DNA of 64,000 nt from Dongiaceae bacterium (GCA_035492855.1 DATJIU010000312.1:2299-66298), one strand, 5' to 3'; shown: positions 1-64,000, numbered from the stretch's first letter. Notes: generated by a model not told the origin, from the letters alone. Numbers and translations: made by a program.

Positions 1-44
1 GGCGGGCTCTGGCTTAATGCGCGTCCGCTTCACGCGACCCGGAT

Positions 45-129
45 GGTAGGTTACCCAAGTGGCCAACGGGGGCAGACTGTAAATCTGCTGGCTATGCCTT
101 CGATGGTTCGAATCCATCACCTACCACCA
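45..129 (+). tRNA. tRNA-Tyr (anticodon GTA), long variable arm, encoded CCA
   Basis: 7-bp acceptor stem GGTAGGT/ACCTACC. Anticodon loop CTGTAAA. T-arm GGTTCGAATCC. Discriminator A followed by CCA at 127-129. A long extra arm is typical of bacterial tRNA-Tyr. Confidence 0.9.
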
Positions 130-445
130 TCTTTTTATTCTCCTGTCGGAACACGCTTTCGCCCCTTACTTGGGGAGCGCGGCCGCCCGGGCGCTGTTTT
201 CCGCGCCCTCGCGGAAAACCCGGGGACGCCAGCTCAGCCATGGGTGCTCCCCGCCGTTCATAAACCGCCCCAGCAAACCACTTGCCGCCGTCGGGAAAAC
301 CGGCTACACCCCAAGGCCGAGAACCCTGAACGCCCGCCGCTGGCTGGCTTGCCAGGCCCAAACCATATTTGGCCTGATATTTATCTGGATGGCGGCGGCA
401 GGATTTGCACAGTCAAACCAACCACGGAAAACGAAAGGAACCCGG

Positions 446-751
446 ATGAAAATGTTATTGGACATCACCCTGCCCCACCAACCCTTCAACGCCGCAGTGA
501 AGGACGGCACGGTGGGCGCGAAATTGAACCGGATCCTGGAAGCCACCAAGCCAGCCGCGGTCTATTTCACCGATCAAAACGGACAGCGCGGGGCGGTTCT
601 CGTCGTGGACCTGGCCGACGCCGCCAGCCTGCCCGCACTGGTAGAGCCGTGGATGCTGCTCTTTCAGGCCGACATCAAGCTGCGGCCCTGCATGACGCCG
701 GACGACCTCAAGCGCGCCGGTTTGGACGAACTCGGCAAAAAATGGAGCTGA
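446..751 (+). CDS. Small conserved hypothetical protein (about 101 aa, MKMLLDITLPHQPFNAAVKDG...)
   Basis: In-frame ATG at 446 preceded by GAAAGGAA. The rest of track ORF 170..751 upstream looks like a non-coding extension. It resembles small DUF3303-like proteins from memory only. Confidence 0.55.
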   Translation: MKMLLDITLPHQPFNAAVKDGTVGAKLNRILEATKPAAVYFTDQNGQRGAVLVVDLADAASLPALVEPWMLLFQADIKLRPCMTPDDLKRAGLDELGKKWS

Positions 752-877
752 GGGTGTGCAATATCGCCAGCCAGGCAGCAAGCCGTTTGGCGGTTGAGCG
801 CCCGCCACTCCAGAGTGACTGGAGCCCAGCAACGAGCCTATGTTTCCCGAGAACAGATCACCCGAGTTAGAGCACTT

Positions 878-1255
878 ATGAAAGCCTTTGCCTTAATTTC
901 GAGCCTGTTCATTTTGACGCTGTGCGTTTATGGGCAAGTTTATTACACCAATAACGTCACCAGAGCGGAGGCTATTCAGGCGGCATCGCGATTGCGAGCA
1001 GGCATGTGGCAGGAAGACGCATCAAAGATGCTGTCCACCAACGGGCTTAAGAATGCGATGGCCGTTGGTGCGATTACTGGATGGGATCTTTGTTACGGTT
1101 TGGCTGATGGCACCAGCCTCCACTTGGATTACCGCGCCCGGGAACTTGCAAAAAACGGGCGCTGGGGTGGAAATGGCGAATTGCAGCGCGCCTTCATCCA
1201 GAGCAACGGGGTGAATATTGTTTTCATCACCTTCACAAACGCACCTCCACCATGA
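878..1255 (+). CDS. Hypothetical secreted protein
   Basis: Internal ATG of ORF 794..1255 gives the N-terminal signal-like sequence MKAFALISSLFILTLCVYGQ. No recognisable domain. Confidence 0.45.
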   Translation: MKAFALISSLFILTLCVYGQVYYTNNVTRAEAIQAASRLRAGMWQEDASKMLSTNGLKNAMAVGAITGWDLCYGLADGTSLHLDYRARELAKNGRWGGNGELQRAFIQSNGVNIVFITFTNAPPP

Positions 1256-1422
1256 GTGCCACCCGAATCATCCCGGGTCTGCTATAGCGCCCCTCAACGT
1301 CGCCGCCGTTGACTGCCCCCGCAACCTGTGGAAGGTTGGGCCAACACAACAAATAACGAGTTCGCGAAGCCACTCGTCCCGAGGGCTGGCTTTGTCCGCA
1401 ACATGACCCGGCTCGTATCAAG

Positions 1423-2088
1423 ATGATAAAAATTATCCTGGCCGGCATCATGACGTTCGGGCTGGTGCTGTGGGCGCACCAGGAGTCCACGATCGGCGGG
1501 CGCGTACCAATGGTGTTTGTGGCGCTCTGGTTCGGCTCGGCCACCATGGTGGCCCTGATTTTTTCCCGGGCCGGTTTTGCTCCCCGCCTCGGGAAACTCC
1601 CGGTTCGGGATGCAACCCGGCAAGACCTGTGGCGGCACAAAATGAAAGTGGCCCTGCTCTGCCTGGTGCCGCTAGCCGGCGTGCCCCTGCTGGAGCGGCA
1701 CGGGGTGGACAATGACCCCGCCGTGTGGCTGCTGGATTGCGCCCTGTATATTTCCATTTGCAGCGTGCCCTACTTCACGCTGCTGGCCCGGACGGTGGTG
1801 GGCGGCGTCGTGTTGAGCCTGGTGGCTTTTCAAATCCTCTGGACGGCCGGCGCGTGCGCCCTCTTCCTGGTGCTGCAACACGCGGAGCAAGCGAAGGGAA
1901 ACCCAATCGCCCCCGGCGCGGCGTTTGAAGCGTTTTTCCGGCCGGAATACCGGTATTTGTTTTATATCCTCTGCGCGGTAATGTTGTTCGGCTATTGCCC
2001 GGTCCTGCTGTGGCTGAGCCGCCGCCGTTTCTTGCGCCAGAACTGGCCGCCTGCCGCTACGCCTGAACCGGCGCGGGCTGCCGCTTGA
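1423..2088 (+). CDS. Hypothetical multi-pass membrane protein
   Basis: 221-aa ORF with several hydrophobic helices. GC-rich third positions are consistent with coding. Confidence 0.5.
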   Translation: MIKIILAGIMTFGLVLWAHQESTIGGRVPMVFVALWFGSATMVALIFSRAGFAPRLGKLPVRDATRQDLWRHKMKVALLCLVPLAGVPLLERHGVDNDPAVWLLDCALYISICSVPYFTLLARTVVGGVVLSLVAFQILWTAGACALFLVLQHAEQAKGNPIAPGAAFEAFFRPEYRYLFYILCAVMLFGYCPVLLWLSRRRFLRQNWPPAATPEPARAAA

Positions 2089-2129
2089 GTTTGGGGATGA
2101 GCTGGATTATATACCGTCATTGAGATCCT

Positions 2130-2393
2130 ATGTGGGAAGAAGATCCCAGATGGCAGCAAGCCAATTACCGATTACTGGTCGGAGCGGTTGGTTTTGGCCT
2201 GATCGGGTACTTTCTGTTATCGCTTTTTTCAAGCGATTGGCACTACCTCCGGATATTTTTGGAAGTCTTGGGGGTCATTGCTGCGGCACTGTGTCTGTAT
2301 GCCATAGTAGTCTGGACCGGGGCCCATTTGGGAACCCTGGCGTGGCGCGCGTTTACGCGAACCAGATTGGGGCCTAAGCGGATTTCGCGCTAA
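2130..2393 (+). CDS. Hypothetical small membrane protein (2 TM)
   Basis: 87-aa ORF with two clear hydrophobic segments. Preferred over overlapping frame 2120..2377. Confidence 0.4.
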   Translation: MWEEDPRWQQANYRLLVGAVGFGLIGYFLLSLFSSDWHYLRIFLEVLGVIAAALCLYAIVVWTGAHLGTLAWRAFTRTRLGPKRISR

Positions 2394-2455
2394 AGCCGTT
2401 TGCCGGGCGTGCCCGCACCGATTCAGCGGCGGTCCCGCTTTTGGATGTACCCGTT

Positions 2456-2779
2456 ATGATTGCAATTTACCGCACACTGTTTGGCGTTAGCGTGCTGCTG
2501 CTTGTCGGCTTGCTCATTTTGCCGGCACGTACCGGCATCCCCATTCAACGGCGGTTGTCACAACAGACCAACGATTGGACCTTCGCCTTTGCCACCACCA
2601 ACCAACTGCTATTCGGGGCGACCCCGGAGCAGACCAAGACCCTGTTGCTGCGCTATCTCCACGAGCACCGTACCGTTGACGAAGGCCGTTTGGACTGGTT
2701 GGCGCTCGGCGCGGCGGTTTCCGCCATCTTCAGCCTGGCGGGTTGGCGGCGGGAAATTTATTGGCGAAAGCAGAATTAA
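2456..2779 (+). CDS. Hypothetical small membrane protein
   Basis: Track ORF 2441..2779 begins at TTG. The first ATG is at 2456 (MIAIYRTLFGVSVLLLVGLLIL...). It has N- and C-terminal hydrophobic helices. Confidence 0.4.
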   Translation: MIAIYRTLFGVSVLLLVGLLILPARTGIPIQRRLSQQTNDWTFAFATTNQLLFGATPEQTKTLLLRYLHEHRTVDEGRLDWLALGAAVSAIFSLAGWRREIYWRKQN

Positions 2780-2975
2780 AGGCGGTGATGGCGTACACCT
2801 AACGTCTCTCTAAAATCAAGCAACTTTGAGCTTATGCAAAGATGTGGTTATAACCGTTCATCGAATCAACCGGGCCGTTCATTCCAACGAAACCCCATAC
2901 CCTAACCGGGCGAACCACCGGCGAAAAAAATGCACTGGAGATGATTGGGCCCGGTCTGATAGGGTCGCCTAAACC

Positions 2976-5432
2976 ATGGCCCCTTCAAAAATGTCCCCGC
3001 GAACCATGTCCCCGGCGGCCGGCCTGAAAAAAATAAAATCCGGGATTCTCTGCACTGCGTTTCTGTGGCTCGCGGCGGGCCGCCTGGCCGCAGCGCCGCC
3101 GGCAAGCATCACGGTGGACGTGGCGCATCCCGCCCACCGCATCCCGCCCGGGTTGTGGGGCATTTTCTTTGAAGACATCAATCTTTCGGCCGACGGAGGC
3201 ATTTATCCCGAACTGGTGCAGAACCGCTCGTTTGAAGATGCGGACACGCCCACCAACTGGGTGTTTGCCGCCACCGAGGGCCACAGCACGGCGGCCATCA
3301 GCACGGCGAATGTTCAGGGCCAGCCGGTGCCGTTGAATCCATTCAACCGCCGGTCGCTGCGCATTCAAGCCGACGGCTCTTTCACGCTGGGGAACGCGGG
3401 GTATTGGGGCATGGATATTCGCGCAGACGCGGGCTACACGCTTAAGCTGGCCGCCCGGGGCGAAGCGTTTAAGGGCAAACTGACCGCGCGGATTTTAAGT
3501 CAAACGGGCATGGTGCTGGCCAGTGGCGAGATCACTGACATCGGCGGGAATTGGCAGTACCATACCCTGAATTTTTGGGCTGCGAGCTATGATCCGAAGG
3601 CGAAACTGGAACTATCCGGCGCGGGCCTGGGAGTGCTGTTTCTCGACATGGTGTCCTTGCTGCCGCAGGAAACCTGGAAGCAACATGGGTTGCGCCCGGA
3701 CCTGGCCGAAGCACTAGCCGATTTAAGCCCCAAGTTCCTGCGCTTTCCTGGGGGTTGCTGGGTGGAAGGCGATGATCTGGCGCACATGAACCATTGGAAA
3801 AACACCATCGGCAACATCGATTCGCGCACGCCGCTGTGGAACATCTGGGGCTACTACGCCACTCAGGGCTTGGGCTATTACGAATATCTCCAACTGGCGG
3901 AGGATCTCGGCGCGGAACCGCTATTCTGCATCAACGTCGGCATGAGCCACAAGGAGGTCATTCCCTTGGATCGCATGGGCCCGTGGATTCAGGATGCGTT
4001 GGATGCGATTGAATATGCGAATGGACCGACCAACTCCGTCTGGGGGGCCCAACGCGCTGCGGCCGGCCATCCCGAGCCCTTCCATCTGAAATACATGGAA
4101 ATCGGGAACGAGAACGGCGGCCCGGCCTACCAGGAACGCTGGGCGCTCATGGCGACGGCCATCCGGGCGAAATATCCGCAAATGAAACTGGTGGCGGATT
4201 ACTGGGCGAACGGCTATCCCAAAACGCCCCAGCCCGACCTCGTGGACGAGCACTACTACAATACTCCGGAATGGTTCCTGCGCCACGCGGATCAATACGA
4301 CAAGTATGACCGGCAGAAGCCGAAGGTTTTCGTGGGGGAATACGCGGTGACGCGGAACTGTGGCTTGGGGAATCTCCGGGGTGCCATCGGCGAAGCAGCC
4401 TTCATGACGGGTATCGAACGTAATTCCGACTGCGTGGCCATGGCTTGCTATGCGCCACTGCTGGTTAACCTGAATCATCGCGCCTGGAATCCCGACCTGA
4501 TCAACTTCGACAGCGCCAAATGGTACGGCTTGCCAAGCTACTATGTGCAGCAACTGTTCGCGGTCAACCGCGGTGATGTCTATTTGCCCACCCAGGTGGA
4601 ATCGCCCCTGGTGCAACCCGAGCCGGTGGGCGGGCGGATTGGGGTGGGCACCTGGAATACGGCGGCGGAATTCAAGGATATCAAGGTCACGGCCCCGGAT
4701 GGCAGCGTGCTATTCGCCTCTGATTTCCAGAATGGCAGCAAGGACTGGAAATTTCTGGGCGAGGGTGCGGACTGGAAGGTGCAGGACGGTATGCTCCGGC
4801 AAAGTGCGGAGCGGGAATTTATCCGCGCGGTGGCGGGGAATCCAAACTGGACCAATTATACGTTGACACTGAAAGCCCGGAAAATCTCGGGCGCGGAAGG
4901 ATTCCTCATTTTATTCCGTATTGGCGACGATGCGGATCGCACCTGGTGGAATGTGGGAGGCTGGGGCAACTCGGCCACCGCCATCGAGGCGGGTGAGACC
5001 CGGGATTCCAAGCCAATCCGAATCGAGACTGGCCGTTGGTATGACCTCAAGGTGGTGGTGTCGGGCAAGCACGTGAAATGCTATCTCGACGGTTCGCTGG
5101 TTCATGACCTGAATTACTTGGAGGCGGGCGAGATCAAAAGTTTGTATGCGACGGCGGCCCGAGACAACCGGACGGGTGACATCATTGTCAAAGTGGTTAA
5201 CGCCAGCCCAACACCGCTGGAGGTGGAGTTAAATCTGCCCGGCGCCAAACTCGCGCCAGAGGGGAGTCTGCTGGTGCTGACTTCGGAGAACGCGGCAGAC
5301 GAGAATTCTCTCGCGGAGCCCAAAAAAGTAGCCCCACAGCAGGGAATGTTCAAAACGGACGGGGATAAATTACTTCGCTCTTTCCCTGGCAACTCGTTGA
5401 CGGTCTTGCGCATTCCGTCAGGCAAGTACTGA
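2976..5432 (+). CDS. Secreted alpha-L-arabinofuranosidase, GH51 family, with an inserted lectin-like module
   Basis: GH51 hallmarks are present: FPGGCWVEG, MEIGNENGG, VGEYAV, YAPLL. There is an N-terminal signal-like segment. The start could instead be an internal ATG at 2991 or 3006. Confidence 0.85.
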   Translation: MAPSKMSPRTMSPAAGLKKIKSGILCTAFLWLAAGRLAAAPPASITVDVAHPAHRIPPGLWGIFFEDINLSADGGIYPELVQNRSFEDADTPTNWVFAATEGHSTAAISTANVQGQPVPLNPFNRRSLRIQADGSFTLGNAGYWGMDIRADAGYTLKLAARGEAFKGKLTARILSQTGMVLASGEITDIGGNWQYHTLNFWAASYDPKAKLELSGAGLGVLFLDMVSLLPQETWKQHGLRPDLAEALADLSPKFLRFPGGCWVEGDDLAHMNHWKNTIGNIDSRTPLWNIWGYYATQGLGYYEYLQLAEDLGAEPLFCINVGMSHKEVIPLDRMGPWIQDALDAIEYANGPTNSVWGAQRAAAGHPEPFHLKYMEIGNENGGPAYQERWALMATAIRAKYPQMKLVADYWANGYPKTPQPDLVDEHYYNTPEWFLRHADQYDKYDRQKPKVFVGEYAVTRNCGLGNLRGAIGEAAFMTGIERNSDCVAMACYAPLLVNLNHRAWNPDLINFDSAKWYGLPSYYVQQLFAVNRGDVYLPTQVESPLVQPEPVGGRIGVGTWNTAAEFKDIKVTAPDGSVLFASDFQNGSKDWKFLGEGADWKVQDGMLRQSAEREFIRAVAGNPNWTNYTLTLKARKISGAEGFLILFRIGDDADRTWWNVGGWGNSATAIEAGETRDSKPIRIETGRWYDLKVVVSGKHVKCYLDGSLVHDLNYLEAGEIKSLYATAARDNRTGDIIVKVVNASPTPLEVELNLPGAKLAPEGSLLVLTSENAADENSLAEPKKVAPQQGMFKTDGDKLLRSFPGNSLTVLRIPSGKY

Positions 5433-5564
5433 CTTCATTTTTTGCGTTGTGTGTTTGGTGTTTTGCCGGGGCCTGGCTTTGGAGCGTATTGCGGGAACTT
5501 CGTTGTTGCGCACTAATCGCAGCATAACGCAGGATGCCTGACATCACGCTGAAGCCAGCAGTCA

Positions 5565-5608
5565 GAAACGCCGGGCTATGGCCGTTCCGTCCGGGGGATG
5601 GGGTGGCC
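5565..5608 (+). repeat. Dispersed repeat family F2, copy A (gaaacgccgggctatggccgttccgtcc...)
   Basis: The first 28 nt match 6687-6714 at 27/28 positions. The following about 16 nt are similar with small indels. Confidence 0.7.
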
Positions 5609-5646
5609 CCGAGTGGGCGGCGGCTCATTTTTTGACGATTAACTGT

Positions 5647-6090
5647 ATGACACGTTTTGTCGTTTCTTTGGTAATTTTGGCCGCCCTGGCGAGTGGTTGC
5701 GGGCCGAGATACGTGGGTGGCATGTGCGGCTCCTATGCCAACGCGGACCGCAAGACTTTCACCGAAGTTGCAACGCAGCGCGACCAGCACGGTCAATTAC
5801 TTTTTGTCATCGCCTGGACGAGAAGAAACGGGGACACCACTTACGAGTACTCAGGTCGCAATCTGCTCACGAGCATCAATGGCCATCCGGTGCAGGCCAG
5901 TCTCGACCACCGTGCCGTGTACGCGTTGCAGGCGGATGGTACATTGCAACAGCTCCCACTTTCGGAGACACAAACAACCGCACTGTTTCAGGAAATGCAA
6001 CAAACGGATTTCCATGCGACGTTTAGCGCGTTGTGGCAGCAAGCGATCGCTCCGAGGCTCGTCCAAATACAGCAATCTTCAAGCAATTGA
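5647..6090 (+). CDS. Hypothetical lipoprotein
   Basis: Internal ATG gives MTRFVVSLVILAALASGC with a lipobox (LASGC). Confidence 0.55.
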   Translation: MTRFVVSLVILAALASGCGPRYVGGMCGSYANADRKTFTEVATQRDQHGQLLFVIAWTRRNGDTTYEYSGRNLLTSINGHPVQASLDHRAVYALQADGTLQQLPLSETQTTALFQEMQQTDFHATFSALWQQAIAPRLVQIQQSSSN

Positions 6091-6201
6091 CCTCAACCAT
6101 AGAATCTTGCAACGCTTCCGCATTGTTGTCCCACCGCGACGGAGGTTGTCACACCATGTGGTAACGGACTGGTTTGAGAATTTCAGGTAGCATACCGCAA
6201 C

Positions 6202-6675
6202 ATGGCATACGATTTACATGTGGTTCGCACCGAGGATTGGGCGGACGCGGCGAGTGCGCCCATTACCAAGCCGGAGGTGGAAGCTTTGATTGCGACCGAT
6301 CCCGAACTGGCATGGTCCGCCACTGACTTTGTGGACATGGCCGACGCGTCCGGAACTGTGACTCGCTACTGGATGATCACCTGGCAGGGGCAATCCTGCT
6401 TCTGGTGGTATCGCGACCAGATTCAATGCTCCGACCCGCCGAGCGACGCACATATCTCGAAGTTGATACAAATAGCGCAAGCTTTGCATGCACAGGTGAT
6501 CGGCGACGATGGCGAGATTTATCCGTTGGTGCCGCTGGCCGCTCCTGGCACTTCGCCCCCGCCGCCTCCTTCGGGTGCTACGCCAACGCGCTGGCCGCTG
6601 TGGAAACAATTGCTGGTGGCGTTTCTATTGGGATGCGTCCTGCTCGGGTTGAAGCTATTGATCTTTGGAGGCTGA
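6202..6675 (+). CDS. Hypothetical protein with Pro-rich linker and C-terminal TM anchor
   Basis: 157-aa ORF ending in WPLWKQLLVAFLLGCVLLGLKLLIFGG. No recognisable domain. Confidence 0.5.
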   Translation: MAYDLHVVRTEDWADAASAPITKPEVEALIATDPELAWSATDFVDMADASGTVTRYWMITWQGQSCFWWYRDQIQCSDPPSDAHISKLIQIAQALHAQVIGDDGEIYPLVPLAAPGTSPPPPPSGATPTRWPLWKQLLVAFLLGCVLLGLKLLIFGG

Positions 6676-6686
6676 AAGGCCGCGTT

Positions 6687-6732
6687 GAAACGCCGGGCTA
6701 TTGCCGTTCCGTCCCGGTGGGATGGGATTGCC
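6687..6732 (+). repeat. Dispersed repeat family F2, copy B
   Basis: Direct repeat of 5565-5608, in the same orientation. Confidence 0.7.
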
Positions 6733-6770
6733 ACCTGGCCGTAAAAAATCTCCCGGGTTAATAAAATAAA

Positions 6771-6798
6771 ATCCCGCGGACAAAGCTGCCCGCGGGAT
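6771..6798 (-). terminator. Hairpin terminator downstream of hsp20 (possibly bidirectional)
   Basis: ATCCCGCGG-N10-CCGCGGGAT. On the minus strand it is followed by TTTTATTTTATT. Confidence 0.6.
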
Positions 6799-6828
6799 GG
6801 TTTGGCACCGTCGGTTTTTTGCCGTCGC

Positions 6829-7287
6829 TTAGTTGACCGACACGTCAATCTGTTTGGGTTTGGCGGCCTCGGTCTTGGGCAGGGTGACGGTGAGCACGCC
6901 GTCCTTGTATTGCGCCTTCACCTTGTCGGCCGCCACGGTGGTGGGCAGGCTCAGGCTGCGTTGGAAGCGCCCGAAGTACCGTTCCACATGGTGCGCCTCG
7001 GCTTCCTCGGCTTTGACTTCGCTCTCGCGTTCGCCGGAGATGGTCAGGGTGCCGTTTTCCAGGGAGACTTTCACGTCTTCCTTTTTCACGCCGGGGAGTT
7101 CGGCCTTGATGATGAAGCTGTCTTTGTCTTCATACAGGTCCAGGGCCGGCGCCCAGCCGCCAAACACCTGCGCCGTGCGGGCCAGCGGGGCTTCAAACAG
7201 GCGGTCCACCTCATCCTGCCAGTCGCTCAGGCGACGCAGGCCGGACCAGTTGCTCAGGGAGGGACGTTGGAATTTGATCAGGTTCAT
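6829..7287 (-). CDS. Small heat-shock protein, Hsp20/alpha-crystallin family
   Basis: Alpha-crystallin domain pattern: PALDLYEDKDSFIIKAELPGVKKEDVKVSLENGTLTISGER...FQRSLSLP...DGVLTVTLPK. Confidence 0.9.
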   Translation of the reverse strand: MNLIKFQRPSLSNWSGLRRLSDWQDEVDRLFEAPLARTAQVFGGWAPALDLYEDKDSFIIKAELPGVKKEDVKVSLENGTLTISGERESEVKAEEAEAHHVERYFGRFQRSLSLPTTVAADKVKAQYKDGVLTVTLPKTEAAKPKQIDVSVN

Positions 7288-7624
7288 AATGGTATCCTTT
7301 GGTTGTCTTGGTTAAATAAAATTGTTCGGACAGTTCTATTTAAGCCTCACCCATGCCACGGAATCTCTATTTATGTAATATATTATATATTAGTTACTTA
7401 ACAAATTACAACAGCGCCATAACGCGCTTTTAGTGAAAACTTTTGGCTCAGAACGCCGTGCCATGTGTGACAATTTTACTCACGACAAGAGGGAGCGGGT
7501 AGGACTTCTGACGTCAAGTCACCTACTAGATATCAAACTTGGAGATGGGCCTAGTACCAGACTTGGCTTGATGCTTGGTCAGAGGATTATCGGCGTTGTT
7601 ATTTGGATTGGCTCCAGTGCCATG

Positions 7625-8209
7625 TTAGGCGACACGCACTTGTTTTGAATACCCAAAGTAACTTACGTAATTGGTCCCCGCTGCGGTTTGGGCATCACCA
7701 TCTTGAAATGCGGCAAAGCGATCCTTCGGCGTCTTGAGCGCATGAGCGGCAGCCACAACTTGCGGATGCGTGAGAAACCCGTGCAATGCGGCTTTCACCA
7801 AATCATTTCCTTTGTCGCTAAACATTCCAAACTTTTCCGGTAGAACGTAACCTCGCTGCGGCTGGATAAAACCCCTGTAGATGGCCCGGTACATCTGCTC
7901 TTTCACATCCGTATCCCCCAACTCCTGATACTTGTCATAAATTCGGTCCAAAGCCGAAAAAAACTGCCTTAGCGCCTTCTTGATGATTCGCGTTTTGGCA
8001 GCATAAGCCGCCTTCTGCTTGTCTGCCCGCTCCTTAAGAGGGTCCTCAATAAGCTCAATACAAGCTCGCATTTTGAAGAGAACAAGCAGCCTGTCCGCGT
8101 CAGTCTTCTTTTCCGCCAACTCATCAAGGAACTTTCGAAGCTCAATTATACCTTTATTGATTGTCATGGCTTGTGGGGTCAGCGGCTGGGCAAACAAAAG
8201 CTGGGCCAT
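7625..8209 (-). CDS. Hypothetical protein (ORFan, compositionally atypical)
   Basis: 194-aa ORF in a visibly AT-richer stretch than its surroundings. An alternative start is MTINKG. No domain recognised. Confidence 0.45.
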   Translation of the reverse strand: MAQLLFAQPLTPQAMTINKGIIELRKFLDELAEKKTDADRLLVLFKMRACIELIEDPLKERADKQKAAYAAKTRIIKKALRQFFSALDRIYDKYQELGDTDVKEQMYRAIYRGFIQPQRGYVLPEKFGMFSDKGNDLVKAALHGFLTHPQVVAAAHALKTPKDRFAAFQDGDAQTAAGTNYVSYFGYSKQVRVA

Positions 8210-8326
8210 GCTGGCGCAAAGCGCAACTTGAAACCGTCAGCACTGCCTCCCCCAAATATTCTCCTGCGAACACGGTGATCCTCATTTTTTTAAGCAACGC
8301 GCCGCTCCGTCACCAAAAATTACAGC

Positions 8327-8351
8327 GGCCCGCGAGGACGCCCGCCCCACC
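8327..8351 (+). repeat. Dispersed repeat family F1, variant copy (ggcccgcgaggacgcccgccccacc)
   Basis: Differs at 2 positions from the copies at 19836-19861 and 33043-33068. Confidence 0.7.
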
Positions 8352-8423
8352 AAGCAACTGCCGCATGCGACTCATCATTTGCCCGCCGCGTCCGGCAGAG
8401 GTGACTGCCACCGCCAACAAAAA

Positions 8424-8449
8424 AGCCCTGCGGCGCAAGCCGCAGGGCT
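8424..8449 (-). terminator. Rho-independent terminator of fba
   Basis: AGCCCTGCGGC-GCAA-GCCGCAGGGCT. On the minus strand it is followed by TTTTTTG. Confidence 0.8.
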
Positions 8450-8470
8450 GGGAAGGAGTCAAAAACCGGC

Positions 8471-9433
8471 TTAGTCAAAGGCGTGACCGGCGCAGCAGAG
8501 CACGTTCTTGACCTTGTGCCGGACGAGGTCCTTGACGTTCTGCCGGGCAGGCCCGAGGTACTTGCGCGGATCGAATTCACCGGGCTTCTCGGAGAATACC
8601 TTGCGGATGCCGGCGGTCATGGCAATGCGCAGGTCGGTATCAATATTTACTTTGGTGCAGCCGGTGCGGCGGGCGACTTCGATGTCGGCCTCGGGCACGC
8701 CCTGGGCGTCGGGCATCTTGCCGCCGTACTTGTTGACTTCGGCGACGAGGTGCTGGGGCACGCTGGAGGCCCCGTGCAGCACGAGCGGGTAATCGCCCAT
8801 GCCGGCATCCATAAGCGCCTTCTTGATGAGCTTGAGACGTTCGAGGTCCAGGTGCTGGGTGCCCTTGAACTTGTAGGCGCCGTGGCTGTTGCCAATGGCG
8901 ACCGCGAGGGAGTCGCAGCCGGTGGCCTTGACGAATTTGACGGCTTCGTCGGGCTGGGTGTAGTGGCCGCTGGTGGAATGAGCGCCGCCTTCTTCGCCGT
9001 CGTCAAACTGGGCGCCGACAAGATGGCCGAGTTCGGATTCCACGGAGCAGTTATGCTTGTGGGCGTATTCCACGACCTTGCGGGTGATTTCGGCGTTCTT
9101 CTCGAACGGCTCGTGGCTGGCGTCAATCATGACGCTGGTAAAGCCTTCATCAATGCACTCCTTGCAGAGTTCAAAGGTGTCGCCATGGTCGAGGTGGACG
9201 GCGATGGGGACGTTGGAGAGGCTGACGGCGGCCTCGATGAGTTTCTTGAGATAGACGGGGTTGGCGTATTGCCGGGCGCCCTTGGAAATCTGCAGGATCA
9301 ACGGAGCCTTTTCTTCTTCGCAGGCCTCCACAATTGCCTGGATGAGCTCCATGTTGTTGACGTTGAAAGCGCCAAGCGCGTACTTGCCCTTGAGGGCCTT
9401 GGCGAAGAGATCTTTGGTATGTGTTAGTGGCAT
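8471..9433 (-). CDS. fba: Fructose-bisphosphate aldolase, class II
   Basis: N-terminus ...GKYALGAFNVNNMELIQAIVEACEEEKAPLILQISKGARQY. Contains the HLDHG and NIDTD motifs typical of class II aldolases. Confidence 0.9.
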   Translation of the reverse strand: MPLTHTKDLFAKALKGKYALGAFNVNNMELIQAIVEACEEEKAPLILQISKGARQYANPVYLKKLIEAAVSLSNVPIAVHLDHGDTFELCKECIDEGFTSVMIDASHEPFEKNAEITRKVVEYAHKHNCSVESELGHLVGAQFDDGEEGGAHSTSGHYTQPDEAVKFVKATGCDSLAVAIGNSHGAYKFKGTQHLDLERLKLIKKALMDAGMGDYPLVLHGASSVPQHLVAEVNKYGGKMPDAQGVPEADIEVARRTGCTKVNIDTDLRIAMTAGIRKVFSEKPGEFDPRKYLGPARQNVKDLVRHKVKNVLCCAGHAFD

Positions 9434-9525
9434 AAGTTTCGTTTGCGAATCAGTTAATATAAAACAACTACTGCAACAGCAATGTCATATTAGAGAATCG
9501 CGGGGCGGATGGAAAATCAAATTTT

Positions 9526-9564
9526 GTTCAATCCCGGCAGGATATTGTCCCGCCGGGATTGAAC
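9526..9564. repeat. Hairpin family F4, copy 1 (GTTCAATCCCGGC-N13-GCCGGGATTGAAC)
   Basis: 13-bp perfect stem lying 20 nt downstream of the pilC stop. The same stem core recurs at 33453-33482. Confidence 0.65.
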
Positions 9565-9583
9565 CTTGAAGCTGCCGGAAGGA

Positions 9584-10801
9584 TCAGTTGCGGCCGGACG
9601 GATTGACAATGTCAGCCATCTTGAAGATGGGCAGGAACATGCAAATCACCATGCCCCCCACCACCACGCCCAGGAAGACGATGAGGATGGGTTCGATGAG
9701 GGAGGTCAACCCGGACAGGGTGGTTTCAATTTCCTCGTCCAGGAAGTCGGAGATGCGTTCGAGCATGGCGTCAATTTTGCCGGTTTGCTCGCCAGCGGTG
9801 ATCATGCGGATGATCATGTTGGGGAAGACGGGATGCTTGCTCAGGGCGGTGGAAATGCTTTCGCCGCGTTCAATATCGCTGGCGGCGACCTTGATGGACT
9901 TTTCCATGACCGTGTTGCCGACGGTCTGCGACACGATCTGCAGGACTTCCAGGATGGGCACACCGCTGCGGATCAGCGAGGCCAGCGTGCGGGTGAACCG
10001 CGCCAGGCAGATCTTGTGGGCGATCTGGCCGAAGATGGGGAGCTTGATACGGCGGGAATCCCAGAACTCCCGGCCCTGCTTGGTCTTGATGAAAGTCAGC
10101 CAGCCATAAATGGACCCGCCCATGAAGAGGAAGATGAGGATGAAAAACTTCTGCACAAATTCGCTGAGATGCACCAGGAACATCGTGGGCGCGGGCAGCT
10201 TGGCCCCGAAGCTGGAGAAGATGTCGCCAAACACCGGCACAACCTTCACGAGCAGGAAGATGGTGATCAGGATGGCCACTACGGTGACCACGATGGGATA
10301 CATCGTCGCAGTCTTGACCTTCTTGCGCAGGCGGGCGGAATTTTCCAGGTAGGTGGCCAGGCGGGCCAGAATTTCCGCCAGCAAACCGCCGCGTTCACCG
10401 GCGGAAACCATGCTATAATAGAGTTTGTCGAACGCCTTGGGATGTTTCTGCAAGGCCTCGGAGAAGCTGTCGCCCGCCTCCACCCGCGCGCAGACGTCGC
10501 GGATGATGTCGCGCATCACCTTGTTGTTGGTCTGCTCGGCGAGGGCCTGCAACGATTGGACCATGGCCAGACCGGCGTCGATCATCGTGGCGAGCTGGCG
10601 GGTGAATACCACCATGTCCTGCAACCCCACCTTGCCGCCGGCGGTCTTGCCTTTTTTGCCGACCTTCTCGGCGATGGAAACCACCAGCAGATTGCGGTTG
10701 AGCAGCGCCGAGATGGCGGCCTGCTCGGTGACGGCTTCAATGGAATTGCGCAACTCCCGGCCAGTGGCCGTTTCGCGGGCAACAAATGAAAATGACGGCA
10801 T
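9584..10801 (-). CDS. pilC: Type II secretion / type IV pilus platform protein (GspF/PilC family)
   Basis: About 405 aa from MPSFSFVARETATGRELRNSIEA. It has duplicated GspF domains and 3 TM helices. The 88-codon upstream extension in the track ORF is discarded. Confidence 0.85.
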   Translation of the reverse strand: MPSFSFVARETATGRELRNSIEAVTEQAAISALLNRNLLVVSIAEKVGKKGKTAGGKVGLQDMVVFTRQLATMIDAGLAMVQSLQALAEQTNNKVMRDIIRDVCARVEAGDSFSEALQKHPKAFDKLYYSMVSAGERGGLLAEILARLATYLENSARLRKKVKTATMYPIVVTVVAILITIFLLVKVVPVFGDIFSSFGAKLPAPTMFLVHLSEFVQKFFILIFLFMGGSIYGWLTFIKTKQGREFWDSRRIKLPIFGQIAHKICLARFTRTLASLIRSGVPILEVLQIVSQTVGNTVMEKSIKVAASDIERGESISTALSKHPVFPNMIIRMITAGEQTGKIDAMLERISDFLDEEIETTLSGLTSLIEPILIVFLGVVVGGMVICMFLPIFKMADIVNPSGRN

Positions 10802-11106
10802 AATTAATCCTCGTCTGCTTGCTCTGGCCGGGGGCGCTGAATGCGGCTCCAACCTAAGAGCTGCTGAGCAGGCCGCATTCCAACCCGCGGTTCCGCCGGC
10901 TTTAATCCCAAAATCTGCCATTTCCTCCGGTTGCAACCCCCGCAGCCCGCCCGGGTTGCCCAAACTTGTGACAGTTGCAAAGGGCACCGGCCCCGGACTT
11001 CGCCCGGGGGCAAAACCGGGCTTTCCCGGGGAGAGTTCCCGGCAAAAAAACCCCATAAACCTCACAATTCAGCAGGTTTTGGCGGCCGGGACTGTCAAAA
11101 AAATTG

Positions 11107-11134
11107 TTGCAAACAGGTCACGACCGTCTAATAA
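11107..11134 (+). promoter_or_regulatory. Candidate sigma70-type promoter for the porin gene
   Basis: TTGCAA-16 nt-TAATAA about 100 nt upstream of the ATG at 11234. The leader then contains a CA-rich tract (acaaacaaacaacaaacaac) and a GGAGGA RBS. Confidence 0.3.
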
Positions 11135-11233
11135 TCCGGCAAACGCGTCCCTTGGGACGTCAGGGCAAGTCATATTGCCCGTTAGTGCACAGCCAGTAAT
11201 ACAAACAAACAACAAACAACATCGGAGGAACGA

Positions 11234-12385
11234 ATGAAGTTTAATAAATGGACATTGGGTTTGGCGGCCGTTGGTGCGGTCAGCCTGTCTTCGACGGTGA
11301 AAGCTGACGAAGCCCCAACCTTCCTGCAGACTGCGGTTTCTTCAACCGTAATCAGCGGTTACGTAAACACCTCGGCTCACTGGGATGTGGGTGATACTGG
11401 CGCTACCCCGCCGTACTCCTTCTCCGGTGGCAAGGCGGATGGTTTCAACGTGGATGTGGTTAAGGTCGGCATTTCCAAGGCCTTGGATGAAAGCGAATGG
11501 GCTTCCGGCTACAATGTCGAAATGCTCTACGGTCCGGACGCCGTGGGTTACACCACCACCGCCGGCGCCGCCAGCAGCCAATTCGCCCTCAAGCAGGCCT
11601 ATGTAGAACTGCGCGCCCCCGTGGGCAATGGCATTGACCTGAAGATGGGGCTTTTCGACACCATCATCGGTTACGAAGTGTTTGATGCCGGCAGCAACCC
11701 CAACTACACCCGTTCCTACGGCTATACCATTGAGCCGACCGAACATACCGGTCTGTTGGCCTCGTACAGCTTTGCGAGCTGGATCAGCGCGAGTGTGGGC
11801 GTGGCCAATACCACGGATGCCAACATCAATGGCCGGGCGGGCACTGCCTCATCCTACAAGAGCTATATGGGCTCGGTCACTTTGACCGCTCCGGACAGCT
11901 TCGGACCGCTCGCCGGTTCGTCCCTGTACTTGGGCGTCGTCAAGGGTGAATCCACCTTCGGCACCACCGCCAACGGCGGCGACTCCGTCAACTGGTACGC
12001 GGGCACGGTGGTCAACACCGGCGTCACCGGCCTGAAGGTCGGCGCGTCTTACGACTATCGCGGCACCGTGGACGACCGGGCCGGCACGCCCAGCTACTGG
12101 GCCAACGCCATCGCCCTGTACGGTTCCTTCCAGGCCAGCGAGAAGCTGAGCTTCCATGGCCGTGCTGAATATACCTGGGCCTCCAACGGCTTCTGGTACG
12201 GCGGCGTCGGCAGCGGCAGCGACTCAATCTATGCCATCACCGGCACCGTGCAGTATGACCTGTGGAAGAACGTCATGACCCGCGGTGAAATCCGCTGGGA
12301 TCACGCCAAGGACGGCATCTTCGGCAGCTCCGGCGACAAGAAGGATAACGTCCTGCTCGCCGCGAACGTCATCTACAAGTTCTAA
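11234..12385 (+). CDS. Outer-membrane beta-barrel porin-like protein
   Basis: Signal peptide MKFNKWTLGLAAVGAVSLSSTVKA. Alternating beta-strand pattern rich in G/Y/T/S. C-terminal ...NVIYKF with terminal Phe. Confidence 0.7.
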   Translation: MKFNKWTLGLAAVGAVSLSSTVKADEAPTFLQTAVSSTVISGYVNTSAHWDVGDTGATPPYSFSGGKADGFNVDVVKVGISKALDESEWASGYNVEMLYGPDAVGYTTTAGAASSQFALKQAYVELRAPVGNGIDLKMGLFDTIIGYEVFDAGSNPNYTRSYGYTIEPTEHTGLLASYSFASWISASVGVANTTDANINGRAGTASSYKSYMGSVTLTAPDSFGPLAGSSLYLGVVKGESTFGTTANGGDSVNWYAGTVVNTGVTGLKVGASYDYRGTVDDRAGTPSYWANAIALYGSFQASEKLSFHGRAEYTWASNGFWYGGVGSGSDSIYAITGTVQYDLWKNVMTRGEIRWDHAKDGIFGSSGDKKDNVLLAANVIYKF

Positions 12386-12401
12386 TCGAGTCTGAAATCT
12401 C

Positions 12402-12433
12402 AACCCCTTCCGGGAAACCGGAAGGGGTTTTTT
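12402..12433 (+). terminator. Rho-independent terminator of the porin gene
   Basis: AACCCCTTCCGG-GAAA-CCGGAAGGGGTT followed by TTTTTG. Confidence 0.85.
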
Positions 12434-12862
12434 GTTGACCGGGTTCATCCGGAAAAGGGTCATTTTCACCATTTCCAGGTTGAAACCTTGAGAGCTGTTG
12501 CGGCGTCCTATGAGATGTATGCCGAAACGGTAGCGGCGGGACGATGGTATTGGCTGCAGGAATGCGGCAGCCGGCAAAACCCATTGAAAGCTGCACTCAG
12601 CGGCAGTTCAATGCTCCGATGTGGGTCTTGGGATGGCCGCCCCGGGCGTTGCCGGTTGCGGGTCATTTTTTTCGTGCGTTGGGATGGATTCATGCTTCCC
12701 GGGTTCTCCGCGAAGCGCGGAAACCAGCGCCCGAGGCGATTTCTGGCGTTCCCTAAAAATTCGCCGGCAAATCCCGGCTTGAACAAAGTGCCCCGACCCG
12801 CTAGTTTGAAGGCATAAGGCGTATGCCGCCTTAAGGATTTGCAATCAGCAAGCGCCCGACAC

Positions 12863-13573
12863 ATGCAAAAAAACCAGAAAACCTGGCAGTCGTTGGAGGA
12901 TATGCGGCAGGCCGCCGAGGAAGGCGATCCGGTGGCGCAGCGTTATCTGGGCATCTGCTATCAGACCGGTCAGGGACTGCCCCAGGATTCCCATCAGGCC
13001 GTGCATTGGTTCCGTCTGGCCGCCGCCCAGGATGATGCCGCCGCCCAATGCTACCTCGGATTTTGCTATCAGACCGGCCAGGGGGTGCCCCAGGAACTCG
13101 GTCAGGCCGCCAAGTGGTTTCGCGAAGCCGCCGAACAGGGCGATCCCGCGGCGCAATTCAATCTCGGCATCTGCTACGAAACCGGCCAGGGCGTGCCGCA
13201 AAACTATGCCGAGGCGTTCAAATGGTTCCGCGAAGCCGGCGAACGTGGCGAACCGCAGGCGCAATTCAATCTGGGAGTTTATTACGAGGCCGGCCAGGTG
13301 GTGCCGCGCGATTATGCCGAAGCTGTGAAGTGGTACACCCTCGCCGCGGAACAGGAATGCGGGCCCGCCCAATGCAACCTCGGCCTCTGTTACCAGTTGG
13401 GCCGCGGCGTGGAGCAAAACATGAACCAGGCCGTGCAGTGGTTCTTGCGCGCCGCCAAGCAGGGCGACAAGACCGCACAATATAATCTCGGGCTGTACTA
13501 CGCCCAAACCGATGCCGTGACCGACCTGGACACGGAGATTCCGGATGAAACCGTGGCCGATGAAGCCAGCTAA
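12863..13573 (+). CDS. Sel1-repeat (TPR-like) protein
   Basis: Six consecutive 36-aa Sel1 units (AQxxLGxCYxTGQGVPQxxxxAxxWFRxAA). The 108-bp periodicity is visible in the DNA. The first ATG is at 12863; the track ORF begins at TTG 12839. Confidence 0.85.
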   Translation: MQKNQKTWQSLEDMRQAAEEGDPVAQRYLGICYQTGQGLPQDSHQAVHWFRLAAAQDDAAAQCYLGFCYQTGQGVPQELGQAAKWFREAAEQGDPAAQFNLGICYETGQGVPQNYAEAFKWFREAGERGEPQAQFNLGVYYEAGQVVPRDYAEAVKWYTLAAEQECGPAQCNLGLCYQLGRGVEQNMNQAVQWFLRAAKQGDKTAQYNLGLYYAQTDAVTDLDTEIPDETVADEAS

Positions 13574-13645
13574 TCCGGCCGTGCTTCGCCCGCCAACCAC
13601 GTTCATAATATCCCCCGGGTTCCGGCCAACCCCGGCACTTGCCTC

Positions 13646-14794
13646 ATGTTCGAATTGCTGAAGACCGACCCCGCGTCCAAAGCCCGCCTGGGGCGGCTCA
13701 CCACGGCTCATGGCGTGGTAGATACGCCTGTCTTCATGCCCGTGGGCACGCAGGGCAGCGTCAAGGCGCTGGACCTGCGCGAACTCAACGAAGCCGGCAC
13801 CTCGATCATCCTCGGCAACACCTATCACCTGAATTTGAGACCGGGGCTGGAAATCATCACCGCCGGCGGCGGGCTGCACCGCTTCATAAACTGGGACAAA
13901 CCGATTCTCACCGATAGCGGCGGCTTCCAGGTCTTCAGCCTGGCCAAAATCCGCAAGGTCAAACCGCACGGGGTGGAATTCCGTTCCCACCTCGACGGTT
14001 CCCTGCTCTTCCTCGGTCCGAAAGAGTCCATGGAAATCCAGCGCATCCTCGGCTCGGACATCGCCATGACGTTCGATGAATGCCCGCCCCACGACGCGCC
14101 CGCCAAAGAACAGCGCCACGCCGTGGAGCGCACCATCCGCTGGGCCCGGGAATGCCGCGAACAACCGCGCGCGCCCGGGCAGCTCGTCTTTGGCATCTGC
14201 CAGGGCGGCGTGAACCCGGCGTTGCGCGAGGAGTGCGCCAAGGCCATCGTGGAACTGGGCTTCGACGGCTATGCCATCGGCGGCGTGAGCGTGGGCGAAC
14301 CGGAACCGGAAATGATGAAGGCGGTGGAACTGGCCGAGCCGTTTTTGCCGGCCAACCAACCGCGTTACGCCATGGGCCTGGGCACGCCCGCGCAACTGGT
14401 GGAACTGGTGGCCCGCGGCGTGGACATGTTTGACTGCGTATTACCCACCCGCATTGCCCGCAACGGCACGGCCATGACCCGCAAGGGCGCGGTAAGCATC
14501 AAGGCCGGTTTCAACAAGGCCGACTTCGGGCCCATCGAGGAAGGCTGTGACTGCTTTGCCTGCCGGCATCACACCCGCGCCTACCTGCGGCATTTATTGA
14601 ACGTGAATGAAATCCTCGGCCTGCGGATGCTCAGCGTGCACAACTCGCATATGATTCTCAAGGTCATGGCCGACATTCGCACACACCTGGCCGCGGGCAC
14701 CTTTGCCGAATTCCGGCGCGAGTTCATTGCCCACTACGTGCCGTCCAAAAAGGTCATGCTCGCCCGGGTAGCCGCTGCGGCGGCAAATTCCTAA
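13646..14794 (+). CDS. tgt: Queuine tRNA-ribosyltransferase (tRNA-guanine transglycosylase)
   Basis: MFELLKTD...ARLGRLTTAHGVVDTPVFMPVGTQGSVKAL, LGNTYHL, DSGGFQV, and the C-x-C-x2-C...H zinc motif (CDCFACRHHTRAYLRHL). Confidence 0.92.
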   Translation: MFELLKTDPASKARLGRLTTAHGVVDTPVFMPVGTQGSVKALDLRELNEAGTSIILGNTYHLNLRPGLEIITAGGGLHRFINWDKPILTDSGGFQVFSLAKIRKVKPHGVEFRSHLDGSLLFLGPKESMEIQRILGSDIAMTFDECPPHDAPAKEQRHAVERTIRWARECREQPRAPGQLVFGICQGGVNPALREECAKAIVELGFDGYAIGGVSVGEPEPEMMKAVELAEPFLPANQPRYAMGLGTPAQLVELVARGVDMFDCVLPTRIARNGTAMTRKGAVSIKAGFNKADFGPIEEGCDCFACRHHTRAYLRHLLNVNEILGLRMLSVHNSHMILKVMADIRTHLAAGTFAEFRREFIAHYVPSKKVMLARVAAAAANS

Positions 14795-14824
14795 TCCAGA
14801 CTGCGCTGCCGGTCTCTGTGCCGC

Positions 14825-16267
14825 TCAAGGCTCCTGTTTTTGATTCCAGTCAGTGAAGGGATCCCACGGCGGCAGCAGGACGGGTTTCTGGTCGGCCAGC
14901 TTCAGCAGGTCTGGCGGGACGAAACGCTTGTCAATGATGACCTGGTACACGTGTTTGCCGAACCACTCGCGGTCAATGATGAACCAGCCCTTGTCGCCGG
15001 CCTTTTTGCCCCAGGAATTTTCCACCTTCCATTTCACGGGCACGCCCTGGCGTACATCCACCCCGGTGAACACCATGGCGTGGTTGGGCAGGCCGTTGTC
15101 ATAAGCCAGCGTATCTGCCTTGGTCATGGAGAAATCCATGCCAAATAAATCTGCCTTGTCCTCCACGTCCTGGAGCCAGAGCCCTTTGGCCTTGTCGTGC
15201 TCGGCGGCCGCATTGGCCGCAAACCACACCGGCTGGTCGGCCATGATGGATTTGAGCGTCATGGCCTCCATTTCGGACATCTCGATATTCACCGCTTCGC
15301 AGTTCGGCTGGTCGGCCAGGTTCCGTTCCCAGGCCCATTCCAGGCGGGCGTGCATGGGCTGGCCCGGGTAGTTGGCAAAACTCACGTAGCGGTCCAGGTC
15401 TTCATCCAGGAATTTCTTGCGGAAAGACTGGGGGGTGTAGGTTTCCAGGGAACTGAGCTTGCCCTTCTTCGTTTCATAGCGCCACTCAAAGGACGTCGGC
15501 GGTTTGCCGAGGCAGAGCACCAGAATTTTGTACACATCCTGCAAGGCGGCCATTTTCACCTGGCGCAATTCCGCCACATCGGCGTGGTCGTGGGCCGGCT
15601 GGCGCATCTCCGCCACGGCCTTGCGGAGGCGCGTGGCCAGCAGCGCGGCCATTTCATCCGTGTGCGCGGCGGCGTAGTCATCCGGCATGACTGCTTCCGG
15701 CACCGCCCCATATTTCCGGATCAACGCCCGGACGTAATTCCAGTTGCCGCCATCATTGATCAGGTTCTTGAGCAGGGTATCCATGCGGCGGCTGTGAATG
15801 GGTTCCGTGCGCAGTGCGATGGCCAGTTCCAGGGAACGGTTGGCGGCCTCCAGTTCCTGATAAAACTGTTCGTAAGCCTGCGACAGCATGAAGTCCTTCA
15901 TTTTGTTCCGGGCAATGACTCCCGGCCGGAGGGCATTGAGGCCGGCGAACAGCCAGCACCGCCCGGAATCTTTCTGGTCGGCAATCGAACCGGGCGCGGA
16001 AATTTCCTTGGTAAAAAACGAGTCGGTGCCGAGTTCCACGTCCGGGTTGACGGTCAGCGAACGGACGCTGTGGTCCGCCAGGGCGTTCCGCGCGGCCCGC
16101 AACTGGGGCGTTAGCGGCACCGCCGTCTCCAGGAATTGCAGCATTTCCGGCGTAAGCGCGGCGGCGGCGGCAGGTGCCTCCCCGGGCAATGGTTCATATT
16201 GCCCGTACAGCGAACCGGCGGCCAGAACCGTCCCGACGAGGAGGAGAAATTGCAAAATATGTTTCAT
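14825..16267 (-). CDS. pepC: Aminopeptidase C / bleomycin hydrolase-like cysteine peptidase (C1B) with signal peptide
   Basis: Active-site context DQKDSGRCWLFAGLNALR. Later NHAMVFTGVD and VENSWG. The N-terminus is hydrophobic. Confidence 0.8.
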   Translation of the reverse strand: MKHILQFLLLVGTVLAAGSLYGQYEPLPGEAPAAAAALTPEMLQFLETAVPLTPQLRAARNALADHSVRSLTVNPDVELGTDSFFTKEISAPGSIADQKDSGRCWLFAGLNALRPGVIARNKMKDFMLSQAYEQFYQELEAANRSLELAIALRTEPIHSRRMDTLLKNLINDGGNWNYVRALIRKYGAVPEAVMPDDYAAAHTDEMAALLATRLRKAVAEMRQPAHDHADVAELRQVKMAALQDVYKILVLCLGKPPTSFEWRYETKKGKLSSLETYTPQSFRKKFLDEDLDRYVSFANYPGQPMHARLEWAWERNLADQPNCEAVNIEMSEMEAMTLKSIMADQPVWFAANAAAEHDKAKGLWLQDVEDKADLFGMDFSMTKADTLAYDNGLPNHAMVFTGVDVRQGVPVKWKVENSWGKKAGDKGWFIIDREWFGKHVYQVIIDKRFVPPDLLKLADQKPVLLPPWDPFTDWNQKQEP

Positions 16268-16486
16268 AATTGAGAACTGGAAGTGTCCGCGGTTCCGGGT
16301 TCACCTGGTCGCCCCGGCCCACGGCGGCAACGCCACAGGTTGCCGGCACCGCCAACGTTTAACAGCCGGCGCGCCGGGTTTCAAGTCCCGGTCGCCCGAG
16401 GGGAGGATTTTACGCCCCCCATACAGCCGCGGCGTCCGACTCCCTTTTGGCTTTCACCCGTCCGGTTCAACTGTTACAAAGCCCGC

Positions 16487-17299
16487 ATGGCGCAATTGAA
16501 AATTGGATTCCTGGGGGCGGGTAAAATGGCCACGGCGCTGGCCCAGGGGTTGGTAAACGCCAAACTGGTGAAAGCCGGCCAGCTTTTTGCCGCCGACCCC
16601 GTGCCGGCGGCACGGGAAAGTTTCGCCGCTGAAACCGGCGCCAAAACCAGCGCCACCAACCTGGCAGTGGCCCAGGCCGCCACCGTGCTTATCCTCGCCA
16701 CCAAGCCCGACCAGGTCGGCGCCGCGCTGGCGGAGATTTCCGGAGCCGTCACCAAAAATCATCTGCTCATTTCCATCGCCGCCGGGGTGACCCTAGCCAA
16801 ACTGGAGGCCGCCCTGCCTGCCGGCGCCCGGGTCATCCGTGTGATGCCCAACACGCCCGCCCTGGTGGGCGCCGGGGCTTCCGGGTTTGCACTCGGCCAT
16901 AACGCCACCGCCGCCGATGGCGCGCTGGCGCAAAAATTGTTGGCAGCCGTTGGGGTGGCCGTGCCGGTGAAGGAGAGTTTGCTGGATGCGGTGACCGGTT
17001 TGAGCGGCAGCGGTCCGGCCTATGTGTACCAATTCATCGAAGCCTTGAGCGACGGCGGCGTGGCCGCCGGTCTGCCCCGGGCCGTAGCCACCCAGTTGGC
17101 CGCCCAAACGGTGCTCGGCGCCGCCAAGATGGTGTTGGAAACCGGACAACATCCCGGCGTGCTCAAGGATCAGGTGACCAGCCCCGGCGGCACGACCATT
17201 GAAGGGCTGCACGAATTGGAAAAAGGCAAGCTGCGCGGCACGGTAATGACCGCCGTGCGGGCGGCCGCGGAGAAATCCAAAAAGCTCGGCCAGTCATGA
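16487..17299 (+). CDS. proC: Pyrroline-5-carboxylate reductase
   Basis: Internal ATG gives MAQLKIGFLGAGKMATALAQGL (Rossmann fold). C-terminal VTSPGGTTIEGL motif. Confidence 0.9.
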   Translation: MAQLKIGFLGAGKMATALAQGLVNAKLVKAGQLFAADPVPAARESFAAETGAKTSATNLAVAQAATVLILATKPDQVGAALAEISGAVTKNHLLISIAAGVTLAKLEAALPAGARVIRVMPNTPALVGAGASGFALGHNATAADGALAQKLLAAVGVAVPVKESLLDAVTGLSGSGPAYVYQFIEALSDGGVAAGLPRAVATQLAAQTVLGAAKMVLETGQHPGVLKDQVTSPGGTTIEGLHELEKGKLRGTVMTAVRAAAEKSKKLGQS

Positions 17300-18456
17300 A
17301 CCTCACCCCGCCCACCCCAAACCAGCAGCGCATCTTTTGGTTTGCGCTGACGGCGCTGGCTGTGGCCATGGTGATAGCCGTGGGAGCCGGATTTATTTGG
17401 GGGCTGGGGCAACTGCTGGATTTGATGAGCCCGGTGTTGTGGCCGCTGGCCGTGGCGGGGGTGGTGGCCTGTTTGTTGTCGCCGCTGGTGGACTGGCTGG
17501 AAAGCCGCCGGTTACCGCGCACCCGGGCCATCATCCTGGTATTCGTGGTGGTGTTCGCGGTGGTGGGCGGCGTGCTGGCCAGCGTGATCCCGCAGGTGGT
17601 GCTGGAAACCCAGCAACTCGCCAAAAAAATCCCGGATTACTCCGCGCAACTTCAGGTCCGCGCCGCCAATTTTATGGCGCATCCGCCGGATTTGCTGCGC
17701 CGGTTCCTGCCCGCGTCCGACAACCCGGACACCACCCCGGCCGCCGGACTCGATTATCAGACCCTCGCGCCAGCCACCGACTGGCTCAAGAACAGCCTGC
17801 CCAAACTGGGTTCGTGGCTGGTGCACCAGACCGGCCGCGTGGCCTCCGGATTTGGCATCCTCGTGGGATTGGCGCTGATTCCCGTGTACGCCTTTTACTT
17901 TCTGCTGGAGAAACGCAGCATGCAACTGCATTGGAAGGAATACCTGCCCTTGCGGAATGACGCGGCGCGGGCCGAGCTTTCCTTTGTGCTGGATGCCATC
18001 AGCCGCTATCTGGTGGCGTTCTTTCGCGGGCAGGTGCTGGTGGCCCTGTGCGACGCGGTCATGTACACCATCGGGTTCTCCCTGGTGGGCCTGAACTACG
18101 CCTTCCTGCTGGGTTTCGCCGCGGTGATCCTGACCATGATCCCCTTCCTCGGTGCCATTGTCATCCTGCTCACGGCGCTGCTGCTGGCGTTTGTGCAATT
18201 TGGCGACGGCCTGCACCCGCTCCTGGTGCTGGCCGTGTTCGGGGTGGTACAATCACTGGAAGGACTGGTAATTTCGCCCAAGATCATGGGTGACCGCGTG
18301 GGATTGCACCCGCTGACCATCATCATCGCCGTGCTGGTGGGCACCACCCTGTTGGGCGGCATCCTCGGCGGCATCCTGGCCATCCCGCTGACCGCCGCCC
18401 TGCGTACCCTGATGTTCCGCTATGTGTGGAAGCGCCGGGAACCGCAAGGTCATTAA
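17296..18456 (+). CDS. AI-2E family transporter (PerM/YhhT, UPF0118)
   Basis: Multi-pass membrane protein with family-typical ...PFLGAIV...SLEGLVISPKIMGDRVGLHPL. Its ATGA overlaps the proC stop. Confidence 0.8.
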   Translation: MNLTPPTPNQQRIFWFALTALAVAMVIAVGAGFIWGLGQLLDLMSPVLWPLAVAGVVACLLSPLVDWLESRRLPRTRAIILVFVVVFAVVGGVLASVIPQVVLETQQLAKKIPDYSAQLQVRAANFMAHPPDLLRRFLPASDNPDTTPAAGLDYQTLAPATDWLKNSLPKLGSWLVHQTGRVASGFGILVGLALIPVYAFYFLLEKRSMQLHWKEYLPLRNDAARAELSFVLDAISRYLVAFFRGQVLVALCDAVMYTIGFSLVGLNYAFLLGFAAVILTMIPFLGAIVILLTALLLAFVQFGDGLHPLLVLAVFGVVQSLEGLVISPKIMGDRVGLHPLTIIIAVLVGTTLLGGILGGILAIPLTAALRTLMFRYVWKRREPQGH

Positions 18457-18533
18457 GCTTTCTTTTTTTGCTTCCCCAGCAATAATGGTTTTGTAATCTG
18501 ACGCTCGACCCAATTCAACCCCATCCACTTGTT

Positions 18534-19757
18534 ATGAAAATCTACACCCCGATTCTTACCGGCGCAGCGCTGCTGCTCCTGTCGGCGGCAGCCTCGTTTG
18601 GCGCCGTCAAAGTCACCACCGAACACATCGGCAAGGATGACGCGACCACGCAGTTCAAATTCAAAAACATCCCCGGCCCCAGCACCAACGACGTGGCCAC
18701 CAAGGCCCGCTTTGCGGTGGTGAGCGGCGAGCAGGATGGCAACGGCAGCGACATCAGCGTGCTGAATGACGGCCTGCTGCCTTCCGGCGAAGATGAACCG
18801 TACGAAAACTTTTTCTTCAGCACAGACACCGACACCGGCCGCTTCCTGGTGGATCTGGGCAGCGCCATCACCATCAAACAGGTGAACACCTATTCCTGGC
18901 ATTCCGGCCCCCGGGGACCGCAGGTTTACAAGCTCTATGCCAGCGACGGCACCGCCACCGGTTTCAAGGCCCGGCCCGAAGCCGGCGTGAACCCTGAAAC
19001 CGTCGGCTGGAAGCTGGTCGCCTCCGTGGATACCCGCCCGAAAGATGAAGATGATTTCGGGGGACAATACGGCGCGAGCATTGCCGATCCGGACGGCGCC
19101 CTCGGCCAGTACCGTTACCTGTTGTTTGAATGTTCCAAGACGGAAACCGACGACGACTTCGGCAATACCTTTTACAGCGAGGTAGACGTGGTTTCCGCCG
19201 ATGCCCCCGCCAGCACCGGAGCGGCCAAGGAAGTGCTGCTCACCGCTTATTTCAACACGGTGGGCATCAGCAAGGACGACAGCGAATTTGACGATGGCGT
19301 GGATGATCAGGGTTATTGCTTGTCGGCCACCCTGCTGGGCAGTTCGCAGACCTGGAGCGGCACGCCGTTCCTCATCGGCCCGGCCACGGGTTCCAATGTG
19401 GTGACCGCCGCCGGCCAGACCATCGCCCTGCCGGAAGGAAAATTCGCCAGCCTGAAAATGCTGGCGATCGCCGTGAACGGCAACCAGGAGGCGCAGGACT
19501 TCACCGTCACCTACGCAGATGGCAGCACCCAGAAAGTCACCCAGAGCCTGAGCGATTGGTTCACGCCCGGCAGCTTCCCCAACGAAGGCGACGTGTTGAG
19601 CATGGACTATCGCAACAAGTCCGACGGCACCAAGGAGGACCAGACCTTTCACCTGTACGGCTATACCATCAGCCTCACCGGCACGAACGCGGTGAAGAGC
19701 TTCACCTTGCCAACCAATGCCGATGTGAAGGTGTTCGCCCTCACAGTGACGCCGTAA
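18534..19757 (+). CDS. Secreted hypothetical protein (possible N-terminal discoidin/F5/8-C-like fold)
   Basis: Signal peptide MKIYTPILTGAALLLLSAAASFGA. Acidic and Thr/Gly-rich. The domain call is tentative. Confidence 0.55.
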   Translation: MKIYTPILTGAALLLLSAAASFGAVKVTTEHIGKDDATTQFKFKNIPGPSTNDVATKARFAVVSGEQDGNGSDISVLNDGLLPSGEDEPYENFFFSTDTDTGRFLVDLGSAITIKQVNTYSWHSGPRGPQVYKLYASDGTATGFKARPEAGVNPETVGWKLVASVDTRPKDEDDFGGQYGASIADPDGALGQYRYLLFECSKTETDDDFGNTFYSEVDVVSADAPASTGAAKEVLLTAYFNTVGISKDDSEFDDGVDDQGYCLSATLLGSSQTWSGTPFLIGPATGSNVVTAAGQTIALPEGKFASLKMLAIAVNGNQEAQDFTVTYADGSTQKVTQSLSDWFTPGSFPNEGDVLSMDYRNKSDGTKEDQTFHLYGYTISLTGTNAVKSFTLPTNADVKVFALTVTP

Positions 19758-19780
19758 TTCTCCGGCTCCAAAAACCATTC

Positions 19781-19816
19781 ACCCCGCAGGCGCTCCCGGC
19801 GACTGCGGGGTTTTTC
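19781..19816 (+). terminator. Rho-independent terminator
   Basis: ACCCCGCAG-N13-CTGCGGGGT followed by TTTTTCTTT. Confidence 0.7.
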
Positions 19817-19835
19817 TTTAAAGCGGCAGCCAGCC

Positions 19836-19861
19836 CGGCTCGCGAGGACGCTCGCCCCACC
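19836..19861 (+). repeat. Dispersed repeat family F1 (cggctcgcgaggacgctcgccccacc)
   Basis: Identical 26-mer at 33043-33068. Variant at 8327-8351. Confidence 0.8.
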
Positions 19862-19886
19862 GCGATGGCTGGACTGGTTGAACGGG

Positions 19887-20462
19887 TTAACTTCCGCCGT
19901 GGAGCATCAACCGCACGTCCACGGCTTCCATGCCGGCATCGCGGATGGCGGTCATGCCGAGTTCGGTGTCTTCGTAGGCCCGGCAATCCTGCGGCGCCAC
20001 CCCGATGCGTCGGGCGGCTTCCAGGAAAATGTCGGGTGCGGGTTTTTGGTTTTTGACCATTTCGCTGGTCACCACCGCGTGGAAAAGCTGGCGGATGCCG
20101 AGGAGTTCCAGAACTTTGTTGATGATTGGTTCCGTGCCGCCGGAAGCCACAGCCAGCGGGATTTTGCCGTGATGGGCGCGCGCAATTTCCACCACCGCAT
20201 GGATGGGCTCCACTTCCGCCATTAGCGGCAGATAGGCTTCCTCTTTCTCATGCGCCACGGCGATGTGGTCCAGCGAGCGGCCCTGCTCAGCGGCGAGCAT
20301 CTTGAGGATGTCGCGCGAAGGCACGCCCCCGAGGGCATAAAACCGGTCCTCGGGAAAATGCAGCCCGTGGCGCTGGGTGATGATTTGCCAGGCGCGCCAG
20401 TGCAGCGGCATGGTGTCGGCCAGGGTGCCGTCGCAATCAAAAATCAATCCTTTCGGTATCAT
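19887..20462 (-). CDS. HAD-superfamily hydrolase (beta-phosphoglucomutase-like subfamily IA)
   Basis: Motif I is FDCDGTLADT. Later there are VASGG and a C-terminal E/D motif. Confidence 0.8.
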   Translation of the reverse strand: MIPKGLIFDCDGTLADTMPLHWRAWQIITQRHGLHFPEDRFYALGGVPSRDILKMLAAEQGRSLDHIAVAHEKEEAYLPLMAEVEPIHAVVEIARAHHGKIPLAVASGGTEPIINKVLELLGIRQLFHAVVTSEMVKNQKPAPDIFLEAARRIGVAPQDCRAYEDTELGMTAIRDAGMEAVDVRLMLHGGS

Positions 20463-20483
20463 ATTACAAACCTACGCTCCAGC

Positions 20484-21083
20484 CTATTCCGGGGCGGTTT
20501 TTTTATCCAGATTTGCGGGCACCCATTTTTCCACCGGGTCCGGTTGAAACCGGGCAAAGCCCGCAAACAGTTCGGTCACATTTGCGGCGACGATCAGGGA
20601 ATCCAGCAGTTCCTGCCGTACAAATCCGCTGCGGACCGTGCCGTGCAAAAAATCCACCAGCGGATCATAAAATCCCTCCACGTTGAGCAAGGCACAAGGA
20701 TGCGGGTGCAAGTGCAACTGCGCCCAGGTCATGGCCTCGAAAATTTCTTCCAGGGTGCCGAAGCCGCCGGGCAACGCCACAAACCCGTCGGCCCGCGCCG
20801 CCATTGCCTGCTTGCGTTCGTGCATGGTCTCCACCAGAAGCAGTTCGGTGAGGCGAGGGTGCGCCAGTTCCCGGTGCGCCATGAAATGGGGCAGCACGCC
20901 GGTCACCTTACCGCCGCCGGCCAGGACGGCATCCGCCACCATGCCCATGAGCCCCACATGCGAGCCGCCGAAAACGAGTTCGATGTTCCGCGCCACCATG
21001 GCTTCGCCCAGTTGCCGGGCCGCAACAGCGAAAGCCGGCGAAACGCCGCGACTCGAACCACAATAAACGCAAAGCCGTTTCAT
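20484..21083 (-). CDS. LOG family protein (cytokinin riboside 5'-monophosphate phosphoribohydrolase-like, TIGR00730)
   Basis: VYCGSS...GGSHVGLMG...PGGFGTLEEIFE signature. Confidence 0.85.
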   Translation of the reverse strand: MKRLCVYCGSSRGVSPAFAVAARQLGEAMVARNIELVFGGSHVGLMGMVADAVLAGGGKVTGVLPHFMAHRELAHPRLTELLLVETMHERKQAMAARADGFVALPGGFGTLEEIFEAMTWAQLHLHPHPCALLNVEGFYDPLVDFLHGTVRSGFVRQELLDSLIVAANVTELFAGFARFQPDPVEKWVPANLDKKTAPE

Positions 21084-21117
21084 GACGTCCGCTCCGAGCG
21101 TTTCTTGCGGGCCGGGG

Positions 21118-22197
<1,080 letters not shown>

Positions 22198-22294
22198 GGC
22201 AGATTGACAAATTACAGGCGGCGCACGCAAACACCCGGGCGAAGCGCACCCCGGCCCACGACCCGAATCGCAATCCAGAGCGCGGCCGGAGATA

Positions 22295-22341
22295 AAAACA
22301 CAACCGCCCGCAACCCGAAGACATCCGGGCGGCGGGCGGTT
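22295..22341 (-). terminator. Putative terminator downstream of rpmE
   Basis: AACCGCCCGC...GCGGGCGGTT stem. On the minus strand it is followed by GTGTTTTTA. Confidence 0.5.
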
Positions 22342-22353
22342 GAAAGCGGTGCG

Positions 22354-22596
22354 CTAGGCCTTTTTCTTCTTGGGCGCGGCGGCAGCCTGAGCGGCGGCCG
22401 TTTTGGCCAGCCGTTGCTGGTACTTGTCCACGCGGCCGGCGGTATCCACAAACTTCTGGGTTCCGGTGTAGAACGGATGGCAGACGTTGCAGATGCCGAT
22501 AATGACGGTGGACTTGGTGGAGCGGGTCTTGATGACGTTGCCGCAGGCGCAACGAATTTCCGCATCCACGTATTTCGGATGAATGTCAGCTTTCAT
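22354..22596 (-). CDS. rpmE: 50S ribosomal protein L31
   Basis: MKADIHPKY...CxCG...CHPFYTG signature with a Lys/Ala-rich tail. Confidence 0.92.
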
Positions 22597-22849
22597 AAAA
22601 GGCCGGACAACTTAGCAACTGGCCGCCGGATGACAAGCTTGAAATTATCCCCACACAGGATGCTGCCGCCCGCCCGCAGCAGAGAGGAAAACCACGTTCC
22701 TCCCGCGGCTTGAGTCAAATTTGGCTCGGACAGGGGGTTGCAATCAGACCAATCCTCCAGAAGGCCGGGAAATTTTGCAAAAAACGCCCAGTAATGAACA
22801 AGGCATGTAGTGCGTTAATCCGCTGCACAACCGATTTTTATCCCAGATT

Positions 22850-24988
22850 ATGGTTTTCCGCACTTTCATCAAATCCCTGCTGGCCGGGCTGGTTCTGGCC
22901 GGCGTCTGGACCGGCGTGCCGGCTTGGGCGGCCAACGAGCCGATTCCGAATGACAAATGTCTGGAATGTCATTCCGACAAGGACCTGACCAAAACCAATG
23001 CCCAGGGGCAGGCCATTTCGCTGTTCATTGATGAAGCAGGGCTGCATCGCTCCATCCACGCCACCAACACTTGCGTCAGTTGCCACAGCGACCTGACGGA
23101 AGATCATCCGGACAACCTCATCCCGGCCAAGCCGCCTACCTGCGTTACCTGCCATCCCGAGCAGTCCAAACAGTATGCCGCGAGCATTCATGGCATGAGC
23201 CACGCCATGGGGGCCTCCGGGGCGGCCAATTGCTGGGACTGCCATGGCAAACACGACATGCTCCCGGCCAGCAACGCCAATTCCCCGGTCTTCAAACTCA
23301 ACCTGCCGCAGACCTGCGCCAGATGCCACAGCAATTCCAAGCTGACCAAGGAATACGAGATGAAGCGTCCCGAGGCGGCCGCGCAATACAAGGACAGCAT
23401 CCACGGCCGTGCGCTGCTGAAGATGGGGTTGATTGTGGCGCCCTCCTGCAACGACTGCCACGGCGTGCACGACATCAAACGCTCGGTGGACCGCGAGTCG
23501 CCCATCAACAAGGCGAACATCGCCAAAACCTGCGGCAAGTGCCATGTGGGCGTGGAGCAGACCTACAATCGCAGCGTCCATGGCCAGTTGCTCGCCAAGG
23601 GGGTCGAAAACGGGCCCGTTTGCACCACCTGCCACACGGCGCACGAAGTGGAAACGCCCAAGAACGGCCATTTCAAAATGGCCAGCGACGTCCGGTGCGG
23701 CTCGTGTCACAAGGAGCAGTACGAACATTATCGCGACACCTACCACGGCAAGGCGATGGCGCTGGGCAAACCCAATGTGGCCGCCGACGTGGCCGCCTGC
23801 TACGACTGCCATGGCCATCACGACGTGTTGCCGCCGTCCGACCCCGACTCGCACCTGTCCAAGCAGAACATCCTGGGGACCTGCCAGCAATGCCATCCCA
23901 AGGCCACGGCGAAATTCACGGAGTACCGGCCCCACGCCAACCCCATGGACGCCAAGAGCGATCCCCTGCTCCACATCGTGTTTCTGAGCATGACCGGCCT
24001 GCTCGTGGGGGTGTTCACTTTCTTCGGCCTGCATACCATCGCCTGGCTGGTTCGTGCGGTGTGGTTCTATCTGCACGACTCCAAACAGTTCCGCGAGGCC
24101 AAGGTGCGGTCGGCGGAGGACGAGGAATGCTTTACGCGGTTCGTGCCGTTTGAGCGCTTCCTGCATTTCCTGGTGGTGACGAGTTTCCTGTTGCTCACCA
24201 TCACGGGCATGCCGTTGAAGTTCTACTACACTGAATGGGCCAAGGTGTTGTTCTCCTTCATCGGGGGGGCCCAGACGGCACGGACCCTGCACCGCTTCGG
24301 CGCGGTCATCACGTTCCTGTATTTCGGCCTGCACGTGGCCTCGCTCATCGGCAAGGCGTGGAAGGGCCGCAAGGAAGTGCGCGACCCCGCCACCGGCAAG
24401 TTCAAGCTCAAACGGCTGTGGGGGGTGCTGTTCGGGCCGGATTCCATGGTGCCCACCCTCCAGGACTGGCGCGATTTCGTGGCGCACAACAAGTGGTTCT
24501 TCGGCAAGGGCGCCAAGCCGGAGTTCGACCGCTGGACGTACTGGGAAAAATTCGACTACTTCGCCGTGTTCTGGGGCGTGCTCATCATCGGCTCCTCGGG
24601 CCTGCTCATGTGGTTCCCGGAATTCTTCACCCGCTTCCTGCCGGGCTGGGTCATCAACATCGCCCTGCTCATCCATTCGGATGAAGCCCTGCTCGCCGCC
24701 GGGTTCATCTTCTCGATTCATTTCTTCAACACGCATTTCCGCATTGAGAAATTTCCGATGGACACCGTCATCTTCTCCGGCCGCATCTCCAAGACTGAGA
24801 TGCTCCATGAACGGCGCCGGTGGTACGACCGGCTGGTGGCCTCCGGGCGGCTGGACCGTCATCGCGTGCGGGACGAATGGGATCAATGGAAACGCATTGC
24901 CCGCTCCTTCGGCTATCTTTTCTTTGGTATCGGCGTGCTGCTGTTGTTGCTCATCATTTATGCGATGGCCACCCGCCTGTTGCATTGA
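22850..24988 (+). CDS. Undecahaem cytochrome c fused to a C-terminal multi-TM cytochrome b-like domain (CbcL-like)
   Basis: Signal peptide. I counted 11 CxxCH motifs. These are followed by about 6 hydrophobic helices carrying conserved His (HFLVV, HRFGAV, LIHSDE...SIHFFNTHF). Confidence 0.85.
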   Translation: MVFRTFIKSLLAGLVLAGVWTGVPAWAANEPIPNDKCLECHSDKDLTKTNAQGQAISLFIDEAGLHRSIHATNTCVSCHSDLTEDHPDNLIPAKPPTCVTCHPEQSKQYAASIHGMSHAMGASGAANCWDCHGKHDMLPASNANSPVFKLNLPQTCARCHSNSKLTKEYEMKRPEAAAQYKDSIHGRALLKMGLIVAPSCNDCHGVHDIKRSVDRESPINKANIAKTCGKCHVGVEQTYNRSVHGQLLAKGVENGPVCTTCHTAHEVETPKNGHFKMASDVRCGSCHKEQYEHYRDTYHGKAMALGKPNVAADVAACYDCHGHHDVLPPSDPDSHLSKQNILGTCQQCHPKATAKFTEYRPHANPMDAKSDPLLHIVFLSMTGLLVGVFTFFGLHTIAWLVRAVWFYLHDSKQFREAKVRSAEDEECFTRFVPFERFLHFLVVTSFLLLTITGMPLKFYYTEWAKVLFSFIGGAQTARTLHRFGAVITFLYFGLHVASLIGKAWKGRKEVRDPATGKFKLKRLWGVLFGPDSMVPTLQDWRDFVAHNKWFFGKGAKPEFDRWTYWEKFDYFAVFWGVLIIGSSGLLMWFPEFFTRFLPGWVINIALLIHSDEALLAAGFIFSIHFFNTHFRIEKFPMDTVIFSGRISKTEMLHERRRWYDRLVASGRLDRHRVRDEWDQWKRIARSFGYLFFGIGVLLLLLIIYAMATRLLH

Positions 24989-25012
24989 ATCAATCCAGAT
25001 AGACCAACCTAT

Positions 25013-26743
25013 ATGATGTACCGGAGTTTGTTCCGGTCGCCCGGATTCTTCCTGGCGACCTTGCTGGCGTTGCTCGGACCGCTTTCCCTGGTCCGCGCCG
25101 AGATTCCCAACGACAAGTGCCTGGAATGTCATTCCGACAAGGACCTCACCAAGAAGGATGCCAAGGGCAAGGAGGTTTCCATCTATGTGGATGCCGCCAA
25201 ACTGGCCGCCTCCAGCCATCGCACCAACACCTGCGCCAGTTGCCACAGCGACCTGACGGAAGACCATCCGGACAATGCCATCCCGGCCAAGCCGGTGGAT
25301 TGCGCCCGCTGCCATCAGTCCGCGGCGGAAAGTTATTCCGGCAGCGTGCACGGGCTGGCGTTGAAGGCCGGCGACGCCAACGCCGCCACCTGCATAGACT
25401 GCCACGGCACGCACGATGTCTTGCCGCCAACCGACCCCGAATCGCCGCTACATTACACCCGGCTGGGCGCCACCTGCGGCCAGTGCCACACCGAGGCCGC
25501 GGCCGATGTGGCCGAGAGCATCCACGGCCAGGCCGTTGCCGCCCACATGCGGGAGGCGCCCACCTGCACCGATTGCCATTCCGAACACAAAATCGAGGCG
25601 CTCAAAGGGCAGTCCTTGCAAAAGCGGGCCGAGCAAATCTGCGGCAAATGCCACGCCTCGGAACGCATCAATGCCAAGTTCCACATGCCGAATGACCGGG
25701 TGAAAACTTTCTTTGAGAGTTACCACGGGCTGGCGGTGCAAGGCGGCTCCGCCAGCGCGGCCAATTGCGCCAGTTGCCACGGCTATCATAAAATCTTGCC
25801 ATCCAGTGATCCGCGCTCTTCGGTTAATCCCCAACATCTCGTGGCCACGTGCGGCAAATGCCATCCCGGCGCCACCGAGAATTTCGCCCAAAGCCGCGTG
25901 CACATCAACGACCTCGCGGCCAACGACCACGGCGCGGTGGTGAACCGCTGGGTCCGGCGGGTTTATCTGGCGCTAATCTTCACGGTGGTGGGTGGACTGG
26001 CCGGTCACAATCTCCTGGCCTGGTTGCGCGCAGCATTGGCCGCCCGCCGGGCCCGCGGCGTCACGGTTACCCGCATGAACCGCAAGCAGCGCCTCCAGCA
26101 TTTTATCCTGCTGAGCAGTTTCATTTTGCTCGCGCTAACCGGCTTTGCCCTGAAGTATCCCGATACCTGGCTGGCGTGGCTGTTCGGCGGTGATGAAAAC
26201 ATCCGCCGCTGGATTCATCGCATCGCCGGGCTTGCCCTGCTGAGCGTGGGCTTCTATCACCTGCTCTATCTCGTCGTTACGCGTGAAGGCCGGCAACTAC
26301 TCAAGGATTTCTGGCCCCGCTGGCAGGATCTCAAAGATGTCATTCTTAATGTGCGCTACCTCACGCGCCGCAGTTCGCAGCGGCCCCGGTTTGGCCGGTT
26401 TGGCTATGCCGAAAAGATGGAATACTGGGCCGTCATCTGGGGCACCATCATCATGGGCGTCACCGGCCTGATGATCTGGTTCAAGATGGAAGTGACCGAA
26501 TACGTGCCCCGCTGGGTCGTGGATGTGGCCATTACGGTTCACTATTACGAGGCCATCTTGGCGTGCCTGGCCATCATCGTGTGGCACTTCTATCATGTCA
26601 TCTTCGCGCCGGATGTGTACCCCATGAACTGGGCCTGGTGGGACGGCCAGGTTTCCGAAGAATGGGAGCACGAAGAACATCCGCTCGATCATTCCACCCC
26701 GCCGCCGGGCAAGGATTCCAACACGACCGGCGTGGAAATTTGA
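25013..26743 (+). CDS. Nonahaem cytochrome c fused to a C-terminal cytochrome b-like membrane domain (CbcL-like)
   Basis: Signal peptide. 9 CxxCH motifs. About 5 TM helices with His (QHFILL, IHRIAG, TVHYYE...WHFYH). Paralogue of the upstream gene. Confidence 0.85.
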   Translation: MMYRSLFRSPGFFLATLLALLGPLSLVRAEIPNDKCLECHSDKDLTKKDAKGKEVSIYVDAAKLAASSHRTNTCASCHSDLTEDHPDNAIPAKPVDCARCHQSAAESYSGSVHGLALKAGDANAATCIDCHGTHDVLPPTDPESPLHYTRLGATCGQCHTEAAADVAESIHGQAVAAHMREAPTCTDCHSEHKIEALKGQSLQKRAEQICGKCHASERINAKFHMPNDRVKTFFESYHGLAVQGGSASAANCASCHGYHKILPSSDPRSSVNPQHLVATCGKCHPGATENFAQSRVHINDLAANDHGAVVNRWVRRVYLALIFTVVGGLAGHNLLAWLRAALAARRARGVTVTRMNRKQRLQHFILLSSFILLALTGFALKYPDTWLAWLFGGDENIRRWIHRIAGLALLSVGFYHLLYLVVTREGRQLLKDFWPRWQDLKDVILNVRYLTRRSSQRPRFGRFGYAEKMEYWAVIWGTIIMGVTGLMIWFKMEVTEYVPRWVVDVAITVHYYEAILACLAIIVWHFYHVIFAPDVYPMNWAWWDGQVSEEWEHEEHPLDHSTPPPGKDSNTTGVEI

Positions 26744-26851
26744 CCGGATTTGTCCCAAACTCCGGTGGCGGCCAATTCCGATTGCCGTCACCGGTTTTTT
26801 GTTGCCGGTTTCGCGCTTGTCAGCGGCGGGGATGGTCCATAACACTTGCGC

Positions 26852-27367
26852 ATGCTCATTCCGCTGGTCATGACAGTCATCGGGCCGGACCGGGTTGGTC
26901 TGGTGGAATCCATCGCGCGGCTGGTGGCCGAAAACGGCGGCAACTGGCTGGAAAGCCGCATGTGCCGGCTCGGCGGGGAATTTGCCGGCATCCTGCGGGT
27001 GCATTTGCCCGCCGAACGCCGCGCAGTCTTGGAGTCCGCCCTCGCGGAATTGCGCGATCTCAAAATTGTTGTGCGTTCGGACGAAGCCCCGGTTGCCCCC
27101 GGCAAACCGCGGCTGGCCGCGCTGGAAGTTATCGGACCGGACCGCCCCGGCATCGTCCGCGAAATCACCCGCACCTTGGCCGCCCAAGGCGTGAACGTGG
27201 AGGAGCTGGCCACGGAATGTGTCAGCGCGCCGATGTCCGGCGAACCGCTGTTCCAGGCGCGGGCCAAACTGCTGCTGCCCGGCGGCAGCGACCTGGGTCA
27301 ATTGCGCCAGACCCTTGAAAAGGCGGTTGCGGGAATGACGGTGGAAATCTCCATCCCGACTGAATAG
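26852..27367 (+). CDS. ACT-domain protein, GcvR-like (glycine cleavage system regulator family)
   Basis: Two ACT-like halves (VIGPDRVGLVESIARLV... and VIGPDRPGIVREITRTL...). ATG at 26852; the track ORF begins at TTG 26846. Confidence 0.7.
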   Translation: MLIPLVMTVIGPDRVGLVESIARLVAENGGNWLESRMCRLGGEFAGILRVHLPAERRAVLESALAELRDLKIVVRSDEAPVAPGKPRLAALEVIGPDRPGIVREITRTLAAQGVNVEELATECVSAPMSGEPLFQARAKLLLPGGSDLGQLRQTLEKAVAGMTVEISIPTE

Positions 27368-27396
27368 CCGGCACAACTTTGTTTGTAAAAAACAAA

Positions 27397-27425
27397 ACCC
27401 GCGAACCATCTGTTCGCGGGTTTTT
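27397..27425. terminator. Bidirectional rho-independent terminator between convergent genes
   Basis: ACCCGCGAAC-CATCT-GTTCGCGGGT flanked by an A-run upstream and TTTTTG downstream. Confidence 0.75.
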
Positions 27426-27439
27426 GATTGGAATAAAGC

Positions 27440-28894
27440 TTACACTCCGGCGGCTTGTGCGGCCGCGAGGTCGCTGCGGCGTTGCTTCAGGCTCTTGAAA
27501 AATTCATAGCCTTCGCGCAACCGGCGCACACAAACATCCTTGTCCTCCAGCATCGTCTTGATGATGCGGAGAATTGGTTTCGGGCGCAGGTAGTAGCGGT
27601 GATAGAAGCGTTCCACGCTCTCGAAGATTTCCTCCTTGCTCAGGCCGGGATATTCGAGGGCGCTCTGCTGGAAGCCGTCGCCTTCCACGAGGTCGGTTTT
27701 GTCTTTCTTCACAAACCAGCCGTTGAGCTTGGCCTGCTCGTAGAGTTCCGTGCCGGGATACGGCGCGGCCAGACTGACCTGCAGGCTGAACACATCCAGT
27801 TCCTGCGCGAAGCGGATGGTCTGCTCGATGGTTTCCTTGGTTTCGACCGGCAGGCCGAGAATGAACGTGCCGTGAATCACCACGCCCGCCTGGTGGCAGC
27901 TCTTGGTGAAGCGGCGCATTTCATCCGTGGTCACACCCTTCTTGATGCGGGTGAGGATGTCGTCGTTGCCACTTTCGTAGCCCACGAGGAACAGCCGGAG
28001 GCCGTTGTCTTTGAAGCTCTTGATCGTGTCGTAATCGAGGTTGGCGCGGCTGTTGCAGCTCCAATCCACCCCGAGCGGGCCGAGTTTCTTGGCGATCTCG
28101 CGGGCGCGCGGCAGGTTGGCGGTGAAGGTGTCGTCGTCGAAGAAGAATTCGCGCACCTGCGGGAAGATTTTCTTCATGTATGCCATTTCGTCGGCCACGT
28201 TTTGCGGCGAACGGACACGATACTTGTGGCCGCCGATGGTCTGCGGCCAGAGGCAAAACGAGCACTGGGCCGGGCAGCCGCGGCCGGTGTACATGCTCAC
28301 ATACGGATGCTGCAGATAGCCGATGAAGTATTTCTCAATCTGCAAATCGCGTTTATAGACGTCGGCCACCCACGGCAACACGTCCATGTCGGCGATCATT
28401 GCGCGCTCGGGGTTGTGCTTGATCTTGCCTTCCTTGTCCTTGTAGGAAAGCCCGGCGATGGTCGCGAGATCGCGGTCTTCGGCCACTTCCTTGCAGGTGT
28501 AATCAAATTCCTTGCGGCCCACCCAGTCAATCGCCCACGAGGCCTTCAGCGTCTCGGTGGGCAGCACCATGGTGTGCGCGCCCACAAAGCCGACCTTGGT
28601 GTCGGGCTTCTGCTGCTTGATGGCCTCGGCCACCTTGCAGTCGTTTTTCAACGACGGCGTGCTGGTGTTGATGATGACGTGGTTGAAATCTTTTGCGATG
28701 GCCAGGCACTTTTGCAGGTCAATGTCGTGCGGCGGGCAGTCGAGCAGCTTCGAGTTCGGCACCAGCGCGGCCGGTTGCGCCAGCCAGGTGGGATACCAGT
28801 AGCTGGTGACTTCGCGGCGCGCCTGATAGCGCGCGCCCGCGCCACCGTCGAAACCGTCAAACGAGGGAGGGGAAAGAAACAGGGTCTTGCTCAT
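27440..28894 (-). CDS. hpnJ: Hopanoid biosynthesis-associated B12-binding radical SAM protein HpnJ
   Basis: MSKTLFLSPPSFDGFDGGAGARYQARREVTSYWYPTWLAQPAAL closely resembles HpnJ N-termini from memory. Radical SAM CxxxCxxC is present (GRGCPAQCSFCLWP). Confidence 0.8.
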   Translation of the reverse strand: MSKTLFLSPPSFDGFDGGAGARYQARREVTSYWYPTWLAQPAALVPNSKLLDCPPHDIDLQKCLAIAKDFNHVIINTSTPSLKNDCKVAEAIKQQKPDTKVGFVGAHTMVLPTETLKASWAIDWVGRKEFDYTCKEVAEDRDLATIAGLSYKDKEGKIKHNPERAMIADMDVLPWVADVYKRDLQIEKYFIGYLQHPYVSMYTGRGCPAQCSFCLWPQTIGGHKYRVRSPQNVADEMAYMKKIFPQVREFFFDDDTFTANLPRAREIAKKLGPLGVDWSCNSRANLDYDTIKSFKDNGLRLFLVGYESGNDDILTRIKKGVTTDEMRRFTKSCHQAGVVIHGTFILGLPVETKETIEQTIRFAQELDVFSLQVSLAAPYPGTELYEQAKLNGWFVKKDKTDLVEGDGFQQSALEYPGLSKEEIFESVERFYHRYYLRPKPILRIIKTMLEDKDVCVRRLREGYEFFKSLKQRRSDLAAAQAAGV

Positions 28895-28915
28895 GTAATG
28901 GGAAAAATATGGAAC

Positions 28916-30274
28916 TTATTCGGATTTCTTGGCCGCGGCAATTTTGGCCAGCAGGGCATCGCGCTCGCTGGTGTCGCCGGTGCCGCAACTGCCGGCGGCG
29001 GGCGCATTGATCGCCGCCTTGGCCTCGGCCAGATGGCCTTTGCCGATGGAAACGCCGTTGTACACCGGCGCGTTACGTCCGGCATAATAAGGCTTGGGCC
29101 GGGCGCCAAAGTTGTATCTGAAATTCTTCCAGTTGTCGCCGGACTGGTAGTTGGTGCCAAGCGCGCCGCTGGGATCGTAACCGCAATGCACCATGCAATT
29201 CTCGCAGCGCGGATCGCGGGCCACGCCGTCCACCACGCCGTACTTGTTCCAGTCCACCTTTGTCAGCATCTCCTGGTAGCCGGCATAATGGCCGTCGGTC
29301 ATCAGGTAGCACGGGGCTTTCCAGCCCTTGATGTTGTAAGTGGGAATGGCCCACGCGGTGCAGGTCAGCTCGCGCTTGCCGGCGAGAAACTCCTGGTACA
29401 CCGGCGTGCCAAAAATCGTGAACCGCTCGCCCCATTCCTGGATGCGCGCAAATTTCTCGCGCGTCATTTTGCGGGTAAGGAAGAAATCTTCCGGCTGCTT
29501 GCCCAGGCGCTTAACCATGTCTTTCTTGGCGGCGTCGTATTCGTAACCGGGCGAAATCGTGTGGCCGTCCACCTCCATGGCGGAGAAGAACTCGAACATC
29601 TGTTCGATTTCTTTCATGTCAGTTTCCTTGTACACGGTGGTGTTGGTGGCCACCTGGTAACCGATAATCTTGGCCATCTTGATGGCTTCCACGCATTCCT
29701 TGAAAACCCCCTCGCGCTCCACGATGAGGTCGTGGGTGTATTCCAGGCCGTCCACGTGGACGTTCCAGTACATCCATTTGCTGGGAGCAATGACCACCTT
29801 CGCGCGGGCGGCGGCATCGGCCTTGCGGATGGTTTCCGCGTCCTTGTCGGTAATCAGCTTCGCCTCCAGCAACTGCTGCAACTGCGGTTCCCAAGCGGGC
29901 GAATAGACGGAGGCCAGGTAGTCGCGCATCTTTTTGCGCATGAACATGCCGTTGGTGCAGATGTACACGATTCGGCCCTGGGTCAGAATGCCGTTGACGA
30001 GTTCCTCGATCTTCGGATAAATGAGCGGCTCGCCCCCGCAGATGGACACCATGGGCGCATCGCACTCCTCGGCCACGGCCAGGCATTTCTCCAATGGCAC
30101 CATGTCCTTGAGCGAGGTGGAATACTCGCGAATACGCCCGCAGCCGGTGCACGTCAAATTACAGGTATGCAACGGTTCGAGCTGCAGCACCATGGCAAAC
30201 TTGGGGGTGCGGCGCAGCTTGTGTTTGATGATGTGTCCGGCGATTTTCGCCGACAGCGCTAGGGGGAAACGCAT
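28916..30274 (-). CDS. hpnH: Adenosylhopane synthase-like radical SAM protein HpnH (with internal insertion and C-terminal tail)
   Basis: LEPLHTCNLTCTGCGRI, ISPGYEYD, FLAGKRELTCTAWAIPTYNIKGWKAPCYL, CENCMVHCGYDPS. Start taken at MRFPLALS (ATG 30274). Confidence 0.8.
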   Translation of the reverse strand: MRFPLALSAKIAGHIIKHKLRRTPKFAMVLQLEPLHTCNLTCTGCGRIREYSTSLKDMVPLEKCLAVAEECDAPMVSICGGEPLIYPKIEELVNGILTQGRIVYICTNGMFMRKKMRDYLASVYSPAWEPQLQQLLEAKLITDKDAETIRKADAAARAKVVIAPSKWMYWNVHVDGLEYTHDLIVEREGVFKECVEAIKMAKIIGYQVATNTTVYKETDMKEIEQMFEFFSAMEVDGHTISPGYEYDAAKKDMVKRLGKQPEDFFLTRKMTREKFARIQEWGERFTIFGTPVYQEFLAGKRELTCTAWAIPTYNIKGWKAPCYLMTDGHYAGYQEMLTKVDWNKYGVVDGVARDPRCENCMVHCGYDPSGALGTNYQSGDNWKNFRYNFGARPKPYYAGRNAPVYNGVSIGKGHLAEAKAAINAPAAGSCGTGDTSERDALLAKIAAAKKSE

Positions 30275-30278
30275 AGGA

Positions 30279-30491
30279 TTATTGGGTTTGAGCGAGCAAA
30301 TGGGCCGGGGCGGCATCCGGCAGCGGGGCGGTGGGCGCCGCCGCGGGAGGATCCGCCTGCATCAGGCCCGGGAGGAAAAAGCTGGCGGGAGAGACACTTT
30401 GGGAGGCGTTGATGCCGCCGCAACCGCTCCCCAGCAATAAAAACAAGGAGGGCAGCGTTGCCAACAATACAGATTTCCAGTTTAATCTCAC
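30279..30491 (-). CDS. Small putative lipoprotein, first gene of the hpnH-hpnJ transcription unit
   Basis: GTG start. Signal plus lipobox LLLGSGC. Ala/Pro-rich tail. Its stop lies 2 nt before the hpnH ATG. Confidence 0.45.
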   Translation of the reverse strand: MRLNWKSVLLATLPSLFLLLGSGCGGINASQSVSPASFFLPGLMQADPPAAAPTAPLPDAAPAHLLAQTQ

Positions 30492-30518
30492 TCAACCTTG
30501 AGTATAAGCCGGTCACAT

Positions 30519-31343
30519 ATGTTCGCAACCCTTAATTCCCAAAACTCTGCGCGCCGCACACTTAAGTGCGCCGGCCCGCGGCTGGCCCGGGCGTTTTGGG
30601 TGGGGCTCGTTGCCGCGTGCATTGTCGCCGGAACGGCGACAGCGGACCAAACGACCCCTGCGGACGACAAAACGCAGTTTCTGCAATGGGCGGAAAAGGC
30701 GTACCTCACGGCCAAGCAGCAGTACGAAGCCAGCCCCACCAACACTGAGGCGGCCTGGCATTTTGGGCGGGCCAGTTTTGATCGCGCCGAGTTTGCCACC
30801 AACGACACCGAGCGCTCCGCCATCGCCGAGCCCGCCATCGCCGCCATGCGGGCTCTGGTGGCGCAAGACCCCAAGCTCGCCGCCGGCCATTATTACCTCG
30901 CCATGAACCTCGGGCAGTCCGCGCGCACCAAGCTGCTGGGCGCCCTGACCCTCGTGGATGAAATGGAAAAAGAATTCAAAATCACCCGCGACCTCGACCC
31001 CAAATTTGACTACGCCGGAGCGGACCGCAACCTGGGCTCGCTGTACTTCGAAGCCCCGGGCTGGCCGGCCAGCATCGGCAACCACTCCCTCGCCCGCAAA
31101 CATTTTGAAGCCGCCGAAAAGCTGGCCCCGGACTATCCGGAAAACCATCTTAACCTTCTGGCCGCCGATGTGAAATGGAATGATACGAAGGGCATGCGCA
31201 AGGAACTGGCCGCACTCACCGAGCTCTGGCCCAAGGCCCAGGCGCAATTCACCGGCGAGGAATGGGCTTCGTCCTGGGCCGACTGGCAGGCCCGCTGGGC
31301 CGATCTGAAAGCCGAGGCGGAAAAATTGCTCGCGCCCAAATAG
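30519..31343 (+). CDS. Secreted TPR-like helical-repeat protein
   Basis: ATG at 30519. Signal-like ...FWVGLVAACIVAGTATA. Helical repeats. Resemblance to the TatT-like family is from memory only. Confidence 0.55.
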   Translation: MFATLNSQNSARRTLKCAGPRLARAFWVGLVAACIVAGTATADQTTPADDKTQFLQWAEKAYLTAKQQYEASPTNTEAAWHFGRASFDRAEFATNDTERSAIAEPAIAAMRALVAQDPKLAAGHYYLAMNLGQSARTKLLGALTLVDEMEKEFKITRDLDPKFDYAGADRNLGSLYFEAPGWPASIGNHSLARKHFEAAEKLAPDYPENHLNLLAADVKWNDTKGMRKELAALTELWPKAQAQFTGEEWASSWADWQARWADLKAEAEKLLAPK

Positions 31344-31356
31344 GGGCCTCCCGTGC

Positions 31357-32229
31357 TTACGCCGGCACCACGGCGGTCCAGCAGGCCGCGCCGAACCGGG
31401 CCTTGAACGGCGCCACGACCGCCTCCGCGGCCGCCTGGTTCCGAAAGAGGGCAAACGTGGTGGAACCGCTGCCGGACATCAGGGTGGCCAGGGCGCCATG
31501 TTCCCGCAAAAATTCCTGGTAGATCATCAGGATGGGATGCTTGTGCAGCGCGGGTGCTTCGAGCGAGTTGTAAAATGCTTTTCCGGCGGCGACCGGATCG
31601 TCCTGTTGCAGCAGTTGCACCAGTTCCGCCGCGCGGCCCGGCCGGCCGTGGAGGGCTGCAGGATAATCCGCCAGCTTCTCGTACGCCCACGCGGTGGAAA
31701 TGCCGAAGCCGGGATGAATGAGCAACATCGTGGTGCCACGCAGGGCGGGGAAGAAATCCAGTGCCTGAATCTTTTCGCCGCGCCCGGTGGCCAGCGCCGG
31801 CTTGGGTTGCAGAAAAAAATTCACGTCCGACCCCAGGGTGGCGGCGAGGGCGTGCAACGGCGCGTCCGCCAGTGGCTGGCCGAACATTTCATTGAGCCCC
31901 AGCAAGGTGTTGGCGGCATTGGCGCTGCCCCCACCCAGCCCGGCGGCAAGCGGCAGTTTCTTTTCCAGATGAATCCGCACCCCGGAACCAATGCCGGCGG
32001 CCTGCAAAAACGCACTTGCCGCGCGGTGCACAAGGTTGCCGGAATCGGTGGGCAACGCGGGGTCGCTGCAGGTAAGTTCAATCCCGGCCGCGGCAGGCGC
32101 GAAAGTCAGCCGGTCGCAGACGTTCACCGGATAAAAAATGGTCTCAAGATCGTGAAACCCGTCAGCCCGCCGCCCGAGGATGTTGAGTAGCAGGTTGACC
32201 TTGCAGGGCGATGTCTTTTCCAGCGTCAT
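31357..32229 (-). CDS. ispE: 4-diphosphocytidyl-2-C-methyl-D-erythritol kinase (MEP pathway)
   Basis: KVNLLLNILGRRADGFHDLETIF, and the GHMP kinase motif LPLAAGLGGGSANAA. Start at MTLEKT. Confidence 0.9.
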   Translation of the reverse strand: MTLEKTSPCKVNLLLNILGRRADGFHDLETIFYPVNVCDRLTFAPAAAGIELTCSDPALPTDSGNLVHRAASAFLQAAGIGSGVRIHLEKKLPLAAGLGGGSANAANTLLGLNEMFGQPLADAPLHALAATLGSDVNFFLQPKPALATGRGEKIQALDFFPALRGTTMLLIHPGFGISTAWAYEKLADYPAALHGRPGRAAELVQLLQQDDPVAAGKAFYNSLEAPALHKHPILMIYQEFLREHGALATLMSGSGSTTFALFRNQAAAEAVVAPFKARFGAACWTAVVPA

Positions 32230-32292
32230 CTCAAAAAAAACGCGCCAACAGATTTCTGCTGGCGCGCGGCTCACCGTCTCAAGGACGGCAAA

Positions 32293-32751
32293 TCAGTTGT
32301 CAAAAATGCGGAACCGGCTGCCCGGGAACCAAGGCGCAACATCGCCACCGCTGAATCCGGCCACCGCGTCATCTTCAAATGCGGAATAGGCGCCGATGAG
32401 CTTGGGCGTGTAGCTGGTGGGATACACCGGCGTGGGGTTGAGGTAATGGGTGGCCAGCGGGGCGTAGTTGTTGTCGTCGCCGTTGGGAATCGGGAAGGTC
32501 AGAATCTCATAAATCCCCAAACCAGTCCGGGCCATGGTGCGGTCAAAGCCCCGGATGAAGCCCACGGTATAGGCCTCGTCGGGAGAATCAAACAGGGCGG
32601 TCTGTTCCATGGTGCGGTTCATTTCACCGCCCCGCACAATTTCAAACGTGTTGTCGATGCCCCGGCCCAGCTTCGCTTCCGGTCCGGCACAGCCAACCGC
32701 AAACAGGGCCAGCATTGCACCTCCCGCGAGAGTCAGAAAAAGGTTACGCAT
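32293..32751 (-). CDS. Lipoprotein resembling the exosortase-system-associated TIGR04073 family
   Basis: Lipobox LFAVGC, KLGRGIDNTFEI..., and GLGIYEILTFPIP. The family assignment is from memory. Confidence 0.6.
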   Translation of the reverse strand: MRNLFLTLAGGAMLALFAVGCAGPEAKLGRGIDNTFEIVRGGEMNRTMEQTALFDSPDEAYTVGFIRGFDRTMARTGLGIYEILTFPIPNGDDNNYAPLATHYLNPTPVYPTSYTPKLIGAYSAFEDDAVAGFSGGDVAPWFPGSRFRIFDN

Positions 32752-32869
32752 AAATTGATTTGCTCGCCAAGAAACTAACCTGATTCGCGACGTTGTAAAG
32801 GGACTTTTCGCCGGAATTTATTTCACCAGCCGGGACGGCTTCGGGCCCAGGGTTCACCGCCGTGCCCAT

Positions 32870-33000
32870 CCCCAAACGAACCCAAACGAACCCAAACCAG
32901 CACGCCGCATAAAACCAACCTAAACAACTTGTCCATGGTATCATATAACTCATCTCTGCTCCCAAAAATTTGGGTTCGTTTGGTAATTTTGGTTCTGGGG
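32870..33000. repeat. Imperfect inverted repeat built on CCCAAACGAA units
   Basis: The left arm at 32870-32898 is ccccaaacgaacccaaacgaacccaaacc. The right arm at 32969-33000 contains tgggttcgtttgg, the exact reverse complement of ccaaacgaaccca. Confidence 0.7.
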
Positions 33001-33042
33001 GCACGGCCTTCAGGAGAAGGGAATCCTTGGGTCTGGCCCCGT

Positions 33043-33068
33043 CGGCTCGCGAGGACGCTCGCCCCACC
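33043..33068 (+). repeat. Dispersed repeat family F1
   Basis: Identical to 19836-19861. Confidence 0.8.
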
Positions 33069-33135
33069 AGTTTCCGGGATACAGTCCCGGTCGTCGGGCG
33101 CAAAAGTGGTTTGATCCGGTTTGATTGGGTCGGAT

Positions 33136-33167
33136 AAGTGCGGAGTTCGGAATGCGGATTGCGGAAT
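33136..33167 (+). repeat. Dispersed repeat family F3 (aagtgcggagttcggaatgcggattgcggaat)
   Basis: Near-identical to the reverse complement of 56727-56758. Confidence 0.7.
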
Positions 33168-33452
33168 ACAATCCCCGGCGCATGCCGGCACCGGCCAACT
33201 GGAGATTCGGTGAAGGTTGAACGTCCGGCGTTTTCTTTGGGTTGAACCGGCAGGATTGACCGGATGCCGGTGCTCCTTGGCTTGGGCCACCGACCCGACA
33301 CTTTACCACTGGAGGCCAAGCGGGAGCGGCACCCGGGGGTTCCTCCGGTTCGCCACCCGGCCCACGGGCCGGTTCTGGTTGCGCTAGGTCGCATACCGGA
33401 GAGCAGTATAGCACAGTGCCGGAAGGCATGTGGTTTAACCATTAACCCAATT

Positions 33453-33482
33453 TTCAATCCCGGCGACTGAGCCGGGATTCAA
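33453..33482. repeat. Hairpin family F4, copy 2 (AATCCCGGC-GACTGA-GCCGGGATT)
   Basis: Same stem core as 9526-9564. It lies about 60 nt downstream of the tatC stop on the minus strand. Confidence 0.6.
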
Positions 33483-33539
33483 TTGCAAGCTACTGCAAGT
33501 CAAATAAAAGCGAAAGCTGTCTGAAGCCAAAAACGGGTT

Positions 33540-34685
33540 TTATTGCCCGCCCGGATGAAAAAAATGTTTTAAACTTTTCACGGCCGGCACGAGCCAATGG
33601 CTGGCCCCAAAGGAGTCCGGCCGGAGATAAATGGCCACGCCCAAAATCACGGCTACAATCAAAACCGCCACGCCGATGATCAGCCACAACTGCCGGCGGG
33701 CCGCGGCCCGGTCCGGCTGCTCCCAGTACCACGCCACCCACACGCTGAACTCGTACAGGCCCAGCAACGGGAACGCCATCAGGATCTGGGTGATGATTTC
33801 CGGCGTGGTCAGGACGGCGCCGAGGAAGAAGCACAGCACCACCACATACCGCCGCGCCCGGCGCAGGGTCTGGTAGTTCAGGATGCCGATCTTCACCAGC
33901 ACCAGCAGCACCACGGGCATTTCAAAGCCCAGCCCCATGCCCAGCATGAATTTGCTGACAAAGCTGATGTATTCCTCCATCCGCCATTGCGGCACGGTGA
34001 AGCCCAGCCATTCCGTGTAGGCCACCGAAGCGGAAAGGGAAATGGGCAGCAGCAAAAAGTAGCAAAACAGCAGCCCGCACATAAACAGCCCCAGCCCGAT
34101 GAACAGCCCCTTGAAGATGTATTTCCGCTCCTTCCACTTCAGCGCCGGAAACACAAATTCCGCAATGAAATACAGGATGAACGGCAGCCCCACCACAATG
34201 GCCGCGTAAAAGGCCACCTGCACCGCCACAATGAAGGCCCCCGCCGGACTCAGGCTGACCAGCGGAATGGCCAGCCCGCCCATTTCATCACCGGTGGCCG
34301 CCTCGGCTTGCACGCCCAGCACCTGGTTGGTGCCCACGGTGATCGGCACCAGGTGGAGCGTCATAAACTGATTGGTGCCCAGATTAAACTGCTCCCGCTG
34401 GTCCGGCGGCAATTGGAAAGTGGAGAGCCGGTTGGTGCCGAAAAAAACGGTCACCACCTGGTTTTTTTTGGGATAACGGACCGGCGCATGGTGCAGCGGA
34501 CGTTCGAGCACGGCCACCACCCAATTGGCTGCCACCAGGCACACCACAAAGGCCACCCCCAAGGTGACCATGGTTTTGATGAGCACCCAGCGGAAATCCT
34601 CCAGATGCTCCAGAAAGGTCTTTACGGGCCCGCCGCCGTCTTCCTCCTCAGAGTACCGGTGGGGATCATCGGAGTAATCGGCCAT
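33540..34685 (-). CDS. tatC: Twin-arginine translocase subunit TatC (enlarged)
   Basis: FLEHLEDFRWVLIK..., 6 TM helices, and TatC-like PEIITQ. At 381 aa it is longer than I recall for typical TatC proteins (about 250 aa). Confidence 0.85.
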   Translation of the reverse strand: MADYSDDPHRYSEEEDGGGPVKTFLEHLEDFRWVLIKTMVTLGVAFVVCLVAANWVVAVLERPLHHAPVRYPKKNQVVTVFFGTNRLSTFQLPPDQREQFNLGTNQFMTLHLVPITVGTNQVLGVQAEAATGDEMGGLAIPLVSLSPAGAFIVAVQVAFYAAIVVGLPFILYFIAEFVFPALKWKERKYIFKGLFIGLGLFMCGLLFCYFLLLPISLSASVAYTEWLGFTVPQWRMEEYISFVSKFMLGMGLGFEMPVVLLVLVKIGILNYQTLRRARRYVVVLCFFLGAVLTTPEIITQILMAFPLLGLYEFSVWVAWYWEQPDRAAARRQLWLIIGVAVLIVAVILGVAIYLRPDSFGASHWLVPAVKSLKHFFHPGGQ

Positions 34686-34769
34686 GGGGGCGGGGCGAAA
34701 AAGCTATATCAATACGGTGGCGGGATCAGGGGTTCTGCTCCAAACAAACCAATAATTCCCAAACCTGGG

Positions 34770-35048
34770 CTAGGCGGCCTTGGATTCGGAACTGCCGGCG
34801 GGCATGGAATTCTGCGGCGTCGTATTGCTGGGGGGCAACGGCTTGGGCGGGGCCGGCGGCGGATTGTCCGCCGCGTTGTGGATCTCGTCCGTCACTTCGC
34901 GCGTCGCCTTCTTGAACTCCCGGATGCCCTGCCCCAGACCCTTGGCCAGCTCGGGAATTCTGCGGGCACCAAAAAAAATCAGGATCAGCGCCAGAATCAG
35001 GACGATTTGGCCGCCTCCCATGTCAAACAGGGCAAACATCGTATTCAT
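34770..35048 (-). CDS. tatA: Twin-arginine translocase subunit TatA/E
   Basis: GGGQIVLILALILIFFGARRIPELAKGLGQGIREFKKA. The start may be 9 nt downstream (MFALFD). Confidence 0.85.
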   Translation of the reverse strand: MNTMFALFDMGGGQIVLILALILIFFGARRIPELAKGLGQGIREFKKATREVTDEIHNAADNPPPAPPKPLPPSNTTPQNSMPAGSSESKAA

Positions 35049-35101
35049 AAATCAGCCTTTGTTTATTGAAGCTACGCCCGGTTTTTTCATTAGTAAAGCC
35101 T

Positions 35102-35131
35102 CAAAAAAAGCGCGGACCAATGGTCCGCGCT
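35102..35131 (-). terminator. Rho-independent terminator of pal
   Basis: AGCGCGGACC-AAT-GGTCCGCGCT. On the minus strand it is followed by TTTTTTT. Confidence 0.8.
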
Positions 35132-35163
35132 TGAAAAACCGGTGTCAGTTCGCCGCAAGCCAC

Positions 35164-35763
35164 TTACTGCGGCGGCGTCAGCACCACAAAATCATCCCGC
35201 CGGTTCATCTTGTAGGCGGCTTCGTCGTGGCCCGGAACTGCCGGCCGGTCCTCGCCATAGCTCACGGTGTCCACGCGGTCGGCGGCCACACCGGCCCGGA
35301 CCAGGTATTCCCGCACCGCCAGGGCCCGGCGTTCGCCGAGCGAGCGGTTGTATTCTTCCGTGCCGCGTTCATCGCAGTTGCCTTCCACCCGCACCGCCGC
35401 CTGCGGATTCTGGTTCAGGTAGGCCGCCACATTGTCAATCTTGGACTGTTCGCCGCTCTTGATGGCCGAGCTGTCGAAGTCGAAATAAACCGTCTCCGCC
35501 TTCAATGCGTCGGTATTCGGAATCCAACCGACGTGACCATCTTTGCTCATTGGGATCGGATTGCCCACCGGGGGAATACCGGTTGAAGTGGTCGTGTTAT
35601 TATCAAATCCAAGGGGCTGAGTCGGCGGCACATCGCCAATGTGTCCGGTACGTGCTCCCGGCAACGGTGTCAGCGTGGCGGGTCGTTTATGGCAGCCCGT
35701 GGTGGCCAGGGACGTCAGCACCAGACCCAGCGACAGAAGGTTAAAAATATATTTCGTTTTCAT
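35164..35763 (-). CDS. pal: Peptidoglycan-associated lipoprotein Pal (OmpA-like domain)
   Basis: MKTKYIFNLLSLGLVLTSLATTGC lipobox. OmpA-C motif VEGNCDERGTEEYNRSLGERRA. Confidence 0.85.
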   Translation of the reverse strand: MKTKYIFNLLSLGLVLTSLATTGCHKRPATLTPLPGARTGHIGDVPPTQPLGFDNNTTTSTGIPPVGNPIPMSKDGHVGWIPNTDALKAETVYFDFDSSAIKSGEQSKIDNVAAYLNQNPQAAVRVEGNCDERGTEEYNRSLGERRALAVREYLVRAGVAADRVDTVSYGEDRPAVPGHDEAAYKMNRRDDFVVLTPPQ

Positions 35764-35786
35764 GTGTTTTATAGAATTAGGAAAAA

Positions 35787-36965
35787 TCATTTCGCCCAAC
35801 TGGGCTGCGAATCGCTACCCGAAATTTGTTTGACATCCTTGACTTGTTTGGTGAACACGTCAAGCAAAGACAATACCCGCCCATTGCCCGTCCGGCGGGC
35901 AAAAACCACCGTCCGCGAGTTCGGGGACCACGAGGGATCCTCGCCTTCCACCACCACCGTGGCCGGACCGCCGGCGGCCGGAATCACGCAAATATTGAAA
36001 CCCCGGCTGTACTGCGAAGTGAACACAATCCACTTGCCGTCCGGCGACCAGTCCGGTTCGGACGGGCTGCCCGCGCCAGCGGTGGAGATGGTCTGCGCCT
36101 CGCCACCCTCGGGCGAAATCTTGCGCAGCACCCGCCGTTCGCCGACCTTGCCGGCAAACAGAATCCACTTCCCGTCCGGCGACCAGCACGGCGAGGATTC
36201 GTCCTGCGGCGAGTGCGTGAGCTCCTTCAGGCCGCTGCCATCAATGTTGCACACCCACAGGTCCACCCAGCCGCTCTTGCTCAGGATCATCGCCACCTTG
36301 CTGCCATCGGGCGAGACCGCGGGGCTGAGGTTGGAGCCGCCGTAACGCGCAAAGACATCACGCGCGCCCGTGGCCAGGTTGTGAAACCAGATATGCGCGT
36401 TGCCCAGCTTGTATGAAACATAGAACAGCGCCAGGTGCCGCGGCACCCAGGTGGGCGCAGCCACGATGGTGTTGTCATGCGTGACCGCCTGGGCGTTGTG
36501 ACCGTCGAAATCGGAGACATACACTTCGCTGTTGGCCCCGGTATCCACCTTGAAAGCGATCTTGGTCTGGCCGATGCCGGGCATGTGGAACACCGCCGAT
36601 ACCACGTCGTCCGCCAGCGCGTGGGCTTGGGTACGGGTGGTGCCACCGGAGTAGGCCTTGGCGAGGAGCGAAGTGCGCGCCGTGCGGTCGTTCAACTGCC
36701 CGTGCACGTCGCCATTATTGCCGCCGGCCAGTTCATATTGTGCGCTGCTATCGTCCACCACCTTGAACCCCTGCACTTCCAGGTCGAACTTCAACACGGC
36801 GGCCGCTTCGCCGGAAAAGCCGGAGAGGGCGATGGGCAGAGGTTTCACCCCGCCGATGACATTTACTTCCCGCGAAATGTTAATCTCCTGTTGCGCGCCG
36901 GCAACGCCGGCCAGCAGGCTCGCGGTAAGAAGGGTCAGAAGCAACAATGGTTTCTTTTTATTCAT
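35787..36965 (-). CDS. tolB: TolB-like periplasmic beta-propeller protein
   Basis: Signal peptide. Repeated SPxWSPDGKxIxF propeller blades. Position between tolA-like and pal. Confidence 0.85.
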   Translation of the reverse strand: MNKKKPLLLLTLLTASLLAGVAGAQQEINISREVNVIGGVKPLPIALSGFSGEAAAVLKFDLEVQGFKVVDDSSAQYELAGGNNGDVHGQLNDRTARTSLLAKAYSGGTTRTQAHALADDVVSAVFHMPGIGQTKIAFKVDTGANSEVYVSDFDGHNAQAVTHDNTIVAAPTWVPRHLALFYVSYKLGNAHIWFHNLATGARDVFARYGGSNLSPAVSPDGSKVAMILSKSGWVDLWVCNIDGSGLKELTHSPQDESSPCWSPDGKWILFAGKVGERRVLRKISPEGGEAQTISTAGAGSPSEPDWSPDGKWIVFTSQYSRGFNICVIPAAGGPATVVVEGEDPSWSPNSRTVVFARRTGNGRVLSLLDVFTKQVKDVKQISGSDSQPSWAK

Positions 36966-37894
36966 CCGAGTAATCGTTTCGCTTTGAGGTTGAAGTTGAT
37001 GTTAAAAGTGCGCTGGCTGTCGGTGACGCCTTCGGGAAAGGGGTGGACAAATTTGATCCGCCGCAAGTCCTGCTCCACCGAACGATCCAGCGACGCGCTG
37101 CCGGAGTTCACAGTGATTCGGGCGGAAATGACGGTGCCATCGCGGGCAATAACTACCTCAATCTTGGCCGTGGCTTCGTCGTCCGACACGTCGGTTGGCG
37201 CAATCCAGTTGCGCTCGTAAACACTCTTAACGATCTGGGCGTAATTGGCAAACGCCGCGCCGCCGGGGCCGGGGGTTTCCACCTCGGTACTGGAGGACAG
37301 GCCCTGCCGCAAACTATTCACAGCGCCATTGATGGCAGCCAGCCGGGCGGCGCGCTCCCGTTGCGCCGCGCGGGCCTGAGCCCGGGCCTCCTTTTCCGCC
37401 GCGGCTTTGCTGATGGCCTGCCCATTGGCAGTCACGGTCTCTTTTTTGAGATCCACCTTTATTGCGGTCTTTTCCTTCGGCTTGGAAGTGGGCTTCTTTT
37501 TGGGCACCTCCAAGTTGGGCGCATCCGGTTTTTCAATCACCTTGACGGGGGTCGGCTCTACTTTCACGGGCGCCGGTTTGGGTTGCTCCACTTGCGGCGG
37601 CGGTTCCACCGGTTTGGGTTGGGGCTGGGGCTGAACCTGGGGTGGCGGTTGCGGCGCCGGCGCGGGGGGCGTAATGGGCTGTGGCGCGGGCGGCGGCGGC
37701 TGGGTGACATTGGGGTTGCCGCCGCCGGAAATGGCTTCATCCACCGCCGTCAGCGGAATCACATCAATCAGCGGTAAATTATCCTGCGCTTGGTCCGGGG
37801 CCGTCAGGAAGCCCGGACCGATCAGCAAAATCAACAGCAGCAGGAGGTGCATGCCCCCGGCGGCGATAACGCATTTTTTTTGCAGCCGGTTCAT
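36962..37894 (-). CDS. TolA/TonB-like energy-transducer protein
   Basis: N-terminal TM, long Pro-rich spacer (PPPPAPQPITPPAPAPQPPPQVQPQPQPKP), and a TonB-C-like C-terminus. Overlaps tolB and tolR by 4 nt each. Confidence 0.7.
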   Translation of the reverse strand: MNRLQKKCVIAAGGMHLLLLLILLIGPGFLTAPDQAQDNLPLIDVIPLTAVDEAISGGGNPNVTQPPPPAPQPITPPAPAPQPPPQVQPQPQPKPVEPPPQVEQPKPAPVKVEPTPVKVIEKPDAPNLEVPKKKPTSKPKEKTAIKVDLKKETVTANGQAISKAAAEKEARAQARAAQRERAARLAAINGAVNSLRQGLSSSTEVETPGPGGAAFANYAQIVKSVYERNWIAPTDVSDDEATAKIEVVIARDGTVISARITVNSGSASLDRSVEQDLRRIKFVHPFPEGVTDSQRTFNINFNLKAKRLLG

Positions 37895-38316
37895 TTGTGT
37901 TCCGGGGGTTGGGCCCGCAGGGAATACCGGGAAATACCGCCGCCCACGCAGCCGTCGGTGAGCGCGACGAGGTCGCGGATGCGGCTGTCCTCATCGGCGC
38001 GGATGTACACCACGAGGTTGGGGTTGGCCTTGTAAGCGGTCACGAGTTGCTGGATCAATTGCGGGAGCGGCAGGACCCGCCGGTCCAAAGCATAGGCGCC
38101 ATTCGGCGTGATTTCCACCACGCGCACATCCTCCTTGCGAATCGGCTTGTCCTGAGGGGCGTTGCTGGCGGTGGGCAGGTGCAGTTCGAGTCCCTTTTCC
38201 AACAACGGCGTGGTGATGACAAAGATGATCAACAGCACAAACGCCAGGTCCAGCAGCGGCGTGATGTTGATCTCGCTGAGCGTCACCAAATGCGTGCGTT
38301 GGGAAAAGCGGCGCAT
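37891..38316 (-). CDS. tolR: Biopolymer transport protein ExbD/TolR
   Basis: INITPLLDLAFVLLIIF motif, 141 aa. Confidence 0.85.
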   Translation of the reverse strand: MRRFSQRTHLVTLSEINITPLLDLAFVLLIIFVITTPLLEKGLELHLPTASNAPQDKPIRKEDVRVVEITPNGAYALDRRVLPLPQLIQQLVTAYKANPNLVVYIRADEDSRIRDLVALTDGCVGGGISRYSLRAQPPEHK

Positions 38317-38322
38317 AGAAAG

Positions 38323-38760
38323 TTAAAGGTGGCGGGTGACAGGTTGCAGGTTGGCTCCGCCGGTTTTACCCGGTTTTCGCACGTGCGAATTGCCGGGTTG
38401 TTTTTCCAGATACGAAATAAAAGCGGCCAGCCTCCGGGATAGCACCGTGACCGCTTCACTTAACCGGACGAATTCCTTTTCGGTCAGGTATTCCTCATCC
38501 AAGGCGACATAAAGCTGCGAGCGCACCTCGCCATTGGAGCCTTTGGCAATATTGAGATATTGGACAAACTCCTTCCGACTGCCTCGTTCAAAGCCTTCGG
38601 CAATGTTGGACATGACGGATACGGCGGCACGGCGGATTTGCTCGCGCAAACCAAAGTCACGGTAAAAAGCACGTTGCTTGGATGCGGCATGGACAGCCCT
38701 TACCGACTTCCGGGCTTCCTGCCACACTGCCAAATCTTCAAACTGCTGTGCTGTTGCCAT
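38323..38760 (-). CDS. Four-helix-bundle protein (23S rRNA intervening-sequence protein family, TIGR02436)
   Basis: FEDLAVWQEARK...RDFGLREQIRRAAVSVMSNIAEGFERGSRKEFVQYLNIAKGSNGEVRSQL is the family signature. Confidence 0.85.
   Translation of the reverse strand: MATAQQFEDLAVWQEARKSVRAVHAASKQRAFYRDFGLREQIRRAAVSVMSNIAEGFERGSRKEFVQYLNIAKGSNGEVRSQLYVALDEEYLTEKEFVRLSEAVTVLSRRLAAFISYLEKQPGNSHVRKPGKTGGANLQPVTRHL
38341..38353. repeat. Left arm of 13-bp perfect inverted repeat flanking the four-helix-bundle gene (aggttgcaggttg)
   Basis: Exact reverse complement of 38821-38833. Confidence 0.75.
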
Positions 38761-38804
38761 AAATCATCTGTTTCAATTTACCCCACCGCGTTGCCTCGTT
38801 CACT

Positions 38805-38833
38805 TGCAACCTGCAACTTTCAACCTGCAACCT
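38805..38833. repeat. Right arm region: tgcaacctgcaactttcaacctgcaacct (GCAACCT-type units)
   Basis: Contains caacctgcaacct (38821-38833), the reverse complement of 38341-38353. Confidence 0.75.
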
Positions 38834-38837
38834 TTTT

Positions 38838-39566
38838 CTACTTTTCCTCCAAAAATTCGGTCTCCATCTTGGATGTGAGTTCCTGCGCGAAATTGTCCAG
38901 TTCCACCGTCAACACCCGCAAGTTGTGTACCAGCCAGTTGTAGCCGAACATCGAGGGAATGGCCACCAGCAGGCCGGCGACGGTGGTGACCAAAGCCGCC
39001 GAAACGCCCGGCGCCATGGCCGTCATGGTGGCGCTGCCTTCCTGCGCGATGCCCGCAAACGTGCTCATCACGCCCCACACTGTGCCCAGCAGGCCGAGGA
39101 ACGGCCCGCCGCTGACTGCAATGGCCAGCAGGATGAGGCCCGACTCCAGCTTGAGCGATTCCTGCGCCACGGTGTTCTCCATGGTGCGTTTCACGTGCTC
39201 CATGCCCTTGATGGAAACAAATTCCTTGCGACCGCCGGAACCGGGCTGTTTCAACCGCGCGTCCAGTTCCTGGCTCCCGGAGAGATAGACGGCAAACAGC
39301 GGGCAACCCTCCGCATGAATCCGCCGGTCAAACATGTCCAGCACGGTTTTCTGCACCTTGAATTCGCCGGTGAAAAGCTGGTTGAGCTTTTTGGCCCGGC
39401 GCATCTGGATGCCCTTGGAAATCATCACCGACCACGCCATGATGGAAAAGAAGACCAGGAAGATGATGATGATTTTGGCCTCAGGCCGGGCCTGGTCCCA
39501 AATGTAGAGCAACTCCATCTTCTTCGGTGGAGCCCCCACGACCGCAAACAAACACAATGAGTTCAT
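38838..39566 (-). CDS. tolQ: MotA/TolQ/ExbB proton-channel protein
   Basis: 3 TM helices. LGLLGTVWGVMSTF and AL..T..GL motif. Start taken at MNSLCLF (39566); MELLYIW (39518) is also possible. Confidence 0.85.
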   Translation of the reverse strand: MNSLCLFAVVGAPPKKMELLYIWDQARPEAKIIIIFLVFFSIMAWSVMISKGIQMRRAKKLNQLFTGEFKVQKTVLDMFDRRIHAEGCPLFAVYLSGSQELDARLKQPGSGGRKEFVSIKGMEHVKRTMENTVAQESLKLESGLILLAIAVSGGPFLGLLGTVWGVMSTFAGIAQEGSATMTAMAPGVSAALVTTVAGLLVAIPSMFGYNWLVHNLRVLTVELDNFAQELTSKMETEFLEEK

Positions 39567-39748
39567 GGAAATTAGTAAATGATTCCCATCCGGCAGCACG
39601 GTCGTGAGGAATTCGACAGCACCCGGACGTCGCAGCGCTTTCGCACTTGCGCCGGACCTATTTTCTACCCTGCCGCCCGGAAAATGCAAAAGAATTCTGA
39701 AATATCAATGCCACTTTACACCGGCATTAATTTTGCAAAGCTTGCGCC

Positions 39749-40930
39749 ATGAGGATGCGCCTGTTTTTCCTAATTGGATTGTTGCTGCTGGCTACCCTGT
39801 CGCCTGCCCGGGCCGCGGATGCCGCCACCCCGGCCCAAACCGTGCCCGGCGCGGAAAAAGTGGCCCAAACCATCTCCATGATCACCGGGGTGGCCATCTC
39901 CCCCCTCCTGGGCGTGGGGGCGGTGGGGGCCTGGCAGTATTTTGAGGCCAAAACGCCCGAGCAACGGGCCAACCTGCCTTGGTACGCCCATCCCTTGTTT
40001 TGGGCTCCCGCCCTGTTGCTGGTAGGGCTGTGCTTTATCAAGGATACCGCGGGCGCCGCCCTGCCCACGGTGGCCAAAAAACCGTTCGACGTGGCGGAAA
40101 CCATTGAGCATAAGATCAGTGGGCTGGTGGCTACCGGCGCGTTTGTGCCCATTGCCGCCTCCATTTTCCACGCCACCGCCAGCAAATCCGGGGCATCGCT
40201 GGATTCCTTGGGCTCTTTGGGTTTCGCCGCCATTGACCTGCACTGGCTCTACAACGGCATCATGGTGCCCCTTTCCATGGCGGCCTTTTTCGTGGTATTC
40301 CTGGCCTCCAACGCCATCAATATCCTCATCCTGCTCAGCCCCTTCACCACCGTGGACACGGCGCTCAAAGGCTTCCGCCTGTTCATCCTCTCCACCGTGG
40401 TGGCCTCGGCGTGGACCAACCCCTGGATCGGCGCGGCCTGGGCGCTGGTTTTGATTGCCATTTCCTACCTGATCGCCGGGTGGTCGTTCCGGCTTTCGCA
40501 CTTTGGGCTGGCGTATGTGTGGGACATCGTTACCGCGCGCCGGCACCGGTTCACCCCCAAGCTCACGGCCAACAAAATGTTCCTCGCCCGCAAAATCAAC
40601 AAAGTGCCCGCGCGCACCTACGGCAAACTTTCCCGCGATGAACAGCAGCAGCTCGTGCTGAAATACAAGCCCTGGCTGGTATTGCCCGAGCGCACGCTCA
40701 CCCTGCCCGCCGGCCAGTACGCGGTGGGCCACGGGCTGTTCAACTCCGAGATTATGCGGCTGGATGGCGAGAACGCTATCACTTCATTGCTGTTGCCGCC
40801 ACGCTACCGGGGACACGAGGAGGAACTCGTGAAAATTTACGGCTTCGTGGACGTACGCCCTGCGGGTTTTCGCGCGGCGTGGAAATGGTTCAAGAGCCTA
40901 TTTGCCAGCACCAAACCGGCAATGGCGTAG
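39749..40930 (+). CDS. Hypothetical membrane protein with signal peptide
   Basis: MRMRLFFLIGLLLLATLSPARA, several TM helices, and a soluble C-terminal region. No confident family. Confidence 0.5.
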   Translation: MRMRLFFLIGLLLLATLSPARAADAATPAQTVPGAEKVAQTISMITGVAISPLLGVGAVGAWQYFEAKTPEQRANLPWYAHPLFWAPALLLVGLCFIKDTAGAALPTVAKKPFDVAETIEHKISGLVATGAFVPIAASIFHATASKSGASLDSLGSLGFAAIDLHWLYNGIMVPLSMAAFFVVFLASNAINILILLSPFTTVDTALKGFRLFILSTVVASAWTNPWIGAAWALVLIAISYLIAGWSFRLSHFGLAYVWDIVTARRHRFTPKLTANKMFLARKINKVPARTYGKLSRDEQQQLVLKYKPWLVLPERTLTLPAGQYAVGHGLFNSEIMRLDGENAITSLLLPPRYRGHEEELVKIYGFVDVRPAGFRAAWKWFKSLFASTKPAMA

Positions 40931-40972
40931 CACGAGAGCCGTACCGCCGCCTGACGAATTATTGTTACCACG

Positions 40973-41695
40973 CTATTGCGTGAGCACGGCATCCAGCAAC
41001 GCGCGGTAGCCCTTCTGCTTCAGCGCCAGGACCAGTTGCTGGTCGCGCGCTTCGCGATTCCAACTGCTGTTGTATTTTTCGTCACTGTAGCTTTCCGGGG
41101 TGTACATCTTCCAGTTGCCGGTGAGCACGTCCAGTAACAGTCCCTTGAGCCGGATGCGCATCTGCTGTTTCTGGTCCGGCACCAACCCGCCGACAATCGG
41201 CACCCAGCTTACCGCCTTGCCTTCCTGGTCGCGTTGCGCGGATTCCAACACGCCCCAGTAACACAGGATGAAACGGTATCCGCCCTGCGCCGCCCGCAAC
41301 CGCAGTGAGCCCGCGAGCCCGTTCTTGTCGGTCGGCGGCACGCCCGAAAATGGCGCGATGGCAAAGTAATGATTGGCCTCCTCCAGCATTGCGTCATCCG
41401 GCACCATGGCGCCGGACTGGATGAGCATCAATTTGTCGCCCCGCTTGAGCGCCGCCATCTGGGCGGACTCAAAGGCCTTGTGGATGTTTTCCTCCGTGGC
41501 CTCTGCCTTCGGCGCGGCGCCCAAAATATCCATCTCCGAGAGTTCCCCTTTGTACAATGGATTCTCACCACTACCGTAGGGTCGCCCATAATATTCGCCG
41601 CGATAACCCGAGTCAGAAATGGACCGGGTTTCGCAACCCGTCAACGCCAGGGCCAAAACGCCGCATACTGCCAAAGCCAGAATTGTTTTACGCAT
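40973..41695 (-). CDS. Hypothetical lipoprotein
   Basis: MRKTILALAVCGVLALALTGC lipobox. Confidence 0.6.
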   Translation of the reverse strand: MRKTILALAVCGVLALALTGCETRSISDSGYRGEYYGRPYGSGENPLYKGELSEMDILGAAPKAEATEENIHKAFESAQMAALKRGDKLMLIQSGAMVPDDAMLEEANHYFAIAPFSGVPPTDKNGLAGSLRLRAAQGGYRFILCYWGVLESAQRDQEGKAVSWVPIVGGLVPDQKQQMRIRLKGLLLDVLTGNWKMYTPESYSDEKYNSSWNREARDQQLVLALKQKGYRALLDAVLTQ

Positions 41696-41850
41696 AAGTA
41701 CCTGTGGAAAAGTTATTTTACATGCTTATGATGGACTGAGAGTTACATTGCCAGTTATACCCGCATCCATTGTCCCGTCAAGTATGCCTGGGTGTCATTC
41801 CGCAAAAAAACATATTTGGATTTGATTCATTTCCCGGGTTCTGCCATTTG

Positions 41851-42264
41851 ATGGCCATGACTCAGACGGAATTGAACAAACAGACTGTGACCCAGTATGT
41901 GGCGGCCTTCAACCGCGCCGACATGGACACGCTCCGCACCCTGTTCACCCCCGATGCCGTCATCCGCGGGGTGCTGGGCTGGGGCAATCTGGACCAGGTG
42001 ATTCCCGTGTGGCGCGAGTTGCACGCCGCGTTTGCCATCGAGCTGACCATTGATTCCATCGCGGCCGAGGGCGACCAGGTGGCGGTGCGCTATACCGAAC
42101 GCGGCAAATCGGTGGGCGCATTCCGGGGCATGCCCGTCACGGGCCAGGCCTACGAGCTGGTGGCGATGGAATGGTTTGAAATGCGCGCCGGCAAAATCTA
42201 CCGCCGCTGGGGCGCGCGCGATTCCGCCTCGCAAAACCGCCAGATGGGCCTGCCGCTGGCGTAA
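41851..42264 (+). CDS. SnoaL-like ester cyclase / NTF2-fold protein
   Basis: NKQTVTQYVAAFNRADMDTLRTLFTPDAV...GKIYRRWGARD pattern. ATG at 41851. Confidence 0.7.
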   Translation: MAMTQTELNKQTVTQYVAAFNRADMDTLRTLFTPDAVIRGVLGWGNLDQVIPVWRELHAAFAIELTIDSIAAEGDQVAVRYTERGKSVGAFRGMPVTGQAYELVAMEWFEMRAGKIYRRWGARDSASQNRQMGLPLA

Positions 42265-42517
42265 GCCAACCGGCGATCCCGGCCGCTTCCGTCCCAAAAT
42301 CATCAGCAGTGCTGTGCCGGGACAACATCACTTTTTTGGGAGTGACCGGAAATTTTTTCAATTCCACCCCGGGGTCACTGCGGAGTTAATGTGCGTCATG
42401 CCCCAGAACGATACCTTCGGTAATTCCGCCCGGCTGCCGGCAGATTTCAACTTGCCAGGCCCTGGCTTGGGTCGCAAGCTGGCGGCAATCAGTCACCACA
42501 ACCTCTAATCCAATCTT

Positions 42518-45500
42518 ATGGAACCGTGGGTATTCCTTATCGTTCTAATCCTGGGCGTTCCGTTGTTCACCTTTATCTGGCTGATTGTTCGGGCCGTCAA
42601 GGCCAACCAACGGATTGAAGAGCTCACCCGGCGGCTCGGCGAACTGGAATTGGATGTGATCCGCCTCCGCCAGGACCGTCCGGCCAAACCGGCGGCCGCA
42701 CCCGTGGTGGCCCCCAAACCCGAAACCGTGCCGGTCCAGACCCTCACTCCCGAAACTCCGCCAGTGGCGCCCGCACCGCTTCGGGTTCCACCCAATTTGA
42801 CGGCCGCGAAAGTCGCCCCCGCGGTGCCGCCTCCCGTGCCGCCCCAAGCTCCCGCGCCAGCGACACCGCCCTCCATCACTCCACCGCCGACTGTTCCCTG
42901 GGCCCGGCCAGTGCCCGAACTCCCGCCCCGCCCCGCCATCAACTGGGAGCAGTTCATGGGGGTGAAAGGCTTCGCGTGGGTCGGCGGTTTTGCGCTGTTC
43001 CTCGGCATCGCTTTTTTCATCAAATACTCGTTCGACAACAATCTGGTGCCGCCGGAATTACGGGTGGCCATAGGCTTTGTGGCCGGACTGGGGCTGCTCG
43101 TCGGCGGCGTGTTGCTCTCGCGTAAAAATTATCCGGCCTTGGCGCAGACGCTTTGCGCCACCGGCGTGGTGGCGCTTTATGCCGTCACATTCGCCTGTCG
43201 TTCCGTCTATCATTTTGAATTTTTCGGCGCCATTCCCACGTTCCTGCTAATGGGACTCATCACCACCACGGCCTTCCTGGTGGCGGTGCGCTTGAACGCG
43301 CTGGTCGTGGCCATCCTGGGCATGTTGGGCGGCTTCCTCACCCCGGTGTTGCTCTCCACCGGCGTGGACAACCCGGCCGGGCTGTTTGGCTACATTGCCA
43401 TCCTCGACACCGGGCTTCTCCTGGTCGCACTCAATCGCCGCTGGCATTTCCTCACCGCGCTGGCCGCCGCCGGCACGGCATTGATGCAGGCCGGCTGGGC
43501 CGGCCAGTTTTTCGAGCCGGAAAAATATTTCGCCGCCAACAAGATTCTGATCGTACTTGCCGTGCTGCTCGGATTCAATCTGCTGTATCTCGCGGCGGTA
43601 TGGTGGGCCCGGCGCCAGGAGAAATCCAACCACTGGCTGACTGGCGCCGCCCTGGGCCTGGTGGCCGTGGCCCTGGCTTTCATGCCGTGGCTGCTGTCTT
43701 ATCCCACGCTGGCCGGGCGGCCGGGACTGATATTCGGCTTTGCGCTGATCATTGATCTGGTTGCGCTCGCGCTGGTATTGCTGGAGAAACGGGTCGCCCT
43801 TGCCCAACCGGTCGCCGGTCTGGCGCTTTTCGGCCTGCTGGCCTGGTGGACCAGCGAGTCGCTCACCAACGGCCTGCTGACTACCGCCTTGATAATTTAT
43901 CTGCTGTTTGCCGTGCTGCACGCGGTGATCCCGCTGCTGTTGCAACGGCGGCACGGCATCACCACCGCGCTGTGGGGCACCCAGTTGTTCCCGCCGCTGG
44001 CGCTGGCCCTGGTGCTCATTCCCATTTTCAAGCTGACGGACCTTTCGTTCGCCGTCTGGCCTTTCGTGCTGCTGGTGGATCTGCTGGCCATCGGACTGGC
44101 GGCGGTCACCGCCACGTTGCTGCCGGTGGCGGCGGTGCTGCTGCTGACCCTGGCGGCCACCGCGGCGCTCATTTTGAAAATCCCTGCGGAATTGACCGGC
44201 ATGTCCACTTTCTTCCTGCTGCTGGGCGGCTTTGCAATCTTCTTCGTGGGCGCGAGCGTCTGGTTGGCGCGCAAATTGAAGCGCAACGGCATCATCTCCG
44301 GCATCCGCCTGGGCAATGACCTGGCCAACCCGGAAAACCTGGCCGGACTGTTGCCGGCGGTTTCGGCGGCGCTGCCGTTTCTGCTGCTCATCATGGCCAC
44401 GCTGCGATTGCCGCTGGTCAATCCCGCGCCGGTATTTGGCCTGGCGCTGCTGCTGGTAGTCCTGCTGCTGGGCTTGGGCGTCCTGCTGGCCTTTGATTGG
44501 ATTCCGGTGGTGACAGTGGCCTGCGTGGCCGCCCTCGAATGTGCCTGGCATTTCCAGCGCTTTGACGCTTCCAACCCAGACGTAACCCCGCTGCAACCGT
44601 TGGCCTGGTATCTGATTTTTTACGGCATCTTTACGTTGTTCCCGTTTGTCTTCCTTAAAAAATTCCGGGAACAAACCGCTCCTTGGGCCGCGGCGGCACT
44701 TGCCGGACTGCCGCAGTTCCTTCTGATCTACCGGCTGGTGCGGGTCGTCTGGCCGAACAGCATGATGGGCCTGCTGCCGGCGGCGTTTGCCGTGCCGCCT
44801 TTGCTGAGCCTGGTAGCCTTGCTGAAGAAAATTCCTGCCACCACGCCGGCCCGGATGACCCAACTGGCCTGGTTCGGCGGCGTGGCACTGTTTTTCATCA
44901 CTTTGATTTTCCCGATACAGTTTGAGCGCCAATGGCTCACCATCGGCTGGGCGTTGGAAGGCGCCGCGTTGCTGTGGCTGTTCCATCGCGTGCCGCATCC
45001 GGGCCTGCGGCTCACCGGGGTGGGCCTGTTGCTGGCGGCCTTTGCGCGCCTGGCCTGCAACCCGGCCGTGTTTGATTACCACGCCCGGAGCGCCACTCCC
45101 ATACTCAACTGGTATCTGTACTCCTACGGCATCGTGACAGTCTGCCTGTTCGCCGGCATGCGCCTGCTGGCCCCGCCCCGCAACCGGGTGCTGAACAGCA
45201 ACGTGCCGCCACTCCTGGCCACTCTCGGCACCATCCTCGCCTTCCTGTTGATGAACCTGGAAATTGCCGACTACTTCACCCCGGCCGGCGCGGGCACGCA
45301 TTTTGAATTTGGCGGCAACTTCGCCCGGGAAATGACCTACACCATCGCCTGGGCCCTGTTCGCCCTGGTTTTGATTGTCATTGGCATCGCCCGGAACCTA
45401 CGGCCTGCCCGCTATGCCGCCATGGCATTGTTGGGAATAACTCTGCTCAAGTTGTTTTTCCACGACCTCGCCAACCTCAACCAGCTTTATCGCATCGGCG

Positions 45501-45607
45501 CTTTTGTGGGCGTGGCGGTGATTGCCATGCTGGCTTCGTTCGCCTATCAACGTTTTTATGCTGCCAGTGCCAAAGATGAAAAACCGAATCCTGAAGTGGT
45601 TCCCTGA
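42518..45607 (+). CDS. Large polytopic membrane protein, DUF2339-like
   Basis: Architecture is an N-terminal TM, a short coiled coil (RIEELTRRLGELELDVIRLR), a Pro-rich linker, and then more than 25 hydrophobic helices. Confidence 0.7.
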   Translation: MEPWVFLIVLILGVPLFTFIWLIVRAVKANQRIEELTRRLGELELDVIRLRQDRPAKPAAAPVVAPKPETVPVQTLTPETPPVAPAPLRVPPNLTAAKVAPAVPPPVPPQAPAPATPPSITPPPTVPWARPVPELPPRPAINWEQFMGVKGFAWVGGFALFLGIAFFIKYSFDNNLVPPELRVAIGFVAGLGLLVGGVLLSRKNYPALAQTLCATGVVALYAVTFACRSVYHFEFFGAIPTFLLMGLITTTAFLVAVRLNALVVAILGMLGGFLTPVLLSTGVDNPAGLFGYIAILDTGLLLVALNRRWHFLTALAAAGTALMQAGWAGQFFEPEKYFAANKILIVLAVLLGFNLLYLAAVWWARRQEKSNHWLTGAALGLVAVALAFMPWLLSYPTLAGRPGLIFGFALIIDLVALALVLLEKRVALAQPVAGLALFGLLAWWTSESLTNGLLTTALIIYLLFAVLHAVIPLLLQRRHGITTALWGTQLFPPLALALVLIPIFKLTDLSFAVWPFVLLVDLLAIGLAAVTATLLPVAAVLLLTLAATAALILKIPAELTGMSTFFLLLGGFAIFFVGASVWLARKLKRNGIISGIRLGNDLANPENLAGLLPAVSAALPFLLLIMATLRLPLVNPAPVFGLALLLVVLLLGLGVLLAFDWIPVVTVACVAALECAWHFQRFDASNPDVTPLQPLAWYLIFYGIFTLFPFVFLKKFREQTAPWAAAALAGLPQFLLIYRLVRVVWPNSMMGLLPAAFAVPPLLSLVALLKKIPATTPARMTQLAWFGGVALFFITLIFPIQFERQWLTIGWALEGAALLWLFHRVPHPGLRLTGVGLLLAAFARLACNPAVFDYHARSATPILNWYLYSYGIVTVCLFAGMRLLAPPRNRVLNSNVPPLLATLGTILAFLLMNLEIADYFTPAGAGTHFEFGGNFAREMTYTIAWALFALVLIVIGIARNLRPARYAAMALLGITLLKLFFHDLANLNQLYRIGAFVGVAVIAMLASFAYQRFYAASAKDEKPNPEVVP

Positions 45608-47591
45608 CCCGGTCCGGAGTTTCATTCCGCTCCTTGCCCTGACCGGCGGATTGACCGCCGGGGCTGCAGCCTTGCCCTCCGACTGGCAAAACGAACAGTC
45701 TTTCAGCGTCACCACGCCCGGCCTGATCAAACTGAGCCTGCCAGCGGCCACGTTGGACGCCGCCCAACCGGCGCTCGCCGATTTGCGGTTGTATGATGAT
45801 GCCGGCGCCGAAGTGCCCTGGCTGGTCGAACGGCCGCTACCCGGCACCGCGGCAATGCTGCCCGCCCGGGCGTTTCAAGCCACATTGAATGCCGACGCCA
45901 CCGTCTTGCTCGTCGAAACGGGAACAACGCAGGCCATTGACGGCATCCTGTTGGAGACCCCGGCGCAAAACTTTATCAAGCCGGTGCGAGTGGAAGGTTC
46001 GCCGGATGGCCACCGGTGGCAACTCCTCGCCACCGGCCGGCCGCTGTTCCGTCAGCCTGGCGGAGTCACCCAATTGCAACTCCCCCTGCTGCTGAATGTC
46101 TGGCACAGCCTGCGGCTGACGGTGGATGACCGGCGCGCGGCACCCCTCCCGTTCACTGGCGCGCGGCTGCACGTTCCTGCCGCCACCGGGGCGCCCGCCG
46201 AAACCCTGCCGGTCACCATTGCCGAACGGCATGAAAACCCCGGCGAAACCCGGCTCACCCTCAATCTGGGCGCCGCCAACCTGGACCTCGCCGGACTCGA
46301 TTTCGAGACCACCGCGCCGCTGTTTACCCGCAACGTGACCCTGGCCGTACCTCAGGTTTCCGAAACCGCCATTCACGAAGCACCCGTTGGCCAAGGCGTC
46401 ATTTACCGCCTCGCAATCGACGGCCAGACCAACCTGGAAAATCTGACGGTGTCACTCGAACGGCAGATCCATTCCCGGGAACTCGTGGTGTTGATCCACA
46501 ACCAGGACAGTCCGCCGCTGGCCCTCACTGCCGTGCGCGCGGAACGTCGCCCGGTCTATCTGGTCTTTCTGGCTTCCCATGCCGGCACCTATCATCTGCT
46601 GACTGGCAATCCGCAGGCGCTGGCCCCGCACTACGACCTGGCTGCCTTTGCGCCCCATCTCAAAACCATTGGCGTCTCTCCGGTGCAAATGTCCGCCCTG
46701 ACAGCCAACCCGGATTATCACCCGCCGGAAACCCTGCCGGACATTGCCACGACCGGCCCGGAACTGGACACGAAGGACTGGAAATACCGGAAGCCGGTGC
46801 AAATCTCGCAACCGGGAGTGCAAGAGCTGGAATTGGATTTGGACGTGCTCGCTCATGCCCAGTCCGACTTGGGGGATCTGCGGCTGATGACGACCACCCG
46901 GCAGGTGCCGTACATCCTCGAACATACTTCCATCCACCAGACGCTGACCCCGGCGGTGACGGTTATTCCTGACGCAAAATCCCCCAAGATCAGCCGGTGG
47001 CGGCTAAGTTTGCCGCAGGCCCGACTGCCGCTCTCGCGTCTGAGCTGCACCACTGCCAGCGCCCTGTTTCAACGCCAGATATGGGTATATGAAGAATTGC
47101 CGGATGAACGCGGCAGCACTTACCGGCAATCTTTGGGCAGCGCCAGTTGGAACCAAACCCCCGATGCCCGGCGGACCGAATTTACGCTGGTGCTGGATCG
47201 GCCGCCGCAAAGCAATACCTTGTTTCTGGAAACGGACAACGGCGACAACCCGCCGCTCGAATTGGATCACTTCCAGGTTTTCTATCCCGTCACCCGCGTG
47301 TGGTTCAAAATCGGTTCCGCCATGCCGGTCTCGTTGTACTACGGCAACCCGGGGGTGGGGGCGCCGCACTACGACCTGACCTTGGTGGCCAATCAATTGC
47401 TGGCGGCGCCGAAAACTCCGGCCACCGGCGGGCCAGAAGAACTGCTCCGCAAATCTTCGTGGACCGAAACCCGCATTCCCGGCCGGGGCGGCGTGTTGTT
47501 CTGGGGCATCCTGGCGGTGGTAGTGGCGGGGTTGCTGTTCATCATTGCCCGGCTGCTCCCCAAAAACGCCCCGCCGCCGGACCAGCCTTGA
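45576..47591 (+). CDS. DUF3999-like exported protein with C-terminal TM anchor
   Basis: ATG at 45576 overlaps the end of the DUF2339-like gene by 32 nt. It has a signal-like N-terminus and the C-terminal helix VLFWGILAVVVAGLLFIIARLL. Confidence 0.6.
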   Translation: MKNRILKWFPDPVRSFIPLLALTGGLTAGAAALPSDWQNEQSFSVTTPGLIKLSLPAATLDAAQPALADLRLYDDAGAEVPWLVERPLPGTAAMLPARAFQATLNADATVLLVETGTTQAIDGILLETPAQNFIKPVRVEGSPDGHRWQLLATGRPLFRQPGGVTQLQLPLLLNVWHSLRLTVDDRRAAPLPFTGARLHVPAATGAPAETLPVTIAERHENPGETRLTLNLGAANLDLAGLDFETTAPLFTRNVTLAVPQVSETAIHEAPVGQGVIYRLAIDGQTNLENLTVSLERQIHSRELVVLIHNQDSPPLALTAVRAERRPVYLVFLASHAGTYHLLTGNPQALAPHYDLAAFAPHLKTIGVSPVQMSALTANPDYHPPETLPDIATTGPELDTKDWKYRKPVQISQPGVQELELDLDVLAHAQSDLGDLRLMTTTRQVPYILEHTSIHQTLTPAVTVIPDAKSPKISRWRLSLPQARLPLSRLSCTTASALFQRQIWVYEELPDERGSTYRQSLGSASWNQTPDARRTEFTLVLDRPPQSNTLFLETDNGDNPPLELDHFQVFYPVTRVWFKIGSAMPVSLYYGNPGVGAPHYDLTLVANQLLAAPKTPATGGPEELLRKSSWTETRIPGRGGVLFWGILAVVVAGLLFIIARLLPKNAPPPDQP

Positions 47592-47594
47592 GCC

Positions 47595-48635
47595 TCAACC
47601 AGCGGCCAGTTCCCGCACGTCGGCCACAAAGGCATCCACGTCTTCCGGGGTGGTATCCCAACTGCACATCAGCCGCGCCTCGTCGGGCGTAACCACGCCC
47701 GTGTAGAAATGCCAGCCGCGCAGGTGCAGTTGTTCCTCCACCAGCGCCGGCAGCCGCACGAACACGCCATTGGATTGCACCGGATACGCAATGTGCACGT
47801 GGGGAATCTCGCGCAGACCGGCCGCTAACCGCGTGGCCATGGCATTCGCATGCGCCGCATGCCGCAACCACGCGCCGTCCGCCAGCACACCCGTCCAGGG
47901 CGCGGACAAAAACCGCATCTTGGATGCGAGCTGCCCACCCTGTTTGCGGCGATAGCCAAAATCTTGCGCCAGGGCGCGATCGAAAAACACCACCGCCTCG
48001 CCCACCGCCAAACCGTTCTTGGTGCCGCCGAGGCTCAGCACATCCACCCCGGCGCGCCAGGTGAGGTCGGCCGGTTTGCCGCCGAGGGCAGCCACCGCAT
48101 TGGCAAAACGCGCCCCGTCCATCTGCACCCGCAAACCATGCCGGTGCGCCACGTCGGTCAGGGCGCGGACCTCATCCGCCGAATAGGCAGTGCCTACTTC
48201 GGTCACTTGCGTGAGACTGAGCGCGCCGGGCTTGGAAAAATGCACATCCTCGCGTCGCGCCACCGCCGCGGCTAAAACATCGGGTGTGAGTTTGCCGTCC
48301 GCCCCCGGCAGCGGCAGGAGCTGGCCCCCGCCGGAGAAGAATCCCGGCGCGGCGCACTCGGCGGTTTCGAGGTGCGACAGTTCATGGCAAAAAATGCTGT
48401 GGTACGGCTGGCACAAGGCCGCGAGCGCCAGCGCATTGGCCGTGGTGCCGTTGAACACGAAGAAAACCTCGCAATCGGTCTCGAAGACGTCCTGGATTTG
48501 GCGGATGGCGCGCTCCGTCCATTCGTCATCGCCGTAACTGGTTACATGACCGGCATTGGCCGCGGCGAGGGCGGCCCAGGCTTCGGGGCAGATTCCGGAA
48601 TAGTTGTCACTGGCAAATTGACGGGTACGTTTCAT
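47595..48635 (-). CDS. ltaE: Low-specificity L-threonine aldolase (PLP-dependent)
   Basis: FASDNYSGICPEAW...YGDDEWT...FNGTTANALAL...LSLGGTKNG (PLP Lys). Start at MKRTRQF. Confidence 0.85.
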   Translation of the reverse strand: MKRTRQFASDNYSGICPEAWAALAAANAGHVTSYGDDEWTERAIRQIQDVFETDCEVFFVFNGTTANALALAALCQPYHSIFCHELSHLETAECAAPGFFSGGGQLLPLPGADGKLTPDVLAAAVARREDVHFSKPGALSLTQVTEVGTAYSADEVRALTDVAHRHGLRVQMDGARFANAVAALGGKPADLTWRAGVDVLSLGGTKNGLAVGEAVVFFDRALAQDFGYRRKQGGQLASKMRFLSAPWTGVLADGAWLRHAAHANAMATRLAAGLREIPHVHIAYPVQSNGVFVRLPALVEEQLHLRGWHFYTGVVTPDEARLMCSWDTTPEDVDAFVADVRELAAG

Positions 48636-48729
48636 GGCGTGGCAATGGCGACCGGGAGGGTCGTCGGGCGAATTGTGCCGCAACGCCGGGGAATTGTCCG
48701 GCAAAATCCCGCGCCATTTTACCACCCGG

Positions 48730-49416
48730 TCAGACCATCGTTCCCGAGCCGGGCCAGAGCCATTCGCAAAAACCCCAGTGGCGCTCCACATCAAGTTTGA
48801 GCGACTGGCCATAGCGCAACACGGTGTCCAAAATCAGCACGGCCAATAATACCCAATCCGCCGGGCGCCACACTCCGCTTTTAAAAATCCACACCAACAG
48901 GCCACCGTTCAGCCATCCGCAAAAGACCGCCTCGCCCATCAGCAGAACAAAGCCCAGCCGGACGGAAGCATCGGTGACGGAACGCGGATCAAATCCGCGC
49001 TGCGGCAGCGTGCGGTTCTTGAAATCCGCCCAACCCCAGCCCAGCAGCGGATAGAACGGCAGCAGCAAGGTGTGCGAACGGTCGTGTCTGCGGGCCTCGT
49101 AAAACGCCTCATCACGCTCCCGCACATACGCATCGTCGTACACCACGTGACACGAAGATTCCTCGCGCCATTGCGAGGGCCAGGACCCGAGTTCGTAGCG
49201 TTTCATGAACGGCGGCGGGGCGTCACTTTGCTGGCGCAAATAATATTTCCGCCTGTCGTAAAAAATGGGGATGCGACAGAATTCACGGACGCTCCAGTCC
49301 ATCGGCCGGGCAGCCTCAATAACCATGCCCTCGGGTGTGATATGCACCCGGTCGGGACCGAGCCGGCGGATTTCCGCAGCGGAACTGGCTTCGGCAGATG
49401 GGGCTTTGGGGTTCAC
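48730..49416 (-). CDS. Hypothetical protein with C-terminal TM helices
   Basis: 228-aa ORF. No domain recognised. Confidence 0.4.
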   Translation of the reverse strand: MNPKAPSAEASSAAEIRRLGPDRVHITPEGMVIEAARPMDWSVREFCRIPIFYDRRKYYLRQQSDAPPPFMKRYELGSWPSQWREESSCHVVYDDAYVRERDEAFYEARRHDRSHTLLLPFYPLLGWGWADFKNRTLPQRGFDPRSVTDASVRLGFVLLMGEAVFCGWLNGGLLVWIFKSGVWRPADWVLLAVLILDTVLRYGQSLKLDVERHWGFCEWLWPGSGTMV

Positions 49417-49491
49417 TTGCTGAGCGGATAAATAATCCCTCCTTAACGCAAACCGCCAGTGAATATTTGTTCCCGCAGATGCGACAAAAAA

Positions 49492-49653
49492 TCAGTTATC
49501 GCCCTCGTCCGGGGTGTGGATGTCGTCAATGCCGTGGAGCTTCTCGGTGGGGGGCGGCGGCTGATGAAACAGCACCCGGTAGAGGCAGCCAACGAACAGC
49601 ACCGTCACCGCGGTGACAGAGGTGAGCATGATGATCCAGCCGCCGGGCGTCAT
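49492..49653 (-). CDS. 53-aa single-TM protein, candidate NSS-transporter small subunit (MetS-like); not in the ORF track
   Basis: My translation is MTPGGWIIMLTSVTAVTVLFVGCLYRVLFHQPPPPTEKLHGIDDIHTPDEGDN. Its ATG overlaps the transporter TGA (ATGA at 49650-49653). Confidence 0.55.
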   Translation of the reverse strand: MTPGGWIIMLTSVTAVTVLFVGCLYRVLFHQPPPPTEKLHGIDDIHTPDEGDN

Positions 49654-51269
49654 TTGGATTCCGGGGTTTTAAGATTCTTCTTTTCGTGGTCCCAGCGGGA
49701 GCCGGCCAGCGAAGTAAGCAAGGCAAAAAAAGCAATGGTGATGACCAAAAACGCCACGGTAAACCGCGCCACATGGCTGGAATGTTCGCCAATCAGCTCG
49801 CTCATGTAGCCGGTGGGCGCAAACTTGCCGGTGGCCACATCCAGGCCAAATATTTTGGTCAGCACAAACATGGCAAACACAATAATCAGGAACGTCGGCG
49901 AAACGTATTTGATAATGAACTTGAAGATGCGGGGAATCCGCATTTCCGCGCCGCGATGCGTCTCCGCCCAGGCCCGGTCAATGCCCATGCCCCAGCCGTA
50001 GTAAATAATGATGACGGTGGCCATCATGAAGATGCACACCGTGCCCACCCAGAAATCCAGCGTGTCGAGCGCCTTGAGGTCCTTGCTGAAATACACCACA
50101 AACGCACATCCCACCGCGGTAATCAGCCCCAGCAGCGTCACCGATTGCTTGCGCTTCAGCCCCAGGCCCTCCTCCAAAAAGGCAATGCCAGGTTGCAACA
50201 TGGAGAGCGAACTGGTGATGGCCGCCAGGAACAGCAGGAAGAAGAACAGGAAGCCAAACAGCCCCGGCAGCGGCATCTTGGCAAACACCAGCGGCAGCAC
50301 CTTGAAGCCCAGCCCGAACGTGCCCTGCCCCACGACCCCGGCCGCCCCCAGAAAAATGTACGCCGCCGGCACGGTAATCAGCCCGCCGAGGGCGACTTCA
50401 CAAAATTCATTGGCTGCGCTCGCACTCAAACCGCTCAGCACCACGTCATTTTCCGGTTTCAAATAGCTGGCGTAGGTGATGATCACGCCAAATCCCACCG
50501 ACAACGAAAAGAAAATCTGCCCCGCCGCCGCCAACCAGAGCTGCGGGTTTTTCAACTGCGTCTGCCAGTCGCCGGGGTTCCACATGAACCCGAGCCCGGT
50601 GAGCACGTTTTGGTCGGGCTTGGCGGCATCCGGCGTGCCCAACGTGAGCACCCGCACCAGGATGACGAGCGCAATGACCACCAGCGCCGGCATGGCGTAC
50701 TTGCAGAAAAATTCAATGCCCGCCACCAGGCCGCGGTAGATGAGATAGAAATTCAGCACGAAGACAAACAGCAGGAACATCACCGCCTGGTTGTGGCCGG
50801 TGGAGAAGGCAAAGCCGTCGCTGTTTGCCCCCACAAAGTTTTCCCAAAAATCGGAATAGGTTTTGACGTCGCTGCCCAAGCTCAGGTGGCCCGTGGCAAA
50901 ATAACTGGCATAGCCGATGCACCACGCCTCGATATAGACATAATACATGTAGATGACCACCGGGATGATGACCCCCAGCACGCCGATGTACTTGCCCCAT
51001 TTGTGCCGGATCAGGGCATAAAAAATGCCGGGACTCGAGCGGAAGCCCTGTTGCCCGGCGTAACGGCCTAAGGCCCATTCCGCCCAGCCAATCGGAATGC
51101 CGATCAGCACCAGCGAAATGAAATAGGCGATCATGAACGCGCCACTGCCGTACTGCGAGGCGAGTCCGGGGAAGCGAAGAAAATTGCCCAGTCCCACCGC
51201 ACTGCCGGCAACGGCAAGTATCACTCCGAGGCGGGAACTCCAGGCTTCCTTGGGTTGGGCATCTGCCAT
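49650..51269 (-). CDS. Sodium-dependent transporter, neurotransmitter:sodium symporter (NSS/SNF) family
   Basis: WSSRLGVILAVAGSAVGLGNFLRFP signature, about 11-12 TM helices. Confidence 0.9.
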   Translation of the reverse strand: MADAQPKEAWSSRLGVILAVAGSAVGLGNFLRFPGLASQYGSGAFMIAYFISLVLIGIPIGWAEWALGRYAGQQGFRSSPGIFYALIRHKWGKYIGVLGVIIPVVIYMYYVYIEAWCIGYASYFATGHLSLGSDVKTYSDFWENFVGANSDGFAFSTGHNQAVMFLLFVFVLNFYLIYRGLVAGIEFFCKYAMPALVVIALVILVRVLTLGTPDAAKPDQNVLTGLGFMWNPGDWQTQLKNPQLWLAAAGQIFFSLSVGFGVIITYASYLKPENDVVLSGLSASAANEFCEVALGGLITVPAAYIFLGAAGVVGQGTFGLGFKVLPLVFAKMPLPGLFGFLFFFLLFLAAITSSLSMLQPGIAFLEEGLGLKRKQSVTLLGLITAVGCAFVVYFSKDLKALDTLDFWVGTVCIFMMATVIIIYYGWGMGIDRAWAETHRGAEMRIPRIFKFIIKYVSPTFLIIVFAMFVLTKIFGLDVATGKFAPTGYMSELIGEHSSHVARFTVAFLVITIAFFALLTSLAGSRWDHEKKNLKTPESK

Positions 51270-51452
51270 CCGCGCTGTGTTTTACCCGCCCTTCCCGTTG
51301 ACAGCCAGCAGAAAGTTCAGAATTTGTCACGCACCCCACATTATGCGGATCCGGCTATACGGGGTGGCTCATTTTGGATTGCAAACCTTCGTCAGCAGCG
51401 TTTAATAGTGGCAAACCCCAAATCGCGTTGCCCCGGTAATCATTGCCAATTT

Positions 51453-51998
51453 ATGAAAACATTCGTTGTTTTGCTGGCCTGGTTGAGCTTCACCCTGTCC
51501 CTGACAGCCGCAGACAGCCTCATCCGGACCAACATTGACCAGGACATCCCGCTGGCAGAAGCCGTCCGGTGGGCCAACGGTCAGTTTCATCCCAATCCGC
51601 CTCTGACCGAAGCCGAGGTCATTGCTGCGGTCCGAGCCATAAAGCTGGAGCATTCGGATATCTCCCCGCAACTGCTGGAAATCTACCAGCGGGTGCCTCA
51701 AGAACAGGTATTGCCCAAGGACATGTATTTCGTTCAGACCACGCATTTGGACACGACCGCCGGAGAATTTCAGATGGACCGCATCAACCTCGTGTGGCGG
51801 GATCCGTCAATCTATTACGACATCATGATTGACGGCTCCGGCAGACATAAATTGGCCGGCAAAATAGTGGCAAATCCAACAAACCGCGCCAGCCATTACG
51901 TTCTTCCCATCCGCAACCGGTATATTTCCAGCACGCCCCCTGCCGGTGAAAAGGCCGCCGCAACTCCGGCGAAGGACAATTCCACCGGGTCCAGGTAA
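51453..51998 (+). CDS. Hypothetical secreted protein
   Basis: ATG at 51453 gives the signal peptide MKTFVVLLAWLSFTLSLTAA. Confidence 0.5.
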   Translation: MKTFVVLLAWLSFTLSLTAADSLIRTNIDQDIPLAEAVRWANGQFHPNPPLTEAEVIAAVRAIKLEHSDISPQLLEIYQRVPQEQVLPKDMYFVQTTHLDTTAGEFQMDRINLVWRDPSIYYDIMIDGSGRHKLAGKIVANPTNRASHYVLPIRNRYISSTPPAGEKAAATPAKDNSTGSR

Positions 51999-52064
51999 CA
52001 GCCAAATTTCCAAATGGTTTAGTGATCGCCCCCGCTTCCAAAGCGGTGCTCGTCCATTCGATTT

Positions 52065-54023
52065 TCAGCGCCCCACACTTTGCTCCGGCGGCTCGCGCCA
52101 CGGCTGGCCGGCTTGGTATTTCGCTTCCCGCGAGCGCATCGCCGCCACCAAATCCGAATCTCCCGCCGCAGTCGCAATCGGGATGGCTTGCTCAATAACT
52201 TCTATCGCGGCGGGAAAGCGTCCCGCCTCCGCATAAGCCATCGCCAGCACGTCCAACACCTGCGGCTGGCCGCCGCCGGTGAGCGCGTTGGCCCGTTCCG
52301 CCAGCGACACCGCCTCCACGCCATTGCGTACCGCAGCCTCCGATGACGCCGCCAGCACCCGGGCCAGATACACCAGCGCGTGGGCATCATTCCGGTCGCG
52401 CGCCAACGCCGCGCGGAAATGGCCGACCGCCGCCACCGGACGGCCCTGATGCAATTCCGCCTTGCCCATCAGGTATTCCGGCCGCGCATCCGCCGGCGCC
52501 AACTGCGCTGCGACGGCGTAATTCGTCATGGCCGCGCCGAACTGACCGAGCTTCACCAGCAACGTGGCCAGATTGCACAACACCAGCGGCGCGTGCGGCT
52601 GCAAACGCAATGCTTCGCGAAATTCCGCCAGCGCCTCGTTGGTCTGACCTTGGGCGTCATACAAATTGCCCAGGTTGTTATGCACCTGCACCCGGGAGGG
52701 ATCGAGTTGCTCCGCGATTTTGTACTGCGCCAATGCCGCTTGCGGCTGGCCCGCCTGCTCCAGCGCCACGCCGAGGTTGATGCGCGCAATCGCATTGTCG
52801 CCCGTCATCGCCACGGTGTGGGTGAACAAGGTTACGCCATCCCGCCAATAGCTCAGTTGCCGCGCCGTCAGGGTCAGGCAACCCGCCAGCACCCCGGCAG
52901 TCACCGCCCAAGGCAGCACGGGTTTCAACTTCCAGCGCAGCACCGCCGCCTGCGCGCCATATACCACCGCCACGAAAATTCCCACCAGGGGCAAATACGT
53001 GTAGCGGTCCGCCATCGCCTGGCCGCCCACCTGCACCAGCCCAATCACCGGCACCAACATGCCGAGATACCATAACCACCCCACCAGCAGGCACGGTTGC
53101 GACCGGCGCCAGGCCCAGGCAAATCCGGAAATTCCCGCCACCATCACCGCCGCCAGAATCAAGGTCCCCGTCGCGATTTCATGCGGCAGCGGGTAAATCA
53201 CCGCCAGCCGCGCCGGCCAGACCATTTGCAATAAATATTCCGCGTACGCCACCACCGCGTTTTCCAGCCGCAACCCGAGAGGAAAACGTTCCAACGCCAC
53301 CACAGCCTCGGTCCGTTGTGCCAGGTAGGTCATCACACATGAGGCCGCTGTGAGTGCGAGAAACGGCAATTTTTCCGCCACCCGCCACCGCCAGTTATCC
53401 GGCGCCAACCGCCGCAACGGCCAGTAATCCAGCAGCAACAGCACCAGCGGCAAAGTCACCAGCATCGGCTTGGCCAGCAAGCCCAGTGCAAACGCACCTA
53501 GCGACAGTGCATAAAACGTTTTTGCCCGCTGGTTTTTCGCCGGGGATTCCCCCGCGTAGCGCGCGTAAGCCAGCAGCGCCAGCAGTCCAAAAAAAGTGCT
53601 CAGCACATCCTTGCGTTCCGCCGCCCAGGCCACGGATTCCACATGCAGCGGATGCCACGCAAACAGCGCCGCCACCACCGCCGCCGGCCCCCACGCACCG
53701 GTCAGCCGCAACAACAGCCAGAACAAAAGCGCCGCGTTGGCCGCGTGAAACAGCACGTTCACCAGATGTTGCGGGCCGGGGTTCAGCCCGAACAGCTCGC
53801 AGTCCAGCATATGCGAGAGCCAGGTGACCGGGTGCCAGTTGCTGGCGTGGAACGTGGTGAAGGCCCATTTCACGCCCGCGGCGGTGAGCCCGTTTTGCAC
53901 CACGGGATTTTCGGTGAGATAGTCCGGGTCGTCGTAATTGACGAAGCCATGCTGCCGCACCGGCAGATACGCCAGCAGCGTCAGCAGCACCAGCACCAGA
54001 CCGACCAGACGGGAACGCGACAT
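52065..54023 (-). CDS. Polytopic membrane protein (PMT/TMTC-like, DUF1736-type N-terminal half) with C-terminal TPR repeats
   Basis: YDDPDYLTENPVVQ...FHASNWHPVTWLSHMLD motif. About 10 TM helices, then TPR units (NLGNLYDAQGQTNEALAEFREALRLQP...). Confidence 0.7.
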   Translation of the reverse strand: MSRSRLVGLVLVLLTLLAYLPVRQHGFVNYDDPDYLTENPVVQNGLTAAGVKWAFTTFHASNWHPVTWLSHMLDCELFGLNPGPQHLVNVLFHAANAALLFWLLLRLTGAWGPAAVVAALFAWHPLHVESVAWAAERKDVLSTFFGLLALLAYARYAGESPAKNQRAKTFYALSLGAFALGLLAKPMLVTLPLVLLLLDYWPLRRLAPDNWRWRVAEKLPFLALTAASCVMTYLAQRTEAVVALERFPLGLRLENAVVAYAEYLLQMVWPARLAVIYPLPHEIATGTLILAAVMVAGISGFAWAWRRSQPCLLVGWLWYLGMLVPVIGLVQVGGQAMADRYTYLPLVGIFVAVVYGAQAAVLRWKLKPVLPWAVTAGVLAGCLTLTARQLSYWRDGVTLFTHTVAMTGDNAIARINLGVALEQAGQPQAALAQYKIAEQLDPSRVQVHNNLGNLYDAQGQTNEALAEFREALRLQPHAPLVLCNLATLLVKLGQFGAAMTNYAVAAQLAPADARPEYLMGKAELHQGRPVAAVGHFRAALARDRNDAHALVYLARVLAASSEAAVRNGVEAVSLAERANALTGGGQPQVLDVLAMAYAEAGRFPAAIEVIEQAIPIATAAGDSDLVAAMRSREAKYQAGQPWREPPEQSVGR

Positions 54024-54103
54024 CGGCCTACGTTGTAAGCGAATTCCCGCCCACGGCAAGACCGGAGGCGACGACTACGCCGTTTTTATAAAATCGGTAT
54101 TTG

Positions 54104-54216
54104 AACCACCAAGGAACCAAGGAACAAAGTAAGATGACTGAAAATTAGAGTGAACGCACACGCCAACCAAAGCAGTTCATCAGGTCTGGCCTTGGTGCCT
54201 TGGTTCCTTGGTGGTT
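54104..54216. repeat. 19-bp perfect inverted repeat (AACCACCAAGGAACCAAGG / CCTTGGTTCCTTGGTGGTT) separated by 75 nt
   Basis: Arms at 54104-54122 and 54198-54216. The right arm abuts the TAA stop of the GT2 gene. Confidence 0.8.
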
Positions 54217-55892
54217 TATCTCGCAGCTCCAGGCTGCGCCGGGGCGTTCGTGCCCGCATCCAGTTGCGCGTAGAGTCGCGCGAGCACCGCGTCGTTCACG
54301 GGGCCGTTGGTGCGCCACAGCACTTCGCCGGTGCGGGCCACCACATAGATGTTCGCCGCGTCCGCCACCGGGGCCAGTTGCGGGGCAATCTTCCCCTCCC
54401 AATCCAGCATCAGCGGATATTTCATACCGCTGCGGATGCCCCGGCGCACCACCGGGCGAAGCAGCCGCGGCACCGCCGCCACCGCCGCGATGCCTTCGAT
54501 GCGGATGCGGTCGCCGTAGCGCGCCTGCACCGGTTGCACCCAGGCGGCAATCTGCTGCGACCCCTTGTGGTCCGCCACCGTAAGAAAAATCATTTTGTCG
54601 TTCGGGAACTCCAGCTTGCGTTGCTCCCCAAATTGGTCTGTCAGTTCAAACGAAGCCAGTCGCACCGTATTGGTCGCCGCCACCGGTGCGTTGGTTTCCG
54701 CCGCCGGCGCATTCCCGGCGCTCAGCCACAACGCACTACCGAGCAGCAGCGCCAACGCCACACGGGCGGCGTTGGCCACCTCGGCCGCCGGACGGACCGC
54801 ATAGTCCCGGCCCTTCCACGTGCTCGGCGCGCCCGTGAACCGCCGCGCCCACGCCTGCCATTGAATGACCAGCAAAAGCAACACCGCCACCGGATGACTC
54901 ACGACACCCCAGAACGACTGACGAAAGCGCACCGCCGCCGTCAGCCGGGGCAAAATGGAAAGCAAAACCGCCATCCCCGCAAGCTTGCCGCCAACCGGCA
55001 ACAGAAGCCACGGCAAAATCTGGCCGCCGAAGAGGAAAAACGTCATGGGCAGAATCAATCCCGGGGCCGCCAGTCCTTCCGTGGCATTCTTGCCCAGCCC
55101 ACGCCAGACCGCGCCCGCCGAGTCATACATCCGGCAACTGGCCAGGTCGGTGGCGTCAAAAATATCCGTCCGCAAGCCGGCGCTCCGGAACAACCGCGGC
55201 AGCTTCACCCCGTCGTGCAGTGTGGTGCGGATGGCGGCGTGGCCGCCGCTGCGCGCGTAGGCATCGGCCCGCGCCGCGAACAACTGGCCGCAGCCGGCGC
55301 CAAAACCCCGCAGGTTCCAACGGCGGGCGAGGAACAACGGCAGGAAGCCCAGCAGCACGAAATGAATCAGCGGAATCAGCATCCGCTCCAATGCGGTGCG
55401 GGTGATTTGCCGGGGCACGCCGCTCAGCAAATCGGCTTTGCCCGCATCCAGCGCCGCCGCCAAGCGGCGGAGGGCGTCCGGCGCCAGCCGCACGTCCGCA
55501 TCCAGGAAAACCAGCACCGGATGTCGCGCCAGACCTGCGAGCACATGGCAGGCGTGCATCTTGCCGCACCAGCCGGGCGGCAACGCCGGCGCCACCGCCA
55601 GCCGCACCCGGTGGTCCCGCGCCGCGATTTCCCGCACGATGGCCGCCGTGGCGTCCTCGGAGGCATCATCCAGCACCACCACTTCCAGTTCCACATTCTG
55701 GTTCAGCAAAACGGACGCCACCGCCGCGCCGATGTTGGCCGCCTCGTTGCGGGCGGGAATCAGCACCGACACCGCCGGCACCGGCCTTCCTTTCCCAACC
55801 GGAAGCCGGCGATACAGCAACAGGTTCAGCAGAAACAGCCCGCAGGGAACTGCCGCCAGCACCAGGCTCAAACTGACCAATACGGAAATCAT
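54216..55892 (-). CDS. Family-2 glycosyltransferase (CrtQ-like carotenoid glycosyltransferase) fused to a C-terminal TM plus Cys-less thioredoxin-like domain
   Basis: VSVLIPARNEA...VVVLDDASED...FLDADV GT-A motifs. The start ATG at 55892 overlaps the upstream stop (ATGA). Confidence 0.75.
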   Translation of the reverse strand: MISVLVSLSLVLAAVPCGLFLLNLLLYRRLPVGKGRPVPAVSVLIPARNEAANIGAAVASVLLNQNVELEVVVLDDASEDATAAIVREIAARDHRVRLAVAPALPPGWCGKMHACHVLAGLARHPVLVFLDADVRLAPDALRRLAAALDAGKADLLSGVPRQITRTALERMLIPLIHFVLLGFLPLFLARRWNLRGFGAGCGQLFAARADAYARSGGHAAIRTTLHDGVKLPRLFRSAGLRTDIFDATDLASCRMYDSAGAVWRGLGKNATEGLAAPGLILPMTFFLFGGQILPWLLLPVGGKLAGMAVLLSILPRLTAAVRFRQSFWGVVSHPVAVLLLLVIQWQAWARRFTGAPSTWKGRDYAVRPAAEVANAARVALALLLGSALWLSAGNAPAAETNAPVAATNTVRLASFELTDQFGEQRKLEFPNDKMIFLTVADHKGSQQIAAWVQPVQARYGDRIRIEGIAAVAAVPRLLRPVVRRGIRSGMKYPLMLDWEGKIAPQLAPVADAANIYVVARTGEVLWRTNGPVNDAVLARLYAQLDAGTNAPAQPGAAR

Positions 55893-56728
55893 CGAACGTC
55901 GTGCTCCGGGTGAAAGGTTTCGCCGCGTTGCCAGGCCCGAAACCGCCGCCACAAATCGTACGCGCCACCCACACCACGCCGGCCTTGCAGCAGGCATTCA
56001 AACTTTTCCATCTGACGCTGCTGCACCTGTAGCGCCAGCGCGTCCTGGGTCACCTCCAGACGGCGTTCCAGCAGCCGGTTAATCATGGCGGTATCACCAG
56101 CGGTTGCGGGAGCCGCCGTCCAGGGCTCACCAAGACGCAGCCAGACTTCCGGCAACCGTTCCGGTCCAAAAACATATTCCAGCGCCAGCGGCACAAACAC
56201 CACTCCGGACACCGTGGCCGCCAGGTGAGCCAGGCCGGGTTGAAATTGCATCGGCCGTTCCCGCACGTCGGCGAAGCGGCCCTGCGGCGTCACCCACAGC
56301 GTGGTTTGCGGCGCCGCCAGCACCGCGCGGCTTTGGCGTAGAAACTGGCGCGCGCCCCGGGCGGTGCCGTTGGCCACGGGGAACATCCCCAGCCGGGCAA
56401 ACAGCCGGTATTTTCCCAAGGCCGCCTCGTCCATCGGCGCATAAACGCGATGCGCCGGCAACACCGCTTCCTGGGCCAGCAGGCATATCAACGGGTCAAA
56501 CCACGAGGCATGATTCAAATAAACCACTACATTCCGTGCCGCCGCCAAGGGTGAATCGTCAGTTCGCGCCAGCCGCACCGCATGAAAATGCCGCCGCACA
56601 TACCGCCGTGCGTACCCGCAGAACCAGCGCAGCAACGGACGCGACACCCGCGGCAGTTCCGCCGCCGGCAGCTCTCGTGATCGCGCTCCAGGCGGTGCTG
56701 GCATTTGCATTGTGATCTCCATTTTCAT
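55889..56728 (-). CDS. Acyltransferase, PlsC/lysophospholipid acyltransferase family
   Basis: HxxxxD motif NHASWFD. Start chosen at 56728 because it forms ATGA with the upstream stop, as at the other junctions in this operon. Confidence 0.7.
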   Translation of the reverse strand: MKMEITMQMPAPPGARSRELPAAELPRVSRPLLRWFCGYARRYVRRHFHAVRLARTDDSPLAAARNVVVYLNHASWFDPLICLLAQEAVLPAHRVYAPMDEAALGKYRLFARLGMFPVANGTARGARQFLRQSRAVLAAPQTTLWVTPQGRFADVRERPMQFQPGLAHLAATVSGVVFVPLALEYVFGPERLPEVWLRLGEPWTAAPATAGDTAMINRLLERRLEVTQDALALQVQQRQMEKFECLLQGRRGVGGAYDLWRRFRAWQRGETFHPEHDVR

Positions 56729-58272
56729 TCCGCACTCCGTATTCCGCACTCCGCACTTTTCCCGTCCCGGTCCAGCGTGTCGGCCGCAATCCAGCCACTC
56801 ATCAGCACCATGGGCATGCCCGGGCCGGGATGCGCCGCGCCGCCGGCCAGATACAGGCCCCGCAGGTCCGGCGAGCGGTTGCCGGGCTTGAACGCGCCGA
56901 GAAACCGGCCATGACTCGCCAGCCCGTAAATGGCACCATCGAGCACGTGATACCGCTCATGGATGTCCTGCGGCGTGAGGGCGCGTTCAAATACAATGCG
57001 CCGTTCGAGGTCCGGCATGCCGCCGGCGCGTTTCAATTTTTCGAGGATCACCCGGCGATAGGCAGGGAACATCTTCTTCCAGTCGTGATGCGGCCGCAGG
57101 TACGGCGTGTGGACCAGCACGTACAGGGCTTCGCCGCCGGGCGGGGCCACATCGGGTTCGGTGCTGGCGGGGGCGGCCAGATAGCAGGTGGGGTCGGGCG
57201 CCGGCTCGCCCTTCCGGTAAATCCAGTCGAACTCCTCGTGCGGATCGCGGCTGAAAACAAAATCGTGGTGGGCCAGATGCTCATAGCGCCGGTTCAGCCC
57301 CAGGTACAGGACCACGCCCGAACAGGCGGGCTCATACTTACGGCGGCGTTGAAACCGCTGCTTCACCGCGCCGTTTAGCAGCTCCTGGTGGGTGCGGATG
57401 GCATCGCAGTTGGACACCACCGCCGCGAGCGGAATTTCCGCGCCGGCTTCGGTGCGCACGCCGCTGACACCCTTGCCGCCGGTGAGAATCTGGCTGACGC
57501 CGGTGTGGAGCCGGAATTCCACGCCCAGTTCCCGCGCGAGCTTTTCCAGTGCCACCGGCACCGCCCGGGTGCCGCCGCGCGGATACCACACGCCCTCGTC
57601 GGTCTGCATGTGGGCAATGCCGCAGAGCACCGCCGGCGACCCGTAAGGCGACGACCCCACGTACTGGGTGAAATGGTCCATCATCTGCGCCACCCGCGCA
57701 TCGCGATGGCAGCCCCGCACCACGCCCGCCACCGTACGGCCCATTTTCATGTGGCTCACATCGCGCAACACCGCCGGCGAAAACGAGGCCTTGAAGTCAA
57801 ACATGTCGCGCAGGCCGCCGATGGGCTTGTAAAAAAAATAGCGCTGGGAGATATCGTTCAACTCCCGCGCCAGTTCGTGAAACCGCCGGTAGCCCGCGCC
57901 GGCGCCGGTATTCGGCGCAAACGCATCCAACTGCACCACCATTCGCTCCAAGTCCTGCTTGAGGTCCAGTTGTTTGCCGTCTTCAAAGAAGCAGCGCCAT
58001 TGCGGGTCCAGGCGGATAAGTTCCAGGTAATCCTCCAGCCGGCGGCCGGCCTCGGTGAAAATCCGCCGCAGCACCGAGGGGATCGTCACAATCGTGGGCC
58101 CCATGTCGAACCGGAAACCGCCGCCCGTCAGCACGGCCGCCTTGCCGCCGAGCCATTCGTTCCGTTCAAACAACACCACCTGATGCCCCCGCGCCGCGAG
58201 GGTGCAGGCCGCCGCCAGCCCGCCCAGACCGCCGCCGATAACTCCGATTTTGTCCGCCGTTTTAGTTTTCAT
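56725..58272 (-). CDS. Phytoene desaturase-family FAD oxidoreductase (CrtP/CrtNb-like candidate)
   Basis: IGVIGGGLGGLAAACTLAARGHQVVLFERNEWLGGK dinucleotide fold and C-terminal LYLAGGAAHPGPGMPMV. Start at MKTKTADK (58272). Confidence 0.8.
   Translation of the reverse strand: MKTKTADKIGVIGGGLGGLAAACTLAARGHQVVLFERNEWLGGKAAVLTGGGFRFDMGPTIVTIPSVLRRIFTEAGRRLEDYLELIRLDPQWRCFFEDGKQLDLKQDLERMVVQLDAFAPNTGAGAGYRRFHELARELNDISQRYFFYKPIGGLRDMFDFKASFSPAVLRDVSHMKMGRTVAGVVRGCHRDARVAQMMDHFTQYVGSSPYGSPAVLCGIAHMQTDEGVWYPRGGTRAVPVALEKLARELGVEFRLHTGVSQILTGGKGVSGVRTEAGAEIPLAAVVSNCDAIRTHQELLNGAVKQRFQRRRKYEPACSGVVLYLGLNRRYEHLAHHDFVFSRDPHEEFDWIYRKGEPAPDPTCYLAAPASTEPDVAPPGGEALYVLVHTPYLRPHHDWKKMFPAYRRVILEKLKRAGGMPDLERRIVFERALTPQDIHERYHVLDGAIYGLASHGRFLGAFKPGNRSPDLRGLYLAGGAAHPGPGMPMVLMSGWIAADTLDRDGKSAECGIRSAE
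56727..56758 (-). repeat. Dispersed repeat family F3 copy (tandem ttccgcactccg units on the plus strand)
   Basis: Its reverse complement aagtgcggagtgcggaatacggagtgcggaat is near-identical to 33136-33167. It encodes the last 10 aa of the upstream desaturase-family gene. Confidence 0.7.
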
Positions 58273-59744
58273 AAGGACTGCCGCCGGGAAATCAGCCCGC
58301 ATAGGGCGCGCCAGCGTTGCCGCCAGCTCCCACCGTGGGCCAGTTGAATAAAATTTTGAAACCGCGCCGCATCGGCTGGCCGGGGCGCGGAAAAATGCGG
58401 CCGCCACCGGCCGCCGCGCACCGTCACCACCTTGGGGACGGTCATTTCGCGTAGGCCCTCCGCGCCGCGGGTGACGCCAAAGCCGCTGTGCCGCCGGCCG
58501 CCAAACGGCAGGCGCGCATCCGCCGTGGGCACAATCAAATCGTTGATCACCACCCCGCCCACATGCAGTTGCGCTGCCAGTTGGCGGGCGCGGGGAACAT
58601 CGCGGCTGAAAATGGTGGCGCCGAGAGCATAGGGACAATCGTTCACCAACCGCACGGCGGCGGCATCATCAGTCACCGGCACCAGCGCCAGTACCGGCGC
58701 AAACAGGTCCGCCCGCAATAGATTGGAGGTGGTCGGCACGCTGGCCAGCACCAGCGGCCCGCTAATCTGAGCAGCAACGGCACCAGCCACCATTCGCGCC
58801 CCCACCGCCAAGGCTTCCCTGATTAACACCCGCACCTGGTCCGCTGCGACACCGGTAATTTCGCACTGGGGAATTTCTTGGATCGCCTGCAACAGCCGGC
58901 TTTCCAACTCGGAGGCCAGACCGGCGGGCACCAACACCCGGCGCGGTGCAATGCAGGTGGCGCCGCGATTGAGCCGCAGCCCAAACGCCAGCGCCCGGAC
59001 GGTCAGGTCCAAGTCGGCATCGGCGCGCACCACCACGGCGTCGCAACCGGAAAGTTCCATGGTGGCCGGCACCAGTTGATCCGCCAGGGCATGCAATACT
59101 TTGCGGCCGGTGGCTGCGGCGCCGGTGAGAAACACCTTGTCCACTCCCGCTGCAATGGCAGCGGTGACGGTGGCCGCAGGTTCCGGCAACACCGTGAACA
59201 CCCGGGGCGGCAGCCCGGCGAGCGCCAGCGCAGTCGCGAACGCTGTCGCCGCCGGGGTACCTCCCACGCCGGGTTTGAGCACCACGGCGTTTCCCGCTGC
59301 CAGGGCCTGCACCACCTGCACGCCCGCCAGAAACAGCGGGTAATTGGCCGGCGCCACAATCAACACCACGCCCAACGGTTCCCGATGAATGACGGACCGC
59401 ACCCCGGCCAGCCAGATGGCCCAGCCCGCCACGCCCACCCGTTGCGGGGCAAGAATTTTTTGCGCGCGTTGCTCCAGGAAACGGATGGCATCCAGCAGCG
59501 GCAACACTTCGGAGACCAATGCCTCCGCCACGGAACAGCCGCGGATGGCCGCCACGGTCTGCGCCAGTTCCGCGCATTGTTCTGCAAGCAGCCAACGCAA
59601 TTGCCGCAGCACTTGCAATCGCAGTCGCAATGCGGTCGCTGCCCAGGCAGGTTGAGCCAGCCGCGCCGCAACTGTCGGCCCCGGTTCCAGTGACAGGATA
59701 ACCGGTTTGGCGCGGTCAGGATTTGGAGACGATCCCGGGTTCAT
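58269..59744 (-). CDS. NAD(P)-dependent aldehyde dehydrogenase
   Basis: ALDH motifs MELSGCDA (catalytic Glu region) and NRGATCIAPRRV (catalytic Cys). Start at MNPGSS (59744). Confidence 0.8.
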   Translation of the reverse strand: MNPGSSPNPDRAKPVILSLEPGPTVAARLAQPAWAATALRLRLQVLRQLRWLLAEQCAELAQTVAAIRGCSVAEALVSEVLPLLDAIRFLEQRAQKILAPQRVGVAGWAIWLAGVRSVIHREPLGVVLIVAPANYPLFLAGVQVVQALAAGNAVVLKPGVGGTPAATAFATALALAGLPPRVFTVLPEPAATVTAAIAAGVDKVFLTGAAATGRKVLHALADQLVPATMELSGCDAVVVRADADLDLTVRALAFGLRLNRGATCIAPRRVLVPAGLASELESRLLQAIQEIPQCEITGVAADQVRVLIREALAVGARMVAGAVAAQISGPLVLASVPTTSNLLRADLFAPVLALVPVTDDAAAVRLVNDCPYALGATIFSRDVPRARQLAAQLHVGGVVINDLIVPTADARLPFGGRRHSGFGVTRGAEGLREMTVPKVVTVRGGRWRPHFSAPRPADAARFQNFIQLAHGGSWRQRWRALCGLISRRQSL

Positions 59745-59745
59745 T

Positions 59746-61284
59746 TCATGCGGGCGCGAGCTGGCATTGCGGTTCAGCGTGAGCCGGGCCGGGAACGGGC
59801 ACGCCCAAATCTTCCAGCAACAGCCGGGAGCTAATGCGCGCCGATTCAAAAATTACCGGCAAGCCGCTGCCCGGATGGGTGCCGCCGCCCACGAGGTAAA
59901 CGCGGTCCAGATCCTCGAACCGGTTCTGGGGACGCAGGTGCAGGAGCTGATCGAGGCTGTGCGCGAGGTTGAAGGTGGCGCCGCGATATATTTCATAGCG
60001 CGTGTCCCAATCCGCCGGCGTGATGACGCGTTCGTAGCAAATGCGGCCGGAGAGGTCACCGAATCCGGCCTTCGCAATCTGCCCGAGCAACTGGTCGCGA
60101 AACCGGTCTTTCTCCCGGGCCCAGTCCACGTTCGGGTGCTGGTGCGTGACCGGCGCGAGCACATACAGGGCGCTTTGCCCGCGCGGCGCGAGGCTGGGAT
60201 CCGTGACGCTCGCGTTCTGCACATAGAAAGAGGAATCGGCGGAGAGCACGTGACGGTTCTCGATGTCGTCCAGGTTCTGCGCGTAATTTTCAGCGATGTA
60301 AATGTTGTGGTGTGGCAGGTCGAACTGGCCGTCCACGCCGAGGTAGAGCATGAAGGTGGAGCAGGAATATTTTTTGCGCGCCAGTTTGGCATTCTTCCAG
60401 CGGCGCCGGATTTCATCCGGCACGAGCCGTTCCATGGCGCGGGCGAAATCGGCGTTCACCACCACGGCGTCGGCATGATGCAATCCGCCCGGCGTGCGCA
60501 CGCCCACGGCCCGGCGGCCGGCAAAGAGCAGTTCTGTCACGGGTTCATCCAGGCAAATTTCCACCCCCATTTCCGTGGCGATCCGTGCCATGGCCTGGCT
60601 GATGGCCCCGCATCCGCCCACGGGATGAAACACGCCGTACTCGTATTCCAGAAAAGACAGGATGGAGAACAGGCTCGGACACCGGAACGGTGACATGCCG
60701 AGATATTTGGACTGGAAGGAAAACGCCAGCCGGATGCGCGGGTCGGCAAAAAACTTTTTCAGGTAGGCATCCATCGAGAGATGGGGATTGAGGCGGGGCA
60801 GCAGTTTGAGCAGCCGCAGGTTCAAGACGTCCTGCCAGCCGAGAAACGGCTTTTCCAAACAGGGCTGAAACAGCGCGAGTTTTTCGCGGTTGTCCGCCAG
60901 GAAATTGCGGAATTGCAGTGCATCCGCTGGCGCAAGCGCACGGAGTTGCGCCTCCATGCGTTCCACGTTCGGCGTGCAATCCAGTTGCCCGCCTGCACCA
61001 AAAAGAATCCGATATTGCGGATCCAGCCGGATCAACTCCACCTCGTCACGCAACCGCCGTCCCGCGGCGGCGAAAATCTCCTCGAGCACGCGCGGGTAGA
61101 GGAAGAAGGTCGGGCCGAGGTCGAACTTGAAGCCCTCCGCCTCGATGGTGGAGGTGCGGCCGCCGACGTGCGGGAGGCGTTCGATAATTTTGACGCGCAC
61201 CCCGGCGGCGGCGAGTTGCAGGGCCGCCGCCAGCCCGCCTGGCCCGGCCCCAACAATGATGACCTGCTTGGAATTGGCATTCAT
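59746..61284 (-). CDS. Phytoene/diapophytoene desaturase (CrtI/CrtN family)
   Basis: VIIVGAGPGGLAAALQLAAAGVRVKIIERLPHVGGR...FDLGPTFF...LVGGGTHPGSGLPVI. Confidence 0.85.
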   Translation of the reverse strand: MNANSKQVIIVGAGPGGLAAALQLAAAGVRVKIIERLPHVGGRTSTIEAEGFKFDLGPTFFLYPRVLEEIFAAAGRRLRDEVELIRLDPQYRILFGAGGQLDCTPNVERMEAQLRALAPADALQFRNFLADNREKLALFQPCLEKPFLGWQDVLNLRLLKLLPRLNPHLSMDAYLKKFFADPRIRLAFSFQSKYLGMSPFRCPSLFSILSFLEYEYGVFHPVGGCGAISQAMARIATEMGVEICLDEPVTELLFAGRRAVGVRTPGGLHHADAVVVNADFARAMERLVPDEIRRRWKNAKLARKKYSCSTFMLYLGVDGQFDLPHHNIYIAENYAQNLDDIENRHVLSADSSFYVQNASVTDPSLAPRGQSALYVLAPVTHQHPNVDWAREKDRFRDQLLGQIAKAGFGDLSGRICYERVITPADWDTRYEIYRGATFNLAHSLDQLLHLRPQNRFEDLDRVYLVGGGTHPGSGLPVIFESARISSRLLLEDLGVPVPGPAHAEPQCQLAPA

Positions 61285-61288
61285 TCGA

Positions 61289-61417
61289 TGTCTATGTTTT
61301 GTCTCATTTTTTAAACAATGTCAATATTTTGTTTAATATCTAGATTTAGCACTTTTAAGGGATTTAGCGAATAAATCGCGGTTTTTTCTTGAGTATGTCT
61401 ATTTTTTGTCTATTTTT
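61289..61417 (+). promoter_or_regulatory. Divergent promoter region with three pairs of tandem 11-bp direct repeats (TGTCnAT-type), candidate CarH/LitR operators
   Basis: The pairs are TGTCTATGTTT|TGTCTCATTTT (61289-61310), TGTCAATATTT|TGTTTAATATC (61319-61340) and TGTCTATTTTT|TGTCTATTTTT (61396-61417). The middle pair overlaps a minus-strand TTGACA. Confidence 0.5.
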
Positions 61418-61423
61418 GATGAT

Positions 61424-62344
61424 GTGAGTCATCACTCCATTAAAGTGGTCGCCCAGCGGACCGGGTTGTCGTCCCACGTAATCCGGGCCTGGGAAAAGCG
61501 CTATGCCACCGTGAAGCCCGAGCGGACCGGCACCAACCGGCGGCTCTATTCGGACGAGGACATTGAGCGCCTGAACTTGCTGCGACATGCCACCCAGGCG
61601 GGGCATAGCATCAGCAACATCTCCAATCTCTCTATTGCGGAGTTGAAGGACCTCGTGGCCCAAGCCGGGAAAGAAGCTCCGCTGGCCCTGACCACCGCCA
61701 AAACTGAATCACCATTTGTGGCGGAATGCCTGGCAGCCGTGCGCGCGCTCGATACTGCGGCCCTGCATGAGATTCTGGGCCGCGCCACCGTGGTGCTGGG
61801 GAGTCATGGATTGCTGGAGACCGTGGTGGCCCCGCTCACGGAACAGGTGGGCAACTGCTGGCGCGATGGTGTCATCACCGCCGCGCATGAACATTTTGCC
61901 AGCAACGTGCTGCGGACTTTTCTGGGCGAGGCGGCCCGCCCGTTTGCACCCAACGGCCAGGCGCCCGGCCTGGTGGTTTGCACCCCGGTGGCGCAATTGC
62001 ATGAACTCGGCGCGGTAATGGTGGCGGCGGCGGCGAACGACCTGGGCTGGCGCGTTACATATCTGGGATGCAGCCTGCCGGCCGCGGAAATCGCCGGGGC
62101 AGCCATCCAAAATCGCGCCCGCGCCGTGGCATTGAGCATTGTGTATCCCGAGGATGACCCTGCGCTCCCGGGCGAGTTGGAGAAGCTGCGGCAATATCTC
62201 CCCGCCACCATCGCGATCATCGCCGGAGGCCGGGCAGCGGCGGCTTACCGCATCGCCCTCGCCAAGATTGGCGCCCGGCAAACCACCGACCTCCCCGATT
62301 TCTACGGCATCCTTGCCGAGTTGCGCCACCCTGTCGGCAAATGA
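61424..62344 (+). CDS. carH: MerR-family transcriptional regulator with C-terminal B12-binding domain (CarH/LitR-type photoreceptor)
   Basis: MerR HTH (IKVVAQRTGLSSHVIRAWEKRY...RRLYSDEDIERL). Wx9EH motif (WRDGVITAAHEH, 61859-61894). B12-binding HELG...ALSIV...IIAGG. The start is either GTG 61424 or TTG 61406. Confidence 0.8.
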   Translation: MSHHSIKVVAQRTGLSSHVIRAWEKRYATVKPERTGTNRRLYSDEDIERLNLLRHATQAGHSISNISNLSIAELKDLVAQAGKEAPLALTTAKTESPFVAECLAAVRALDTAALHEILGRATVVLGSHGLLETVVAPLTEQVGNCWRDGVITAAHEHFASNVLRTFLGEAARPFAPNGQAPGLVVCTPVAQLHELGAVMVAAAANDLGWRVTYLGCSLPAAEIAGAAIQNRARAVALSIVYPEDDPALPGELEKLRQYLPATIAIIAGGRAAAAYRIALAKIGARQTTDLPDFYGILAELRHPVGK

Positions 62345-62787
62345 CCCTCACGCAACTTCAAAGCGAACTGGTTTTGCCCCGGCCGGTGGGAGAGATTTTC
62401 CCCTTCTTTGCCGACGCCCGTAATTTGGAGCGGATCACGCCGGAGTGGCTGCAGTTTCATGTGCTCGCCGCCGGTCCCATCGTCATGCAACCGGGCACCC
62501 GGATTGATTATCAGCTGCGCGTCCACGGATTTCCGGTGCGCTGGCAGAGCGAGATTACGGCTTGGGAACCGCCGTACCGGTTTGTGGATGAACAACGCCG
62601 CGGGCCTTATCGGCTGTGGGTTCACGAACATACTTTTGAACCCCACGGAAATGACACGCTATGCCGCGACGTCGTACGTTATGCGGTTTGGGGCGGACGT
62701 CTGGTGGAACGGCTCTTTGTGCGGCGCGATGTGGAGCGCATCTTTGATTTTCGCGCCGCCAGGCTGCGGGAAATATTTGGGGGTTAG
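62341..62787 (+). CDS. SRPBCC (START/polyketide-cyclase-like) ligand-binding protein
   Basis: LPRPVGEIFPFFADARNLERITPEWL...GPYRLWVHEHTFEP pattern. Its ATGA overlaps the regulator stop. Confidence 0.7.
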   Translation: MTLTQLQSELVLPRPVGEIFPFFADARNLERITPEWLQFHVLAAGPIVMQPGTRIDYQLRVHGFPVRWQSEITAWEPPYRFVDEQRRGPYRLWVHEHTFEPHGNDTLCRDVVRYAVWGGRLVERLFVRRDVERIFDFRAARLREIFGG

Positions 62788-62993
62788 TATTTGGTTTTGA
62801 TGCCACACGCCCGAAGCGCGCACCAGCCGCGTGCCGCCTCAAACCAGGTGAAAGCCGCACCAATCCCGAGCAACACTCCGACCCACCAAATCCACTGTCC
62901 CGCCACAATGCCCGCGATGAAAAAAACGAGCCCGATCACCGCGCGAATGAGCCGGCCCCGGCCTTCGATGTTGGACTTGAAAAAACCTGCCAC
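62784..62993 (-). CDS. DUF2892 (YgaP-like) small membrane protein
   Basis: NIEGRGRLIRAVIGLVFF...GWCALRACG pattern. 69 aa, 2 TM helices. Confidence 0.65.
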   Translation of the reverse strand: MAGFFKSNIEGRGRLIRAVIGLVFFIAGIVAGQWIWWVGVLLGIGAAFTWFEAARGWCALRACGIKTKY

Positions 62994-63053
62994 GGCACGA
63001 CCCTAGCATGACCCGCAATCCGGTTCGATCATATTTTCGATGGGCAACTCGCC

Positions 63054-64000
63054 CTACTCCTGCGCCGGTTTCAGCGCCGGGTCGTCCAAGTCGAGGCGAT
63101 AGAGCATTTGGTTGTAATCGTAGCGCGGCGTGGGTTCGGGATGATCGGCAAACGTCTGCGAATAGGTGCCCTCAAAAATGAGCACCGGTGAATCCGGCGT
63201 GGTGAACTCGGGATGCACCTGCGGATTGTAGAATGTGTAGTTATCGTGACTCAGCACTTTCACCGCCCGGCCCCAAGGTCCGGTGGGTGTTTTGGCTTCG
63301 GCATACCAGACTTCGCCAAAGGCGGACGGCTTGCCAAACAATTCCGTGAAGACAGCCACCCACCGGTGACGAAACGCATTCCAGGCCATCGCGCCACTAT
63401 GCGGTTTGACCGTCGCCCCACTGGCGGCGGTCAGCGTTGCCGGCGGAGTTAACTGCTCCCAGTTCGTCGGATTCTGCCAGGCTTCAAACGTGGCCGGGCA
63501 GCGCAAGGTGGGAAAAGGATTGCCGAACATCACCCACTCCTTGCCGGCGTCATCCTTCCACAAAAACGCATGTCCTTCGGGCATGTGTGGTGGCTGCGGA
63601 GTGGCATCGGATTTGGTCCACATTACTTTGAGATTGTCAAACTCCGACCCGGAATCGTTCCAGACACACAGACCCCATTCGTAAGTGCTCATCACGGGTT
63701 GGATTTTCATGTAACAGCCAACCAGCCGCGGCTGGCCTTCATGGTCAGGCAAAGTAACACAGCCGGTGACCCACGTGGGGCCCTTGCCCGGCATGGGGGC
63801 AATGCCGCGAGGAGCGCCGGAAGCATTGGTGTAATAGTTCAACCGGATATTCAGCGGGGGCTGCAACTGGGTCAGCGGCTGAACCGCAGTGCTGGCACCG
63901 GTGCCGTCAAAAACCCCGAGCGGATAATGAGCAAAAGTGGTATCGCCCCACAGCCAGAAGAGCCGGCCCCGGTACACGGCGTTTTGCACGCTGTCGCAAC
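63054..64000 (-). CDS. Hypothetical protein, probably 5'-truncated by the window edge
   Basis: The ORF is open to the window end. RLFWLWGDTTF is reminiscent of DUF4185-type beta-propeller proteins, but that is a weak recollection. Confidence 0.5.
   Translation of the reverse strand, partial: CDSVQNAVYRGRLFWLWGDTTFAHYPLGVFDGTGASTAVQPLTQLQPPLNIRLNYYTNASGAPRGIAPMPGKGPTWVTGCVTLPDHEGQPRLVGCYMKIQPVMSTYEWGLCVWNDSGSEFDNLKVMWTKSDATPQPPHMPEGHAFLWKDDAGKEWVMFGNPFPTLRCPATFEAWQNPTNWEQLTPPATLTAASGATVKPHSGAMAWNAFRHRWVAVFTELFGKPSAFGEVWYAEAKTPTGPWGRAVKVLSHDNYTFYNPQVHPEFTTPDSPVLIFEGTYSQTFADHPEPTPRYDYNQMLYRLDLDDPALKPAQE

Follow-up and report, generated by a model that had tools for sequence, protein, structure and literature searches.

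The question raised by this locus, in the 64,000 nucleotides of DNA analysed here (the 64-kb window), is whether two adjacent plus-strand genes at 22850-26743 encode, as the original prediction proposed, CbcL-like fusions of a multihaem cytochrome c with a dihaem membrane cytochrome b, and what such a pair may do. Both ORFs were located at precisely these positions (Table 1). In the deposited annotation ORF A is a "hypothetical protein" (HTJ00793.1) and ORF B a "cytochrome b/b6 domain-containing protein" (HTJ00794.1). Because they are separated by only 24 nt, in which no terminator was found, they probably form one transcript; identical spacing occurs in the orthologous pair of a related locus, L005. 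The predicted neighbours (rpmE, prfA and an ACT-domain gene) were all identified by their products, and the claim that no shuttle or conduit is encoded nearby was borne out: throughout the 64-kb window we found no further cytochrome gene, no PpcA-like gene, and no gene for a periplasmic shuttle, porin-cytochrome conduit, ccm function or quinone biosynthesis, the zinc ribbon of L31 containing the sole other credible CxxCH. A chance origin of 20 CxxCH motifs in two ORFs was rejected in view of their GC3 of 0.78-0.84 and thousands of homologues. We think it likely that A and B are co-transcribed inner-membrane redox proteins that exchange electrons between the quinone pool and periplasmic carriers.

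Table 1. Features of the A/B locus and its neighbours (positions in the 64-kb window).
Feature	Position	Strand	Remarks
LOG-family protein and HAD hydrolase	upstream	-	
PrfA	21118-22230	-	upstream neighbour
L31 (rpmE product)	22354-22596	-	upstream neighbour
ORF A, long-form CbcL-family protein	22850..24988	+	712 aa, 11 CxxCH, 6 TM helices
A Sec signal peptide, predicted	22850..22930	+	residues 1-27, hydrophobic N-terminus, AWA before cleavage site
A undecahaem c domain, periplasmic (predicted)	22931..23974	+	residues 28-375, 11 CxxCH
A N-terminal block	22943..23155	+	residues 32-102, haem motifs 1-3, unusually B-like
A membrane domain	23975..24985	+	residues 376-712, PF01292 and Foldseek
A/B intergenic spacer	24989..25012	+	24 nt
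ORF B, short-form CbcL-family protein	25013..26743	+	576 aa, 9 CxxCH, 5 TM helices
B Sec signal peptide, predicted	25013..25099	+	residues 1-29, hydrophobic N-terminus, VRA before cleavage site
B nonahaem c domain, periplasmic (predicted)	25100..25960	+	residues 30-316, 9 CxxCH
B N-terminal block	25103..25315	+	residues 31-101, counterpart of A block
B membrane domain	25961..26740	+	residues 317-576, PF01292, phmmer and Foldseek
ACT-domain protein	26846-27367		downstream neighbour
Two radical-SAM genes	downstream of A/B		

The cleavage sites of the two predicted signal peptides were placed by eye; in the model of A, pLDDT is low at residues 20-28. The translations contain the predicted numbers of CxxCH motifs, at residues 37, 75, 98, 128, 156, 200, 228, 258, 283, 317 and 345 of A and 36, 74, 97, 127, 155, 185, 210, 252 and 280 of B, and the alternation of plain CxxCH with CxxCHxxH[DEK] that had been noted is true of both proteins from motif 3 onward (four of the extended motifs in A, three in B). 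The Pfam searches proposed for paired-CXXCH families gave matches above threshold for both c domains: Cytochrome_C7, Paired_CXXCH_1 and Cytochrom_c3_2 for A, and c7, c3_2 and Paired_CXXCH for B, in which an NrfB-like match fell below its cut-off. Among 120 homologues of A, at least 15 His outside the motifs are conserved at 96% or more, while in 120 homologues of B exactly nine additional His are invariant, matching its nine haems, and the c domain has no conserved Met. The additional His of both proteins and the lack of a conserved Met in B are consistent with the all-bis-His coordination measured for the haems of CbcL (PMC9129911).

Following the c domain, hydropathy and AlphaFold2 models indicate six transmembrane (TM) helices in A and five in B. 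Each membrane domain comprises a linker helix (TM0) and a four-helix FdnI-like b core; in A the core has a long TM2-TM3 loop and is followed by a C-terminal sixth helix (modelled helices 372-409, 433-457, 474-505, 564-588, 600-630 and 677-711), which B lacks. PF01292 was matched by both domains, at 30.5 bits for A (cut-off 30.1) and at 61.9 bits, above the gathering score, for B. The only confident fold match for either in Foldseek was FdnI (1kqf_C), the cytochrome b556 gamma subunit of Escherichia coli formate dehydrogenase-N, with a TM-score of 0.73 and probability 1.00 for A and a TM-score of 0.67 for B; a phmmer comparison of B with the same chain (E 1.4e-9) aligned H363, H402, H510 and H525 with the haem ligands His 18, 57, 155 and 169. 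His 439, 481, 609 and 624 of A are invariant among its homologues, and across 240 A-like and B-like homologues all four b-haem-ligand positions are invariant. The predicted bis-His ligands of the b haems in A and B are thus placed as in FdnI, and in PF01292 homology, fold and these four His the C-terminal domains display the cytochrome b relationship on which the prediction hinged. Two more TM His are invariant in each protein (H395 and H495 in A; H332 and H416 in B), beyond what a simple dihaem b model explains.

FdnI shares with A and B the four-helix fold, the four His and a stacked dihaem arrangement at a sequence identity of 18-22%, and a reading in which A and B anchor a formate dehydrogenase or hydrogenase in the membrane would accord with the names given to JGI homologues ("formate dehydrogenase gamma subunit", "cytochrome b subunit of formate dehydrogenase") and with the best b-domain matches, which are NCBIfam TIGR01583 and FdnI models. 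The scores, however, are 69.1 bits (B) and 44.9 bits (A) against an equivalog cut-off of 115.85 for TIGR01583, and far under the cut-offs of 339-341 for NF007558 and NF007924; no fdnGH or hydrogenase genes adjoin A and B, in the window or at any related locus examined; and FdnI is a stand-alone 217-aa subunit docking to FdnH, with neither c haems nor linker helix, whereas in A and B a fused multihaem c domain takes the place of that partner. We consider an anchor role extremely improbable.

Placement of A and B proved ordinary. Members of the CbcL/MtoC/MtrH family connect the quinone pool with electron carriers of the periplasm; those published have 3-23 CxxCH, identities of 28.6-100% across the family and mostly six TM helices, a few having four or five (Zhong & Shi 2018). 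With 11 and 9 motifs in an N-terminal periplasmic domain, a C-terminal HydC/FdnI-like cytochrome b domain retaining the conserved His, full-length homology to CbcL and, for B, a five-helix form of a kind already reported, both proteins belong by sequence to this catalogued family. The proposed alignment with GSU0274 was made through the CbcL of Geomonas propionica, which has CxxCH at exactly the published GSU0274 positions and is among the sequences >65% identical to CbcL (PMC9129911). A aligned with it haem for haem and through TM6 (36% over 635 aa, E 1e-126, A residues 95-705), and B at 31% over 570 aa (E 1e-73, B residues 36-555). Full-length homology to true CbcL was therefore upheld for both fusions; membership in the Geobacter/Desulfuromonadales CbcL clade was rejected, since these identities of 36% and 31% compare with 57.6-100% within the clade (PMC6295460). 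For A this exclusion rests on the large identity gap together with its grouping, at 64-70%, with proteins from Verrucomicrobiota and Holophagae genome loci; B is 57-59% identical to the products of partner genes at the Verrucomicrobiota loci.

CbcL (GSU0274, Geobacter sulfurreducens) shares with A and B the order of signal peptide, periplasmic multihaem c domain, linker helix and FdnI/HydC-like dihaem b domain. Its motifs lie at 34, 57, 82, 105, 129, 158, 186, 229 and 257 in a protein of ~615-620 aa, a layout found in neither A, with 11 haems in 712 aa, nor B, with nine haems, other spacing in the first four motifs and 576 aa. Haems 3-11 of A align one to one with haems 1-9 of CbcL, leaving A two more, and A and CbcL have in common the long TM2-TM3 loop (FGPDS...RWTYWEKFD), the helix HSDEALLA.GFIF..HFFNTH and the C-terminal sixth helix; B is unlike CbcL in lacking TM6 and having a short, FdnI-like loop. 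Against CbcL-clade sequences the membrane domain is 50-57% identical in A and 32-41% in B. The nonahaem likeness to CbcL that had been proposed therefore held as family homology, the better counterpart being the 11-haem A, by virtue of its six helices, loop, C-terminal helix and membrane-domain identity, rather than the nonahaem B.

The further proposal that such a module would be unusual in a PVC-like genome did not hold: homologues from Verrucomicrobia and Planctomycetes were catalogued in 2018, and more than 4000 A-like and 7000 B-like protein clusters are known. Opitutus terrae Oter_2603, Opitutae PAW67162.1 and Verrucomicrobia bacterium ADurb.Bin118 OQB93798.1, all listed as CbcL/MtoC/MtrH homologues (Zhong & Shi 2018), resemble A in having 11 haems and six TM helices, a likeness judged by published motif and TM coordinates only; the layout of A matches those of OQB93798.1 and Oter_2603 at nearly the same positions, making A a further member of that subgroup. 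We found no mention in that survey of an adjacent short-form partner.

A and B are about 30-35% identical overall (30% by BLASTP), and N-terminal blocks encompassing haem motifs 1-3 of A stand out, with identity of 50/71 aa (70%) and 75% at the nucleotide level against ~36% aa identity elsewhere. Within them lie both shared DNA segments of the original prediction: 22961-22992 matches 25121-25152 at 31/32 positions as claimed, and 23062-23134 matches 25222-25294, put at about 90%, at 67/73 (92%). Codon identity is in excess in the block (37/50 vs 93/160, p=0.03) in this genome only, and the excess was not replicated in Luteolibacter. Of the suggested duplication with local gene conversion, a recent duplication is contradicted by the low overall identity and the age of the pairing, and recent conversion is possible, the codon excess giving a faint indication of it. 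Sequence comparison indicates that A and B are ancient paralogues whose pairing is older than the divergence of several phyla.

This pairing of long and short forms recurs in three phyla or more, the order and orientation of the genes differing between loci. The two are adjacent here, in ENA contig 87973 and in L005, and adjacent or near in four further loci of Verrucomicrobiota, three of Holophagae (Geothrix included) and five of Ignavibacteria/Bacteroidota, whereas Geobacter-type cbcL is solitary in 47/47 loci. A-like forms in which the c domain and the b domain are split also occur in other phyla, at three loci for example. That adjacency is so kept while Geobacter-type cbcL always stands alone could mean that A and B are obligate long and short subunits of one heteromeric complex rather than independent oxidoreductases, with electron transfer between c domains, for example, or b domains packed as in the FdnI trimer; the 24-nt spacing suggests co-translation, and cognate pairs at this locus and in Luteolibacter share lineage-specific residues of the N-terminal block. 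We nevertheless think an obligate complex rather improbable, since in two genomes or more the long and short types are not linked (24 kb between them in L001/L003; no B gene in the flanks of L081 or of a 1.8-Mb contig) and A alone and B alone would each hold a complete path from quinone to periplasm.

Independent oxidoreductases remain our preferred reading, and their surroundings in other genomes provide some context. In L003 the B-type gene adjoins genes for multihaem proteins of 787, 692 and at least 565 aa, two of the three matching the MtrC/MtrF domain II/IV family, and in L001 the A-type gene stands last in a cluster that encodes cytochromes c and NrfC/NrfD-like modules; in those genomes the settings link the genes to a network of cytochromes in the periplasm or outside the cell. 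The A-type gene is also present in Holophagae genomes, including those of Geothrix, whose species are iron reducers. In the Verrucomicrobiota flanks no other cytochrome gene was evident, apart from further multihaem ORFs.

Other named systems resemble A and B in part. MtoC (Dechloromonas, Gallionella) and MtrH (Rhodoferax) are nonahaem members of the same family, with six TM helices in 650-673 aa and first motifs at ~36, 76 and 101, like A and B by motif positions only; their genes sit in mtoAB or mtrABC clusters, unlike those of A and B, which have no mtoA/mtoB or mtrA/mtrB alongside. CbcBA (GSU0593-0594, G. sulfurreducens), a quinol oxidase with homologues noted in Verrucomicrobia MAGs, likewise combines a dihaem b membrane protein with a multihaem c protein, by description, as two separate polypeptides where A and B are each one fused chain. 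CbcL itself, characterised by genetic and biochemical data, is required below -100 mV, has an Eapp of -194 mV and donates electrons to PpcA.

If A and B act as CbcL does in Geobacter, they would oxidise quinol and pass electrons to periplasmic cytochromes. On that analogy we take this to be the more probable direction, even though they are no more than 31-36% identical to Geobacter-type CbcL and FdnI, the nearest relative of known structure, reduces quinone. Were A and B to run in reverse, they would take electrons from reduced humics, Fe(II), a periplasmic dehydrogenase or small cytochromes c and reduce quinone at the cytoplasmic side, in a proton-motive redox loop feeding an aerobic or microaerobic chain. 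That FdnI, as their only confident structural relative, works in this sense would suit such a role, as would a first motif spacing (~36, 75, 98) like that of MtoC/MtrH and not of CbcL (34, 57, 82); MtoC members are found among Fe(II) oxidisers, electron flow in both directions has been inferred for the family, and the published comparison detected no sequence feature separating its quinol-oxidising from its quinone-reducing members (PMC6295460). Against this, of the sequences compared those of the CbcL clade come nearest to the membrane domain of A, its loop and TM6 included; related genes elsewhere lie near large MtrC-like cytochromes or, for the A type, in Holophagae such as Geothrix; and no mtoAB-like genes are adjacent. 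None of these points is decisive, and we regard the reverse direction as unlikely.

For A and B as quinol-oxidising proteins, we propose that a signal peptide exports each, that the N-terminal periplasmic domain would hold c-type haems with bis-His ligation in a chain of 11 (A) or nine (B), and that the single linker helix would bring the polypeptide back to the cytoplasm. A four-helix bundle of FdnI/HydC type, joined in A by the additional CbcL-like C-terminal helix, would then bind two b-type haems in a stack that spans the membrane, and electrons could pass between a quinone site, the two b haems, the c-haem chain and soluble electron acceptors or donors in the periplasm. The family to which both belong is already known; it is the pairing of long and short forms across phyla for which we found no earlier description in the literature. 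As a conserved long and short form, the paralogues would work in parallel, and may differ in their partners or in the redox window that each serves.

Re-analysis of the two adjacent ORFs, here termed A and B, bore out the coordinates, haem-motif counts and alternation, DNA-block identities and neighbouring genes given in the original prediction of a tandem pair of CbcL-like fusions between a multihaem cytochrome c and a membrane cytochrome b. Both ORFs have a hydrophobic, signal-peptide-like N-terminus; from the third haem motif onward plain CxxCH alternates with CxxCHxxH[DEK], and the last motif is followed by six hydrophobic helices in A and five in B. The DNA blocks common to the two genes are identical at 31/32 and 67/73 positions. 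When all ORFs of at least 40 aa in the 64-kb window were scanned, no cytochrome was found besides A and B, the only other credible CxxCH belonging to the L31 zinc ribbon; this agrees with the earlier statement that the window holds neither a periplasmic shuttle nor a porin-cytochrome conduit. Scanning the locus for promoters and terminators revealed nothing over shuffle expectation except one strong minus-strand terminator; a strong intrinsic-terminator-like hairpin between the ACT gene and the radical-SAM gene on the minus strand lies directly past the stop codon of the latter, to which it was assigned. The ACT and radical-SAM neighbours, which may resemble hopanoid side-chain genes (HpnJ/HpnH-like), all remain beside the cytochrome pair in two relatives, ENA contig 87973 and the locus L005.

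Features of the window at and around the cytochrome pair
Feature	Position	Strand	Description
ORF A	22850-24988	+	712 aa, 11 CxxCH; deposited as HTJ00793.1 'hypothetical protein'
ORF B	25013-26743	+	576 aa, 9 CxxCH; deposited as HTJ00794.1 'cytochrome b/b6 domain-containing protein'
Match to PDB 28pb chain A, in A	22952-23377		residues 35-176, E 3e-14
Match to PDB 28pb chain A, in B	25112-25630		residues 34-206, E 2e-17
L31, PrfA, LOG-family protein, HAD hydrolase	upstream of A	opposite	
ACT-domain protein, then two radical-SAM genes	26846-30316		downstream of B
Terminator-like hairpin	27394-27424	-	13 bp stem, then T run
B12-binding radical-SAM gene	27440-28894	-	
Radical-SAM gene with DUF3463	28916-30316	-	
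tRNA gene	45-126		sole Rfam match in window

The N-terminal halves of A and B match multihaem families of Pfam (Cytochrome_C7, Cytochrom_c3_2 and Paired_CXXCH_1), and the best solved-structure match for their first four haem motifs is a chain of 278 aa named only 'Cytochrome c' (PDB 28pb chain A). Both C-terminal halves exceed the gathering score of PF01292 (Ni_hydr_CYTB, prokaryotic cytochrome b561), the family named in the original prediction, B clearly (61.9 bits) and A narrowly (30.5 against a cut-off of 30.1), since its match is broken by an insertion. NCBIfam FdnI models were the top matches to the b domains, yet fell far under their equivalog cut-offs. Against the PDB, the membrane domain of B matched E. 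coli FdnI (1kqf_C; E 1.4e-9), aligning H363, H402, H510 and H525 of B with FdnI His 18, 57, 155 and 169, the established haem ligands of the FdnI structure; these four His were invariant when conservation was checked over 120 A-type and 120 B-type homologues. AlphaFold2 models of A and B, built from 81-sequence alignments (pLDDT 79.2 and 82.8, respectively), gave FdnI as their sole confident structural match (probability 1.00; FdnI-normalised TM-scores 0.73 for A and 0.67 for B), the PDB copy searched containing no full-length CbcL-like structure. The predicted fold and the conserved ligands thus argue for the FdnI-like dihaem b domain originally proposed. In the periplasmic domain of the 120 B-type homologues there are exactly nine more invariant His, one for each haem, and Met is conserved nowhere; in that of the 120 A-type homologues at least 15 further His are conserved for 11 haems. 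This conservation agrees with the all-bis-His haem coordination measured for the periplasmic domain of CbcL (PMC9129911).

Beyond the four FdnI-type ligands, two more membrane His are invariant in A- and B-types, across all 160 aligned sequences. One lies on the linker helix, TM0 (A H395, B H332), and occurs in Geomonas CbcL too; the other lies 14 residues past the TM2 ligand (A H495, B H416). These residues, of which we found no description in the searchable literature, could ligate a third haem or line a quinone site.

For comparison with CbcL (Geobacter sulfurreducens GSU0274) we used as proxy, in place of GSU0274 itself, a 616-aa protein of Geomonas propionica taken from genome contigs; its CxxCH positions (34, 57, 82, 105, 129, 158, 186, 229 and 257) are exactly those published for GSU0274, and the species is represented in the alignment published for sequences that exceed 65% identity to CbcL (PMC9129911). 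A is 36% identical to the proxy over 635 residues (E 1e-126), starting at the third haem motif of A and taking in all of the sixth helix, and B 31% over 570 residues (E 1e-73), from its first motif to a point before the sixth-helix position. In the BLAST alignment haems 3-11 of A pair one for one with CbcL haems 1-9, placing the two extra haems of A at the N-terminus, and MAFFT alignment with B places them internally (motifs 5-6); the haem register of A is ambiguous because the modules are repeated. CbcL fragments read by OCR from the supplementary alignment showed long near-identities with A and, used as search bait, yielded short C-terminal fragments of CbcL-clade proteins that are 50-57% identical to A residues 527-708 and 32-41% to the equivalent region of B. 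The closer counterpart of CbcL is therefore the 11-haem A, and not, as first supposed, the nonahaem B. Published identities range from 28.6 to 100% in the broad CbcL/MtoC/MtrH family and from 57.6 to 100% in the Desulfuromonadales CbcL clade (PMC6295460). Since identities of 36% and 31% to the proxy fall within the family range, we assign both ORFs, by sequence, to the broad family and neither to the Desulfuromonadales clade: full-length homology to the proxy upholds the CbcL-family part of the original prediction, and the clade-level identity expected of a Geobacter-type CbcL is absent.

The layout is also less unusual for a PVC-like genome than was first thought. Homologues of CbcL/MtoC/MtrH with 3-23 haem motifs and mostly six helices are on record from 15 phyla, Verrucomicrobia contributing four and Planctomycetes two (Zhong & Shi 2018; PMC6295460), and surveys of EET genes routinely report CbcL homologues from many phyla. 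Three Verrucomicrobia proteins in Table S2 of that study, each with 11 motifs and 6 helices, have published motif and helix positions that track those of A: OQB93798.1 of Verrucomicrobia bacterium ADurb.Bin118 (723 aa), Oter_2603 of Opitutus terrae (729 aa) and an Opitutae MAG protein of 706 aa (PMC6295460). In our homologue searches B drew over 7400 related clusters and A over 4100; the nearest of them are 73-79% identical and, where named, mostly carry the label Verrucomicrobia. Given the catalogued members and these thousands of clusters, the feature is not unusual for the lineage, and A and B are best placed, on the sequence comparisons, in a CbcL-family subgroup already catalogued in Verrucomicrobia. 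The ORFs were deposited as 'Dongiaceae bacterium' (Alphaproteobacteria), yet their nearest named homologues are from Verrucomicrobiota; a Geobacter-type cbcL occurs on another 'Dongiaceae bacterium' SMAG contig (L028), and family members occur on contigs labelled 'uncultured Bifidobacterium' (L068) and 'Campylobacter jejuni' (L053). The MAG and contig labels of all four sources look unreliable.

Relatives were sought in one genome per GTDB species with two peptide patterns common to A and the CbcL clade, which matched at least 600 stretches, at least 534 of them confirmed relatives, and provided at least 80 loci (numbered with the prefix L), cultured Desulfuromonadales included. Overall, A and B are 30% identical (BLASTP); A is 64-70% identical to proteins of Verrucomicrobiota and Holophagae, and B 57-59% to Verrucomicrobiota partner genes. 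Duplication, if taken to be recent, is ruled out, each ORF being far nearer its orthologues in other genomes and phyla than its neighbour: A and B are ancient paralogues. Among close relatives the A-then-B tandem is kept, with differing flanks, in ENA contig 87973 and in L005, whose housekeeping neighbours in common with the window are 78-95% identical. A short form resembling B lies beside or near a long form resembling A in Verrucomicrobiota (L061, L062, L072, L073), in Ignavibacteria/Bacteroidota (L064, L065, L067, L071, L082) and in Holophagae at L074, L076 and L077 (Candidatus Geothrix odensensis). Past the last haem 283-312 aa remain in the short form, which lacks the C-terminal helix, and 344-363 aa in the long form, which has it; gene order and haem number vary across the paired loci. 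Unlike the A/B pair, the Geobacter-type cbcL is a single gene in 47/47 loci (L006-L052, among the matches listed). Not every genome keeps the two types together: they lie 24 kb apart in one (L001 and L003), and some loci have A only. A '27-haem B-like' ORF (L070) proved to be without a membrane domain and was excluded from the pair count. Several phyla encode the A-like protein as two ORFs, one for the multihaem c part and one of ~280-340 aa for the b domain alone (L055, L057, L063, L064, L067, L069, L078, L082, L084, L085), which may represent either genuine two-subunit variants or frameshifts. In the searchable literature, which is limited in coverage, we came across no account of cbcL paralogues in pairs or of multihaem cytochromes in Opitutus.

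Divergence of the paralogues is uneven. Identity between A and B reaches 70% in a block covering haem motifs 1-3 (residues 32-102 of A) and is ~36% over the remainder. Within the block A is nearer its paralogue B (47/66) than its orthologues (39/66 and 22/63), and outside it A is ~77% identical to those same orthologues. Among 115 A-types the block takes two forms, the majority B-like (~60% identical to B-types) and the other quite different (~32%). In 8/8 genomes with a B-like block, cognate A/B pairs are slightly more alike than non-cognate pairs, and lineage-specific block residues are common to the partners in the window pair and in a Luteolibacter pair (L062). Tandem adjacency was rejected as the driver of the B-like block: the tandem loci L072 and L073 are divergent there (0.37), and the divergently oriented L062 scores 0.63. 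The local gene conversion proposed earlier gains a modest excess of codon identity in the window, where identical residues use the same codon at 37/50 positions in the block versus 93/160 elsewhere (one-sided p=0.03); an attempt to replicate this in Luteolibacter (L062) gave no such rise (19/45 versus 75/155). Short-tract conversion in the window genome is plausible but not demonstrated, and constraint acting on both paralogues, for instance through a docking partner that they share, is a real alternative explanation of the likeness. Our own reading is that the block is an N-terminal module exchanged or co-evolved between the paralogues.

The topology of both ORFs is self-consistent: after a signal peptide would come the haem chain in the periplasm, then a linker helix crossing from outside to inside, and last an FdnI-type bundle that, as in FdnI, would begin and end in the cytoplasm. 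The best-supported function for A and B would be to pass electrons between the quinone pool and carriers in the periplasm by way of two b haems and the c-haem chain. CbcL oxidizes quinol and transfers electrons to PpcA-type cytochromes at about -194 mV; the reverse direction has been proposed for MtoC, and no sequence signature separates the two directions (PMC6295460). The gene context of relatives suggests a network of periplasmic or extracellular cytochromes. At L003 (13305-21809) a B-type gene lies beside hemA, an NHL-repeat protein gene and three large multihaem cytochromes (787, 692 and at least 565 aa, the last truncated where the locus ends), two of the three matching the MtrC/MtrF domain II/IV family. 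In more distant relatives, at L001 (761-12130 of JGI contig Ga0556622_000051) and on a 1.8-Mb JGI contig, an A-type gene ends a cytochrome cluster comprising two modules of small multihaem c, Fer4_11 (NrfC-like) and NrfD, the second NrfD fused to a cNMP-binding domain, together with a pair of monohaem cytochromes c and a ~500-aa hexahaem protein; a hexahaem ORF is often directly 5' of the A-type gene (L061, L072 and L081 among the examples). The window contains no MtrC-like, NrfC/NrfD-module or hexahaem partner genes, so the pathway and direction of A and B in the source organism are inferred.

CbcL-type quinone-linked multihaem cytochromes are known to be widespread, Verrucomicrobia included, and metagenome surveys use them to flag extracellular or periplasmic electron transfer; A and B add little new on what such proteins are. 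Modestly new are the cross-phylum pairing of long and short forms, the co-evolution of the N-terminal block and the two additional invariant His. We consider it possible, though on balance improbable, that the two forms constitute a conserved two-component module, either a heteromeric complex or a pair matched to different redox windows or partners, in a family that may bind a further cofactor (perhaps a third b haem) or possess a quinone site of unusual type; it is the two additional invariant membrane His, on TM0 and TM2, that suggest such a cofactor or site. For annotation, the name 'formate dehydrogenase gamma subunit' misleads when applied to the CbcL/MtoC/MtrH family, and A, deposited as 'hypothetical', is the true CbcL-like form. 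Long/short pairing is frequent outside Desulfuromonadales, which matters for the counting of 'CbcL homologues' and for knock-out design, for instance in Geothrix or Opitutus. Concrete targets for structural and mutational work are offered by the additional invariant membrane His and by the N-terminal block that co-evolves.
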